Positions 1 through 64,000 of a stretch of 64,000 nt of DNA are shown here, in pieces; within the stretch, counting starts at the first letter, position 1, and the number at the start of each line of letters is the position of its first letter. The translations under genes and the position numbers were made by a program. The notes beneath the pieces were generated by a model that worked only from the letters and a program-made list of their open reading frames with translations, made no database searches and had not been told where the DNA came from. Source of the DNA: Eledone cirrhosa (Eukaryota); assembly GCA_964016885.1 (NCBI GenBank), contig OZ024741.1, forward strand, positions 4,340,001 to 4,404,000, given 5' to 3'.

Positions 1-3000
1 AGTTACCGGGATGTAGGAACTAGTAACCAACTGTTGTAGTATCAGAGATAGTTGGTGTGATGTAGGAACTAGTAACCTACTGTTGGACTATCAGAGATAG
101 TTGGTGTGATGTAGGAACTAGTAACCTACTGTAGGACTATCAGAGATAGTTGGTGTGATGTAGGAACTAGTAACCTACTGTAGGACCGTCAGAGATAGTT
201 GGTGTGATGTAGGAACTAATAACCTACTGTAGGACTATCAGAGATAGTTGGTGTGATGTAGGAACTAGTAACCTACTGTAGGACTATCAGAGATAGTTGG
301 TGTGATGTAGGAACTAGTAACCTACTGTAGGACTATCAGAGATAGTTACTGTGATGTAGGAACTAGTAACCTACTGTTGGACTATCAGAGATAGTTGGTG
401 TGATGTAGGAACTAGTAACCTACTGTTGGACTATCAGAGATAGTTGGTGTGATGTAGGAACTAGTAACCTACTGTTGGACTATCAGAGATAGTTGGTGTG
501 ATGTAGGAACTAGTAACCTACTGTTGGACTATCAGAGATAGTTGGTGTGATGTAGCAACTAGTAACCTACTGTAGGACTGTCAGAGATAGTTGGTGAGAT
601 GTAGGAACTAGTAACCTACTGTTGTAGTATCAGAGATAGTTACTGTGATGTAGGAACTAGTAAACTACTGTTGGACTATCAGAGATAGTTGGTGTGATGT
701 AGTAACTAGTAACGTACTGTAGGACTGTCAGAGATAGTTGGTGTGATGTAGGAACTAGTAACCTACTGTTGTAGTATCAGAGATAGTTACTGTGATGTAG
801 GAACTAGTAACCTACTGTAGGACTATCAGAGATAGTTGGTGTGATGTAGGAACTAGTAACCTACTGTTGGACTATCAGAGATAGTTGGTGGGTTGTAGGA
901 ACTAGTAACCTAGTGTAGGACTATTAGAGATAGTTGGTGTGATGTATGAACTAGTAACCTACTGTAGGACTATCAGAGATAGTTACTGTGATGTAGGAAC
1001 TAGTAACCTACTGTTGGACTATCACTGATAGTTGGTGGGTTGTAGGAACTAGTAACCTAGTGTAGGACTATTAGAGATAGTTGGTGTGATGTAGGAACTA
1101 GTAACCTACTGTAGGAGTATCAGAGATAGTTGGTGTGATGAAGGAACTAGTAACCTACCTTTGGACTATCAGAGATAGTCACTGTGATGTATGAACTAGT
1201 AACCTACTGTTGGACTATCAGAGATAGTTACTGTGATGTAGGAACTAGTAACCTACTGTAGGCCTATCAGAGATAGTTGGTGTGATGAAGGATCTAGTAA
1301 CCTACTGTTGGACTATCAGAGATAGTTACTGTGATGTAGGAACTAGTAACCTACTGTTGGACTATCAGAGATAGTTGGTGTGATGTAGAAACTAGTAACC
1401 TACTGTTGGACTATCAGAGATAGTTACTGTGATGTAGGAACTAGTAACCTACTGTAGGACTATCAGAGATAGTTACAGTGATGTAGGAACTAGTAACCTA
1501 CTGTAGGACTATCAGAGATAGTTACTGTGATGTAGGAACTAGTAACCTACTGTTGGACTATCAGAGATAGTTACTGTGACGTAGGAACTAGTAACCTTGT
1601 GTAAAACTATCAGAGATAGTTACTGTGATGTAAGAACTAGTAACCTACTTTTGGACTATGAGAGATAGTTACTTTGATGTAGGAAATAGTAATCTACTGT
1701 AGGACTATCAGAGATAGTTACTGTGATGTAGGAACTAGTAACCTTGTGTAAAACTATCAGAGATAGTTACTGTGATGTAAGATCTAGTAACCTACTGTTG
1801 GACTATCAGAGATAGTTACTGGGATGTAGGAACTAGTAACCTACTGTTGGACTATCAGAGATAGTTACTGGGATGTAGTAAATAGTAATCTACTGTTGGA
1901 CTATCAGAGATAGTTACTGTGATGTAGGAACTAGTAACCTACTGTAGGACTATCAGAGATAGTTGCTGTGATGCAGGAACTAGTAACCTACTGTAGGACT
2001 ATCAGAGATAGTTACTGTGATGTAGGAACTAGTAACCTACTGTAGGACTATCTGAGATAGTTGCTGTGATGCAGGAACTAGTAACCTACTGTAGGACTGT
2101 CAGAGATAGTTACTGTGATGTAGCAACTAGTAATCTACCGTTGGACTATCAGAGATAGTTACTGTGATGTAGGAACTAGTAACCTACTATAGGACTATCA
2201 GAGATAGTTACTGTGATGTAAGAACTAGTAACCTACTGTAGGACTATCAGAGATAGTTACTGTGATGTAGGAACTAGTAACCTACTGTAGGACTATCAGA
2301 GATATTTACTGTAATGAAGAACTAGTAACCTACTGTTGGACTATCGGAGATAGTTACCGGGATGTAGGAACTAGTAACCAACTGTTGTAGTATCAGAGAT
2401 AGTTGGTGTGATGTAGGAACTAGTAACCTACTGTTGGACTATCAGAGATAGTTGGTGTGATGTAGGAACTAGTAACCTACTGTAGGACTATCAGAGATAG
2501 TTGGTGTGATGTAGGAACTAGTAACCTACTGTAGGACCGTCAGAGATAGTTGGTGTGATGTAGGAACTAATAACCTACTGTAGGACTATCAGAGATAGTT
2601 GGTGTGATGTAGGAACTAGTAACCTACTGTAGGACTATCAGAGATAGTTGGTGTGATGTAGGAACTAGTAACCTACTGTAGGACTATCAGAGATAGTTAC
2701 TGTGATGTTGGAACTAGTAACTTACTGTTGGACTATCAGAGATAGTTGGTGTGATGTAGGAACTAGTAACCTACTGTTGGACTATCAGAGATAGTTGGTG
2801 TGATGTAGGAACTAGTAACCTACTGTTGGACTATCAGAGATAGTTGGTGTGATGTAGGAACTAGTAACCTACTGTTGGACTATCAGAGATAGTTGGTGTG
2901 ATGTAGCAACTAGTAACCTACTGTAGGACTGTCAGAGATAGTTGGTGAGATGTAGGAACTAGTAACCTACTGTTGGACTATCACTGATAGTTGGTGGGTT

Positions 3001-6000
3001 GTAGGAACTAGTAACCTAGTGTAGGACTATTAGAGATAGTTGGTGTGATGTAGGAACTAGTAACCTACTGTAGGAGTATCAGAGATAGTTGGTGTGATGA
3101 AGGAACTAGTAACCTACCTTTGGACTATCAGAGATAGTCACTGTGATGTATGAACTAGTAACCTACTGTAGGACTATCAGAGATAGTTACTGTGATGTAG
3201 GAACTAGTAACCTACTGTTGGACTATCAGAGATAGTTGGTGTGATGTAGTAACTAGTAACGTACTGTAGGACTGTCAGAGATAGTTGGTGTGATGTAGGA
3301 ACTAGTAACCTACTGTTGTAGTATCAGAGATAGTTACTTTGATGTAGGAACTAGTAACCTACTGTAGGACTATCAGAGATAGTTGGTGTGATGTAGGAAC
3401 TAGTAACCTACTGTTGGACTATCAGAGATAGTTGGTGGGTTGTAGGAACTAGTAACCTAGTGTAGGACTATTAGAGATAGTTGGTGTGATGCATGAACTA
3501 GTAACCTACTGTAGGACTATCAGAGATAGTTACTGTGATGTAGGAACTAGTAACCTACTGTTGGACTATCACTGATAGTTGGTGGGTTGTAGGAACTAGT
3601 AACCTAGTGTAGGACTATTAGAGATAGTTGGTGTGATGTAGGAACTAGTAACCTACTGTAGGAGTATCAGAGATAGTTGGTGTGATGAAGGAACTAGTAA
3701 CCTACCTTTGGACTATCAGAGATAGTCACTGTGATGTATGAACTAGTAACCTACTGTAGGACTATCAGAGATAGTTACTGTGATGTAGGAACTAGTAACC
3801 TACTGTTGGACTATCAGAGATAGTTACTGTGATGTAGGAACTAGTAACCTACTGTAGGCCTATCAGAGATAGTTGGTGTGATGAAGGATCTAGTAACCTA
3901 CTGTTGGACTATCAGAGATAGTTACTGTGATGTAGGAACTAGTAACCTACTGTTGGACTATCAGAGATAGTTGGTGTGATGTAGGAACTAGTAACCTACT
4001 GTAGGACTATCAAAGATAGTTGGTGTGATGTAGGAACTAGTAACCTACTGTAGGACTATCAGAGATAGTTACTGTGATGTAGGAACTAGTAGCCTGCTGT
4101 TGGACTATCAGAGATAGTTGGTGTGATGTAGGAACTAGTAACCTACTGTAGGACTATAAGAGATTGATGGTGTGATGTAAGAACTAGTAACCTACTGTAG
4201 GATTATCAGAGATAGTTGGTGTGATGTAGGAACTAGTAACCTACTGTTGGACTATCAGAGATAGTTGGTGTAATGTAAGAACTAGTAACCTACTGTAGGA
4301 CTATCAGAGATAGCTACTGTGATGTAAGAACTAATAAACTAGTGTTGGACTATCAGAGATAGTTGGTGTGATGTAGGAACTAGTAATCTACTGTAGGACT
4401 ATCAGAGATAGTTGTTGTGATGTAGGAACTAGTAACCTACTGTTGGACTATCAGAGATAGTTGGTGTGATGTAGGAACTAGTAACCTACTGTTGGACTAT
4501 CAGAGATAGTTGGTGTGATGTAGGAACTAGTAACCTACTGTTGGACTATCAGAGATAGTTGGTGTGATGTAGGAACTAGTAACCTACTGTTGGACTATCA
4601 GAGATAGTTGGTGTGATGTAGCAACTAGTAACCTACTGTAGGACTGTCAGAGATAGTTGGTGAGATGTAGGAACTAGTAACCTACTGTTGTAGTATCAGA
4701 GATAGTTACTGTGATGTAGGAACTAGTAACCTACTGTTGGACTATCAGAGATAGTTGGTGTGATGTAGTAACTAGTAACGTACTGTAGGACTGTCAGAGA
4801 TAGTTGGTGTGATGTAGGAACTAGTAACCTACTGTTGTAGTATCAGAGATAGTTACTGTGATGTAGGAACTAGTAACCTACTGTAGGACTATCAGAGATA
4901 GTTGGTGTGATGTAGGAACTAGTAACCTACTGTTGGACTATCAGAGATAGTTGGTGGGTTGTAGGAACTAGTAACCTAGTGTAGGACTATTAGAGATAGT
5001 TGGTGTGATGTATGAACTAGTAACCTACTGTAGGACTATCAGAGATAGTTACTGTGATGTAGGAACTAGTAACCTACTGTTGGACTATCACTGATAGTTG
5101 GTGGGTTGTAGGAACTAGTAACCTAGTGTAGGACTATTAGAGATAGTTGGTGTGATGTAGGAACTAGTAACCTACTGTAGGAGTATCAGAGATAGTTGGT
5201 GTGATGAAGGAACTAGTAACCTACCTTTGGACTATCAGAGATAGTCACTGTGATGTATGAACTAGTAACCTACTGTAGGACTATCAGAGATAGTTACTGT
5301 GATGTAGGAACTAGTAACCTACTGTTGGACTATCAGAGATAGTTACTGTGATGTAGGAACTAGTAACCTACTGTAGGCCTATCAGAGATAGTTGGTGTGA
5401 TGAAGGATCTAGTCACCTACTGTTGGACTATCAGAGATAGTTGCTGTGATGCAGGAACTAGTAACCTACTGTAGGACTGTCAGAGATAGTTACTGTGATG
5501 TAGCAACTAGTAATCTACCGTTGGACTATCAGAGATAGTTACTGTGATGTAGGAACTAGTAACCTACTATAGGACTATCAGAGATAGTTACTGTGATGTA
5601 AGAACTAGTAACCTACTGTAGAACTATCAGAGATAGTTACTGTGATGTAGGAACTAGTAACCTACTGTAGGACTATCAGAGATATTTACTGTAATGAAGA
5701 ACTAGTAACCTACTGTTGGACTATCGGAGATAGTTACCGGGATGTAGGAACTAGTAACCAACTGTTGTAGTATCAGAGATAGTTGGTGTGATGTAGGAAC
5801 TAGTAACCTACGATTGGACTATCAGAGATAGTTGGTGTGATGTAGGAACTAGTAACCTACTGTAGGACTATCAGAGATAGTTGGTGTGATGTAGGAACTA
5901 GTAACCTACTGTAGGACTATCAGAGATAGTTACTGTGATGTAGGAACTAGTAACCTACTGTAGGCCTATCAGAGATAGTTGGTGTGATGAAGGATCTAGT

Positions 6001-9000
6001 AACCTACTGTTGGACTATCAGAGATAGTTACTGTGATGTAGGAACTAGTAACCTACTGTTGGACTATCAGAGATAGTTGGTGTGATGTAGAAACTAGTAA
6101 CCTACTGTTGGACTATCAGAGATAGTTACTGTGATGTAGGAACTAGTAACCTACTGTAGGACTATCAGAGATAGTTACTGTGATGTAGGAACTAGAAACC
6201 TACTGTAGGACTATCAGAGATAGTTACTGTGATGTAGGAACTAGTAACCTACTGTTGGACTATCAGAGATAGTTGGTGTGATGTAGGAACTAGTAACCTA
6301 CTGTTGGACTATCAGAGATAGTTGGTGTGATGTAGGAACTAGTAACCTACTGTAGGACTATCAGAGATAGTTGGTGTGATGTAGGAACTAGTAACCTACT
6401 GTAGGACTATCAGAGATAGTTACTGTGATGTAGGAACTAGTAGCCTGCTGTAGGACTATAAGAGATTGTTGGTGTGATGTAAGAACTAGTAACCTACTGT
6501 AGGATTATCAGAGATAGTTGGTGTGATGTAGGAACTAGTAACCTACTGTTGGACTATCAGAGATAGTTGTTGTGATGTATGAACTAGTAACCTACTGTTG
6601 GACTATCAGAGATAGTTGGTGATGTAGGAACTAGTAACCTACTGTAGGACTATCAGAGATAGTTACTGTGATGTAGGAACTAGTAACCTAATGTAGGACT
6701 ATGAGAGATAGTTACTGTGATGTAAGAACTAGTAACCTACTGTAGGACTATCAGAGATAGTTGGTGTGATGTAGGAACTAGTAACCTACTGTAGGACTAT
6801 CAGAGATAGTTGTTGTGATGTATGAACTAGTAACCTACTGTTGGACTATCAGAGATAGTTACTGTCATGTAGGAACTAGTAACCTACTGTAGGACTATCA
6901 GAGATAGTTGCTGTGATGCAGGAACTAGTAACCTACTGTAGGCCTATCAGAGATAGTTACTGTGATATAGGAACTAGTAACCTACTGTTGGACTATCAGA
7001 GATAGTTACTGTGATGTAAGAACTAATAACCTACAGTATGACTATCAGAGATAGTTGGTTTGATGTAGGAACTAGTAACCTACTGTAGGACTATGAGAGA
7101 TAGTTGCTGTGATGTAGGAACTAGTAACCTAATGTAGGATTATTAGAGATAGTTACTGTTATGTAAGAACTAGTAACCTACGGTAGGACTATCAGAGATA
7201 GTTACTGTGATATAGGAACTAGTAACCTACTGTTGGACTATCAGAGATAGTTACCGTGATGTAGGAACTAGTGACCTACTGTTGGACAATCAGAGATAGT
7301 TACTGTGATGTAGGAACTAGTAACCTACTGTAGGACTATCAGAGATAGTTACTGTGATGTAGGAACTAGTAACCTAATGTAGGACTATCAGAGATAGTTA
7401 CTGTGATGTAAGAACTAGTAACCTACTGTAGGACTATCAGAGATAGTTACTGTGATGTAGGAACTAGTAACCTACTGTTGGACTATCAGAGATAGTTACT
7501 GTGATGTAGGAACTAGTAACCTAGTGTAGGACTATCAGAGATAGTTACTGTGATGTAGGAACTAGTAACCTACTGTAGGCCTATCAGAGATAGTTGGTGT
7601 GATGAAGGATCTAGTAACCTACTGTTGGACTATCAGAGATAGTTACTGTGATGTAGGAACTAGTAACCTACTGTTGGACTATCAGAGATAGTTGGTGTGA
7701 TGTAGAAACTAGTAACCTACTGTTGGACTATCAGAGATAGTTACTGTGATGTAGGAACTAGTAACCTACTGTAGGACTATCAGAGATAGTTACTGTGATG
7801 TAGGAACTAGAAACCTACTGTAGGACTATCAGAGATAGTTACTGTGATGTAGGAACTAGTAACCTACTGTAGGACTATCAGAGATAGTTGCTGTGATGCA
7901 GGAACTAGTAACCTACTGTAGGACTATCAGAGATAGTTACTGTGATGTAGGAACTAGTAACCTACTGTAGGACTATCAGAGATAGTTGCTGTGATGCAGG
8001 AACTAGTAACCTACTGTAGGACTGTCAGAGATAGTTACTGTGATGTAGCAACTAGTAATCTACTGTTGGACTATCAGAGATAGTTACTGTGATGTAGGAA
8101 CTAGTAACCTACTATAGGACAATCAGAGATAGTTACTGTGATGTAAGAACTAGTAACCTACTGTAGGACTATCAGAGATAGTTACTGTGATGTAGGAACT
8201 AGTAACCTACTGTAGGACTATCAGAGATATTTACTGTAATGTAAGAACTAGTAACCTACTGTTGGACTATGAGAGATAGTTACTGTGATGTAGGAAATAG
8301 TAATCTACTGTAGGACTATCAGAGATAGTTACTGTGATGTAGGAACTAGTAACCTTGTGTAAAACTATCAGAGATAGTTACTGTGATGTAAGATCTAGTA
8401 ACCTACTGTTGGACTATCAGAGATAGTTACTGGGATGTAGGAACTAGTAACCTACTGTTGGACTATCAGAGATAGTTACTGGGATGTAGTAAATAGTAAT
8501 CTACTGTTGGACTATCAGAGATAGTTACTGTGATGTAGGAACTAGTAACCTACTGTAGGACTATCAGAGATAGTTGCTGTGATGCAGGAACTAGTAACCT
8601 ACTGTAGGACTATCAGAGATAGTTACTGTGATGTAGGAACTAGTAACCTACTGTAGGACTATCTGAGATAGTTGCTGTGATGCAGGAACTAGTAACCTAC
8701 TGTAGGACTGTCAGAGATAGTTACTGTGATGTAGCAACTAGTAATCTACCGTTGGACTATCAGAGATAGTTACTGTGATGTAGGAACTAGTAACCTACTA
8801 TAGGACTATCAGAGATAGTTACTGTGATGTAAGAACTAGTAACCTACTGTAGGACTATCAGAGATAGTTACTGTGATGTAGGAACTAGTAACCTACTGTA
8901 GGACTATCAGAGATATTTACTGTAATGAAGAACTAGTAACCTACTGTTGGACTATCGGAGATAGTTACCGGGATGTAGGAACTAGTAACCAACTGTTGTA

Positions 9001-12000
9001 GTATCAGAGATAGTTGGTGTGATGTAGGAACTAGTAACCTACTGTTGGACTATCAGAGATAGTTGGTGTGATGTAGGAACTAGTAACCTACTGTAGGACT
9101 ATCAGAGATAGTTACTGTGATGTAGGAACTAGTAACCTACTGTAGGACTATCAGAGATAGTTGGTGTGATGTAGGAACTAGTAACCTACTGTAGGACTAT
9201 CAGAGATAGTTACTGTGATGTAGGAACTAGTAACCTACTGTAGGACTATCAGAGATAGTTGGTGTGATGTAGGAACTAGTATCCTACTGTAGGACTATCA
9301 GAGATAGTTACTGTGATGTAGGAACTAGTAACCTGCTGTAGGACTATCAGAGATAGTTGGTGTGATGTAGGAACTAGTAACCTACTGTAGGACTATCAGA
9401 GATAGTTACTGTGATGTAGGAACTAGTAACCTACTGTAGGACTATCAGAGATAGTTGGTGTGATGTAGGAACTAGTAACCTACTGTAGGACTATCAGAGA
9501 TAGTTACTGTGATGTAGGAACTAGTAGCCTGCTGTAGGACTATAAGAGATAGTTGGTGTGATGTAGGAACTAGTAACCTACTGTTGGACTATCAGAGATA
9601 GTTGGTGTAATGTAAGAACTAGTAACCTACTGTAGGACTATCAGAGATAGTTACTGTGATGTAAGAACTAATAAACTAGTGTTGGACTATCAGAGATAGT
9701 TGGTGTGATGTAGGAACTAGTAATCTACTGTAGGACTATCAGAGATAGTTGTTGTGATGTATGGACTAGTAACCTACTGTTGGACTATCAGAGATAGTTG
9801 GTGATGTAGGAACTAGTAACCTACTGTAGGACTATCAGAGATAGTTACTGTGATGTAGGAACTAGTAACCTAATGTAGGACTATGAGAGATAGTTACTGT
9901 GATGTAAGAACTAGTAACCTACTGTAGGACTATCAGAGATAGTTGGTGTGATGTAGGAACTAGTAACCTACTGTAGGACTATCAGAGATAGTTGTTGTGA
10001 TGTATGAACTAGTAACCTACTGTTGGACTATCAGAGATAGTTACTGTCATGTAGGAACTAGTAACCTACTGTAGGACTATCAGAGATAGTTGCTGTGATG
10101 CAGGAACTAGTAACCTACTGTAGGCCTATCAGAGATAGTTACTGTGATATAGGAACTAGTAACCTACTGTTGGACTATCAGAGATAGTTACTGTGATGTA
10201 AGAACTAATAACCTACTGTATGACTATCAGAGATAGTTGGTGTGATGTAGGAACTAGTAACCTACTGTAGGACTATGAGAGATAGTTGCTGTGATGTAGG
10301 AACTAGTAACCTAATGTAGGATTATTAGAGATAGTTACTGTTATGTAAGAACTAGTAACCTACTGTTGGACTATCAGAGATAGTTACCGTGATGTAGGAA
10401 CTAGTGACCTACTGTTGGACAATCAGAGATAATTACTGTGATGTAGGAACTAGTAACCTACTGTAGGACTATCAGAGATAGTTACTGTGATGTAGGAACT
10501 AGTAACCTACTGTAGGACTATCAGAGATAGTTACTGTGATGCAAGAACTAGTAACCTACTGTAGGACTATCAGAGATAGTTACTGTGATGTAGGAACTAG
10601 TAACCTACTGTTGGACTATCAGAGATAGTTACTGTGATGTAGGAACTAGTAACCTAGTGTACGACTATCAGAGATAGTTACTGTGATGTAGGAACTAGTA
10701 ACCTACTGTAGGCCTATCAGAGATAGTTGGTGTGATGAAGGATCTCAGTAACCTACTGTTGGACTATCAGAGATAGTTACTGTGATGTAGGAACTAGTAA
10801 CCTACTGTTGGACTATCAGAGATAGTTGGTGTGATGTAGAAACTAGTAACCTACTGTTGGACTATCAGAGATAGTTACTGTGATGTTACAACTAGTAACC
10901 TACTGTAGGACTATCAGAGATAGTTACTGTGATGTAGGAACTAGAAACCTACTGTAGGACTATCAGAGATAGTTACTGTGATGTAGGAACTAGTAACCTA
11001 CTGTTGGACTATCAGAGATATTTACTGTGATGTAGGAACTAGTAACCTTGTGTAAAAATTTCAGAGATAGTTACTGTGATGTAAGAACTAGTAACCTACT
11101 GTTGGACTATGAGAGATAGTTACTGTGATGTAGGAAATAGTAATCTACTATAGGACTATCAGAGATAGTTACTGTGATGTAGGAACTAGTAACCTACTGT
11201 AGGACTATCAGAGATAGTTGCTGTGATGCAGGAACTAGTAACCTACTGTAGGACTATCAGAGATAGTTACTGTGATGTAGGAACTAGTAACCTACTGTAG
11301 GACTATCAGAGATAGTTGCTGTGATGCAGGAACTAGTAACCTACTGTAGGACTGTCAGAGATAGTTACTGTGATGTAGCAACTAGTAATCTACTGTTGGA
11401 CTATCAGAGATAGTTACTGTGATGTAGGAACTAGTAACCTACTACAGGACAATCAGAGATAGTTACTGTGATGTAAGAACTAGTAACCTACTGTAGGACT
11501 ATCAGAGATAGTTACTGTGATGTAGGAACTAGTAACCTACTGTAGGACTATCAGAGATATTTACTGTAATGTAAGAACTAGTAACCTACTGTTGGACTAT
11601 CAGAGATAGTTACCGGGATGTAGGAACTAGTAACCTACTGTTGTAGTATCAGAGAAAGTTCGTGTGACGTACGAACTAGTAACCTACTGTTGGACTATCA
11701 GAGATAGTTGGTGTGATGTAGGAACTAGTAACCTACTGTAGGACTATCAGAGATAGTTGGTGTGATGTAGGAACTAGTAACCTACTGTAGGACTATCAGA
11801 GGTAGTTGGTGTGATGTAGGAACTAGTAGCCTGCTGTAGGACTATAAGAGATAGTTGGTGTGATGTAAGAACTAGTAACCTACTGTAGGATTATCAGAGA
11901 TAGTTGGTGTGATGTAGGAACTAGTAACCTACTGTTGGACTATCAGAGATAGTTGGTGTAATGTAAGAACTAGTAACCTACTGTAGGACTATCAGAGATA

Positions 12001-15000
12001 GTTACTGTGATGTAAGAACTAATAAACTAGTGTTGGACTATCAGAGATAGTTGGTGTGATGTAGGAACTAGTAATCTACTGTAGGACTATCAGAGATAGT
12101 TGTTGTGATGTATGAACTAGTAACCTACTGTAGGACTATCAGAGATAGTTGGTGATGTAGGAACTAGTAACCTACTGTAGGACTATCAGAGATAGTTACT
12201 GTGATGTATGAACTAGTAACCTACTGTTGGACTATCAGAGATAGTTACTGTCATGTAGGAACTAGTAACCTACTGTAGGACTATCAGAGATAGTTGCTGT
12301 GATGCAGGAACTAGTAACCTACTGTAGGCCTATCAGAGATAGTTACTGTGATATAGGAACTAGTAACCTACTGTTGGACTATCAGAGATAGTTACTGTGA
12401 TGTAAGAACTAATAACCTACTGTATGACTATCAGAGATAGTTGGTGTGATGTAGGAACTAGTAACCTACTGTAGGACTATGAGAGATAGTTGCTGTGATG
12501 TAGGAACTAGTAACCTAATGTAGGATTATTAGAGATAGTTACTGTTATGTAAGAACTAGTAACCTACCGTAGGACTATCAGAGATAGTTACTGTGATATA
12601 GGAACTAGTAACCTACTGTTGGACTATCAGAGATAGTTACCGTGATGTAGGAACTAGTGACCTACTGTTGGACAATCAGAGATAATTACTGTGATGTAGG
12701 AACTAGTAACCTACTGTAGGACTATCAGAGATAGTTACTGTGATGTAGGAACTAGTAACCTAATGTAGGACTATCAGAGATAGTTACTGTGATGTAAGAT
12801 CTAGTAACCTACTGTAGGACTATCAGAGATAGTTACTGTGATGTAGGAACTAGTAACCTACTGTTGGACTATCAGAGATAGTTACTGTGATGTAGGAACT
12901 AGTAACCTAGTGTAGGACTATCAGAGATAGTTACTGTGATGTAGGAACTAGTAACCTACTGTAGGCCTATCAGAGATAGTTGGTGTGATGAAGGATCTAG
13001 TAACCTACTGTTGGACTATCAGAGATAGTTACTGTGATGTAGGAACTAGTAACCTACTGTTGGACTATCAGAGATAGTTGGTGTGATGTAGAAACTAGTA
13101 ACCTACTGTTGGACTATCAGAGATAGTTACTGTGATGTAGGAACTAGTAACCTACTGTAGGACTATCAGAGATAGTTACTGTGATGTAGGAACTAGAAAC
13201 CTACTGTAGGACTATCAGAGATAGTTACTGTGATGTAGGAACTAGTAACCTACTGTTGGACTATCAGAGATATTTACTGTGATGTAGGAACTAGTAACCT
13301 TGTGTAAAAATTTCAGAGATAGTTACTGTGATGTAAGAACTAGTAACCTACTGTTGGACTATGAGAGATAGTTACTGTGATGTAGGAAATAGTAATCTAC
13401 TATAGGACTATCAGAGATAGTTACTGTGATGTAGGAACTAGTAACCTACTGTAGGACTATCAGAGATAGTTGCTGTGATGCAGGAACTAGTAACCTACTG
13501 CAGGACTATCAGAGATAGTTACTGTGATGTAGGAACTAGTAACCTACTGTAGGACTATCAGAGATAGTTGCTGTGATGCAGGAACTAGTAACCTACTGTA
13601 GGACTGTCAGAGATAGTTACTGTGATGTAGCAACTAGTAATCTACTGTTGGACTATCAGAGATAGTTACTGTGATGTAGGAACTAGTAACCTACTATAGG
13701 ACAATCAGAGATAGTTACTGTGATGTAAGAACTAGTAACCTACTGTAGGACTATCAGAGATAGTTACTGTGATGTAGGAACTAGTAACCTACTGTAGGAC
13801 TATCAGAGATATTTACTGTAATGTAAGAACTAGTAACCTACTGTTGGACTATCAGAGATAGTTACCGGGATGTAGGAACTAGTAACCTACTGTTGTAGTA
13901 TCAGAGAAAGTTGGTGTGATGTACGAACTAGTAACCTACTGTTGGACTATCAGAGATAGTTGGTGTGATGTAGGAACTAGTAACCTACTGTAGGACTATC
14001 AGAGATAGTTGGTGTGATGTAGGAACTAGTAATCTACTGTAGGACTATCAGAGGTAGTTGGTGTGATGTAGGAACTAGTAGCCTGCTGTAGGACTATAAG
14101 AGATAGTTGGTGTGATGTAAGAACTAGTAACCTACTGTAGGATTATCAGAGATAGTTGGTGTGATGTAGGAACTAGTAACCTACTGTTGGACTATCAGAG
14201 ATAGTTGGTGTAATGTAAGAACTAGTAACCTACTGTAGGACTATCAGAGATAGTTACTGTGATGTAAGAACTAATAAACTAGTGTTGGACTATCAGAGAT
14301 AGTTGGTGTGATGTAGGAACTAGTAATCTACTGTAGGACTATCAGAGATAGTTGTTGTGATGTATGAACTAGTAACCTACTGTTGGACTATCAGAGATAG
14401 TTGCTGTAATGCAGGAACTAGTAACCTACTGTAGGCCTATCAGAGATAGTTACTGTGATATAGGAACTAGTAACCTACTGTTAGACTATCAGAGATAGTT
14501 ACTGTGATGTAAGAACTAATAACCTCCTGTATGACTATCAGAGATAGTTGGTGTGATGTAGGAACTAGTAACCTACTGTAGGACTATGAGAGATAGTTGC
14601 TGTGATGCAGGAACTAGTAACCTACTGTAGGACTATCAGAGATAGTTACTGTGATGTAAGAACTAGTAACCTACTGTAGGACTATCAGAGATAGTTGGTG
14701 TGATGTAGGAACTAGTAACCTACTGTAGGACTATCAGAGATAGTTTTTGTGATGTATGAACTAGTAACCTACTGTTGGACTATCAGAGATAGTTACTGTC
14801 ATGTAGGAACTAGTAACCTACTGTAGGACTATCAGAGATAGTTGCTGTAATGCAGGAACTAGTAACCTACTGTAGGCCTATCAGAGATAGTTACTGTGAT
14901 ATAGGAACTAGTAACCTACTGTTAGACTATCAGAGATAGTTACTGTGATGTAAGAACTAATAACCTCCTGTATGACTATCAGAGATAGTTGGTGTGATGT

Positions 15001-15907
15001 AGGAACTAGTAACCTACTGTAGGACTATGAGAGATAGTTGCTGTGATGCAGGAACTAGTAACCTACTGTAGGACTATCAGAGATAGTTACTGTGATGTAA
15101 GAACTAATAAACTAGTGTTGGACTATCAGAGATAGTTGGTGTGATGTAGGAACTAGTAATCTACTGTAGGACTATCAGAGATAGTTGTTGTGATGTATGA
15201 ACTAGTAACCTACTGTTGGACTATCAGAGATAGTTACTGTCATGTAGGAACTAGTAACCTACTGTAGGACTATCAGAGATAGTTGCTGTAATGCAGGAAC
15301 TAGTAACCTACTGTAGGCCTATCAGAGATAGTTACTGTGATATAGGAACTAGTAACCTACTGTTAGACTATCAGAGATAGTTACTGTGATGTAAGAACTA
15401 ATAACCTCCTGTATGACTATCAGAGATAGTTGGTGTGATGTAGGAACTAGTAACCTACTGTAGGACTATGAGAGATAGTTGCTGTGATGCAGGAACTAGT
15501 AACCTAATGTAGGATTATTAGAGATAGTTACTGTTATGTAAGAACTAGTAACCTACCGTAGGACTATCAGAGATAGTTACTGTGATATAGGAACTAGTAA
15601 CCTACTGTTGGACTATCTGAGATAGTTACCGTGATGTAGGAACTAGTAACCTACTGTTGGACTATCAGAGATAGTTACTGTGATGTAGGAACTAGTAACC
15701 TACTGTTGGACTATCAGAGATAGTTACTGTGATGTAGGAACTAGTAACCTACTGTTGGACTATCAGAGATAGTTGGTGTGATCTAGGAACTAGTAACCTA
15801 CTGTAGGACTGTCAGAGATAGTTGGTGTTATGTAGGAACTAGTAACTTACTGTTGGACTATCAGAGATAGATGGTGTGATGTAGGAACTAGTAACCTACT
15901 GTAGGCC
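1..15907. repeat. 49-bp tandem satellite, block 1 (consensus GATGTAGGAACTAGTAACCTACTGT[A/T]GGACTATCAGAGATAGTT[AC/GG]TGT); continues beyond the window start
   Basis: A period of 49 is read directly (AGTT at 1 and 50). Rare variants recur at kb-scale intervals. Confidence 0.98.
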
Positions 15908-16273
15908 TATAGCGAGGGTACTGGTTGTATGAATGTAACAAAACGAGACATGGTTTGTGTATATAATATTTAATTAACGGTAGATAGAATACTTGACATG
16001 TCAAAGATAGATGTTAGAATGAAACAAAGTTAGTAGTTACCGTTTTGATTGCCAGGCAAACGCGGCTGGCAGAGGGCGCCTGGCTAAGGCCAGGCGCCTG
16101 TTGGCCAAATTAATGGCAGAGCCAAATGAGAGGCTCTTCGACCTGGTGCCGAAAAGGCAAAGAGAGAAAGGAAGCTTAAAGTTGTTAGTGTTATAGGGCT
16201 CTGACCGGAAGTTGCAGAAAGGGTTCCACTTCCCGTCTAGATCCCAATCAAAACAAGGGAGACAACCGCTACA
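15908..16273 (-). repeat. 3' LTR of non-autonomous element copy 1
   Basis: The minus strand begins TGTAGCG and ends CGCTATA. It matches 17640-18005. Confidence 0.92.
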
Positions 16274-16286
16274 TAACCTCCCGCCA
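16274..16286 (-). promoter_or_regulatory. Polypurine tract
   Basis: Minus-strand TGGCGGGAGGTTA directly precedes the 3' LTR. The same motif is at 63651-63663 in copy 3. Confidence 0.75.
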
Positions 16287-17606
16287 GAATTTTAGTGTAT
16301 AAAAATCGAAATGAAAATATGTAGCAAGTTGGCGAGAATGTTGTAACAGCATGAAAATTACGACAAAAGAATGTTTGGAAAAATCAATGATAGATATCAA
16401 GGTAGCCAACCGCTCTTGGCCAGAGAACGACTGGACATCCATCTATCCATCACCCAAAGATACAATGTAATAAAGTAAAAGTAATAGAAGAGCTCAAAGT
16501 TCAAAATATAGTTCACAGGTGTGCAATCACATGACAGCAGGAAAGAAAGTGTGTTCCAGAGAATGAATGCAGGTGGTTTCTGTTCTGTGGTATATCGTGA
16601 AATTTCCAACCTCCGAATGGATTTTCTCACAGGAAGAGTGCTGCAAAAATAAATTCTCTGGCTTTGGTGAAGCTGTGTTGATGTATTGCTGTTGCTGTTA
16701 TATTGCTGTTGCTGCTGCTGTTGTCTCGCTGAGTGAGCGTATTCGGTGTTTAAATTCACAGTAAAAAAATTTTTTTTTAGAAAAAAAATGAGTTGCGCAA
16801 AGAGCTAGAAATAGCAGCCGAAGTTGATGGTCGATGTTGAGAATGCGTTGACCTGGAAGGGTCAAGAGGCCAGCGACCAGAGAAATAAGCATTCTTAATA
16901 AATGCGCGGTTATCAACGGTAAATTTACATTGTAAATTTATAAACCGGCAAATAGAAGAATATAGCTTAAGGCTGAAGAATCCCTGGTGATAAATGGCGT
17001 GCGGCTGTCTGTGAGTAGAGACATCTCAGTGAATCGAGAATTTATGCTGCCTACACGTGCCAATACAAGGTTGAAAAAAAAATATTTCTAACGCGCGAGA
17101 AAATGATAGTGCAATTTTGAAAGTGACAATGATGAAAAAGAAAGGCTTCAATCAGCATAATTATAGGTGTGAACTTTGGAAAAAAACAAAAAACTTGAAC
17201 GATGAAGAAAACGAAGAACAAAAGGCAATGGTTCATCGAAAATAAATGTTCCTGTTGAAATGTTTTTTAAAGAATATCAAATTTCTTTTTTTTTTTTTTT
17301 GTGTTTTGAAAGAGTTCGTTGTAAGAAACGAGAAACATATATATATATCGTAAAATGTTTTTTTTGTTTTGAAAGTGTTCGTTGTAAGAAACGAGAAACA
17401 TATATATATATATTGGTGAAATGCGACAGTTAATTGATGCGTGAGAGAAAAAGTATGTCTGTGCGAATTCCACATGTGCGTGTGTGCGTGTCCTTGAGTA
17501 TTTTCATAGTTTGTCGCTAAATTTGCTGTGTATTCGTAATGTTACTCACAAAACCAGATGTGCTATTTTATCTTTTTTTGGGGGGGTGACCCTTATAGCG
17601 ATGAAC

Positions 17607-17638
17607 GGCTGCGTGTTCGTATCACGTCAGGGTTACCA
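17607..17638 (-). promoter_or_regulatory. Extended primer-binding site complementary to the 3' part of tRNA-Trp
   Basis: Plus strand GGCTGCGTGTTCGTATCACGTCAGGGTTACCA versus the recalled metazoan tRNA-Trp 3' end GGCTGCGTGTTCGAATCACGTCGGGGTCA+CCA (29/32). It starts 1 nt from the 5' LTR. Confidence 0.85.
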
Positions 17639-17639
17639 A

Positions 17640-18005
17640 TATAGGGAGATTACTGGTTGTATGAATGTAACAAAACGAGACATGGTTTGTGTATATAATA
17701 TTTAATTAACGGTAGATAGAATACTTGACATGTCAAAGATAGATGTTAGAATGAAACAAAGTTAGTAGTTACCGTTTTGATTGCCAGGCAAACGCGGCTG
17801 GCAGAGGGCGCCTGGCTAAGGCCGGGCGCCTGTTGGCCAAATTAATGGCAGAGCCAAATGAGAGGCTCTTCGACCTGGTGCCGAAAAGGCAAAGAGAGAA
17901 AGGAAGCTTAAAGTTGTTAGTTTTATAGGGCTCTGACCGGAAGTTGCAGAAAGGGATCCACTTCCCGTCTAGATCCCAATCAAAACAAGGTAGACAACCG
18001 CTACA
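17640..18005 (-). repeat. 5' LTR of non-autonomous element copy 1
   Basis: Direct repeat of 15908-16273. The minus strand carries ACTTCCGGT followed by CCCTATAAAA (TATA-like). Confidence 0.92.
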
Positions 18006-21000
18006 GGCCTATCAGAGATGGTTACTGTGATGTAGGAACTAGTAACCTACTATAGGAATGTCAGAGATAGTTACTGTGATGTAGGAACTAGTAATCTACT
18101 GTAGGACTATCAGAGATAGTTACTGTGATGTAGGAACTAGTAACCTACTGTTGGACTATCAGAGATAGTTGCTGTGATGCAGGAACTAGTGACCTACTGT
18201 AGGACTATCAGAGATAGTTTCTGTGATGTTGGAACTAGTAACCTACTGTTGGACTGTCAGAGATAGTTACTGTGATGTAGGAACTAGTAACCTACTGTAG
18301 GACAATCAGTGATAATTACTGTGATGTAGGAACTAGTAACCTACTGTAGGACTATCAGAGATAGTTACTGTGATGTACGAACTAGTAACCTCCTGTAGGA
18401 CTATCAGAGATAGTTACTGTGATGTAAGAACTAGTAACCTACTGTAGGACTATCAGAGATAGTTACTGTGATGTAGGAACTAGTAACCTACTGTTGGACT
18501 ATCAGAGATAGTTACTGTGATGTAGGAACTAGTAACCTACTGTTGGACTATCAGAGATAGTTACTGTGATGTTGGAACTAGTAACCTACTGTAGGACTAT
18601 CAGAGATAGTTACTGTGATCTGAGAACTAGTAACCTACTGTAGGACTATCAGAGATAGTTGGTGTGATGTAGGAACTAACAACCTACTGTTGGACTCTCA
18701 GAGATAGTTGGTGTGATGTAGGAACTAGTAACCTACTGTAGGACTATCAGAGATAGTTGGTGTGATGTAGGAACTAGTAACCTACTGTAGGACTATCAGA
18801 GATAGCTGGTGTGATGTAGGAACTAGTAACCTACTGTAGGACTATCAGAGATAGTTGGTGTGATGTAGGAACTAGTAACCTACTGTTGGACTATCAGAGA
18901 TAGTTACTGTGATGTAGGAACTAGTAAACTACTGTTGGACTATCAGAGATAGTTGGTGTGATGTAGGAACTAGTAACCTACTGTAGGACTATCAGAGATA
19001 GTTGGTGTGATGTAGGAACTAGTAACCTACTGTTGGACTATCAGAGATAGATGGTGTGATGTAGTAACTAGTAACCTACTGTTGGACTATCAGAGATAGT
19101 TGGTATGATGTAGGAACTAGTAACCTACTGTAGGACTATCAGAGATAGTTGGTGTGATGTAGGAACTAGTAACCTACTGTAGGCCTATCAGAGTTAGTTA
19201 CTGTGATGTAGAAACTAGTAACCTACTGTAGGACTATCAGAGATAGTTACTGTGATGTAGGAACTAGTAACCTACTGTTGGACTATCAGAGATAATTACT
19301 GTGATGTAGGAACTAGTAACCTACTGTTGGACTATCAGAGATAGTTACTGTGATGTAGGAACTAGTAACCTACTGTAGGACTATCAGAGATAGTTACTGT
19401 GATGTAAGAACTAGTAACCTACTGTAGGACTATCAGAGATAGTTACTGTGATGTAGGAACTAGTAACCTACTGTAGGACTATCAGAGATAGTTGGTGTGA
19501 TGTAGGAACTAATAACCTACTGTTGGACAATCAGAGATAGTTACTGTGATGTAGGAACTAGTAACCTAATATAGGACTATCAGAGATAGTTACTGTGATG
19601 TAGGAACTAGTAACCTAATGTAGGACTATCAGAGATAGTTACTGTGATGTAGGAACTAGTAAACTACTGTTGGACTATCAGAGATAGTTGGTGTGACGTA
19701 GGAACTAGTAACCTACTGTAGGCCTATCAGAGTTAGTTACTGTGATGTAGGAACTAGTAACCTACTGTTGGACTATCAGAGATAGTTGGTGTGATGTAGG
19801 AACTAGTAACCTACTGTAGGACTGTCAGAGATAGTTGGTGTGATGTAGGAACTAGTAACCTACTGTAGGACTATCAGAGATAGTTGGTGTGATGTAGGAA
19901 CTAGTAACCTACTGTAGGACTATCAGAGATAGTTACTGTGATGTAGGAACTAGTAACCTACTGTAGGACTATCAGAGATAGTTGGTGTGATGTAGGAACT
20001 AGTAACCTACTGTAGGACTGTCAGAGATAGTTGGTGTGATGTAGGAACTAGTAACCTACTGTAGGACTATCAGAGATAGTTACTGTGATGTAGGAATTAG
20101 TAACCTACTGTAGGACTATCAGAGATAGTTGGTGTGATGTAGGAACTAGTAACCTACTGTCGGACTATCAGAGATAGTTACTGTGATGTAGGAACTAATA
20201 ACCTACTGTTGGACTATCAGAGTTAGTTACTGTGATGTAGGAACTAGTAACCTACGTTGGACTATCAGAGATAGTTACTGTGATGTAAGAACTAGTAACC
20301 TACTGTAGGACTATCAGAGATAGTTACTGTGATGTAGTAACTAGTAACCTACTGTTGGACTATCAGAGATAGTTGGTGTGATGTAGGAACTAGTAACCTA
20401 CTGTAGGACTATCAGAGATAGTTGGTGTGATGTAGGAACTAGTAACCTACTGTAGGACTATCAGAGTTAGTTACTGTGATGTAGGAACTAATAACCTACT
20501 GTAGGACTATCAGAGATAGTTACTGTGATGTAGGAACTAGTAACCTACTGTTGGACTATCAGAGATAGTTACTGTGATGTAGGAACTAGTAACCTACTGT
20601 TGGACTATCACTGATAGTTGGTGTGTTGTAGGAACTAGTAACCTACTGTAGGACTATTAGAGATAGTTGGAGTGATGTAGGAACTAGTAACCTACCGTAG
20701 GACTATCACAGATAGTTACTGTGATGTAGGAACTAATAACCTACTGTAGGACTATCAGAGATAGTTACTGTGATGTAGTAACTAGTAACCTACTGTTGGA
20801 CTATCACAGATAGTTACTGTGATGTAGGAACTAGTAACCTACTGTAGGACTATCAGAGATAGTTGGTGTGATGTAGGAACTAGTAACCTACTGTAGGACT
20901 ATCAGAGATAGTTACTGTGATGTAGGAACTAATAACCTACTGTAGGACTATCAGAGATAGTTGGTGTGATGTAGTAACTAGTAACCTACTGTAGGACTAT

Positions 21001-24000
21001 CAGAGATAGTTACTGTGATGTAGTAACTAATAACCTACTGTAGGACTATCAGAGATAGTTACTGTGATGTAGGAACTAGTAACCTACTGTAGGACTATCA
21101 GATATAGTTACTGTGATGTAGTAACTAATAACCTACTGTAGGACTATCAGAGATAGTTACTGTGATGTAGGAACTAGTAACCTACTGTAGGACTATCAGA
21201 GATAGTTGGTGTGATGTAGGAACTAGTAACCTACTGTAGGACTGTCAGAGATAGTTGGTGTGATGTAGGAACTAGTAACCTACTGTAGGACTATCAGAGA
21301 TAGTTACTGTGATGTAGGAATTAGTAACCTACTGTAGGACTATCAGAGATAGTTGGTGTGATGTAGGAACTAGTAACCTACTGTAGGACTATCAGAGATA
21401 GTTGGTGTGATGTTGGAACTAGTAACCTACTGTAGGACTATCAGAGATAGTTACTGTGATGTAGGAACTAGTAACCTACTGTTGGACTATCAGAGATAGT
21501 TACTGTGATGTAGGAACTGGTAACCTACTGTTGGACTATCAGAGATAGTTGGTGTGATGTAGGAACTAGTAACCTACTGTAGGACTATCAGAGATAGTTG
21601 GTGTGATGTAGGAACTAATAACCTACTGTTGGACAATCAGAGATAGTTGGTGTGATGTAGGAACTAGTAACCTACTGTTGGACAATCAGAGATAGTTACT
21701 GTGATGTAGGAACTAGTAAACTACTGTTGGACTATCAGAGATAGTTACCGTGATGTAGGAACTAGTGACCTACTGTAGGACTATCAGAGATAGTTGGTGT
21801 GATGTAGGAACTAGTAACCTACTGTAGGACTATCAGAGATAGTTACTGTGATGTAGGAACTAATAACCTACTGTAGGACTATCAGAGATTGTTGGTGTGA
21901 TGTAGTAACTAGTAACCTACTGTAGGACTATCAGAGATAGTTACTGTGATGTAGTAACTAATAACCTACTGTAGGACTATCAGAGATAGTTACTGTGATG
22001 TAGGAACTAGTAACCTACTGTAGGACTATCAGATATAGTTACTGTGATGTAGTAACTAATAACCTACTGTAGGACTATCAGAGATAGTTACTGTGATGTA
22101 GGAACTAGTAACCTACTGTAGGACTATCAGAGATAGTTACTGTGATGTAGGAACTAGTAACCTACTGTAGGACTATCAGAGATAGTTGGTGTGATGTAGG
22201 AACTAGTAACCTACTGTAGGACTATCAGAGATAGTTACTGTGATGTAGGAACTAGTAACCAAATGTAGGACTATCAGAGATAGTTACTGTGATGTAGGAA
22301 CTAGTAACCTACTGTAGGACTATCAGAGATAGTTACTGTGATGTAGGAACTAGTAACCTACTGTAGGATTATCAGAGATAGTTACTGTGATGTAGGAACT
22401 AGTAACCTACTGTTGGACTATCACAGATAGTTACTGTGATGTAGGAACTAGTAACCTACTGTAGGACTACCAGAGATAGTTGGTGTGATGTAGGAACTAG
22501 TAACCTACTGTAGGACTATCAGAGATAGTTACTGTGATGTAGTAACTAATAACCTACTATAGGACTATCAGAGATAGTTACTGTGATGTAGGAACTAGTA
22601 ACCTACTATAGGACTATCAGAGATAGTTGGTGTGATGTAGGAACTAGTAACCTACTGTAGGACTATCAGAGTCAGTTACTGTGATGTAGGAACTAATAAC
22701 CTACTGTAGGACTATCAGAGATAGTTACTGTGATGTAGGAACTAGTAACCTACTGTTGGACTATCAGAGATAGTTACTGTGATGTAGGACCTAGTAACCT
22801 ACTGTTGGACTATCACTGATAGTTACTGTGATGTAGTAACTAGTAACCTACTGTAGGACTATCAGAGATAGTTACTGTGATGTAGTAACTAGTAACCTAC
22901 TGTAGGACTATCAGAGATAGTTACTGTGATGTAGTAACTAGTAACCTACTGTTGGACTATCACAGATAGTTACTGTGATGTAGGAACTAGTAACCTACTG
23001 TAGGACTATCAGAGATAGTTGGTGTGATGTAGGAACTAGTAACCTACTGTAGGACTATCAGAGATAGTTACTGTGATGTAGGAACTAATAACCTACTGTA
23101 GGACTATCAGAGATTGTTGGTGTGATGTAGTAACTAGTAACCTACTGTAGGACTATCAGAGATAGTTACTGTGATGTAGTAACTAATAACCTACTGTAGG
23201 ACTATCAGAGATAGTTACTGTGATGTAGGAACTAGTAACCTACTGTAGGACTATCAGATATAGTTACTGTGATGTAGTAACTAATAACCTACTGTAGGAC
23301 TATCAGAGATAGTTACTGTGATGTAGGAACTAGTAACCTACTGTAGGGCTATCAGAGATAGTTACTGTGATGTAGGAACTAGTACCCTACTGTAGGACTA
23401 TCAGAGATAGTTACTGTGATGTAGGAACTAGTAACCTACTGTAGGACTATCAGAGATAGTTACTGTGATGTAGGAACTAGTAACCTACTGTAGGACTATC
23501 AGAGATAGTTACTGTGATGTAGGAACTAGTAACCTACTGTAGGACTATCAGAGATAGTTACTGTGATGTAGGAACTAATAACCTACTGTAGGACTATCAG
23601 AGATAGTTGGTGTGATGTAGTAACTAGTAACCTACTGTAAGACTATCAGAGATAGTTACTGTGATGTAGTAACTAATAACCTACTGTAGGACTATCACAG
23701 ATAGTTACTGTGATGTAGTAACTAGTAACCTACTGTAGGACTATCAGAGATAGTTACTGTGATGTAGTAACTAGTAACCTACTGTAGGACTATCAGAGAT
23801 AGTTACTGTGATGTAGGAACTAATAACCTACTGTAGGTCTATCACAGATAGTTACTGTGATGTAGGAACTAGTAACCTACTGTAGGACTATCACAGATAG
23901 TTACTGTGATGTAGGAACTAGTAACCTACTGTAGGACTATCAGAGATAGTTACTGTGATGTAGGAACTAATAACCTACTGTAGGACTATCAGAGATAGTT

Positions 24001-27000
24001 GGTGTGATGTAGTAACTAGTAACCTACTGTAAGACTATCAGAGATAGTTACTGTGATGTAGTAACTAATAACCTACTGTTGGACTATCAGAGATAGTTGG
24101 TGTGATGTAGGAACTAGTAACCTAATGTAGGACTATCAGAGATAGTTGGTGTGATGTAGGAACTAGTAACCTACTGTAGGACTATCACAGATAGTTACTG
24201 TGATGTAGTAACTAGTAACCTACTGTAGGACTATCAGAGATAGTTACTGTGATGTAGTAACTAGTAACCTACTGTAGGACTATCAGAGATAGTTACTGTG
24301 ATGTAGGAACTAATAACCTACTGTAGGTCTATCACAGATAGTTACTGTGATGTAGGAACTAGTAACCTACTGTAGGACTATCACAGATAGTTACTGTGAT
24401 GTAGGAACTAGTAACCTACTGTAGGACTATCAGAGATAGTTACTGTGATGTAGGAACTAATAACCTACTGTAGGACTATCAGAGATAGTTGGTGTGATGT
24501 AGTAACTAGTAACCTACTGTAAGACTATCAGAGATAGTTACTGTGATGTAGTAACTAATAACCTACTGTTGGACTATCAGAGATAGTTGGTGTGATGTAG
24601 GAACTAGTAACCTAATGTAGGACTATCAGAGATAGTTGGTGTGATGTAGGAACTAGTAACCTACTGTAGGACTATCACAGATAGTTACTGTGATGTAGTA
24701 ACTAGTAACCTACTGTAGGACTATCAGAGATAGTTACTGTGATGTAGTAACTAGTAACCTACTGTAGGACTATCAGAGATAGTTACTGTGATGTAGGAAC
24801 TAATAACCTACTGTAGGTCTATCACAGATAGTTACTGTGATGTAGGAACTAGTAACCTACTGTAGGACTATCACAGATAGTTACTGTGATGTAGGAACTA
24901 GTAACCTACTGTAGGACTATCAGAGATAGTTACTGTGATGTAGGAACTAGTAACCTACGTTGGACTTTCAGAGATAGTTACTGTGATGTAAGAACTAGTA
25001 ACCTACTGTAGGACTATCAGAGATAGTTACTGTGATGTAGGAACTAGTAACCTACTGTTGGACTATCAGAGATAGTTGGTGTGATGTAGGAACTAGTAAC
25101 CTAATGTAGGACTATCAGAGATAGTTGGTGTGATGTAGGAACTAGTAACCTACTGTAGGACTATCAGAGTTAGTTACTGTGATGTAGGAACTAATAACCT
25201 ACTGTAGGACTATCAGAGATAGTTACTGTGATGTAGGAACTAGTAACCTACTGTTGGACTATCAGAGATAGTTACTGTGATGTAGGAACTAGTAACCTAC
25301 TGTAGGACTATCACTGATAGTTGGTGTGTTGTAGGAACTAGTAACCTACTGTAGGACTATTAGAGATAGTTGGAGTGATGTAGGAACTAGTAACCTACCG
25401 TAGGACTATCACAGATAGTTACTGTGATGTAGGAACTAATAACCTACTGTAGGACTATCAGAGATAGTTACTGTGATGTAGTAACTAGTAACCTACTGTT
25501 GGACTATCACAGATAGTTACTGTGATGTAGGAACTAGTAACCTACTGTAGGACTATCAGAGATAGTTGGTGTGATGTAGGAACTAGTAACCTACTGTAGG
25601 ACTATCAGAGATAGTTACTGTGATGTAGGAACTAATAACCTACTGTAGGACTATCAGAGATAGTTGGTGTGATGTAGTAACTAGTAACCTACTGTAGGAC
25701 TATCAGAGATAGTTACTGTGATGTAGGAACTAGTAACCTACTGTAGGACTATCAGAGATAGTTACTGTGATGTAGGAACTAGTAACCTACTGTAGGACTA
25801 TCAGAGATAGTTACTGTGATGTAGGAACTAGTAACCTACTGTAGGACTATCAGAGATAGTTACTGTGATGTAGGAACTAATATCCTACTGTAGGACAATC
25901 AGAGATAGTTACTGTGATGTAGTAACTAGTAACGTACTGTTGGACTATCACAGATAGTTACTATGAAGTAGGAACTAGTAACCTACTGTAGGACAATCAG
26001 AGATAGTTGGTGTGATGTAGGAACTAGTAACCTACTGTAGGACTATCAGAGATAGTTACTGTGATGTAGTAACTAATAACCTACTGTAGGACTATCAGAG
26101 ATAGTTACTGTGATGTAGGAACTAGTAACCTACTGTAGGACTATCAGAGATAGTTACTGTGATGTAGGAACTAATAACCTACTGTAGGACTATCAGAGAT
26201 AGTTGGTGTGATGTAGTAACTAGTAACCTACTGTAAGACTATCAGAGATAGTTACTGTGATGTAGTAACTAATAACCTACTGTAGGACTATCACAGATAG
26301 TTACTGTGATGTAGTAACTAGTAACCTACTGTAGGACTATCAGAGATAGTTACTGAGATGTAGTAACTAGTAACCTACTGTAGGACTATCAGAGATAGTT
26401 ACTGTGATGTAGGAACTAATAACCTACTGTAGGTCTATCACAGATAGTTACTGTGATGTAGGAACTAGTAACCTACTGTAGGACTATTACAGATAGTTAC
26501 TGTGATGTAGGAACTAGTAACCTACTGTAGGACTATCAGAGATAGTTACTGTGATGTAGGAACTAATAACCTACTGTAGGACTATCAGAGATAGTTAGTG
26601 TGATGTAGTAACTAGTAACCTACTGTAAGACTATCAGAGATAGTTACTGTGATGTAGTAACTAATAACCTACTGTAGGACTATCACAGATAGTTACTGTG
26701 ATGTAGTAACTAGTAACCTACTGTAGGACTATCAGAGATAGTTACTGTGATGTAGGAACTAGTAACCTACGTTGGACTTTCAGAGATAGTTACTGTGATG
26801 TAAGAACTAGTAACCTACTGTAGGACTATCAGAGATAGTTACTGTGATGTAGGAACTAGTAACCTACTGTTGGACTATCAGAGATAGTTGGTGTGATGTA
26901 GGAACTAGTAACCTAATGTAGGACTATCAGAGATTGTTGGTGTGATGTAGGAACTAGTAACCTACTGTAGGACTATCAGAGTTAGTTACTGTGATGTAGG

Positions 27001-27758
27001 AACTAATAACCTACTGTAGGACTATCAGAGATAGTTACTGTGATGTAGGAACTAGTAACCTACTGTTGGACTATCAGAGATAGTTACTGTGATGTAGGAA
27101 CTAGTAACCTACTGTTGGACTATCACTGATAGTTGGTGTGTTGTAGGAACTAGTAACCTACTGTAGGACTATTAGAGATAGTTGGAGTGATGTAGGAACT
27201 AGTAACCTACCGTAGGACTATCACAGATAGTTACTGTGATGTAGGAACTAATAACCTACTGTAGGACTATCAGAGATAGTTACTTTGATGTAGTAACTAG
27301 TAACCTACTGTTGGACTATCACAGATAGTTACTGTGATGTAGGAACTAGTAACCTACTGTAGGACTATCAGAGATAGTTGGTGTGATGTAGGAACTAGTA
27401 ACCTACTGTAGGACTATCAGAGATAGTTACTGTGATGTAGGAACTAGTAACCTACTGTAGGACTATCACAGATAGTTACTGTGATGTAGGAACTAGTAAC
27501 CTACTGTAGGACTATCACAGATAGTTACTGTGATGTAGGAACTAGTAACCTACTGTAGGACTATCAGAGATAGTTGGTGTGATGTAGGAACTAGTAACCT
27601 ACTGTAGGACTATCAGAGATAGTTACTGTGATGTAGTAACTAGTAACCTACTCTAGGACTATCAGAGATAGTTACTGTGATGTAGGAACTAGTAACCTAC
27701 TGTAGGTCTATCACAGATAGTTACTGCGATGTAGGAACTAGTAACCTACTTTAGGATT
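18006..27758. repeat. 49-bp satellite, block 2
   Basis: Same monomer, resuming in register. Enriched in GTAGTAACTAATAA and ATCACAGAT variants, with local 392- and 490-bp higher-order units. Confidence 0.98.
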
Positions 27759-28044
27759 TGTGGGTATGGTGTGGCGTGCGGTGGCCGGGGGGGGGGGGGG
27801 GGGGGGGTTGCTCAACCGGAAGGGGTTTTTGAGTGCTCGACCGGAAGGGTCTTTGACCGGAAGCATGCTCGACCGGAAGGGCCAGGAGTGGGCCTCTCTC
27901 TAGTGGTGACCAGCATACGGTGAGGACGCGTTTTGGGCAGCTCCCGGTGTTAAGCAGTCGGACGCACGTGGAAGAGGAGTACCTGCAGTCGAATTTAGCG
28001 GCGCCTGTGAAAAGCTGTAAGTGAGATGGCTTTTTCTAACCACA
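27759..28044 (+). repeat. 5' LTR of Gypsy-like element (286 bp)
   Basis: Direct repeat of 31711-31972 with one extra ACCGGAAG unit and a poly-G run. Confidence 0.93.
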
Positions 28045-28110
28045 AGCTATCTCGGCGACTGAAAAAAAAAAAAAAATAAATAAACCACTTGCCGCAAAAC
28101 AAATCAGAAG

Positions 28111-28872
28111 ATGGCGACAAGACTACGGATGAACGAAGCTATCAGGCCATTCACCGGGGAAGGTGATGTTGTCGCTAGGCTGCGGAAGGTTCGGCTGGTC
28201 GCGAGCTTGCAGAAGATAGAAGACGTGGCCGGTCTCATTGCATTGTACCTCGAGGGCGACGCGTTGGTACTCTTCCTTGAGTTGGACGAGCACAGCCAAA
28301 GAGATGTGCAGAAGATTGAGAGGCGTCTGATGGATGCATTCGCCGAGGGACCGTTGGCGGCTTTTGCTAAGCTGGCGAGAATCAGGTGGAATAGTGAGCG
28401 CGTCGACATTTTCGCAGCGGAAATAAGGCGGTTGGCTATGTTGGCGGGTTACCAGGCGGAATGCGAACGCACGGTGCGGTTGGCATTCATCAATGGATTT
28501 CCAGACGACATAGCGGTGAAACTGCAGCAAGTCCCGGAGTACAAGGAGATGGAAATGCGTTCACTGGTGGAACAAGCCCGGATCATAGCGGAAGATGCCA
28601 AAAAGAGTGTCGCGGCGATAGCGACTACGGGGGCTCAGGACACCTGGCAGCGAAATGGTCAAAGGGAGGCAACCTCGGCACGCGGCCGTTCGCGAGAATT
28701 TAAGGGCCGCTGTTTTAGGTGTCACGGCCCGCATATGGCTAGAGACTGTAGAGAGTCGAAGCCGGATATAATTTGCTACCGGTGTAAGCGACCAGGCCAC
28801 ATCGCTACTAACTGCGACCAGGGAAACGGTCCAAGGGGAACTACTGCGCCGGTAGTTGCCCCTTACGAGTAG
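28111..28872 (+). CDS. gag: Gag with two C-terminal zinc knuckles
   Basis: 253-aa ORF containing CFRCHGPHMARDC (CX2CX3HX4C) and CYRCKRPGHIATNC (CX2CX4HX4C). Confidence 0.92.
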   Translation: MATRLRMNEAIRPFTGEGDVVARLRKVRLVASLQKIEDVAGLIALYLEGDALVLFLELDEHSQRDVQKIERRLMDAFAEGPLAAFAKLARIRWNSERVDIFAAEIRRLAMLAGYQAECERTVRLAFINGFPDDIAVKLQQVPEYKEMEMRSLVEQARIIAEDAKKSVAAIATTGAQDTWQRNGQREATSARGRSREFKGRCFRCHGPHMARDCRESKPDIICYRCKRPGHIATNCDQGNGPRGTTAPVVAPYE

Positions 28873-28878
28873 CGGCGC
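28821..28878 (+). promoter_or_regulatory. -1 programmed ribosomal frameshift signal (G GGA AAC plus pseudoknot)
   Basis: The heptamer is in the gag frame at 28821-28827, and the -1 frame is open from there into pol. Stem AAGGGGAACTAC/GTAGTTGCCCCTT; loop GCGCCG is complementary to CGGCGC at 28873-28878. Confidence 0.85.
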
Positions 28879-28883
28879 TGCCC

Positions 28884-31697
28884 GTGGTGGAAGTCTTCGT
28901 GAGGGGGAAGCCACAGCGAGCCCTCATGGATACGGGCTGTACGACGACACTGGTGACCGCGGGGGTGGCGCAGAGTTGGGGAGGGAAGAGCAGCGTAAAG
29001 GCAGTCGACGGCAGGAAAATTGAATGCCGAGGTCGTAGCGAGATGGAAATAGCGGTACGGGGAAGGACGATAAGGCTTTCCGCTATCGTGGTAGACAGTG
29101 TGGTGGATGGGATCGGCGTGGTTATGGGCATGGACGCGATTGGCCGTCTAGGGGGCGTCACGGTGAACAATGTCGGTGTGTCGTTTGGCGCCGCTGCATC
29201 GGTATGCGCTGTGAGTGCACGTCATGAGAACCAGAATGCCCACGAGGAGCAATACCCCGCTTACACAGTACAGGACAAGGACTTCAATGCCGTGTTTGAT
29301 GGGCAGCGATGGGTTGTTGAGTGGTATTGGAAGGGAGAACCACCAACACTGAAGACCAAAGTGGGCTGCTATCAACACACATTGAAGGGAAACGCTAGGG
29401 ACGAGTTCGAGCGAGAAGTAGAGAGATGGATCGAAGAGGGCATACTGATTCCCTGGAAGGAGGAGGTGAAGTGCGGAGTATTGCCGTTGATGGCGGTGGT
29501 GCAACCCACGAAGAGCAAGGTGAGGCCGGTGCTGGACTATCGAGAGCTGAACGAGCACGTGTCATGCCACACGGGTGGCGAGGTCACGGATGTCTGTGGG
29601 GAAACCCTGCGTGAGTGGAGACGCATGACGGGGGGTTCAGCAATCGTGGATCTAAAGTCGGCTTACTTGCAGTTGCATATAGATGAGAAGCTCTGGCGGT
29701 ATCAGCTGGTCAGGTATAAGGGCCGGACATATTGCCTGACCAGGCTCGGTTTCGGGCTGAGCTCCGCACCGAAGATCATGGCGGCGGTCCTCAAGACCGC
29801 TCTGGGGAGGGCCGACAAGATAAAGAGGGCTACTAACTCCTACATTGACGACATCCTAGTGGACGAGTCGGTGGTGTCGACGGCGGAGGTCACGAGCCAT
29901 TTGCGGAGGTATGGACTGACTGCGAAGCCATCAGAAGCATTGGAGGGAGGAGCCGCGCTGGGACTTAGGCTACGGCGAGACAAGACGGGTGTTTTGGTGT
30001 TCCAGAGGGGAAACGAAGTTCCGGAACTGGGCCCAAGTATGAATAGGCGGGAGCTTTTCTCGGTGTGTGGAAAGCTGGTGGGTCACTACCCGATCGCTGG
30101 GTGGCTCCGGACGGCATGCAGCTATGTCAAGAGACGAGCGGGAGGGGTGACTTGGAGTGACAGAGTGGGAGAGAGAACGGTGGCCATGATGCAGGAGATC
30201 GTGGGGAGGGTGAAGGCCGACGACCCAGTGCGGGGACGCTGGTACGTTCCCAAATCACGGAGCGGGACCGTATGGTGCGATGCCAGCAGCATAGCGCTGG
30301 GTGTCACGTTGGAGATAGGAGGTGTTGAGGTCGAGGATGCAGCCTGGCTTAGAAAGAAGGACGACTGCAGCCACATCAATGTGGCCGAGCTGGACGCGGT
30401 GTTGAGAGGGGTGAACCTCGCCCTGCGGTGGGGGCTGCGCACCATCGAGATACGCACCGACTCGGCTACCGTACTCGGATGGGTAAGATCAGTGCTCACC
30501 AGTGAGAAGAGAGTGCGAACGAGAGGCGCGGCGGAGATGCTGATAAAGCGCCGCCTGGGAACGTTAGGAGAGCTGGCCACCGAGTTCGACCTGAAGCTGA
30601 GCGTAGTGTTCGTGCCTTCAGAGAAAAATAGGGCGGACATCTTAACTAGAGTGAAGAAAGCCTGGATGGAAGCGCCGGAGGAGGTAGAGGGTGAGATAGC
30701 TGCCGTGTGTCGGCTGACCGAGTTAGACCTGAAGGGGTTGCATGACATGCACCACATGGGGGTGGATAGGAGCCTGTTCCTAGCCAGGAGAATCGACTCG
30801 GACGTTAGCAGACACAGTGTTCGGGGGGTGGTTAGAGGCTGCGTCCGATGTCAGTCCATTGATCCCGCCCCGAGTGTACACGAAACGGGAAGCCTCCCGG
30901 TGGATCGCGACTGGAAGCGATTAGCGGTGGATGTGACGCACTACCGGCAGGGAACGTACCTCTCGATGGTCGACTGTGGACCAGGTCGAATGGCGATATG
31001 GAGGGAGATGAAGACTGGAACGGCCGAGGAAATCGTGCGGACGTTGAGAGAGGTGTTCTTGGAGCGGGGCCCTGTGGATGAACTGCTGATGGACAACAGC
31101 GCAGCGTTCCGCTCGGAGGCACTGAGGGGGATGCTCGAGGGATGGAAGGTGGACCGTTTCTTCAGAGCGGCGCACAGGCCGAGCGGAAATGGAATCGTGG
31201 AGCGACACCACCGGACGATCAAGGCAATGGCGGAGCGGGGCCATATCTCACCAATGGAGGCAGTGTTCTGGTACAATATGTCCCCTCGGGTTGGACAGGT
31301 CGAGGAATCGGTGCCACACAGAGCAGTATTCAAATACGAGTGGCGGCACCCGTGCACGCCACCACAACGGCCAGTGGGGAGAGAGAGTGCATTCGTGCAG
31401 GTGGGCGAAGAAGTCTGGGTTAAGCCCCCAGATGCACGGTGCACATCTCAATGGGGAAGGGGAACGGTGACGGCCGTAAATTCAAAGAACAATGTGTCCG
31501 TGGACGGGGTACCACGTCATGTCCTGGATGTAAGAAGAATCACTGTATCGACGGACTCCGAGGAAGAGGAAACCCAAGATGAGGTGGAAACCCAGAGCCC
31601 TGCCCCAATACTACGAAGATCGCAACGAAGTCGTAGACCACCGACCTGGACGGCAGACTTTCATATGCAGAGGGACGAGGGGGAAATTGATCCTTGA
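28884..31697 (+). CDS. pol: Pol polyprotein (protease, RT, RNase H, DDE integrase); probably made as a Gag-Pol fusion entered at 28821
   Basis: 937-aa ORF with ALMDTGC; DLKSAY, LGFGLSSAP and YIDD; WCDAS..HINVAEL..TDS..NRAD; HDMHH..CVRC; VDVTH..MDN..VERHHRTIK; and an RRSQRSRRPP tail. Confidence 0.95.
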   Translation: MVEVFVRGKPQRALMDTGCTTTLVTAGVAQSWGGKSSVKAVDGRKIECRGRSEMEIAVRGRTIRLSAIVVDSVVDGIGVVMGMDAIGRLGGVTVNNVGVSFGAAASVCAVSARHENQNAHEEQYPAYTVQDKDFNAVFDGQRWVVEWYWKGEPPTLKTKVGCYQHTLKGNARDEFEREVERWIEEGILIPWKEEVKCGVLPLMAVVQPTKSKVRPVLDYRELNEHVSCHTGGEVTDVCGETLREWRRMTGGSAIVDLKSAYLQLHIDEKLWRYQLVRYKGRTYCLTRLGFGLSSAPKIMAAVLKTALGRADKIKRATNSYIDDILVDESVVSTAEVTSHLRRYGLTAKPSEALEGGAALGLRLRRDKTGVLVFQRGNEVPELGPSMNRRELFSVCGKLVGHYPIAGWLRTACSYVKRRAGGVTWSDRVGERTVAMMQEIVGRVKADDPVRGRWYVPKSRSGTVWCDASSIALGVTLEIGGVEVEDAAWLRKKDDCSHINVAELDAVLRGVNLALRWGLRTIEIRTDSATVLGWVRSVLTSEKRVRTRGAAEMLIKRRLGTLGELATEFDLKLSVVFVPSEKNRADILTRVKKAWMEAPEEVEGEIAAVCRLTELDLKGLHDMHHMGVDRSLFLARRIDSDVSRHSVRGVVRGCVRCQSIDPAPSVHETGSLPVDRDWKRLAVDVTHYRQGTYLSMVDCGPGRMAIWREMKTGTAEEIVRTLREVFLERGPVDELLMDNSAAFRSEALRGMLEGWKVDRFFRAAHRPSGNGIVERHHRTIKAMAERGHISPMEAVFWYNMSPRVGQVEESVPHRAVFKYEWRHPCTPPQRPVGRESAFVQVGEEVWVKPPDARCTSQWGRGTVTAVNSKNNVSVDGVPRHVLDVRRITVSTDSEEEETQDEVETQSPAPILRRSQRSRRPPTWTADFHMQRDEGEIDP

Positions 31698-31710
31698 GAT
31701 CAGGGGGGCG
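31696..31710 (+). promoter_or_regulatory. Polypurine tract
   Basis: GAGATCAGGGGGGCG abuts the 3' LTR. Confidence 0.75.
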
Positions 31711-31972
31711 TGTGGGTATGGTGTGGCGTGCGGTGGCCGGCGGCGGGGGGCGGGGGGGAGTGCTCGACCGGAAGGGGTCTTTGACCGGAAGGATGCTCGA
31801 CCGGAAGGGCCAGGAGAGGGCCTCTCTCTAGTGGTGACCAGCATACGGTGAGGACGCGTTTTGGGCAGCTCCCGGTGTTAAGCAGTCGGACGCACGTGGA
31901 AGAGGAGTACCTGCAGTGGAATTTAGCGGCGCCTGTGAAAAGCGGTAAGTGAGATAGCTTTTTCTAACCACA
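31711..31972 (+). repeat. 3' LTR of Gypsy-like element (262 bp)
   Basis: TGTGG...CCACA, direct repeat of 27759-28044. Confidence 0.93.
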
Positions 31973-32439
31973 GGACTATCAGAGATAGTTACTGTGATGT
32001 AGGAACTAGTAACCTACTGTAGGACTATCAGAGATAGTTGGTGTGATGAAGGATCTAGTAACCTACTGTTGGACTATCAGAGATAGTCACTGTGATGTAT
32101 GAACTAGTAACCTACTGTTGGACTATCAGAGATAGTTACTGTGATGTAGTAACTAGTAACCTACTGTAGGACTATCAGAGATAGTTACTGTGATGTAGGA
32201 ACTAGTAACCTAGTGTAGGACTATCATAGATAGTTACTGTGATGTAGGAACTAGTAACCTACTGTTGGACTATCAGAGATAGTTACTGTGATGTAGGAAC
32301 TAGTAACCTACTGTTGGACTATCAGAGATAGTTACTGTGATGTAGGAACTAGTAACCTACTGTTGGACTATCAGAGATAGTTGGTGTGATGTAGGAACTA
32401 GTAACCTACTGTTGGACTATCAGAGATAGTTGGTGTGAT

Positions 32440-32442
<3 letters not shown>
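31973..32442. repeat. 49-bp satellite, block 3 (about 9.5 monomers)
   Basis: Same monomer, resuming in register after the LTR. Confidence 0.97.
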
Positions 32443-32479
<37 letters not shown>

Positions 32480-32815
32480 AATTATTGTGTAAAGTGCTCA
32501 GGTGCACTACAACTCGTCAATATAGTACATCGAATAATACACAAATGTCAGGGAAGTACATGTGTGTATGTGTCAGCTGTTCTGTTGGCGGATCTCGGGA
32601 AGCATGGAGGCCTTAAAGGATGCAGTGTCTCGACAGCTAACAACTGATGCAGGAAGTTTGTTCCATGCTTCAGCAACTCTGAGCGTGAAAAAATCTTTCC
32701 GAAAGTCATGGGAACTGTGCTGTTTTCTTACTTTGTGGGCATGTCCACGTGTGTTAGACACATGGAAATCGAAAAAGTACTCAGGGTTGTTGTTGGTAAC
32801 ATGGTTAACAATTTT
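32443..32815 (-). mobile_element. CR1-like LINE 'A', 3' half (ORF2 C-terminus, 3' UTR, (ATT)n tail)
   Basis: Translates KIVNHVTNNNPEYFFDFHVSNTRGH...FFTLRVAEAWNKLP. The 3' stem-loop AGTGC-ACCTGA-GCACT precedes the tail. Confidence 0.88.
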
Positions 32816-33110
32816 ATAATAATGATAATAATAATGAAATTATTGTGTACAGTGCTCAGGTGCACTACAACTCATCAAAGGTGCATGTATAGTACATAGA
32901 ATAATGTACAAATGTCAGGAAAATAAACAGTGTATGAGTCATGATATAATAACAATAACAATAATGAAATATTGTGTACAGTGCCCAGGTGCACCACAAC
33001 TCATCAAAAAAGTGCATGTACAGTACATAGGGCAATGCACAAACATCAGTAAAATGAACAGTGCACGAGTCATGATACACACATGTGTGCATGTGTATGG
33101 AAGGGGTACA

Positions 33111-35875
33111 TCAGGTGTAGTTTTGGCGTATTTCGGGAAGCATGAGTGTCTTAAAGGATGCAGTGTCTCGGCAGCTAACAATTGACGCAGGCAGTTTGTT
33201 CCATGCTTCAGCAACTCTGAGCGTGAAAAAATGTCTGCGAAAGTCATGGGAGCTGTGCTGTTTTCTTATCTTGTAGGCATGTCCACGTGTGTTAGACACA
33301 TGGAGATCAAAGAGGCGCTCAGGGTTGCAGTTGGCGAGATGGTTAAAAACTTTGTGGGTATTCACCAAGTCCATTGCCAGACGTCGGAGCTTCAATGAAT
33401 CCATGCCCAGGGAAGCAAGGCGTTCAGAGTATGGTAGGTGTCTGATGGAGGGTATGCGCTTGTTTGCACGTCTCTGAACAGTTTCCAGGAGGTCAATGTT
33501 CCGAGCAAGATAGGGGTTCCAGACTGATGATGCGAATTCCAAGTGTGGTCGCACCATAGCTGTATACAGTTTTAAATAGATGGCTGGAGAGCGGCTAACA
33601 AAGGTCTTGCTGAGTGATGCCAAGACACCCTCGGCCTTCTTGACAATCTTAGAGACATGCTTTGTCCAACGCAAATCGTTGCTGACAGTAATGCCCAGGT
33701 CACGTTCACAAGAGGACTTTTTGATGTCAGTGTTGTGGAGGGAGTATGTGGACGCTGGATTTTTCCTTCCAAAATGCATGGTGGTACACTTGTCCACAGC
33801 CAGCTTCAGTTGCCAGTCTGTGATCCATTGCTGCATTGTGTCCAGGTCTGATTGTAGGAAAGAGTTGTAAATTTCAGGATCAGTCCTTTTGATTTCAAGG
33901 TACAGCTTGATGTCATCTGCATATTTTAGTACCGTGGCATTCTGTAAGTTGGCATCTATGTCATTAATATATGCCACAAACAAAAGAGGACCAAGAACAG
34001 ATCCCTGTGGTACACCAGATGACATCTCATATGGTGAAGAATGCTGTCCTAGAACCGTGACTACTTCCTTTCGGCTGAGAATGAAGGATTTCAGCCAGTC
34101 GAAAAGATCATCCCTCACACCCATTGCAGAGAGTTTTGCCATAAGTCTTTTGTGTGGCACAGAATTAAAAGCCTTAGCAAAGTCAAGGTAAACAACATCC
34201 ACCCATGAGCCGCTGTCAGTGATCCGGGTGATGTCCTCAAGGAACTCGATAAGCTGATCACAGCAGCTGGAGTTAGGGATAAATCCAAACTGTGAGGGCC
34301 GGATGAGGCTGTGAGAGCTCCAGAAGTTCCAAAGTGTTTCTCTGACACAGGATTCCATCAGTTTGGCCATACAGCTAGTAAGACTGACTGGACGATAGTT
34401 GACAGGTGACATGCGGTTGCCCTTTTTGAACAGGGGAATGACACTGGCAGTTTTCCACTGCTCCGGAGTAGCACCATTGCTGAGACAGTATTGAAAGAAA
34501 AAAGAAAGCTGGCGCAAAAGGAAATCCCCGCCACGTTTGAGAAGCAGGTATGTCACACCATCAAGACCAGGGGAGGCATAGTTGCGCTTATTCTTAAGGT
34601 GACGTCGCAACATTGCAGGTGTAAATTCCATAGTTGTTATGGAATTTGATGTTAGAGATGGTGGAGATGGTACATTCTGGTTTTCAACAGTAAAAATACT
34701 TGCATAGCACTCAGCAATGAGTTCTGCGCATTCCTTGGGATCGTCAGTGATCTGGCTTGTGTGGGGATTGCGAAGAGGACCAACTGGAGAGTGAGGTCTC
34801 TGCTTTGAATGAACATATTTCCAGAACACCTTACTGTCAGGATTGGTTGCGATGCACTGTTCAAATTCAAGCACTGCCTTCTTTGTCACTTGCTTGAGAT
34901 GGTTAGAAGATTTATTCCGCTTTTTTCTGTTGGCATCTGATCTATGCAGTTTATATTCCCGTTCAGCGTTCCGACGTTCTTTCCTGGCAAGTCGGACCGC
35001 TGAAGTTTCCCAGATTGCACTTTTGGGGTGGTTATTTTTCCGCTTCCGTGGCACTGATGCTGCACACGCTATCCATATTGAGTCCAGGATGCTCTGGAGT
35101 ATAGAGTTCACATCTCCAGAGTTATACATCTCATGCCAGTTTGGGCGCTGCAGCTCAGTGCAGTACAAGTTCCAATCCGCCCTCTTCCAATCAAAGCAAG
35201 CAGATTGGAGATGGCTCTGGTTTTTGTTGCTGCCCTCAAGTGCCAGATTGGCAATGATCATAGCATGATCAGAGTCGCCTAGAGGTTCCTCAGTAGTACA
35301 ACTGATAACCACTTCAGGAGTAGTGGTGAAGATCAGGTCCAAAGTGTTGTCACCTCTTGTTGGAGAGGTGACTACTTGTGACCAGTTTGAGTCCAGCACT
35401 AGTTCAAGGAAATCGTTTGCACCCTGTGGCCAACGAAAGGTTTCCCAATCGATCTCAGGATGATTGAAGTCACCTGCAATAAACACATAAGTGGCTGTTT
35501 TCTTGGCAGCAACTCTGAGGATATCGCAAAGCTGTGTGTCCTGATGGTAGTTTGGGGGCGATAAACAACACCAAGCAGAAGTGTTGACATGGTCATACGT
35601 ATGTCACAGAAAAAAACTTCTTCCTGTGATTCGTTCAAATCAACGCAAGGAATTACCGAAAAGTTTGAACGAACGTAGACCATCACACCACCACCACGGC
35701 GGTTAATGCGGTCCTTGCGGAAAAGGTTGTACCCAGTAATGGTGAAAACCCCATCACAGAGTAAGGAATGTGCCCATGTTTCCGTGACTGTGATGAAGTC
35801 AGGGTCGATGCTTCTGACGTAGGATTCGAACAGATGTATCTTGTTGCATAAACTGCGAGCATTTAAGGACAACAA
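33111..35875 (-). pseudogene. LINE B ORF2 (AP endonuclease plus reverse transcriptase) with one frameshift
   Basis: LNARS, ETW, RGGGV and YRP in ORF 35399-35875; GDFN, SDH, DFAKAF, GVPQGSVLGP and YADD in ORF 33111-35486. One extra G in the run at 35554-35558 would join the two. Confidence 0.9.
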
Positions 35876-35939
35876 TTTGTACCCTGCTCGCAGTTTATGA
35901 TGGTGTGTAGAGGGTGGCAGGTTGTTCTGGTTTAGTTTC

Positions 35940-37334
35940 CCAGAGTTGTAGCAGTTTTTACATTGCCAGTTATTGTGGGTAGATCACACTCAGACCAGCT
36001 GGTATCTCTCTTCCACGTTTCACCAGCCTTGACAAACCTCCAGATCTGCCCATCATCACGCAGACTGAAACTTTCATCTTGTGCTGAGTTCCGATTCAAG
36101 GAAGCTGCAGCACGTAGTTTTGGACATACATGGGGTGGTAGGCCTGGGCGTGTGCGGAAGGTAATCCGACTTTCACGCCCAGCTTTAGCAGAGGCCAGAT
36201 GATATGAGGTTGCCTCTGCGGGGTCCGAGAAAGACAGCCTGATGAGTCTGGGTTTTGGACCAGGTCGACTAAGGCGGAGGGCACCCTTTGGGGGAACACA
36301 GCCTAGGTCTTTGGCTGAGCTGGCAGCAAATGCCTGAAGATCAGCCTTGTCCTCTGGTACCCAATGGCAATCACTTCATGGGTAGCAGATTCCGCAGTCT
36401 TTTCAGTCTTTCCAGCAAGAGGTACAGGGAGATTCTTTAGCAAAGCATTCCGATAAGACCCCTCATTGTGGGGTCCTACCCGAATGCTTGCCTCTATTCC
36501 TGCAACTTCCCTTCTCAGAGCAGAAATCATTAGTTGCAGTTCCGCAAAATCTGTACTGGTCGGTTGTTGTTGTTGTTGTTGTTGCTGCTGCTGCTGTCGT
36601 TGTTAGTGATGATGATGTTCCTCCACGGGAATGGCAGGGGAGGACACAGTCGCAGGTTGTTGCTGTTGTTGTTGTTGTTGGTGATGATGATGTTCCTCCA
36701 CGGGAATGGCAGGGGAGGACACAGTCGCAGGTTGTTGCTGTTGTTGTTGTTGGTGATGATGATGTTCCTCCACAGGAATGGTAGAAGAAGACACAGTCAC
36801 CAGTTGTTGGTGTCGAGATGTACTGGGAGTGGAAGACATGGGTTGTTGTTGTTTCTGATGTTCTCCCACAGGAATAGCAGTAGAAGCCAGTGTCATAGGT
36901 TTTTGCCGTTGTTCAGTAACAATGGTAGAGGAAGACACAGTCATTGGTTTTTGTTGTTGTTGTTGTTTTTCAATAACATTAATAACATTAGTGGAGGCAG
37001 GCACACAGGCCAGACACTGAAAGGACCAGGATTTTAGCTGGACCATCTCCCATATTCCATCCATCATAGCATTATGATGTCTCTTTTTTTGGCCTGGGAT
37101 CCTCCGGAAGCCTGTGGCGCATTGAAGGCAGACAGAGATGCGACAGGTTCCACATTCGACCCAGCGATTACGGAACGAGTTTTCGGGTTCCGCACAGATA
37201 TGGCAGATGTGATTTTCTGGGCAATGTTCTATCTTGGGACATCGGCCGGTTTTGTCGCATATTTCATCGATGGATATCACCATGGCAATTTTGTTATTTC
37301 TACCCATCCGTAGAAAAACACAGAATGTAAACAA
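35940..37334 (-). pseudogene. LINE B ORF1, disrupted (PHD-like finger plus His/Gln tandem repeats)
   Basis: CHIC...WVECGTC...CLQC...FQCLAC upstream of ORF2. Broken into pieces 36603-37334, 36303-36530 and 36096-36299. The 3' boundary is approximate. Confidence 0.7.
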
Positions 37335-38140
37335 TATAGGTTTAGCGCACTCGATTACGATAGAAATAAAATGTCTGTTTGTTTGTGTATTTTGTTTCCG
37401 TTTTCCTAAATGTTGTGTGTGTACAGAAGAGTCTGAATTACATTACATGTAAACAAATAAATATGCTGCGTAAGTTAAATGAAACGTACTGTAGAAGGCA
37501 GCTGTTTATTAACAGCGAAATAAGGTTTTTTTTTTGTTTTGTTTTTTTTCCCCTGATACTGCTTCTTTATAGTAAACTTTCAATAATATTTTTTTTTTTT
37601 TTTTTTTCAAATTATTAACTTTCAGCTGCTAGTATATATATATATAATTAAAAGGTGTATGTGGGTTAGAAGCGAGGTCAATGTTAAGAAATATTTTACC
37701 AATGTAAATTGGTAACATTGGCCGGTATAGTGTCTCACACGAAATAGTGTGGTTTCTTTTCACGTGTGTGTATATGCATATGGTATATATCTGTATATAA
37801 GTCTGTGTGTATATTGTTGTTTATATGTTTTGTGGAGTACTTACTGCGATCCTTAAGGGATGTAGTGATTTGTTTTGTTTTTTTTTCCTTTTTTCCCCGT
37901 CCATGTCCACACGTGGTTTGTTGGCGAAAATCAAGTCAAATTATATATACTTCGTTAAAATAATTCTATCTTGAAACTGGTACTAGTTGTCAGGGAACAG
38001 TGAACGTAATTGTGATAATGAATATTGTAATCCATCTGACATGTGTTTAAAGGGCAGTTTTTGGTGAAAATATTATATTTTGTTCGGTCAAGACGTGGTC
38101 AAGCGACCTTCCTTGTCGCCATTGTTGTTTATATAGGACA

Positions 38141-39605
38141 GTGGGTGTTTACCAAGTCAGTTGCCAGGCGTCGGAGCTTCAATGAATACATGCCCAGGGA
38201 AGCAAGGCGCTCAGAGTATGGTAGATGCCTGATGGAGGGTATTCGCTTGGTTGCACGTCTCTGAACAGTTTCCAGGCGGTCAATGTCCTGAGCAAGATAG
38301 GGGTTCCAGACTGGTGATGCAAATTCTAAGTGTGGTCGCACCATAGCTGTATACAGCCTTAAATAGATATCTGGAGAGCGGCTGACAAAGGTCTTGCTGA
38401 GTGATGCTAAGACACCCTCGGCCCTCTTGACAATTTTAGAGACGTGCCTCGTCCAACGCAAATCGCTACTGACCGTAATGCCCAGGTCACGTTCACAGGA
38501 AGACTTCTTGATATTAGTGGTGAAGGGAGTATGTGGACGCTGGGTTTTTACTGCCACAATGCATGGTGGTGCACTTGTCCACAGCTAGCTTGAGTTGCCA
38601 GTCTGATATCCATTGTTGCATTGTGTCCAGGTCAGACTGCAAGCAAGATCTATAGTGTTCAGGATCTGTCCTTTTTATCTCAAGGTACAGCTTGATGTCG
38701 TCTGCGTACTTTAGTACTGTGGCATTCCTTAAGTTGGCATCTATGTCTTCAATATATGCCACAAACAAAAGTGGGCCAAGAACAGACCCTGTGGTACACC
38801 AGATGACATCTCATATGGTGAGGAATGCTGTCCCAGAACCGTGACTACCTCTCTTCGACTGAGAATGAAGGACTTCAACCAGTTAAAAAGATCATCCTTC
38901 ACACCCATTGCAGAGAGTTTTGCCATATGCCTTTTGTGTGGCACAGAATTGAAGGCCTTCGCAAAGTCAAGGTAAACAACATCCATCCATGAGCCGCCAT
39001 CAGTGATCCGGGTGATGTCCTCAAGAAACTCTATAAGTTGATCACAGGAGCTGGAGTTGGGGATAAATCCAAATTGCGAGGGCTGGATAAGACTGTCAGA
39101 GCTCCAGAAGTTCCAAAGTGTTTCTCTGACACAGGATTCCATCAGTTTGGCGATGCAACTAGTAAGACTGACTGGATGATAGTTCACAGGTGAGGTGCGG
39201 TCACCCTTTTTGAACAGAGGAATGACACTGGCAGTTTTCCACTGTTCTGGAGTAGCACTGTTGTTCAGACAGAATTGGAAGAAGCGTGATAACTGGTGTA
39301 GAAGGAAGTACCCACCACGTTTAAGAATCAGGTACGTAACACTATCAAGACCAGGAGAGGAATGGTTGCGTTTATTTTTTAGGTGACATCGCAGCATTGC
39401 AGGTGTAAATTCTATAGTTGTAATAGAGTCCGGTGTCATAGGTGGTGGAGATGGTACACTCTGGTCTTCAATAGTGAAAATGCCTGCATAGCATTCAGCA
39501 ATGAGCTCTGCCCATTCCTTGGGATCGTCAGTAACCTGGCTTGTGTGGGGATTGCGAAGAGGACCAACTGGAGAGTGAGTCCTCTGCTTTGAGGGAACAT
39601 ACTTA
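38141..39605 (-). mobile_element. CR1-like LINE 'A', 5' half (frameshifted RT region, 5'-truncated)
   Basis: ORFs 38741-39439, 38514-38768 and 38129-38557 are paralogous to LINE B RT. Homology stops at ...LATDLVNTH. Confidence 0.9.
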
Positions 39606-42600
39606 ATGTAGGAACTAGTAACCTACTGTTGGACTATTAGAGATAGTTGGTGTGATGTAGAAACTAGTAACCTACTGTTGGACTATCAGAGATAGTTGGT
39701 GTGATGTAGGAAGTAGTAACCTACTGTTGGACTATCATAGATAGTTGGTGTGATGTAGGAACTAGTAATCTACTGTAGGACTATCAGAGATAGTTACTGT
39801 GATGTAGGAACTAGTAACCTACTGTAGGACTATCATAGATAGTTGGTGTGATGTAGGAACTAGTAACCTACTGTAGGACTGTCAGAGATAGTTGCTGTGA
39901 TGTAGGAACTAGTAACCTACTGTAGGACTATCAGAGATAGTTACTGTGATGTAGGAACTAGTAACTTACTGTTGGACAATCAGAGATAGTTGTTGTGATG
40001 TAGGAACTAGTAACCTACAGTTGGACTATCAGAGATAGTTACTGTGAAGTAGGAACTAGGAACCTACTGTTGTAGTATCAGAGATAGTTACTGTGATGTA
40101 GAAACTAGTAACCTACTGTAGGACTATCAGAGATAGTTACTGTGATGTAAGAACTAATAACCTATTGTTGGACTATCAGAGATAGTTACCGTGATGTAGG
40201 AACTAGTAACCTACTGTAGGACTATCAGAGATAGTTGGTGTGATGTAGGAACTAGTAACCTACTGTGGGTCTATCAGAGATAGTTGGTGTGATGTAGGAA
40301 CTAGTAACCTACAGTAGGACTATCAGAGATAGTTGGTGAGATGTAGGAACTAGTAACCTACTGTAGGACTATCAGAGATAGATGGTGTGATGTAGGAACT
40401 AGTAACCTACTGTAGGACTATCAGAGATAGTTACTGTGATGTAGGAACTAGTAACCTACTTTTGGACTATCAGAGATAGTTGGTGTGATGTATGAACTAG
40501 TAACCTACTGTAGGACAGTCATAGATAGTTGGTGTGATATAGGAACTAGTAACCTACTTTTTGGACTATCAGAGATAGTTGGTGTGATGTAGGAACTACT
40601 AACCTACTGTTGGACTATCACAGATAGTTACTGTGATGTAGGAACTAGTAACCTACTGTTGGACTATCAGAGATAGTTGGTGTTATGTAGAAACTAGTAA
40701 CCTAGTGTAAGACTATCAGAGATTGTTACTGTGATGTAAGAACTAGTAACCTACTGTAGGACTATCAGAGATAGTTGCTGTGATGTAGGAACTAGTAACC
40801 TACTGTTGGACTATCAGAGATAGTTGGTGTGATGTAGGGACTAGTAACCTACTGTTGGACTATCAGAGATAGTTGCTGTGATGTAGGAACTAGTAACCTA
40901 CTGTTGGACTATCAGAGATAGTTGCTGTGATGTAGGAACTAGTAACCTACTGTTGGACTATCAGAGATAGTTAGTGATGTAGTAACTAGTAACCTACTGT
41001 AGGACTATCAGAGATAGTTACTGTGATGTAGTAACTAGTAACCTACTGTAGGACTGTCAGAGATAGTTACTGTGATGTAGGAACTAGTAACCTACTGTAG
41101 GACTATCATAGATAGTTGGTGTGATGTAGGAACTAGTAACCTACTGTAGGACTGTCAGAGATAGTTGCTGTGATGTAGGAACTAGTAACCTACTGTAGGA
41201 CTATCAGAGATAGTTGGTGTGATGTAGGAACTAGTAACCTACTGTTGGACTATCAGAGATAGTTGGTGTGATGTAGGAAATAGTAACCTACCGTTGGACT
41301 ATCAGAGATAGTTACTGTGATGTAGGAACTAGTAACCTACTGTTGGACTGTCAGAGATAGTTACTGTGATGTAGGAACTAGTAACCTACTGTAGGACTAT
41401 CAAAGATAGTTGGTGTGATGTAGGAACTAGTAACCTACTGTTGGACTATCGGAGATAGTTGGTGTGATGTAGGAACTAGTAACCTACTGTAGGACTATCA
41501 GAGATAGTTGGTGTGATGTAGGAACTAGTAACCTACTGTTGGACTGTCAGAGATAGTTGGTGTTATGTAGGAACTAGTAACCTACTGTTGGGCTGTCAGA
41601 GATAGTTGGTGTGATGTAGGAACTAGTAACCTACTGTAGGACTATCAGAGATAGTTGGTGTGATGTAGAAACTAGTAACCTAGTGTAAGACTATCAGAGA
41701 TAATTACTGTGATGTAAGAACTAGTAACCTACTGTTGGACTATCAGAGATAGTTGGTGTGATGTAGGAACTAGTAACCTACTGTTGGACTGTCAGAGATA
41801 GTTGGTGTGATGTAGGAACTAGTAACCTACTGTAGGACTATCAGAGATAGTTGGTGTGATGTAGAAACTAGTAACCTAGTGTAATACTATCAGAGATAAT
41901 TACTGTGATGTAAGAACTAGTAACCTACTGTAGGACTATTAGAGATAGTTGGTTTATGTAGGAACTAGTAACCTACTGTAGGACTATCAGAGATAGTTAC
42001 TGTGATGTAGGTACTAGTAACCTACTGTTGGACTATCAGAGATAGTTGGTGTGATGTAGGAACTAGTAACCTACTGTAGGACTATCAGAGATAGTTACTG
42101 TGATGTAGGAACTAGTAACCTACTGTAGGACTATCAGAGATAGTTGGTGTGGTGTAGGAACTAGTAACCTACTGTAGGACTATCAGAGATAGTTGGTGAG
42201 ATGTAGGAACTAGTAATCTACTGTTGGACTATCAGAGATAGTTACTGTGATGTAGGAACTAGTAACCTACTGTAGGACTATCAGAGATAGTTGGTGTGAT
42301 GTAGGAACTAGTAACCTACTGTAGGACTATCAGAGATAGTTACTGTGATGTAGGAACTAGTAACCTACTGTAGGACTATCATAGATAGTCATTGTGATGT
42401 AGGAACTAGTAACTTACTGTTGGACTATCAGAGATAGTCGTTGTGATGTAGGAACTAGTAACCTACTGTAGGACTATCATAGATAGTTGGTGTGGTGTAG
42501 GAACTAGTAACCTACTGTAGGACTATCAGAGATAGTTGGTGTGATGTAGGAACTAGTAACTTACTGTAGGACTATTAGAGATAGTTGGTGTGATGTAGGA

Positions 42601-45600
42601 ACTAGTAACTTACTGTAGGATTATCAGAGATAGTTGATGAGATGTAGGAACTAGTAACCTACTGTTGGACTATCAGAGATAGTTACTGTGAGGTAGTAAC
42701 TAGTAACCTACTGTAGGACTATTAGAGATAGTTGGTGTGATGTAGGAACTAGTAACTTACTGTAGGACTATCAGAGATAGTTGATGAGATGTAGGAACTA
42801 GTAACCTACTGTTGGACTATCAGAGAGAGTTACTGTGATGTAGTAACTAGTAACCTACTGTAGGACTATCAGAGATAGTTGGTGTGATGTAGGAACTAGT
42901 AACTTACTGTAGGACTATCAGAGATAGTTGGTGTGATGTAGGAACTAGTAACCTACTGTTGGACTATCAGAGATAGTTGATGAGATGTAGGAACTAGTAA
43001 CCTACTGTTGGACTATCAGAGATAGTTGGTGTGATGTAGGAACTAGTAACCTACTGTAGGACTATCAGAGATAGTTGGTGTGATGTAGGAACTAGTAACC
43101 TACTGTAGGACTATCAGAGATAGTTGCTGTGATGTAGGAACTAGTAACCTACTGTAGGACTATCAGAGATAGTTGCTGTGATGTACGAACTAGTAACCTA
43201 CTGTAGGACTATAAGAGATAGTTACTGTGATGTAGTAACTAGTAACCTACTGTAGGACTATTAGAGATAGTTACTGTGATGTAGGAACTAGTAACCTACT
43301 GTTGGACTATCAGAGATAGTTACTGTGATGTAGGAACTAGTAACCTACTGTAGGACTATCAGAGATAGTTGCTGTGATGTAGGAGCTAGTAAGCTACTGT
43401 AGGCTATCAGAGATAGTTGGTGTGATGTAGGAACTAGTAACCTACTGTTGGACTATCAGAGATAGTTGGTGTGATGTAGGGACTAGTAACCTACTGTAGG
43501 ACTGTCAGAGATAGTTACTGTGATGTATTAACTAGTAACCTACTGTACGACTATCAGAGATAGTTACTGTGATGTAGGAACTAGTAACCTACTGTATGAC
43601 TATCAGAGATAGTTGGTGTGATGTAGGAACTAGTAACCTACTGTAGGACTATCGGAGATAGTTGTTGTGATGTAGGAACTAGTAACCTACTGTTGGACTA
43701 TCAGAGATAATAACTGTGATGTAGGAACTAGTAACCTACTGTACGACTATCAGAGATAGTTACTGTGATGTAGTAACTAGTAACCTACTGTAGGACTATC
43801 AGAGATAGTTACTGTGATGTAGGAACTAGTAACCTACTGTAGGACTATCAGAGATAGTTACTGTGATGTAGGAACTAGTAACCTACTGTAGGACTATCAG
43901 AGATAGTTACTGTGATGTATGAACTAGTAACCTACTGTTAGATTACCAGAGATAGTTACTGTGATGTAAGAACTAGTAACCTACTGTAGGACTATCAGAG
44001 ATAGTTACTGTGATGTAGTAACTAGTAACCTACTGTAGGACTATCAGAGATAGTTACTGTGATGTAGGAACTAGTAACCTACTGTTGGATTACCAGAGAT
44101 AGTTACTGTGATGTAGGAACTAGTAACCTACTTACTGTTGGACTATCAGAGATAGTTAGTGTGATGTAGGAACTAGTAACCTACTGTAGGACTGTCAGAG
44201 ATAGTTGGTGTGATGTATGAACTAGTAACCTACTGTTGGACTGTCAGAGATAGTTGGTGTGATGTAGGAACTAGTAACCTACTGTAGGACTATCAGAGAT
44301 AGTTACTGTGATGTAGGTACTAGTAACCTACTGTTGGACTATCACAGATAGTTACTGTGATGTAGGAACTAGTAACCTACTTACTGTTGGACTATCAGGG
44401 ATAGTTGGTGTGATGTAGGAACTAGTAACCTACTGTAGGACTGTCAGAGATAGTTGGTGTGATGTAGGAACTAGTAACCTACTGTAGGACTGTCAGAGAT
44501 AGTTGGTGTGATCTAGGAACTAGTAACCTACTGTTGGATTACCAGAGATAGTTGGTGTGATGCAGTAACTAGTAACCTACTGTAGGACTATCAGAGATAG
44601 TTGGTGTGATGTATGAACTAGTAACCTACAGTTGGACTATCAGAGATAGTTGGTGTGATGTAGGAACTAGTAACCTACTGTAGGACTATCAGAGATAGTT
44701 GGTGTGATGTAGGAACTAGTAACCTTTTGTTGGACTATCAGAGATAATTGGTGAGATGTAGGAACTAGTAACCTACTGTTGGACTATCAGAGATAGTTAC
44801 TGTGATGTAGGAACTAGTAACCTACTGTTGGACTGTCAGAGATAGTTGGTGTGATGTAGGAACTAGTAACCTACTGTAGGACTGTCAGAGATAGTTGGTG
44901 TGATGTAGGAACTAGTAACCTACTTTTGGATTACCAGAGATAGTTACTGTGATGTAGGAACTAGTAACCTACTTACTGTTGGACTATCAGAGATAGTTAG
45001 TGTGATGTAGGAACTAGTAACCTACTGTAGGACTGTCAGAGATAGTTGGTGTGATGTATGAACTAGTAACCTACTGTTGGACTGTCAGAGATAGTTGGTG
45101 TGATGTAGGAACTAGTAACCTACTGTAGGACTATCAGAGATAATTGGTGAGATGTAGGAACTAGTAACCTACTGTTGGACTATCAGAGATAGTTACTGTG
45201 ATGTAGGAACTAGTAACCTACTGTAGGACTATCAGAGATAGTTACTGTGATGTAGGAACTAGTATCCTACTTTTGGACTATCAGAGATAGATGGTGTGAA
45301 GTAGGAACTAGTAACCTACTGTAGGACTATCAGAGATAGTTGGTGTGATGTAGAAACTCGTAACCTAGTGTAAGACTATCAGAGATACTTACTGTGATGT
45401 AAGAACTAGTAACCTACTGTTGGATTATCAGAGATAGTTACTGTGATGTAGGAACTAGTAACCTACTGTAGGACTATCGGAGATAGTTGGTGTGATGTAG
45501 GAACTAGTAACCTACTGTAGGACTATCAGAGATAGTTGTTGTGATGTAGGAACTAGTAACCTACTATTGGACTATCAGAGATAGTTGGTGTGATGTAGGA

Positions 45601-48158
45601 ACTAGTAACCTACTGTAGGACTATCAGAGATAGTTGGTGTGATGTAGTAACTAGTAACCTACTGTAGGACTATCAGAGATAGTTGTTGTGATGTAGGAAC
45701 TAGTAACCTACTGTAGGACTATCAGAGATAGTTACTGTGATGTAGTAACTAGTAACCTACTGTAGGACTATCAGAGATAGTTACTGTGATGTAGTAACTA
45801 GTAACCTACTGTAGGACTATTAGAGATAGTTGGTGAGATGTAGTAACTAGTAACCTACTGTTGGACTATCAGAGATAGTTGGTGTGATGTAGGAACTAGT
45901 AACCTACTGTTGGACTATCAGAGATAGTTGGTGTGATGTAGGAACTAGTAACCTACTGTAGGACTATCAGAGATAGTTGGTGTGATCTAGGAACTAGTAA
46001 CCTACTGTTGGATTACCAGAGATAGTTGGTGTGATGCAGTAACTAGTAACCTACTGTAGGACTATCAGAGATAGTTGGTGTGATGTATGAACTAGTAACC
46101 TACTGTTGGACTATCAGAGATAGTTGGTGTGATGTAGGAACTAGTAACCTACTGTAGGACTATCAGAGATAGTTACTGTGATGTAGGAACTAGTAACCTA
46201 CTGTTGGACTGTCAGAGATAGTTGGTGTGATGTAGGAACTAGTAACCTACTGTAGGACTGTCAGAGATAGTTGGTGTGATGTAGGAAATAGTAACCTACT
46301 GTAGGACTATCAGAGATAGTTGGTGTGATGTAGGAACTAGTAACCTTCTGTTGGACTATCAGAGATAATTGGTGAGATGTAGGAACTAGTAACCTACTGT
46401 TGGACTATCAGAGATAGTTACTGTGATGTAGGAACTAGTAACCTACTGTAGGACTATCAGAGATAGTTACTGTGATGTAGGAACTAGTATCCTACTTTTG
46501 GACTATCAGAGATAGATGGTGTGAAGGAGGAACTAGTAACCTACTGTAGGACTATCAGAGATAGTTGGTGTGATGTAGAAACTAGTAACCTAGTGTAAGA
46601 CTATCAGAGATAATTACTGTGATGTAAGAACTAGTAACCTACTGTAGGACTATTAGAGATAGTTGGTTTATGTAGGAACTAGTAACCTACTGTAGGACTA
46701 TCAGAGATAGTTGGTGAGATGTAGGAACTAGTAACCTACTGTTGGATTATCAGAGATAGTTACTGTGATGTAGGAACTAGTAACCTACTGTAGGACTATC
46801 AGAGATAGTTGGTGTGATGTAGGAACTAGTAACCTACTGTAGGACTATCAGAGATAGTTGTTGTGATGTAGGAACTAGTAACCTACTATTGGACTATCAG
46901 AGATAGTTGGTGTGATGTAGGAACTAGTAACCTACTGTAGGACTATCAGAGATAGTTGGTGTGATGTAGTAACTAGTAACCTACTGTAGGACTATCAGAG
47001 ATAGTTGTTGTGATGTAGGAACTAGTAACCTACTGTAGGACTATCAGAGATAGTTACTGTGATGTAGTAACTAGTAACCTACTGTAGGACTATCAGAGAT
47101 AGTTACTATGATGTAGTAACTAGTAACCTACTGTAGGACTATTAGAGCTAGTTGGTGAGATGTAGTAACTAGTAACCTACTGTTGGACTATCAGAGATAG
47201 TTGGTGTGATGTAGGAACTAGTAACCTACTGTTGGACTATCAGAGATAGTTGCTGTGATGTAGGAACTAGTAACCTACTGTTGGACTATCAGAGATAGTT
47301 GGTGTGATGTAGGAACTAGTAACCTACTGTTGGACTATCAGAGATAGTTACTGTGATGTAGGAACTAGTAACCTACTGTAGGACTATCAGAGATAGTTGG
47401 TGTGATGTAGGAACGAGTAACCTACTGTAGGACTATCAGAGATAGTTGGTGATGTAGGAACTAGTAACCTACTGTCGGACTGTCAGAGATAGTTGTTGTG
47501 CTGTAGGAACTAGTAACCTACTTTTGGACTATCAGAGATAGTTACTGTGATGTAGGTACTAGTAACCTACTGTTGGACTATCACTGATAGTTGGTGTGAT
47601 GTAGGAACTAGTAACGTACTGTAGGACTATCAGAGATAGTTACTGTGATGTAAGAACTAGTAACCTACTGTTGTACTATCAGAGATAGTTGGTGTGATGT
47701 AGGAACTAGTAACCTACTGTAGGACTATTAGAGATAGTTGGTGTGATGTAGAAACTAGTAACCTACTGTAGGACTATCAGAGATAGTTGGTGATGTAGGA
47801 ACTAGTAACCTACTGTCGGACTGTCAGAGATAGTTGGTGTGATGTAGAAACTAGTAACCTACTGTAGGACTATCAGAGATATTTGGTGTGATGTAGTAAC
47901 TAGTAACCTACTGTAGGACTATTAGAGATAGTTACTGTGATGTAGGAACTAGTAACCTACTGTAGGACTATCAGAGATAGTTACTGTGATGTAGGAACTA
48001 GTAAACTACTGTTGGACTATCAGAGATAGTTAGTGATGTAGGAACTAGTAACCTACTACAGGACTATCAGAGATAGTTACTGTGATGTAGGAACTAGTAG
48101 CCTACTGTTGCACTATCAGAGATAGTTACTGTGATGTAGGAACTAGTAACCTACAGTT
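39606..48158. repeat. 49-bp satellite, block 4 (array edge, more heterogeneous)
   Basis: Same monomer with more singleton changes, 47-bp deletion variants and 53-bp CTACTTACTG variants. Confidence 0.97.
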
Positions 48159-48450
48159 AATCAGGTACTACCAGACAGGGTTATACCGAAGGACTGGTGG
48201 AGCAGTACAATGATAAATTGTTACAAGGGCAAAGGTGACGCCCTAGAAAGGAGCAACTATAGAGGAATAAAACTAATGGACCAAGTAATGGAAGTGACAG
48301 AAATAGTTATAAGACAACTAATTAGGGAAAGAATGAAATTAAATGAGATGTAGTTTGGTCTTATGTGAGGGAGGAACACTACAGATGCCCTCTTCTTAGT
48401 GAGACAATTACAAGAGAAGTTCATAGCAAAGAACAAGTCTCAATATCTGG
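48156..48450 (+). pseudogene. Degraded RTE-type LINE reverse transcriptase fragment
   Basis: Hand translation gives IPKDWWSSTMINCYKGKGDALERSNYRGIKLMD...EM*FGLM*GRNTTDALFLVRQLQEKF, with two stop codons. Confidence 0.85.
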
Positions 48451-48465
48451 GGGGGGGGGTAGTTT

Positions 48466-48578
48466 TAGTGGTGGTGGTGTTCGTAGTGATGGCGGTGGTG
48501 GTGGTGGTGGTAGTGTTGGTAGTGGTTGTGGCAGTGGTGGTAGTAGTAGTGGTAGTATTAGGGGTTGTGGCGGTGGTG

Positions 48579-48610
<32 letters not shown>

Positions 48611-49874
48611 GGTGGTGGTGGTGGTAGTGATGGTGGTAGTGGTGGTAGTGGTGGTGGTGGTAGTAGTGGTGGTGGTGGTGGTAGTTTTGGTGGTGGTAGT
48701 AGTAGTGGTGGTGTTGGTAGTGGTGGCAGTGGTGGTGGTGGTGATGGTGGTGGGGTTGGTGGTGGTAGTGGTGGTGGTGGCAGTGGTGGTGGTCGTGCTG
48801 GTAGTGATGGTGGTAGAAGTAGTGGTGGTGGTGGTGGTGGTAGTAGTAGTGGTGGTGGGCGTTGGGGTGGTGGTAGTGGTGGTGCTGGTGCTGGTGGTGG
48901 TAGTTGTGGTGATGGCGGCGGTAGTGGTGGTAGTAGTAGTGGTAGTAGTAGTGGTAGTAGTAGTGGTTGTGGCGGTGGTGATAGTAGTAGCAGTAGTGGT
49001 GGTGGTGTTGGTGGTGGTGGTGATGGTGGTAGTGGTGGTGTTTATGGTGGTGGTGGTAGTAGTGGTGGTGGTGGTGGTGGTGGTGCTGGTGTTGGTAGTG
49101 GTGGTGGCAGTGGTGGTAGTGGTGGTGGTGGTGTTGGTAGTGGTGGTGGCAGTGGTGGTAGTGGTGGTGGTGGTGGTGTTGGTAGTGGTGGTGGCAGTGG
49201 TGTTGGTGGTGGTGGTGGCAGTGATGGTGGTGGTTTTGGTGGTGGTGGTGGTAGTGGTGGTGGCAGTGATGGTGGTACTGGTGGTGGTGGTGCTGGTGGT
49301 GGCGTTGGTAGTGGTGGTGGTGGTGGTAATGGTGGTGGTGGTAGTGTTGGTGGTGGTAGTGGTGGTGGTGGTAGTGTTGGTGGTGGTAGTAGTGGTGGTG
49401 GTGGTGGTGGTGGTGGTTGTAGTACTAGTGGTGGTTGTGGTGGTGGTGGTGGTGGGCGTTGGGGTGGTGGTAGTGGTGGTGGTTGTGGTACTGGTGGTGG
49501 TGGTGCTGGTGGTGGTGGTGGTGGCAGTGGTTGTGGTAGTAGTGGTGGTGGTGGTGGTAGTAGTAGTGGTGGTGGTAGTTTTGGTGATGGTGGTTGTGGT
49601 GGTGGTACTGGTGGTGGTGGTGGTGGTACTGGTGGTGGTGGTAGTGGTGGTGTTGGTGGTGGTGTTGGTAGTGGTGGTGGCAGTGGTGGTGGTGGTGGTG
49701 GTAGTGGTGGTGGTGCTGCTGGTGATGGTGGTGGTGCTGGTGGTAGTGATGGTGGTGGTGGTGGTGTTGGTGGTGGTGGTGTAGGTGGTGGTGGTGGCGG
49801 TGGTAGTTTTTGTGGTGGTGGTGGTGGTAGTAGTAGTAGTAGCAGTAGTGGTGGTGGTGGTAGTAGTGGTAGCG

Positions 49875-49959
<85 letters not shown>

Positions 49960-50084
49960 TAGTAGTAGTAGTAGTAATAGTAGTAGTAGTAGTGGTTTTG
50001 GTGGTGGTGGTAGTAGTAGTAGTAGTGGTAGTAGTAGTAGTAGTAGTAGTAGTAGCAGCAACAGCAGCAGTAGTAGTGGTAGTA

Positions 50085-50152
<68 letters not shown>

Positions 50153-50162
50153 AGTAGTAGTG
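48466..50162. repeat. About 1.7-kb compound trinucleotide tract, (GGT)n grading into (AGT)n
   Basis: Read directly. It gives homopolymeric ORFs in five frames. Confidence 0.97.
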
Positions 50163-50765
50163 ATATTTCGAGTTTGTTTTGATATCATAGTAAAGATGTA
50201 CATAGTGATATCTCTAGAGTTTGTTGTGATATCATAGTAGAGATGTACATAGTGATATCTCTAGAGTTTGTTGTGATATCATAGTAGAGATGTACATAGT
50301 GATATCTCGAGTTTGTTTTGATATCATAGTAGAGATGTACATAGTGATATCTCTAGAGTTTGTTGTGATATCATAGTAGAGATGTACATAGTGATATCTC
50401 TAGAGTTTGTTGTGATATCATAGTAGAGATGTACATAGTGATATCTCTAGAGTTTGTTGTGATATCATAGTAGAGATGTACATAGTGATATCTCTAGAGT
50501 TTGTTGTGATATCATAGTAGAGATGTACATAGTGATATCTATAATAATAATGAAATTATTGTGTAAAGTGCTCAGGTGCACTACAACTCGTCAATATAGT
50601 ACATAGAATAATACACAAATGTCAGGGAAGTACATGTGTGTATGTGTTAGCTGTAGTGTTGGCGGATCTCGGGAAGCATGGAGGCCTCTAGAGTTTGTTG
50701 TGATATCATCGTAGAGATGTACATAGTGATATCTCTAGAGTTTGTGATATCATAGTAGAGATGTA
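50160..50765. repeat. 47-bp minisatellite (GATATCATAGTAGAGATGTACATAGTGATATCTCTAGAGTTTGTTGT)
   Basis: Period 47 (TAGAGTTT at 50401 and 50448), about 9-10 units, interrupted by a LINE 3' end. Confidence 0.95.
50541..50686 (-). mobile_element. 5'-truncated CR1-like 3' end, same subfamily as LINE A
   Basis: Nearly identical to about 32465-32592, with an (ATT)n tail. Confidence 0.9.
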
Positions 50766-51053
50766 GAAGTTAATATTTTGCTATTGAATTTCCTCAGATC
50801 ATCGTAATTAAATTTGATATTCCATATTTCCTGGTAATTAATACACTAAGAATTAAGTTGGGAAATGTCTCGTTGTCTCTGATGTCACCAGAAACACTAT
50901 CGTCTGTCTACACAAATCTATTTAAAACCCGTTGTTTGTAGGGAAAAGCACGGATGTTAAATGATGATGATGGTAAGGAGGGCTGCTGACATCTCTCTCG
51001 CTCTCTCTCTCTACATTCTTCTCCTTTTCTAAGCCTCTTTCAAACAGAAAAAC

Positions 51054-51262
51054 AATACACCCCTACCCCATCACTCGCAATATCCTTGAATAATACACCC
51101 CTACCCCATCAAACGCAATATCCTTGAATATAAGTGCCCCTCTCAATTTTATGTCTAAGAAATGGGCAGCATATCCCTGAATATAAGTGCCCCCTCCCTA
51201 TTTTATGTCTGAGGCAGCTAATCAACATATATTTAGAGGCAGCTAATCAACATATATTTAGA
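51054..51262. repeat. Cluster of short tandem duplications
   Basis: AATACACCCCTACCCCATC..CGCAATATCCTTGAAT x2; TGAATATAAGTGCCCC x2; GAGGCAGCTAATCAACATATATTTA x2. Confidence 0.8.
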
Positions 51263-51496
51263 TGCCGTGCTTTAGAAATTCTCATGAATATAAAATATTT
51301 ATAAAGTTTTAATATTTTGACGTTTAAAAAGTCTTAAGTGTCCCTTAGAATATAGTTGTTGTTTGATAACACAGTTACGACATAAGTGTCTCTATGTTAA
51401 GTTTCAATAAGTTGTTTGATTGTTTGTTTACTTCCAGCTACTTACATGTTAGAAGTACTTTCAAAAGTAGGAGATTAAATAAGAGAACTTATAGGA

Positions 51497-51807
51497 CAGG
51501 GATGGGAAACCTTTTTCAAGTAGTGGGTCACATAGGATGTGGATCAACATATTTGGGCCACAATAGGATGTGGTTCATCATAAGGTGGGCCACATCTAAT
51601 GTGGCTCATCATATTTGGGCCACATTGGATGTGGTTCTTTATAAGGTGAACCACATTGGATGTGGGTCATAATATTTGGGCCACATAGGATGTGGTTCAT
51701 CATATGGTGGGCCACACTACTTAGAAATTCAAGGAAATTCTGAAATTAGGTGTGCCATTGAGAAATGGGCCACATATGGCTCGTGGGCTTCAATTTGGCC
51801 ATGACTG
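51497..51807. mobile_element. Possible hAT/Charlie-like MITE with an internal ~30-bp tandem repeat
   Basis: Imperfect TIRs CAGGGATGGGAAAC / TTTGGCCATGACTG and repeated TGGGCCACATAGGATGTGGTTCATCATA. The 8-bp flanks match only partly (TTATAGGA / GTATAAGG). Confidence 0.5.
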
Positions 51808-52511
51808 GTATAAGGATTCCAACAGTAGAAGAAGGAAAAAGAGAAAGAGAGAGCAAGTGCAATAAAATACTACTTTCCTGTACTGTCAGGTCTGCCCCCC
51901 CCCCCCCTGTTTGTTGCTTTGTTTCATTTTTATCCTTTTTTTTTCATAATTCCAACCCATGCTAGCGCGGAAGATAGACGCTAATCGATGATGATTTGCA
52001 ATGTTATTGATACAACTGTGAATTGATTTATTACCTCGAATTAAATTATAAAATATTTCTTTAAAAAATATGTCTATAAATCAGAAGATTGAAAAAAAAT
52101 ATATTATCAAGTCAAAGAAAAACATGTGCGTGTGTGTGTGTACACGTGTGCATTCGTGCATGTGTGTGTGTGCTCGTGTCTGTATGTGTATGGGATATCC
52201 ACGCACATATGCATACATGCATGTGTATACATATCTGGTTGTATGTATTTGTATGAACATGTCTGTGTAAGTGTATGCATGTGTATATGTAGATCTCCCA
52301 TTTTATCATCTGTATATATGTGCAGCGTCTTAACTATATACGCTTTCCTGAGTACAGTGTGTGTAGCTATGTGTATATTTATCGAAAATACCTTTGAATT
52401 AACGTTTTTGAAAGGCTATTTCAAACATTCTTTTTAAAACGTTCTATTGACAGGGTTTTTCTTTTTGAAATGTGTGTTTTTTAGGGTATTTTTCTGAAAC
52501 GTTGTTAAATG

Positions 52512-54465
52512 TATAACAAAATACTGAGTTGTATAAGTATAACAAGAGACGTGGTTTGTGTGTATAATATTTAATCAACAATTTGTGGTTATATAGAACA
52601 GTATAGTTGACATGTCAATGAATAGATGAGAGAATGAAGCAAAGTTATTAGTTACCGTTTGGTTGCCAGGCGAACGCGCCTGGCCGAAGTCCAGGAGCCG
52701 AAAGAGCAAATGAGAGATAGGGAGCTGAAAGTTATTCCCTTTATAGGGTTCTGCCGGAAGTGACAAAAAGGGTTCTATCACCCCAACAGGAAGCAACTCC
52801 AGCTACTTCCTGTCTAGAGAGCGTTACTCTTTGGTGATGTTTTCGTCACAACAAGGGAGGCAACTCTTGCTACATTAGCCCCCGCCAGATTTTTTAAATA
52901 TAAAAATCGAATGAAATATGTATGTAGTAAGTTGGCGAGAATGTTGTAACTGGCATGAAAATTACGAAAAAACTAATGTTTGCAATAATAGGAAAACAGC
53001 AAAATATATGCATGCAAAAATCAATGATAGATATCAAGGTAGCCAACCGCTCTTGGCCAGAGAACGACTGGACATCTATCTATCGATCACCCAAAGATAC
53101 AATGTAATCAAAGTAAGAGAAGAGCTCAAAGTTCAAAATACAGTTCACAGGTGTGCAATCACATGACAGCAGGAAAGAAAGTGTGTTCCAGAGAATGAAT
53201 GCAGGTGGTTTCTGTTCTGTGGTATAAGGTGAAATTTCCAACCTCCGAATGGATTTTCTCACAGGAAAAGTGTTGCAAAAATAAATTCTGTGGCTTGTTC
53301 TGCTGGTTTTGGTTGTTGGTGAAGCTGTGTTGATGTTGTTGTCTCGCGGAGTGAGCGTATTCGATGTTTAAATTCACAGTAAACATTTTTTTTTAGAAAA
53401 AATGAGTTGCGCAAAGTGCTAGAAATAACAGCCGAAGTTGATGGTCGATGTTGAGAATGCGTTGACCTGGAAGGGTCAAGAGGCCAGCGACCAAAGAAAT
53501 AAGCATTCTGAATAAATGCGCAGTTTTCAACGGCAAATTTACGTGGTAAATTTTTAAACCGGCAAATAGGAGAATATAAATTTAGGCTGGAGAATCCTTG
53601 GCGAGAAACGTTATCTCTGGCGTGTGGTTATCTCCGTGAGTCGAGAATTCTGCTGCATACACGTGCCAATACAAGGTTAAGTTGAAAAAAAAATATTTCT
53701 ATTGCGCGAGAAAATGGCGCGAAAATGATAGTGCAACAGGTAGTTGGCAGCCATTTTGAAAAAATGTGTGTGTGAAAGCGACAATGATGAAAAAGAAAGA
53801 AAGGCTTCACTTAGTATAACAAATATGGCGAGTTCAATTTTTTTTTTTTTTTTTTGTGAACGATGAAAAAAACTTGAACGATGAAGAACACGACGAAAAA
53901 AAGCAATAGTTGAGATTCATCGAAAATAAATGTTCATGTTGAAATGTTTAAAAAAAAAAAAATCAAATTTCTTTTTTTTACGTTTGTTTTTAAAGTGTTC
54001 GTTGTAAGAAGAAACGAAAAACATATATATATATATACAGTGAAATGCGACAGTTAGTTGATGCGTGAGAGAAAAAGAGTCTGTCTGAACGAGAAATTCA
54101 CATGTGCGTGTGTTCGTTTCTGTGTCTGCGTATTTTCATAGTTTGTCAATAAAATTTGCTGCGTATTCGTAATGTTACTCACACAACACCAGATTCTGCT
54201 ATTTTTTTCTTTTTTCGGGGTCACCACTTATAGCATTTTACTGGGCGTTTGGTTGCCAGGCGAACGCGCCTGGCCGAAGGCCAGGAGCCGAAAGGGCAAA
54301 TGAGAGATAGGGAGCTGAAAGTTATTCCCTTTATAGCGTTCTGCCGGAAGTGACAAAAAGGGTTCTATCACCCCAACGAGAAGCAACTCCAGCTACTTCC
54401 TGTCTAGAGAGCGTTACTCTATTGGTGATGTTTTCATCACAACAAGGGAGGCAACACTTGCTACA
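52512..54465 (-). mobile_element. Non-autonomous LTR element, copy 2 (diverged subfamily, single PBS)
   Basis: LTRs at 52512-52874 and 54229-54465 (the latter with an internal deletion of roughly 125 bp). AATG is duplicated at 52508-52511 and 54466-54469. PBS TGGTGACCCCGA on the minus strand at 54215-54226. The interior is homologous to copy 1. Confidence 0.9.
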
Positions 54466-55040
54466 AATGTTTTTCCATTTTAAAAAAAAATTCTTTATAA
54501 TTATTTGCTGCACATTCAATATTTACTGTAATTTTCGCATATAATACAGTTGCGGGTGTGTACGTGATCACTGTGGGTATATAAGTGCCATATGTATCAC
54601 GCCTGCACGAAACATAGACATGGGTGAGGGCGACTACAGGTTGAGAGGGCGGTGACAGGGCGCGAGCGGTACAATCATACAACCCCTTACCTCCTACAGT
54701 AGTAATTCCGATTTAAGAAATAACTTTGATTGACAGGTGGCGAATGAAAGGAACCAAATATAGGACGGCCATGAGTGGCCAAAAATACCGATGACGTGTA
54801 CAATTCTTGACCACTCATAGAATGACAACAACAGGATCTAAGCTGCCGAGTGAGGGCCGCGGGTGTAACTGAACATTTGGAAACTCTGCTTCGTAGAATC
54901 GAGACGTATCTGACGACATTGCGATTTCAGAGTTAGGTTCTATCATTACATCAATCGTGCCTCGAGCTAGTCGCGAGAGAAACGATTGTAATATGTCTAA
55001 TAAATTTTATTCGTCGCAACACTGATTATCCGTTTCTTAT

Positions 55041-55077
<37 letters not shown>

Positions 55078-55089
55078 TATATATATATA

Positions 55090-55747
55090 TATCATCATCA
55101 TCATCATTATCATCATCATTTTACGTCCGCTTTTCCATGCTTGCAAGGGTGGGACGGGTCTTATTTAGCACAGCATCTCTCCACTCGTCACGGTCCTTCG
55201 TCATCTCCACCGTGAGCTTCAGCGATCTGAGGTCTTTTCTCACCACCTCCGCTCATGTTTTTCGTGGTCTACCTCTACCAGGTCTTCCTTCAACTGGCAT
55301 TTCCTGGTACTTCTTCACCCATCGGCCATCCTCCATGCGCATCACATGTCCATACCACCTCAGTCCCCTCTCTCACACACTACATTCTAACCCTCTCAGA
55401 CACAGTTTCTCTCTCAAAACATTTATGCTGGGTCGTTCACGCACATTGACATTGCACATCCAACGGAGCATGCTTGCCTCATTTCTCTCCAGTCGTCGCA
55501 TATCCTCTGCAGCTGCTGCCCATGTCTCACTACCATACAGCATCGCGCTCCTCACACAGGCATCATATAATCGGCCTTTCGTACGCAGGGAGAAACCCTT
55601 CTTCGTCAGCAGAGGAAGCAACTCCCTAAACTTCTTCCAACCCGTCCTTATTCTAGACACTATGGCCTCGGAACACCCTCCTCCCATGCTAACCTGATCT
55701 CCTAGGTACCGGAAGCAATCCACCACTTCTATAGCACCCGCCTGCAT
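55090..55747 (-). mobile_element. 5'-truncated RTE-type LINE (ORF C-terminus plus (TGA)n tail)
   Basis: FRYLGD...GWKKFRELLPLL...MLYGSETW, with 3' end GCAAGCATGGAAAAGCGGACGTAAAATGATGA. Confidence 0.85.
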
Positions 55748-55756
55748 TTGAAAAAA

Positions 55757-56840
55757 TCATCATCATCATCATCATCGTTTAACGTCCATCTTCCACGCTT
55801 GCATGGGTTTGGACGGGAATTTTCCCACTTGAGGCAAGATTGGTTGTCTTGCTCGTATAGGACTGTCTGGCGGGTTTTCTACGGCTGGATGCCCTTCCTA
55901 ACACCAACCACGTTTACAGTGTGGACTGGGAGGTTTTTACCGTGTTACCTACACGGCCACATTACAGCGTGGACTGTGTGTTTTTTTGTCGTGACACCTA
56001 CACGACCTCATTTATTTAGAACTGGATGTTGTGGTACCAACATAACTTTACATCGAAGGGGGCTGGTGTGGATGGGGTGGGCGTATTGGGACGGGGGTGT
56101 ATTTTGGTAAGAGGTGCGTACTGACTGTAGGTTTCGCTTTGCACTTAGGCAAGGCGGGTCTTCTGTATTACTGCGTAGTGCCAAAGATCTCGGTCCAGTG
56201 ACATTGTCTTGGAGATGTGTAAGTGTGTGAGGTCGGAATTTATCAAGTCGTCCCAGGTTTTTCTGGGTCTGCCTACTCCGTGGCTACCGTCTATTTTGAT
56301 CGCTCTGCACTTTTTTTTTATAAAGCTGTCGTCTTTCATGCGCATCACGTGACCATACTAACGTAGTCTTCTCTCGAGTAAGCAGCATCTGATCCCTCTT
56401 ATTCCTAATTTCTCACTTAGTTCATTTATGCTTTGTCGTTCACGTATATTACTATTACACATCCAACGGAGCATGCAAGCTTCGTTCCTCTCCAGTCTGC
56501 GTAGATCCTCTGCACACAATGCCCAGGTCTCACTACCATGTAACATTGCTGTTCGTATACAAGCATCATACAGCCTGCCTTTCATTTTTAGAGAGAAACC
56601 TTTAGCGGCCAACAGTGGTATAAGCCCTCTGAACTTTTTCCATCCCGTTCTGACTCTAGCTACTGTACTTTCAGAGCACCCTCCCCCACTGCCGATTTTG
56701 TCACCCAGGTAACGGAAGCTGTCCACTATTTCTATAGAACCATCTGTGCAATGGAATGGGCTAGTATTCTGTGGACACTTGCTGCTACTTATTGCACCTG
56801 AGCACCAGTCACATATAAAATCTATATTCTTAGTTAGCAA
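55757..56840 (-). mobile_element. 5'-truncated RTE-type LINE, second subfamily
   Basis: ORFs 56358-56840 and 56145-56348 (HGSETW, GRPRKTW), a long 3' UTR and a (TGA)n tail. Near-identical to 60813-61890. Confidence 0.87.
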
Positions 56841-56864
56841 TCCTAAATCAAATATCAGAAATTA

Positions 56865-57000
56865 TAAATAAAAAAATAAATAAATAAATAAATAAATAAA
56901 TAGAAAAATAAAAAAATAAAAAAATAAAAAAATAAAAAAATAAAAAAATAAAAAAATAAAAAAATAAAAAAAATAAAAAAATAAAAAAATAAAAAAATTA
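56865..57000. repeat. A-rich simple repeat (A3-7T)n
   Basis: Read directly. Confidence 0.9.
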
Positions 57001-57439
57001 ACAATTAGAAATTAAAAAAATTTTCAAGTGATAATCCGGATTGAAGTGAGTAAAAAAACTGATTGAAGTGAGTAAATAATATGCAGAGAGATGTTTAAGT
57101 AAGAAGTTCTGAAAGGGGTCCTAATGTCGCATCTACACTATCCACATATTGAACGATAGTGCCGTACACCAGAACGGAGGGTAAATTACAGTATTAAAGG
57201 CAGTATTCTGTTACATAGTCATCATTTCCATCACATGGAACAAAACCCCCCAAAAAACAGATATAAAGTACACTAAAGAAAAGAACCAATAATGAATAAA
57301 TGCAAAAACACAGAGTACATATATGCAAAATGATCCATATGATTGTCAATTTGACAAGCTGTCTGACGATGTCGCGGCACTCGCACACAGACAGTGTGGC
57401 CAGTGTCGTCATTGAAATATATATCACAGCATTATTATG

Positions 57440-57626
57440 ATTGGCAGTATCGGTAGAGGGTCGGACGCCATGCTTTGACGCAAAGAGTTACGGCCCTTTC
57501 CATTCTGAGTTCAAATCCCGCTGAGGTTAACTTTGCCTTTCATCCTTACGGGGTCGATAAAATAAAGTACCAGTAATACACTGGTAATTGGTGGCCTTTT
57601 GCCAAAAGTAGAAACAATTATTATTA
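57440..57626 (+). mobile_element. tRNA-derived SINE (octopus-type, Nin/Deu-like core)
   Basis: Box A-like TGGCAGTATCGG, box B GAGTTCAAATCC, core GCCTTTCATCCTTACGGGGTCGATAAAATAAAGTACCAG and an (ATT)n tail. The family assignment is from recall. Confidence 0.75.
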
Positions 57627-57665
57627 AAAGACTTGAACATCTGAAACTACTTCGCTTTTCCTTAT

Positions 57666-57715
<50 letters not shown>

Positions 57716-57727
57716 ATGAATTAGTAT

Positions 57728-58532
57728 ATCTAGCAACATATATATATACACAGATGCATACTTATGCTAGCAAATATATAGGTTTTGTCTTAGTAACTTT
57801 GTGGTTCAATGCATGGGGATGCAGAACAATAATATGAGAGACGTAAAATAAGAAAATTATAAAATTAACTTACTTACGAAAATTTCACTCCAACTAATTA
57901 GTTTCTGAAGAAACGTACATAGTTTCCGAAGAAACGTACGGAGAAGCCTTTCGTTATCAGGGAAGTCTATTCTCAGCTAAGTTTCCAGGCAATACGTGGA
58001 CACAGGGAACTTATACAAAAATAATTCAGTGGATGGAAAAAAGCAAAGCGTGGACTAAATTCCAAGCCATTGAAAAAAATCACTGCCTTCTGCGTCGGTG
58101 GCAAATTCAAAAGAATCAGTCACGTGACATCGAGGTCAATCAGTGAAGAGTAGTTTATTAAGAAGACAGCAGCCGGACCGTTACTATAGTAGCAGTTTTG
58201 GCCAATTTTTGCTCGACAAAATAATTTGGAGATAATTATAAAGAATTATTATATCTAGTAACATATATATACACAGATGCATACTTATGCTAGCAAATAT
58301 ATAGGTTTTGTCTTAGTAACTTTGTGGTTCAATGCATGGGGATGCAGAACAATAATATGAGAGACGTAAAATAAGAAAATTATAAAATTAACTTGCTTAC
58401 TAAAATTAGACTTCCCTGATGACGAAAGGCTTCTCCGTACGTTTCTTCGGAAACTATGTTTATTCCCTTCCAGAAACTAATTAGTTGGAGTGAAATTTTA
58501 GTAAGTTAAATTTATAATTTTCTTATTTTACG

Positions 58533-58540
<8 letters not shown>
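57728..58540. repeat. Foldback-like structure with overlapping direct and inverted repeats between two (TA)n tracts
   Basis: Inverted arms at 57834-57969 and 58407-58540. A direct repeat of about 150 bp at ~57728-57878 and ~58253-58400. Confidence 0.8.
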
Positions 58541-58604
<64 letters not shown>

Positions 58605-58667
58605 TTGTGTACGCCAACGGAGCATGCATGCTTTGTTCTTTTCCAGTCTGTGCAAGTCCTCATATGT

Positions 58668-58900
58668 ATCATCATCATCACCGTTTTATGTCCGTTCTTC
58701 CACGCTAGCATGGGTTCGACGGATTGTCCTGACGTGGGCAGTTTCGGGTTGGCTGACCATGCCTTGCTCATACAGGAACTAATTCTGGCTTGATTTCTGC
58801 AGCTGGATGCCCTTCCTAACACCAACCTCATTTACAGTGAGTGCTGGGTGCTTTTTTACCATGGCCACTACACGGTCACTTTACAGTGGGGGCTGGGTGG
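58668..58900 (-). mobile_element. Short retroposon with an RTE-type 3' end
   Basis: (TGA)n tail and GCTGGATGCCCTTCCTAACACCAACC motif shared with the RTE 3' UTRs. Inverted copy at 59254-59500. Confidence 0.75.
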
Positions 58901-58934
58901 GGGCATATTGTCTGTACGAATTCGTATTAGTGGC

Positions 58935-59089
58935 CGTATGTATGTGTATGTTTGTGTGTATGTGTGTATATATGTGTATGTATCCGCATGTATATGCGTA
59001 GCTGTGTATGTGTCTATATATGTGTATATGTATATATATGTATGTGCGTTTTATATATATGTATATATGTATATATGTATTTATTTATA

Positions 59090-59174
<85 letters not shown>

Positions 59175-59250
59175 TGTATGTATGTATGTATATGTGTGTA
59201 TATATATATATTTGTGTGTACGTGTGTATATATGTATGTATATGTGTTTG
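58935..59250. repeat. (TA)n/(TATG)n compound microsatellite
   Basis: Read directly. Confidence 0.95.
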
Positions 59251-59253
59251 CAT

Positions 59254-59500
59254 AAACACCCAGTCCACACTGTAAAGTGGTCGTGGTGGTGCCATGGTAA
59301 AAAAGCACCCAGCACTCACTGTAAATGAAGTTGGTGTTAGGAAAGGCATCCAGCTGTAGAAATCAAGCCAGAATTTTCCCGTATAAGCAAGGCATGGTCA
59401 GCCGACCGGACACTGCTCACAACAGGACAATCCGTCGAACACATGCTAGTGTGGAAGAACGGACGTAAAACAGTGATGATGATAATGATGATGATGATGA
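59254..59500 (+). mobile_element. Short retroposon with an RTE-type 3' end (inverted partner of 58668-58900)
   Basis: Reverse-complement similarity along about 230 bp, ending GGACGTAAAACAGTGATGATGA. Confidence 0.75.
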
Positions 59501-59574
59501 TATATATATCTCCCCAGAATTAGATGGTAGTCTAGATCTAGTAGTTTTTCCTATCACAGTAATATATATATATA

Positions 59575-59850
59575 TCATCATCATCATCATCATCATCATC
59601 GTCGTTTAACGTCCATCTTCCACGCTAGCATGGGTTTGGACAGGAATTGTCCCACGTGAGTCAACATTGGTTGTCTTTCTCGTATAGGACTGTCTGGCAA
59701 GTTTTCTACGGTTGGATGCCCTTCCTAACACCAACCACGTTTACAGAGTGGAACTGGGAGGTTTTTACCGTGTTACCTACACGGCCACATTACAGCGTGG
59801 ACTGTGTGTTTTTTGTCGTGACACCTACACAACCTCATTTATTTAGGACT
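59575..59850 (-). mobile_element. RTE-type LINE 3' UTR fragment
   Basis: Matches 55757-56020 and 60813-61080. Confidence 0.82.
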
Positions 59851-59859
59851 CGATATTGT

Positions 59860-59860
59860 T

Positions 59861-59892
<32 letters not shown>

Positions 59893-59932
59893 CATGTGTG
59901 TGTATATATATATGTATATATATGTATATATA

Positions 59933-59965
<33 letters not shown>

Positions 59966-60003
59966 TTGTGTGTGTGTGTGTATGTATGTGAGTATATGTG
60001 TAT

Positions 60004-60037
<34 letters not shown>

Positions 60038-60040
60038 GTA
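59860..60040. repeat. (TA)n/(TG)n microsatellite
   Basis: Read directly. Confidence 0.95.
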
Positions 60041-60547
60041 AAAGTTCTATTTAAATTGTTGGGATACAACAAGCAAATATTTTTATAACTGATATAAAGC
60101 ATTCAACAAATAATTGGAGTAAAAATACGATATTAACAAATGGAAACTATATTTATAAAACCATATTTATTTCATTATACATATTTCAAGGACACCAAGT
60201 TAAATTATGGTGTGCTTTCATCAGATAAAATATAATATAGAGCAGTTTTATAAATAAATATTGACATACGCTTAAAGAATGCAACCATTACTGTTGGAAG
60301 CTCCCGGATAGTGGGGTTATAACTTTATTTATACTATTATGTAAATTAGTATTGGATATTTTTAAATAAGTCGTTGGGTTACGGAGAAAGAGAGAGAGAG
60401 AAGAACATGAGAGAGAAAAAAAGAAAAAAGTTAGAGAGAAAAGAGAAAGAGAAGAGAGAGCGAAAGCTCTAAGTGATAGGTTGTTGAGTTATCTTAACAT
60501 TTGAGATGAAGTGAAAGAATAAATAAATATTTATTTTTTATGGATGA

Positions 60548-60575
60548 ATATATATATACATAGATATATATATAT

Positions 60576-60663
<88 letters not shown>

Positions 60664-60813
60664 ATGTGTGTGTATGTATATATATGTATATATATGTATA
60701 TATATATAGACATGTATGTGTATATATATATATATGTGTGTGTGTAATATGTGTATATATATGTATATATGGGTATATATATATATATATATGTGTGTAT
60801 ATATATATATATA
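60548..60813. repeat. (TA)n compound microsatellite
   Basis: Read directly. Confidence 0.95.
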
Positions 60814-61927
60814 TCATCATCATCATCATCATCGTTTAACGTCCATATTCCACGCTTGCATGGGTTTGGGCGGGAGTTTTCCCACTTGAGGCAAGAGTGG
60901 TTGTCTTGCTCGCATAGGACTGTCTGGCGGGTTTTCTATCGCTGGATGCCCTTCCTAACACCAACCACATTTACAGTGTGGAACTGGGAGGTTTTTACCG
61001 TGTTACCTACACGGCCACATTACAGCGTGGACTGTGTGTTTTTTTGTCGTGACACCTACACGACCTCATTTGTTTCGAACTGGATGTTGTAGTACCAACA
61101 TAACTTTACATTGAAAGGGGTGGTGTGGATGGGGTGGGGGTATTGGGACAGGGGTGTATTTTGTTAGAGGTGCCTACTGACTGTAGTAGGTTTCACTTTG
61201 TACTTAGGTAAGGCGGGTCCTCTCTATTACTGTGTAGCGCCAAAGATCTCGGTCCAGTGACATTGTCTTGGAGAGGTGTAAGTGTGTGAGGTCGGAATTT
61301 ATCAAGTCGTCCCAGGTTTTTCTGGGTCTGCCTACTCCGTGGCTACCGTCTATTTTTATTGCCCTGCACTTTTTTATACAGCTGTTGTCTTTCATGCGCA
61401 TCACGTGACAATACCAACGTAGTCTTCTCTCGAGTAAACAACATCTGATCCCTCTTATTTCTAATTTTTCCCTTAGTTCGTTTATGCTTTGCCGTTCACG
61501 TATATTACTATTACACATCCAGCGGAGCATGCAAGCTTCGTTCCTCTCCAGTCTGCGTATATCCTCTGCACACAATGCCCAGGTCTCACTGCCATGTAAC
61601 ATTGCTGTTCGTATGCAGGCATCATACAGCCTGCCTTTGATTTTTAGGGAGAACCCTTTAGCGGCTAATAGTGGTATAAACTCTCTGAACTTTTTCCATC
61701 CAGTTCTGACTCTAGCTACTGTACTTTCAGAGCACCCTCCCCCACTGCTGATTTTGTCACCCAGGTAACGGAAGCTGTCCACTATTTCTATAGAACCATC
61801 TGTGCAATGGAATGAGCTAGTATTCCATGGGCACTTGCTGCTACTTATTGCACCAGAGCACCGGCCACATGTAAAATCTATGTTCTTAGTTAGCTTACCT
61901 GTGATCCCACTACATCTTTTATGCACC
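60813..61927 (-). mobile_element. RTE-type LINE 3' portion, interrupted by LTR element copy 3
   Basis: 240-aa ORF 61204-61926 (HKRCSG...CGRC, FRYLGD, HGSETW, LRWYCHVMR, GRPRKTW) and a (TGA)n tail. Confidence 0.88.
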
Positions 61928-63208
61928 TGTAGCGGTTGTCTCCCTTGTTTGGGTTATCATCTAGACGGGAAGTAGAACCCTTTCTGCAACTTCCGGTCAG
62001 AACCCTATAAAACTAACAACTTTAAGTTCTCATTCTCTCATTGCCTTTTCGGCACCAGGCCAAGAGCCTCTCATTTGGCCTTCCTGGCGCCTGGCTGGCC
62101 TTAGCCAGGCGTCCTCTGCCAGCCGCGTTTGCCTGGCAATCAAAACGGTAACTACTAACTTTGCTTCATTCTATCATCTATTTCTTTGACATTGCAACTA
62201 TACTATCTACCATTGTTTGTTAATTAAATATTATACACACAAACAATGTATTCCTTGTTACATTCATGCAACCCAGTATCTTCGCTAAATTGGTAACACT
62301 GACGTGATACGAACACGCAGCCGTTCATCGCTATAAGTGGTCACCCCAAAAAAAGAAAAAAATAGCACATCTGGTTTTGTGTGAGTAACATTACGAATAC
62401 ACAGCAAATTTATCGACAAACTATGAAAATACTCAGTAAAAGAAACAAACGCACACACGCACATGTGGAATTCGCACAAACAGACTTTTTCTCTCACACA
62501 TCAACTAACTGTCGCATTTCACCAATATATATATGTTTCTCGTTTCTTACAACGAACACTTCCAAAAAAAAAAAAAAAAAAAAAACATTTCACGATATAT
62601 ATATATGTTTCTCGTTTCTTACAACGAACTCTTTCAAAACAAAACAAAAAAAAAGAAATTTGATATTCTTTAAAAAACATTTCAACAGGAACATTTATTT
62701 TCGATGACCCATTGCCTTTTTGTTCATCGTTTTCTTCATCGTTCAAGTTTTTTTTTTCCAAAGTTCACACCAATAATTATGCTGAGTGAAGCCTTTCTTT
62801 TTCATCATTGTCACTTTCAAAATTGCACTATCATTTTCTCGCGCGTTAGAAATATTAATTTTTCAACCTTGTATTGGCACGTGTAGGCAGCACAAATCCT
62901 CGACTCACAGAGATAGCCGCACGCCAGAGATAACATTTCTCGCCAAGGATTCTTCAGCCTTAAGCTATATTCTTCTATTTGCCGGTTTATAAATTTACAA
63001 TGTAAATTTACCGTTGATAACCGCGCATTTATTCAGAATGCTTATTTCTCTGGTCGCTGGCCTCTTGACCCTTCCAGGTCAACGCATTCTCAACATCGAC
63101 CATCAACTTCGGCTGCTATTTCTAGCACTTTGCGCAACTCATTTTTTCTAAAAAAAAAAATTTTTTTTTACTGTGAATTTAAACACCGAATACGCTCACT
63201 CAGCGAGA

Positions 63209-63241
<33 letters not shown>

Positions 63242-64000
63242 TACATCAACACAGCTTCACTAACAACCAAAGCCAGAGAATTTATTTTTGCAGCACTCTT
63301 CCTGTGAGAAAATCCATTCGGAGGTTGGAAATTTCACGATATACCACAGAACAGAGACCACCTGCATTCATTCTCTGGAACACACTTTCTTTCCTGCTGT
63401 CAAGTGATTGCACACCTGTGAACTATATTTTGTACATTTGAACTTTGAGCTCTTCTCTTACTTTATTACATTGTATCTTTGGGTGATGGATAAATGGATG
63501 TCCAGTCGTTCTCTGGCCAAGAGCGGTTGGCTACCTTGATATCTATCATTGATTTTTCCAAACATTCTCTTGTCGTAATTTTCATGCCTGTTACAACATT
63601 CTCGCCAACTTGCTACATATTTTCATTTCGATTTTTATACACTAAAATTCTGGCGGGAGGTTATGTAGCAGTTGTCTCCCTTGTTTGGGTTATCATCTAG
63701 ACGGGAAGTAGAACCCTTTCTGCAACTTCCGGTCAGAACCCTATAAAACTAACAACTTTAAGTTCTCACTCTCTCATTGCCTTTTCGGCACCAGGCCAAG
63801 AGCCTCTCATTTGGCCTTCCTGGCGCCTGGCTGGCCTTAGCCAGGCGTCCTCTGCCAGCCGCGTTTGCCTGGCAATCAAAACGGTAACTACCAACTTTGC
63901 TTCATTCTATCATCTATTTCTTTGACATTGCAACTATACTATCTACCATTGTTAATTAAATATTATACACACAAACAATGTATTCCTTGTTACATTCATA
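61928..64000 (+). mobile_element. Non-autonomous LTR element, copy 3 (same subfamily as copy 1; 3' LTR cut by the window end)
   Basis: 5' LTR 61928-62289 (TGTAGCG...CGCTAAA), extended PBS 62291-62322, relic PBS 62338-62347, PPT 63651-63663 and 3' LTR from 63664. The left flank is CACC. Confidence 0.92.

Follow-up and report, generated by a model that had tools for sequence, protein, structure and literature searches.

A candidate primer site complementary to the 5′ end of tRNA-Phe in a widespread clade of animal LTR retrotransposons

Primers of the closest described elements

A plant-wide survey recognizes three types of primer among LTR retrotransposons: a whole tRNA, a tRNA half cut in the anticodon stem, and a self-primer (PMC6317226). 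The site of a whole-tRNA primer pairs with the CCA 3′ end of the tRNA; mouse IAP primes in this canonical way with tRNA-Phe (PMC7472051). Kojima described 3′-end primers in animal Gypsy and Ajax elements and, for fungal Copia and Helenus, primers from the anticodon loop (PMC10886601). Priming by tRNA halves is known from Drosophila copia, yeast Ty5, Osser, Bryco, Bianca, fungal Copia and Helenus; the available text of the two papers concerned reports such sites for Copia-type elements only (PMC10886601, PMC6317226), and that of the plant-wide survey finds tRNA halves in Copia lineages only (PMC6317226). Self-priming is described for Tf1, Tf2 and Tj1 and for the Tf1/sushi chromoviruses (PMC4600332, PMC6317226), and the RNase H of Tf1 cleaves an RNA duplex, according to a title cited in PMC4600332. 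Ty1 and Ty3 inherit their primer site without recopying it from the tRNA, as summarized in the available part of a review (PMC7472051).

The window analysed here is a stretch of 64,000 nucleotides from Eledone cirrhosa (contig OZ024741.1, positions 4,340,001 to 4,404,000). It contains an LTR retrotransposon whose candidate primer site shares features with each of these systems, as far as their available descriptions go. As in canonical 3′-end priming, the site lies directly 3′ of the 5′ LTR and the partner is a host tRNA, which is tRNA-Phe as for IAP; the site pairs, however, with the opposite end of the tRNA. As in Ty1/Copia tRNA-half priming, the site has no TGG and the primer would be a 3′-truncated host tRNA. 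The analogy is loose: Copia sites pair with the anticodon arm (of iMet, Ile, Tyr or Asp tRNA) and copia-type primers end in that arm, whereas here the partner is nucleotides 1–12 of tRNA-Phe, a far shorter piece, and the primer would end in the D-stem. The integrase precedes the RT in Copia, whereas the order here is protease, RT, RNase H, integrase. Tf1 uses a self-primer of 11 nt. The likeness to Tf1-type elements lies in the lack of a TGG and in a primer made of the first 11–12 nt of an RNA, cut at the edge of an RNA–RNA duplex; the donor is the element's own transcript in Tf1, whereas here it would be a host tRNA acting in trans, no chromodomain hit was obtained, and complementarity to the LTR is not conserved.

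Other invertebrate LTR elements have the same Gypsy-like order. The mollusc Gypsy clades MolGy1–16 were named in a survey whose main text, in its available part, mentions no PBS, primer or tRNA (PMC6238403), and the clade of the window element may be one of them. Saci2 and lennie also belong here (PMC12471100), but Saci2 is set apart by its description, with a 4-bp target-site duplication and a fused Gag-Pol where the window element has 5 bp and overlapping gag and pol frames. The atypical primer sites of Culex elements, as presented in the available text of PMC3286476, are something else. A recent metazoan survey searched for the last 12 nt of tRNAs only, according to its available text (PMC13524379), and elements with a site for the other end would therefore count there as lacking a primer site. 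No description of a site matching the first 12 nt of a tRNA was found in the literature searched, a scope outside which lie Repbase, subscription journals and supplements, and a literature search with the motifs themselves returned no paper on retrotransposon primer sites, judged by title and start of abstract. Priming by a 5′-terminal piece of tRNA-Phe is probably real, clade-wide and undescribed. A 5′-terminal tRNA piece of 10–12 nt would be a fourth primer type beside the three listed in the available part of the plant-wide survey (PMC6317226) and, if confirmed, the first truncated-tRNA primer outside Copia within the literature examined. Very short 5′ tRNA fragments would then gain a defined function, and elements primed in this way would fall outside 3′ tRNA-fragment silencing, which acts via canonical sites.

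The Eledone cirrhosa element and its junction

The element measures 4.2 kb, lies on the forward strand at 27759–31972, and is inserted in a 49-bp satellite, which breaks off at 27756 and restarts at 31973. Both LTRs (27759–28044 and 31711–31972) have TG...CA ends; the left target-site copy, GGATT (27754–27758), lies in the satellite and matches the right copy, GGACT (31973–31977), at 4 of 5 positions. A gag ORF of 253 aa with a zinc knuckle (28111–28872) overlaps an open pol frame of 961 aa from stop to stop (28812–31697), which is in −1 relative to gag and encodes, in this order, protease, RT, DUF7047, RNase H and integrase, as read from Pfam hits most of which are below Pfam's cut-off. No chromodomain was hit in pol after the integrase at E ≤ 0.01, a threshold that a diverged domain could escape. 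The polypurine tract (31702–31710) follows a GATC and is immediately 5′ of the 3′ LTR. The −1 overlap contains, in the gag register, G GGA AAC at 28821–28827, which we take to be a classic slippery heptamer. The satellite is present in about 566 copies at 1–27756, 10 at 31973–32442 and 174 at 39606–48154, and a non-LTR retrotransposon whose endonuclease and RT lie in two frames (33111–35983, reverse strand) neighbours the LTR element.

The first-pass annotation of the window, made from the sequence alone, called the element Gypsy-like. The name holds as far as the domain order goes. The element has the features of Ty3/Gypsy in that protease, RT, RNase H and integrase follow a zinc-knuckle gag, the LTRs are of the TG...CA type, and there are a polypurine tract and a 5-bp target-site duplication. 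The fold predicted for the RT-RNase H (29241–30680) is confident (pLDDT 92.6). The best structural matches listed are the RTs of CaMV (TM 0.70) and HIV-1, at 14–17% identity, with caulimoviruses again in the viral library; identity to any listed structural match is 11–20%, the closest by TM-score being a caulimovirus RT. The RT of Ty3 is not among the 50 structural matches listed nor among the 60 sequence matches listed. On this predicted fold, the RT-RNase H is deeply diverged, and "Gypsy-like" refers to the domain order only. DUF7047, which marks the clade, is named in no paper found by the literature search.

The element belongs to a large and young family. The genome contains 1,147 junction candidates, of which 40 were scored, and an RT search gives 1,234 candidates, of which 150 were scored and are 91–99% identical. 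The LTR pairs of sister copies differ by 1–5 substitutions, those of the window copy by 8 substitutions, one 25-base indel and one 1-base indel (read from the alignment). The target-site duplication is 5 bp in all nine sisters with both ends located, out of 12 fetched. The window element is a young member of a clade of LTR retrotransposons that is widespread in animals.

The 5′ LTR ends in CCACA at 28044 and is followed at 28045–28056 by AGCTATCTCGGC, which contains no TGG, exactly as the annotation had read it. This candidate primer site adjoins the CA of the LTR and is the complement of nucleotides 1–12 of tRNA-Phe(GAA), with 11 of 12 positions matching in the window copy. The annotation had compared the site with the 5′ end of metazoan tRNA-Phe, and the E. 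cirrhosa genome's own tRNA-Phe(GAA) starts in the same way. The 11/12 match that it noted is present in the window copy but is not typical of the family: it results from a private change, the sisters matching at 12 of 12. Indeed, the CA is followed by AGCTATTTCGGC, the exact complement of tRNA-Phe nucleotides 1–12, in 27 of 29 sisters selected by likeness of their junction, and the other two have one other substitution each. As a control, 20 further copies were selected by RT match alone: the LTR end was found in 15, of which 14 have the exact 12/12 site and one a single change. The alignment of junctions across family members thus keeps the tRNA match in nearly all sisters. TGG directly after the LTR occurs in 0 of the 29 junction-matched and 0 of the 15 RT-anchored sisters, which disposes of the idea that the window copy is a mutated version of an ordinary TGG site.

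With A, C or T as the next base, the 15-nt junction has 343 matches in the genome, in several families, against 1 for the reversed control; the version of the window copy is found once in the whole genome (3 Gb), which rules it out as typical of the family. The first 30 of the 343 matches include two loci, L153 and L159, in which the LTR ends are unrelated and gag is only 47–55% identical, and the site is kept. The genome carries essentially one variant of the site: three loci with other variants (L131–L133) were discarded as satellite or unrelated DNA without gag or pol hits. Eight derivatives that are internally deleted or apparently non-coding (L150, L153, L160, L163, L167, L169, L171 and L319) also keep the exact primer site; four of them (L160, L167, L169 and L171) have no gag or pol hit within 1.5 kb behind it.

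The partner is abundant in the same genome. A 25-nt tRNA-Phe motif is found, with at most one mismatch, at 297 places (0 for the reversed control), and ARAGORN calls tRNA-Phe(GAA) in 5 of the 5 loci scanned. Among 52 distinct own tRNA genes, a partial set of mostly 5 isotypes obtained from an Rfam tRNA search that scored 63 candidates, position 1 of tRNA-Phe is the only 12/12 match to the primer site; the next best match is 9/12, and the best match to a tRNA 3′ end in this partial set is 8/12. The duplex with tRNA-Phe is predicted at −18.7 kcal/mol for the main family and −15.0 kcal/mol for the window copy. Some of the tRNA-Phe genes stand in a tandem array with tRNA-Asn, with a period near 1.26 kb (L034–L042, at 117.36–117.50 Mb of G000:C4).

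The site in distant relatives

Protein searches gave 763 and 441 relatives; those with a name belong to cephalopods, gastropods, crustaceans, a bryozoan, Hydra, Trichuris, Trichinella and an acanthocephalan. The animal-wide spread of the lineage (molluscs, crustaceans, bryozoans, cnidarians, nematodes and acanthocephalans) is thus given by protein names. Matches in a protein atlas fall in unnamed eukaryotic RT clusters only, and a search of viral contigs gave 13 pattern hits, of which 0 were confirmed as relatives. A metagenome scan provided 71 further loci, 25–62% identical in the RT-RNase H, in which no tRNA genes were found.

CA|AGCTA-N4-GGC is present on the gene strand in 42 of these 71 loci and on the opposite strand in none, the chance expectation for its 10 fixed bases being 0.26 in the 269,932 bases examined. 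The motif was defined after the junctions had been viewed, which makes its fixed positions necessarily invariant; the test therefore bears on position, strand and count. The 42 loci form 24–27 DNA clusters (families), with one variant per cluster. The CA is the end of the LTR in the distant loci in which both LTRs are available (L062, L071 and L079). The sequence flanking the sites is unrelated and all four letters occur after GGC; conservation therefore stops exactly at nucleotide 1 of the tRNA. Among the 29 loci without the motif, two have a gag start and upstream DNA (on our reading) and carry a damaged form of the site, with one mismatch in L055 and a partial site in L078; the remaining 27 are uninformative on this point. 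In most distant families (L043–L113) the first ATG comes 0–26 nt after the primer site, which then abuts the likely start of gag.

The N4 segment faces nucleotides 4–7 of the tRNA, in the acceptor stem, while the fixed bases face nucleotides 1–3 and 8–12. Six variants occur among the 42 loci: TCTA (14), TTTC (12), TCGC (9), TCCC (4), TCAC (2) and ACAC (1). Four of them, accounting for 37 loci, are exact complements of the 5′ ends of ARAGORN-called tRNA-Phe(GAA) genes among 145 public loci; no partner was found for TCCC and ACAC (5 loci) among these 145 tRNA-Phe-like loci. Of 128 possible variants of the pattern, 18 were Phe in the public loci, and 3 of the 5 non-seed variants match (p ~0.02). 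Judged by these sequence matches, the variants are real tRNA-Phe starts; a match to their own hosts is not implied, the tRNA-Phe genes coming from unrelated public records, many of them archaeal.

The variants are scattered over a quick tree of the RT-RNase H, which has 59 rows, omits 13 loci and lacks support for 24 of its 55 inner branches. TCGC (L075) nests among TTTC elements, and TCCC occurs in L047, which stands beside the window element, as well as in the distant L057–L059; these two lineages come from contigs with neighbouring assembly numbers. This scatter and the single variant of the E. cirrhosa genome fit a site that follows the tRNA of the host rather than the element.

Priming and its alternatives

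The annotation had proposed that the element primes either by self-priming or with a tRNA 5′ fragment. The second option is well supported, with 12/12 matches in the sisters, the site in 24–27 distant families and variation confined to acceptor-stem positions, and the first is not. Minus-strand DNA synthesis is probably primed by a 5′ piece of tRNA-Phe of 10–12 nt, as suggested by the sequences compared. In the proposed sequence of events, the packaged RNA would be tRNA-Phe or one of its 5′ fragments, and the 5′ strand of the acceptor and D-stems would anneal to the site. Cutting or trimming of the tRNA at the edge of the duplex, after U12, would then leave a 3′-OH at the LTR boundary, from which the RT would extend the fragment into minus-strand strong-stop DNA. 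It speaks against this model that a 12-nt 5′ fragment must be freed from the folded tRNA; priming of this kind would point to a cut in the D-stem. If the AG after CA were a spacer trimmed by the integrase, the primer would measure 10 nt instead of 12. Selection would keep the site matched to the tRNA-Phe of each host, provided that inheritance without recopying from the tRNA, as in Ty1 and Ty3, applies here.

If a tRNA is the primer, the first guess for the cutting enzyme, made by analogy, is the element's own RNase H, which stands at about an even chance; a host nuclease is the second guess and falls somewhat short of that. A broader scenario is put forward tentatively, at rather less than even confidence: an old, animal-wide LTR lineage would capture the 5′ strand of tRNA-Phe and cut it after nucleotide 12 with its own RNase H. 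This would be the counterpart in trans of what Tf1 does when it primes itself, and might connect self-priming with priming by tRNA; the site would change together with the tRNA-Phe of each host, base for base.

It is unlikely that the primer is another host RNA ending in the same 12 bases at its 3′ end, such as a different tRNA fragment, a SINE or a small RNA. The comparison covered tRNAs only, and a partial set of them, the TCCC and ACAC variants have no Phe partner, and tRNA-Lys and tRNA-Thr share the GCC...TAGCT frame, so that some families may use the 5′ end of another isotype. Against this, conservation ends precisely where the tRNA begins, the site is a 12/12 match to a high-copy tRNA-Phe of the same genome, and four variants all correspond to Phe starts. 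Ty1 and Ty3 are known to bind their tRNA in a bipartite manner, and the site could similarly serve to dock or package the 5′ strand of an intact tRNA-Phe, with priming from another 3′-OH (that of a protein primer, or of the same tRNA's 3′ end bound at a different place); the ATG that closely follows the site in many distant families would also be compatible with a role in translation control. Such a docking role is very unlikely to be the explanation, as no TGG stands at the junction in any copy read and the site holds the sole position where initiation defines the LTR edge, according to the established mechanism (available text of PMC10886601).

The self-priming option came from a stem across the LTR boundary. 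The LTR sequences on which it was based are in place, GAGATGGCTT at 28023 in the 5′ LTR and GAGATAGCTT at 31951 in the 3′ LTR; the 11-nt loop was correct, while the stem folds to 11 bp instead of the 10 bp given (−14.2 kcal/mol for the local fold of 28015–28062). The LTR arm (28022–28032) can pair with the first 9–10 bases of the primer site, and in a Tf1-like reaction this duplex would be cut to form the primer. Of 10 own-genome junctions tested, 7 have a pairing of 10–11 bp that lies 12–14 nt before the junction (p 0.010–0.063 versus shuffles), and most changes in the arm exchange A and G, so that pairing persists through G-U. However, G-U-tolerant pairing above chance is found in none of 34 dereplicated distant junctions, scanned up to 250 nt upstream (longer LTRs were covered in part, and 8 loci were dropped as duplicates or too short); with Watson–Crick pairs only, one of the 34 reaches p 0.043. 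The hairpin is also absent from L153 and L159 of the same genome, and all these loci keep the site. The related own families that have the hairpin count as one evolutionary event. In the main family the invariant GGC has no pairing partner in the arm, and the predicted energy of the hairpin is −8.7 kcal/mol versus −18.7 for the tRNA duplex. With an 11-nt loop, the strong-stop DNA would, we infer, measure no more than about 12 nt. Self-priming of this kind is highly improbable for the window element and, given its absence from the 34 distant junctions, L153 and L159, the unpaired GGC and the weaker fold, cannot be the mechanism of the clade on the junctions compared. The two changes private to the window copy, at 28028 in the LTR arm and at 28051 in the primer site, are not opposite each other in the stem, so that a compensatory change is rejected.

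The hairpin would instead be a later structure, specific to a subgroup, which likely gates the primer site or a neighbouring splice donor. It is directly preceded by GTAAGT (28017–28022), a predicted donor-like motif kept in most own-genome families shown, including those with unrelated LTR ends (L153 and L159), and an acceptor-like tract precedes the gag ATG in several own families. GT(A/G)AG 24–29 nt before the LTR end is combined with a pyrimidine tract and CAG before the gag ATG in the window element (28100–28110 for the latter), L151, L153, L157, L159 and L043. An mRNA spliced at this predicted intron would lack both the LTR end and the primer site; the choice to splice, or access to the site, may be under the control of the hairpin. 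The donor-like GTAAGT that own families have close to the LTR end could also suggest that a splice junction inside the LTR makes a self-primer. The probability of this is next to negligible: none of 44 junctions can assemble the primer from an exon end before GT or GC and a start after AG, up to 250 nt upstream, and this possibility was rejected.

Minor signals of the transcript

The annotation saw no AATAAA inside the LTR, and the 5′ LTR (27759–28044) contains neither this signal nor 11 common variants of it; a TATA is not found in the same interval either. The AATAAA of the leader, at 28075/28079, falls in an A run (28062–28076) whose length differs among copies, and is found in the leader of 3 of 29 sisters; it was rejected as a poly(A) signal and regarded as noise. 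AATAAA lies within 150 nt of the LTR end in only 10 of 37 distant loci. At the other end of the element, the GATC immediately 5′ of the purine tract (31696–31710 in the window) is kept clade-wide and mirrors the palindromic AGCT that starts the primer site; GATC and a purine run before TGT occur in 18 distant loci (20 pattern hits, of which two are not like a polypurine tract).
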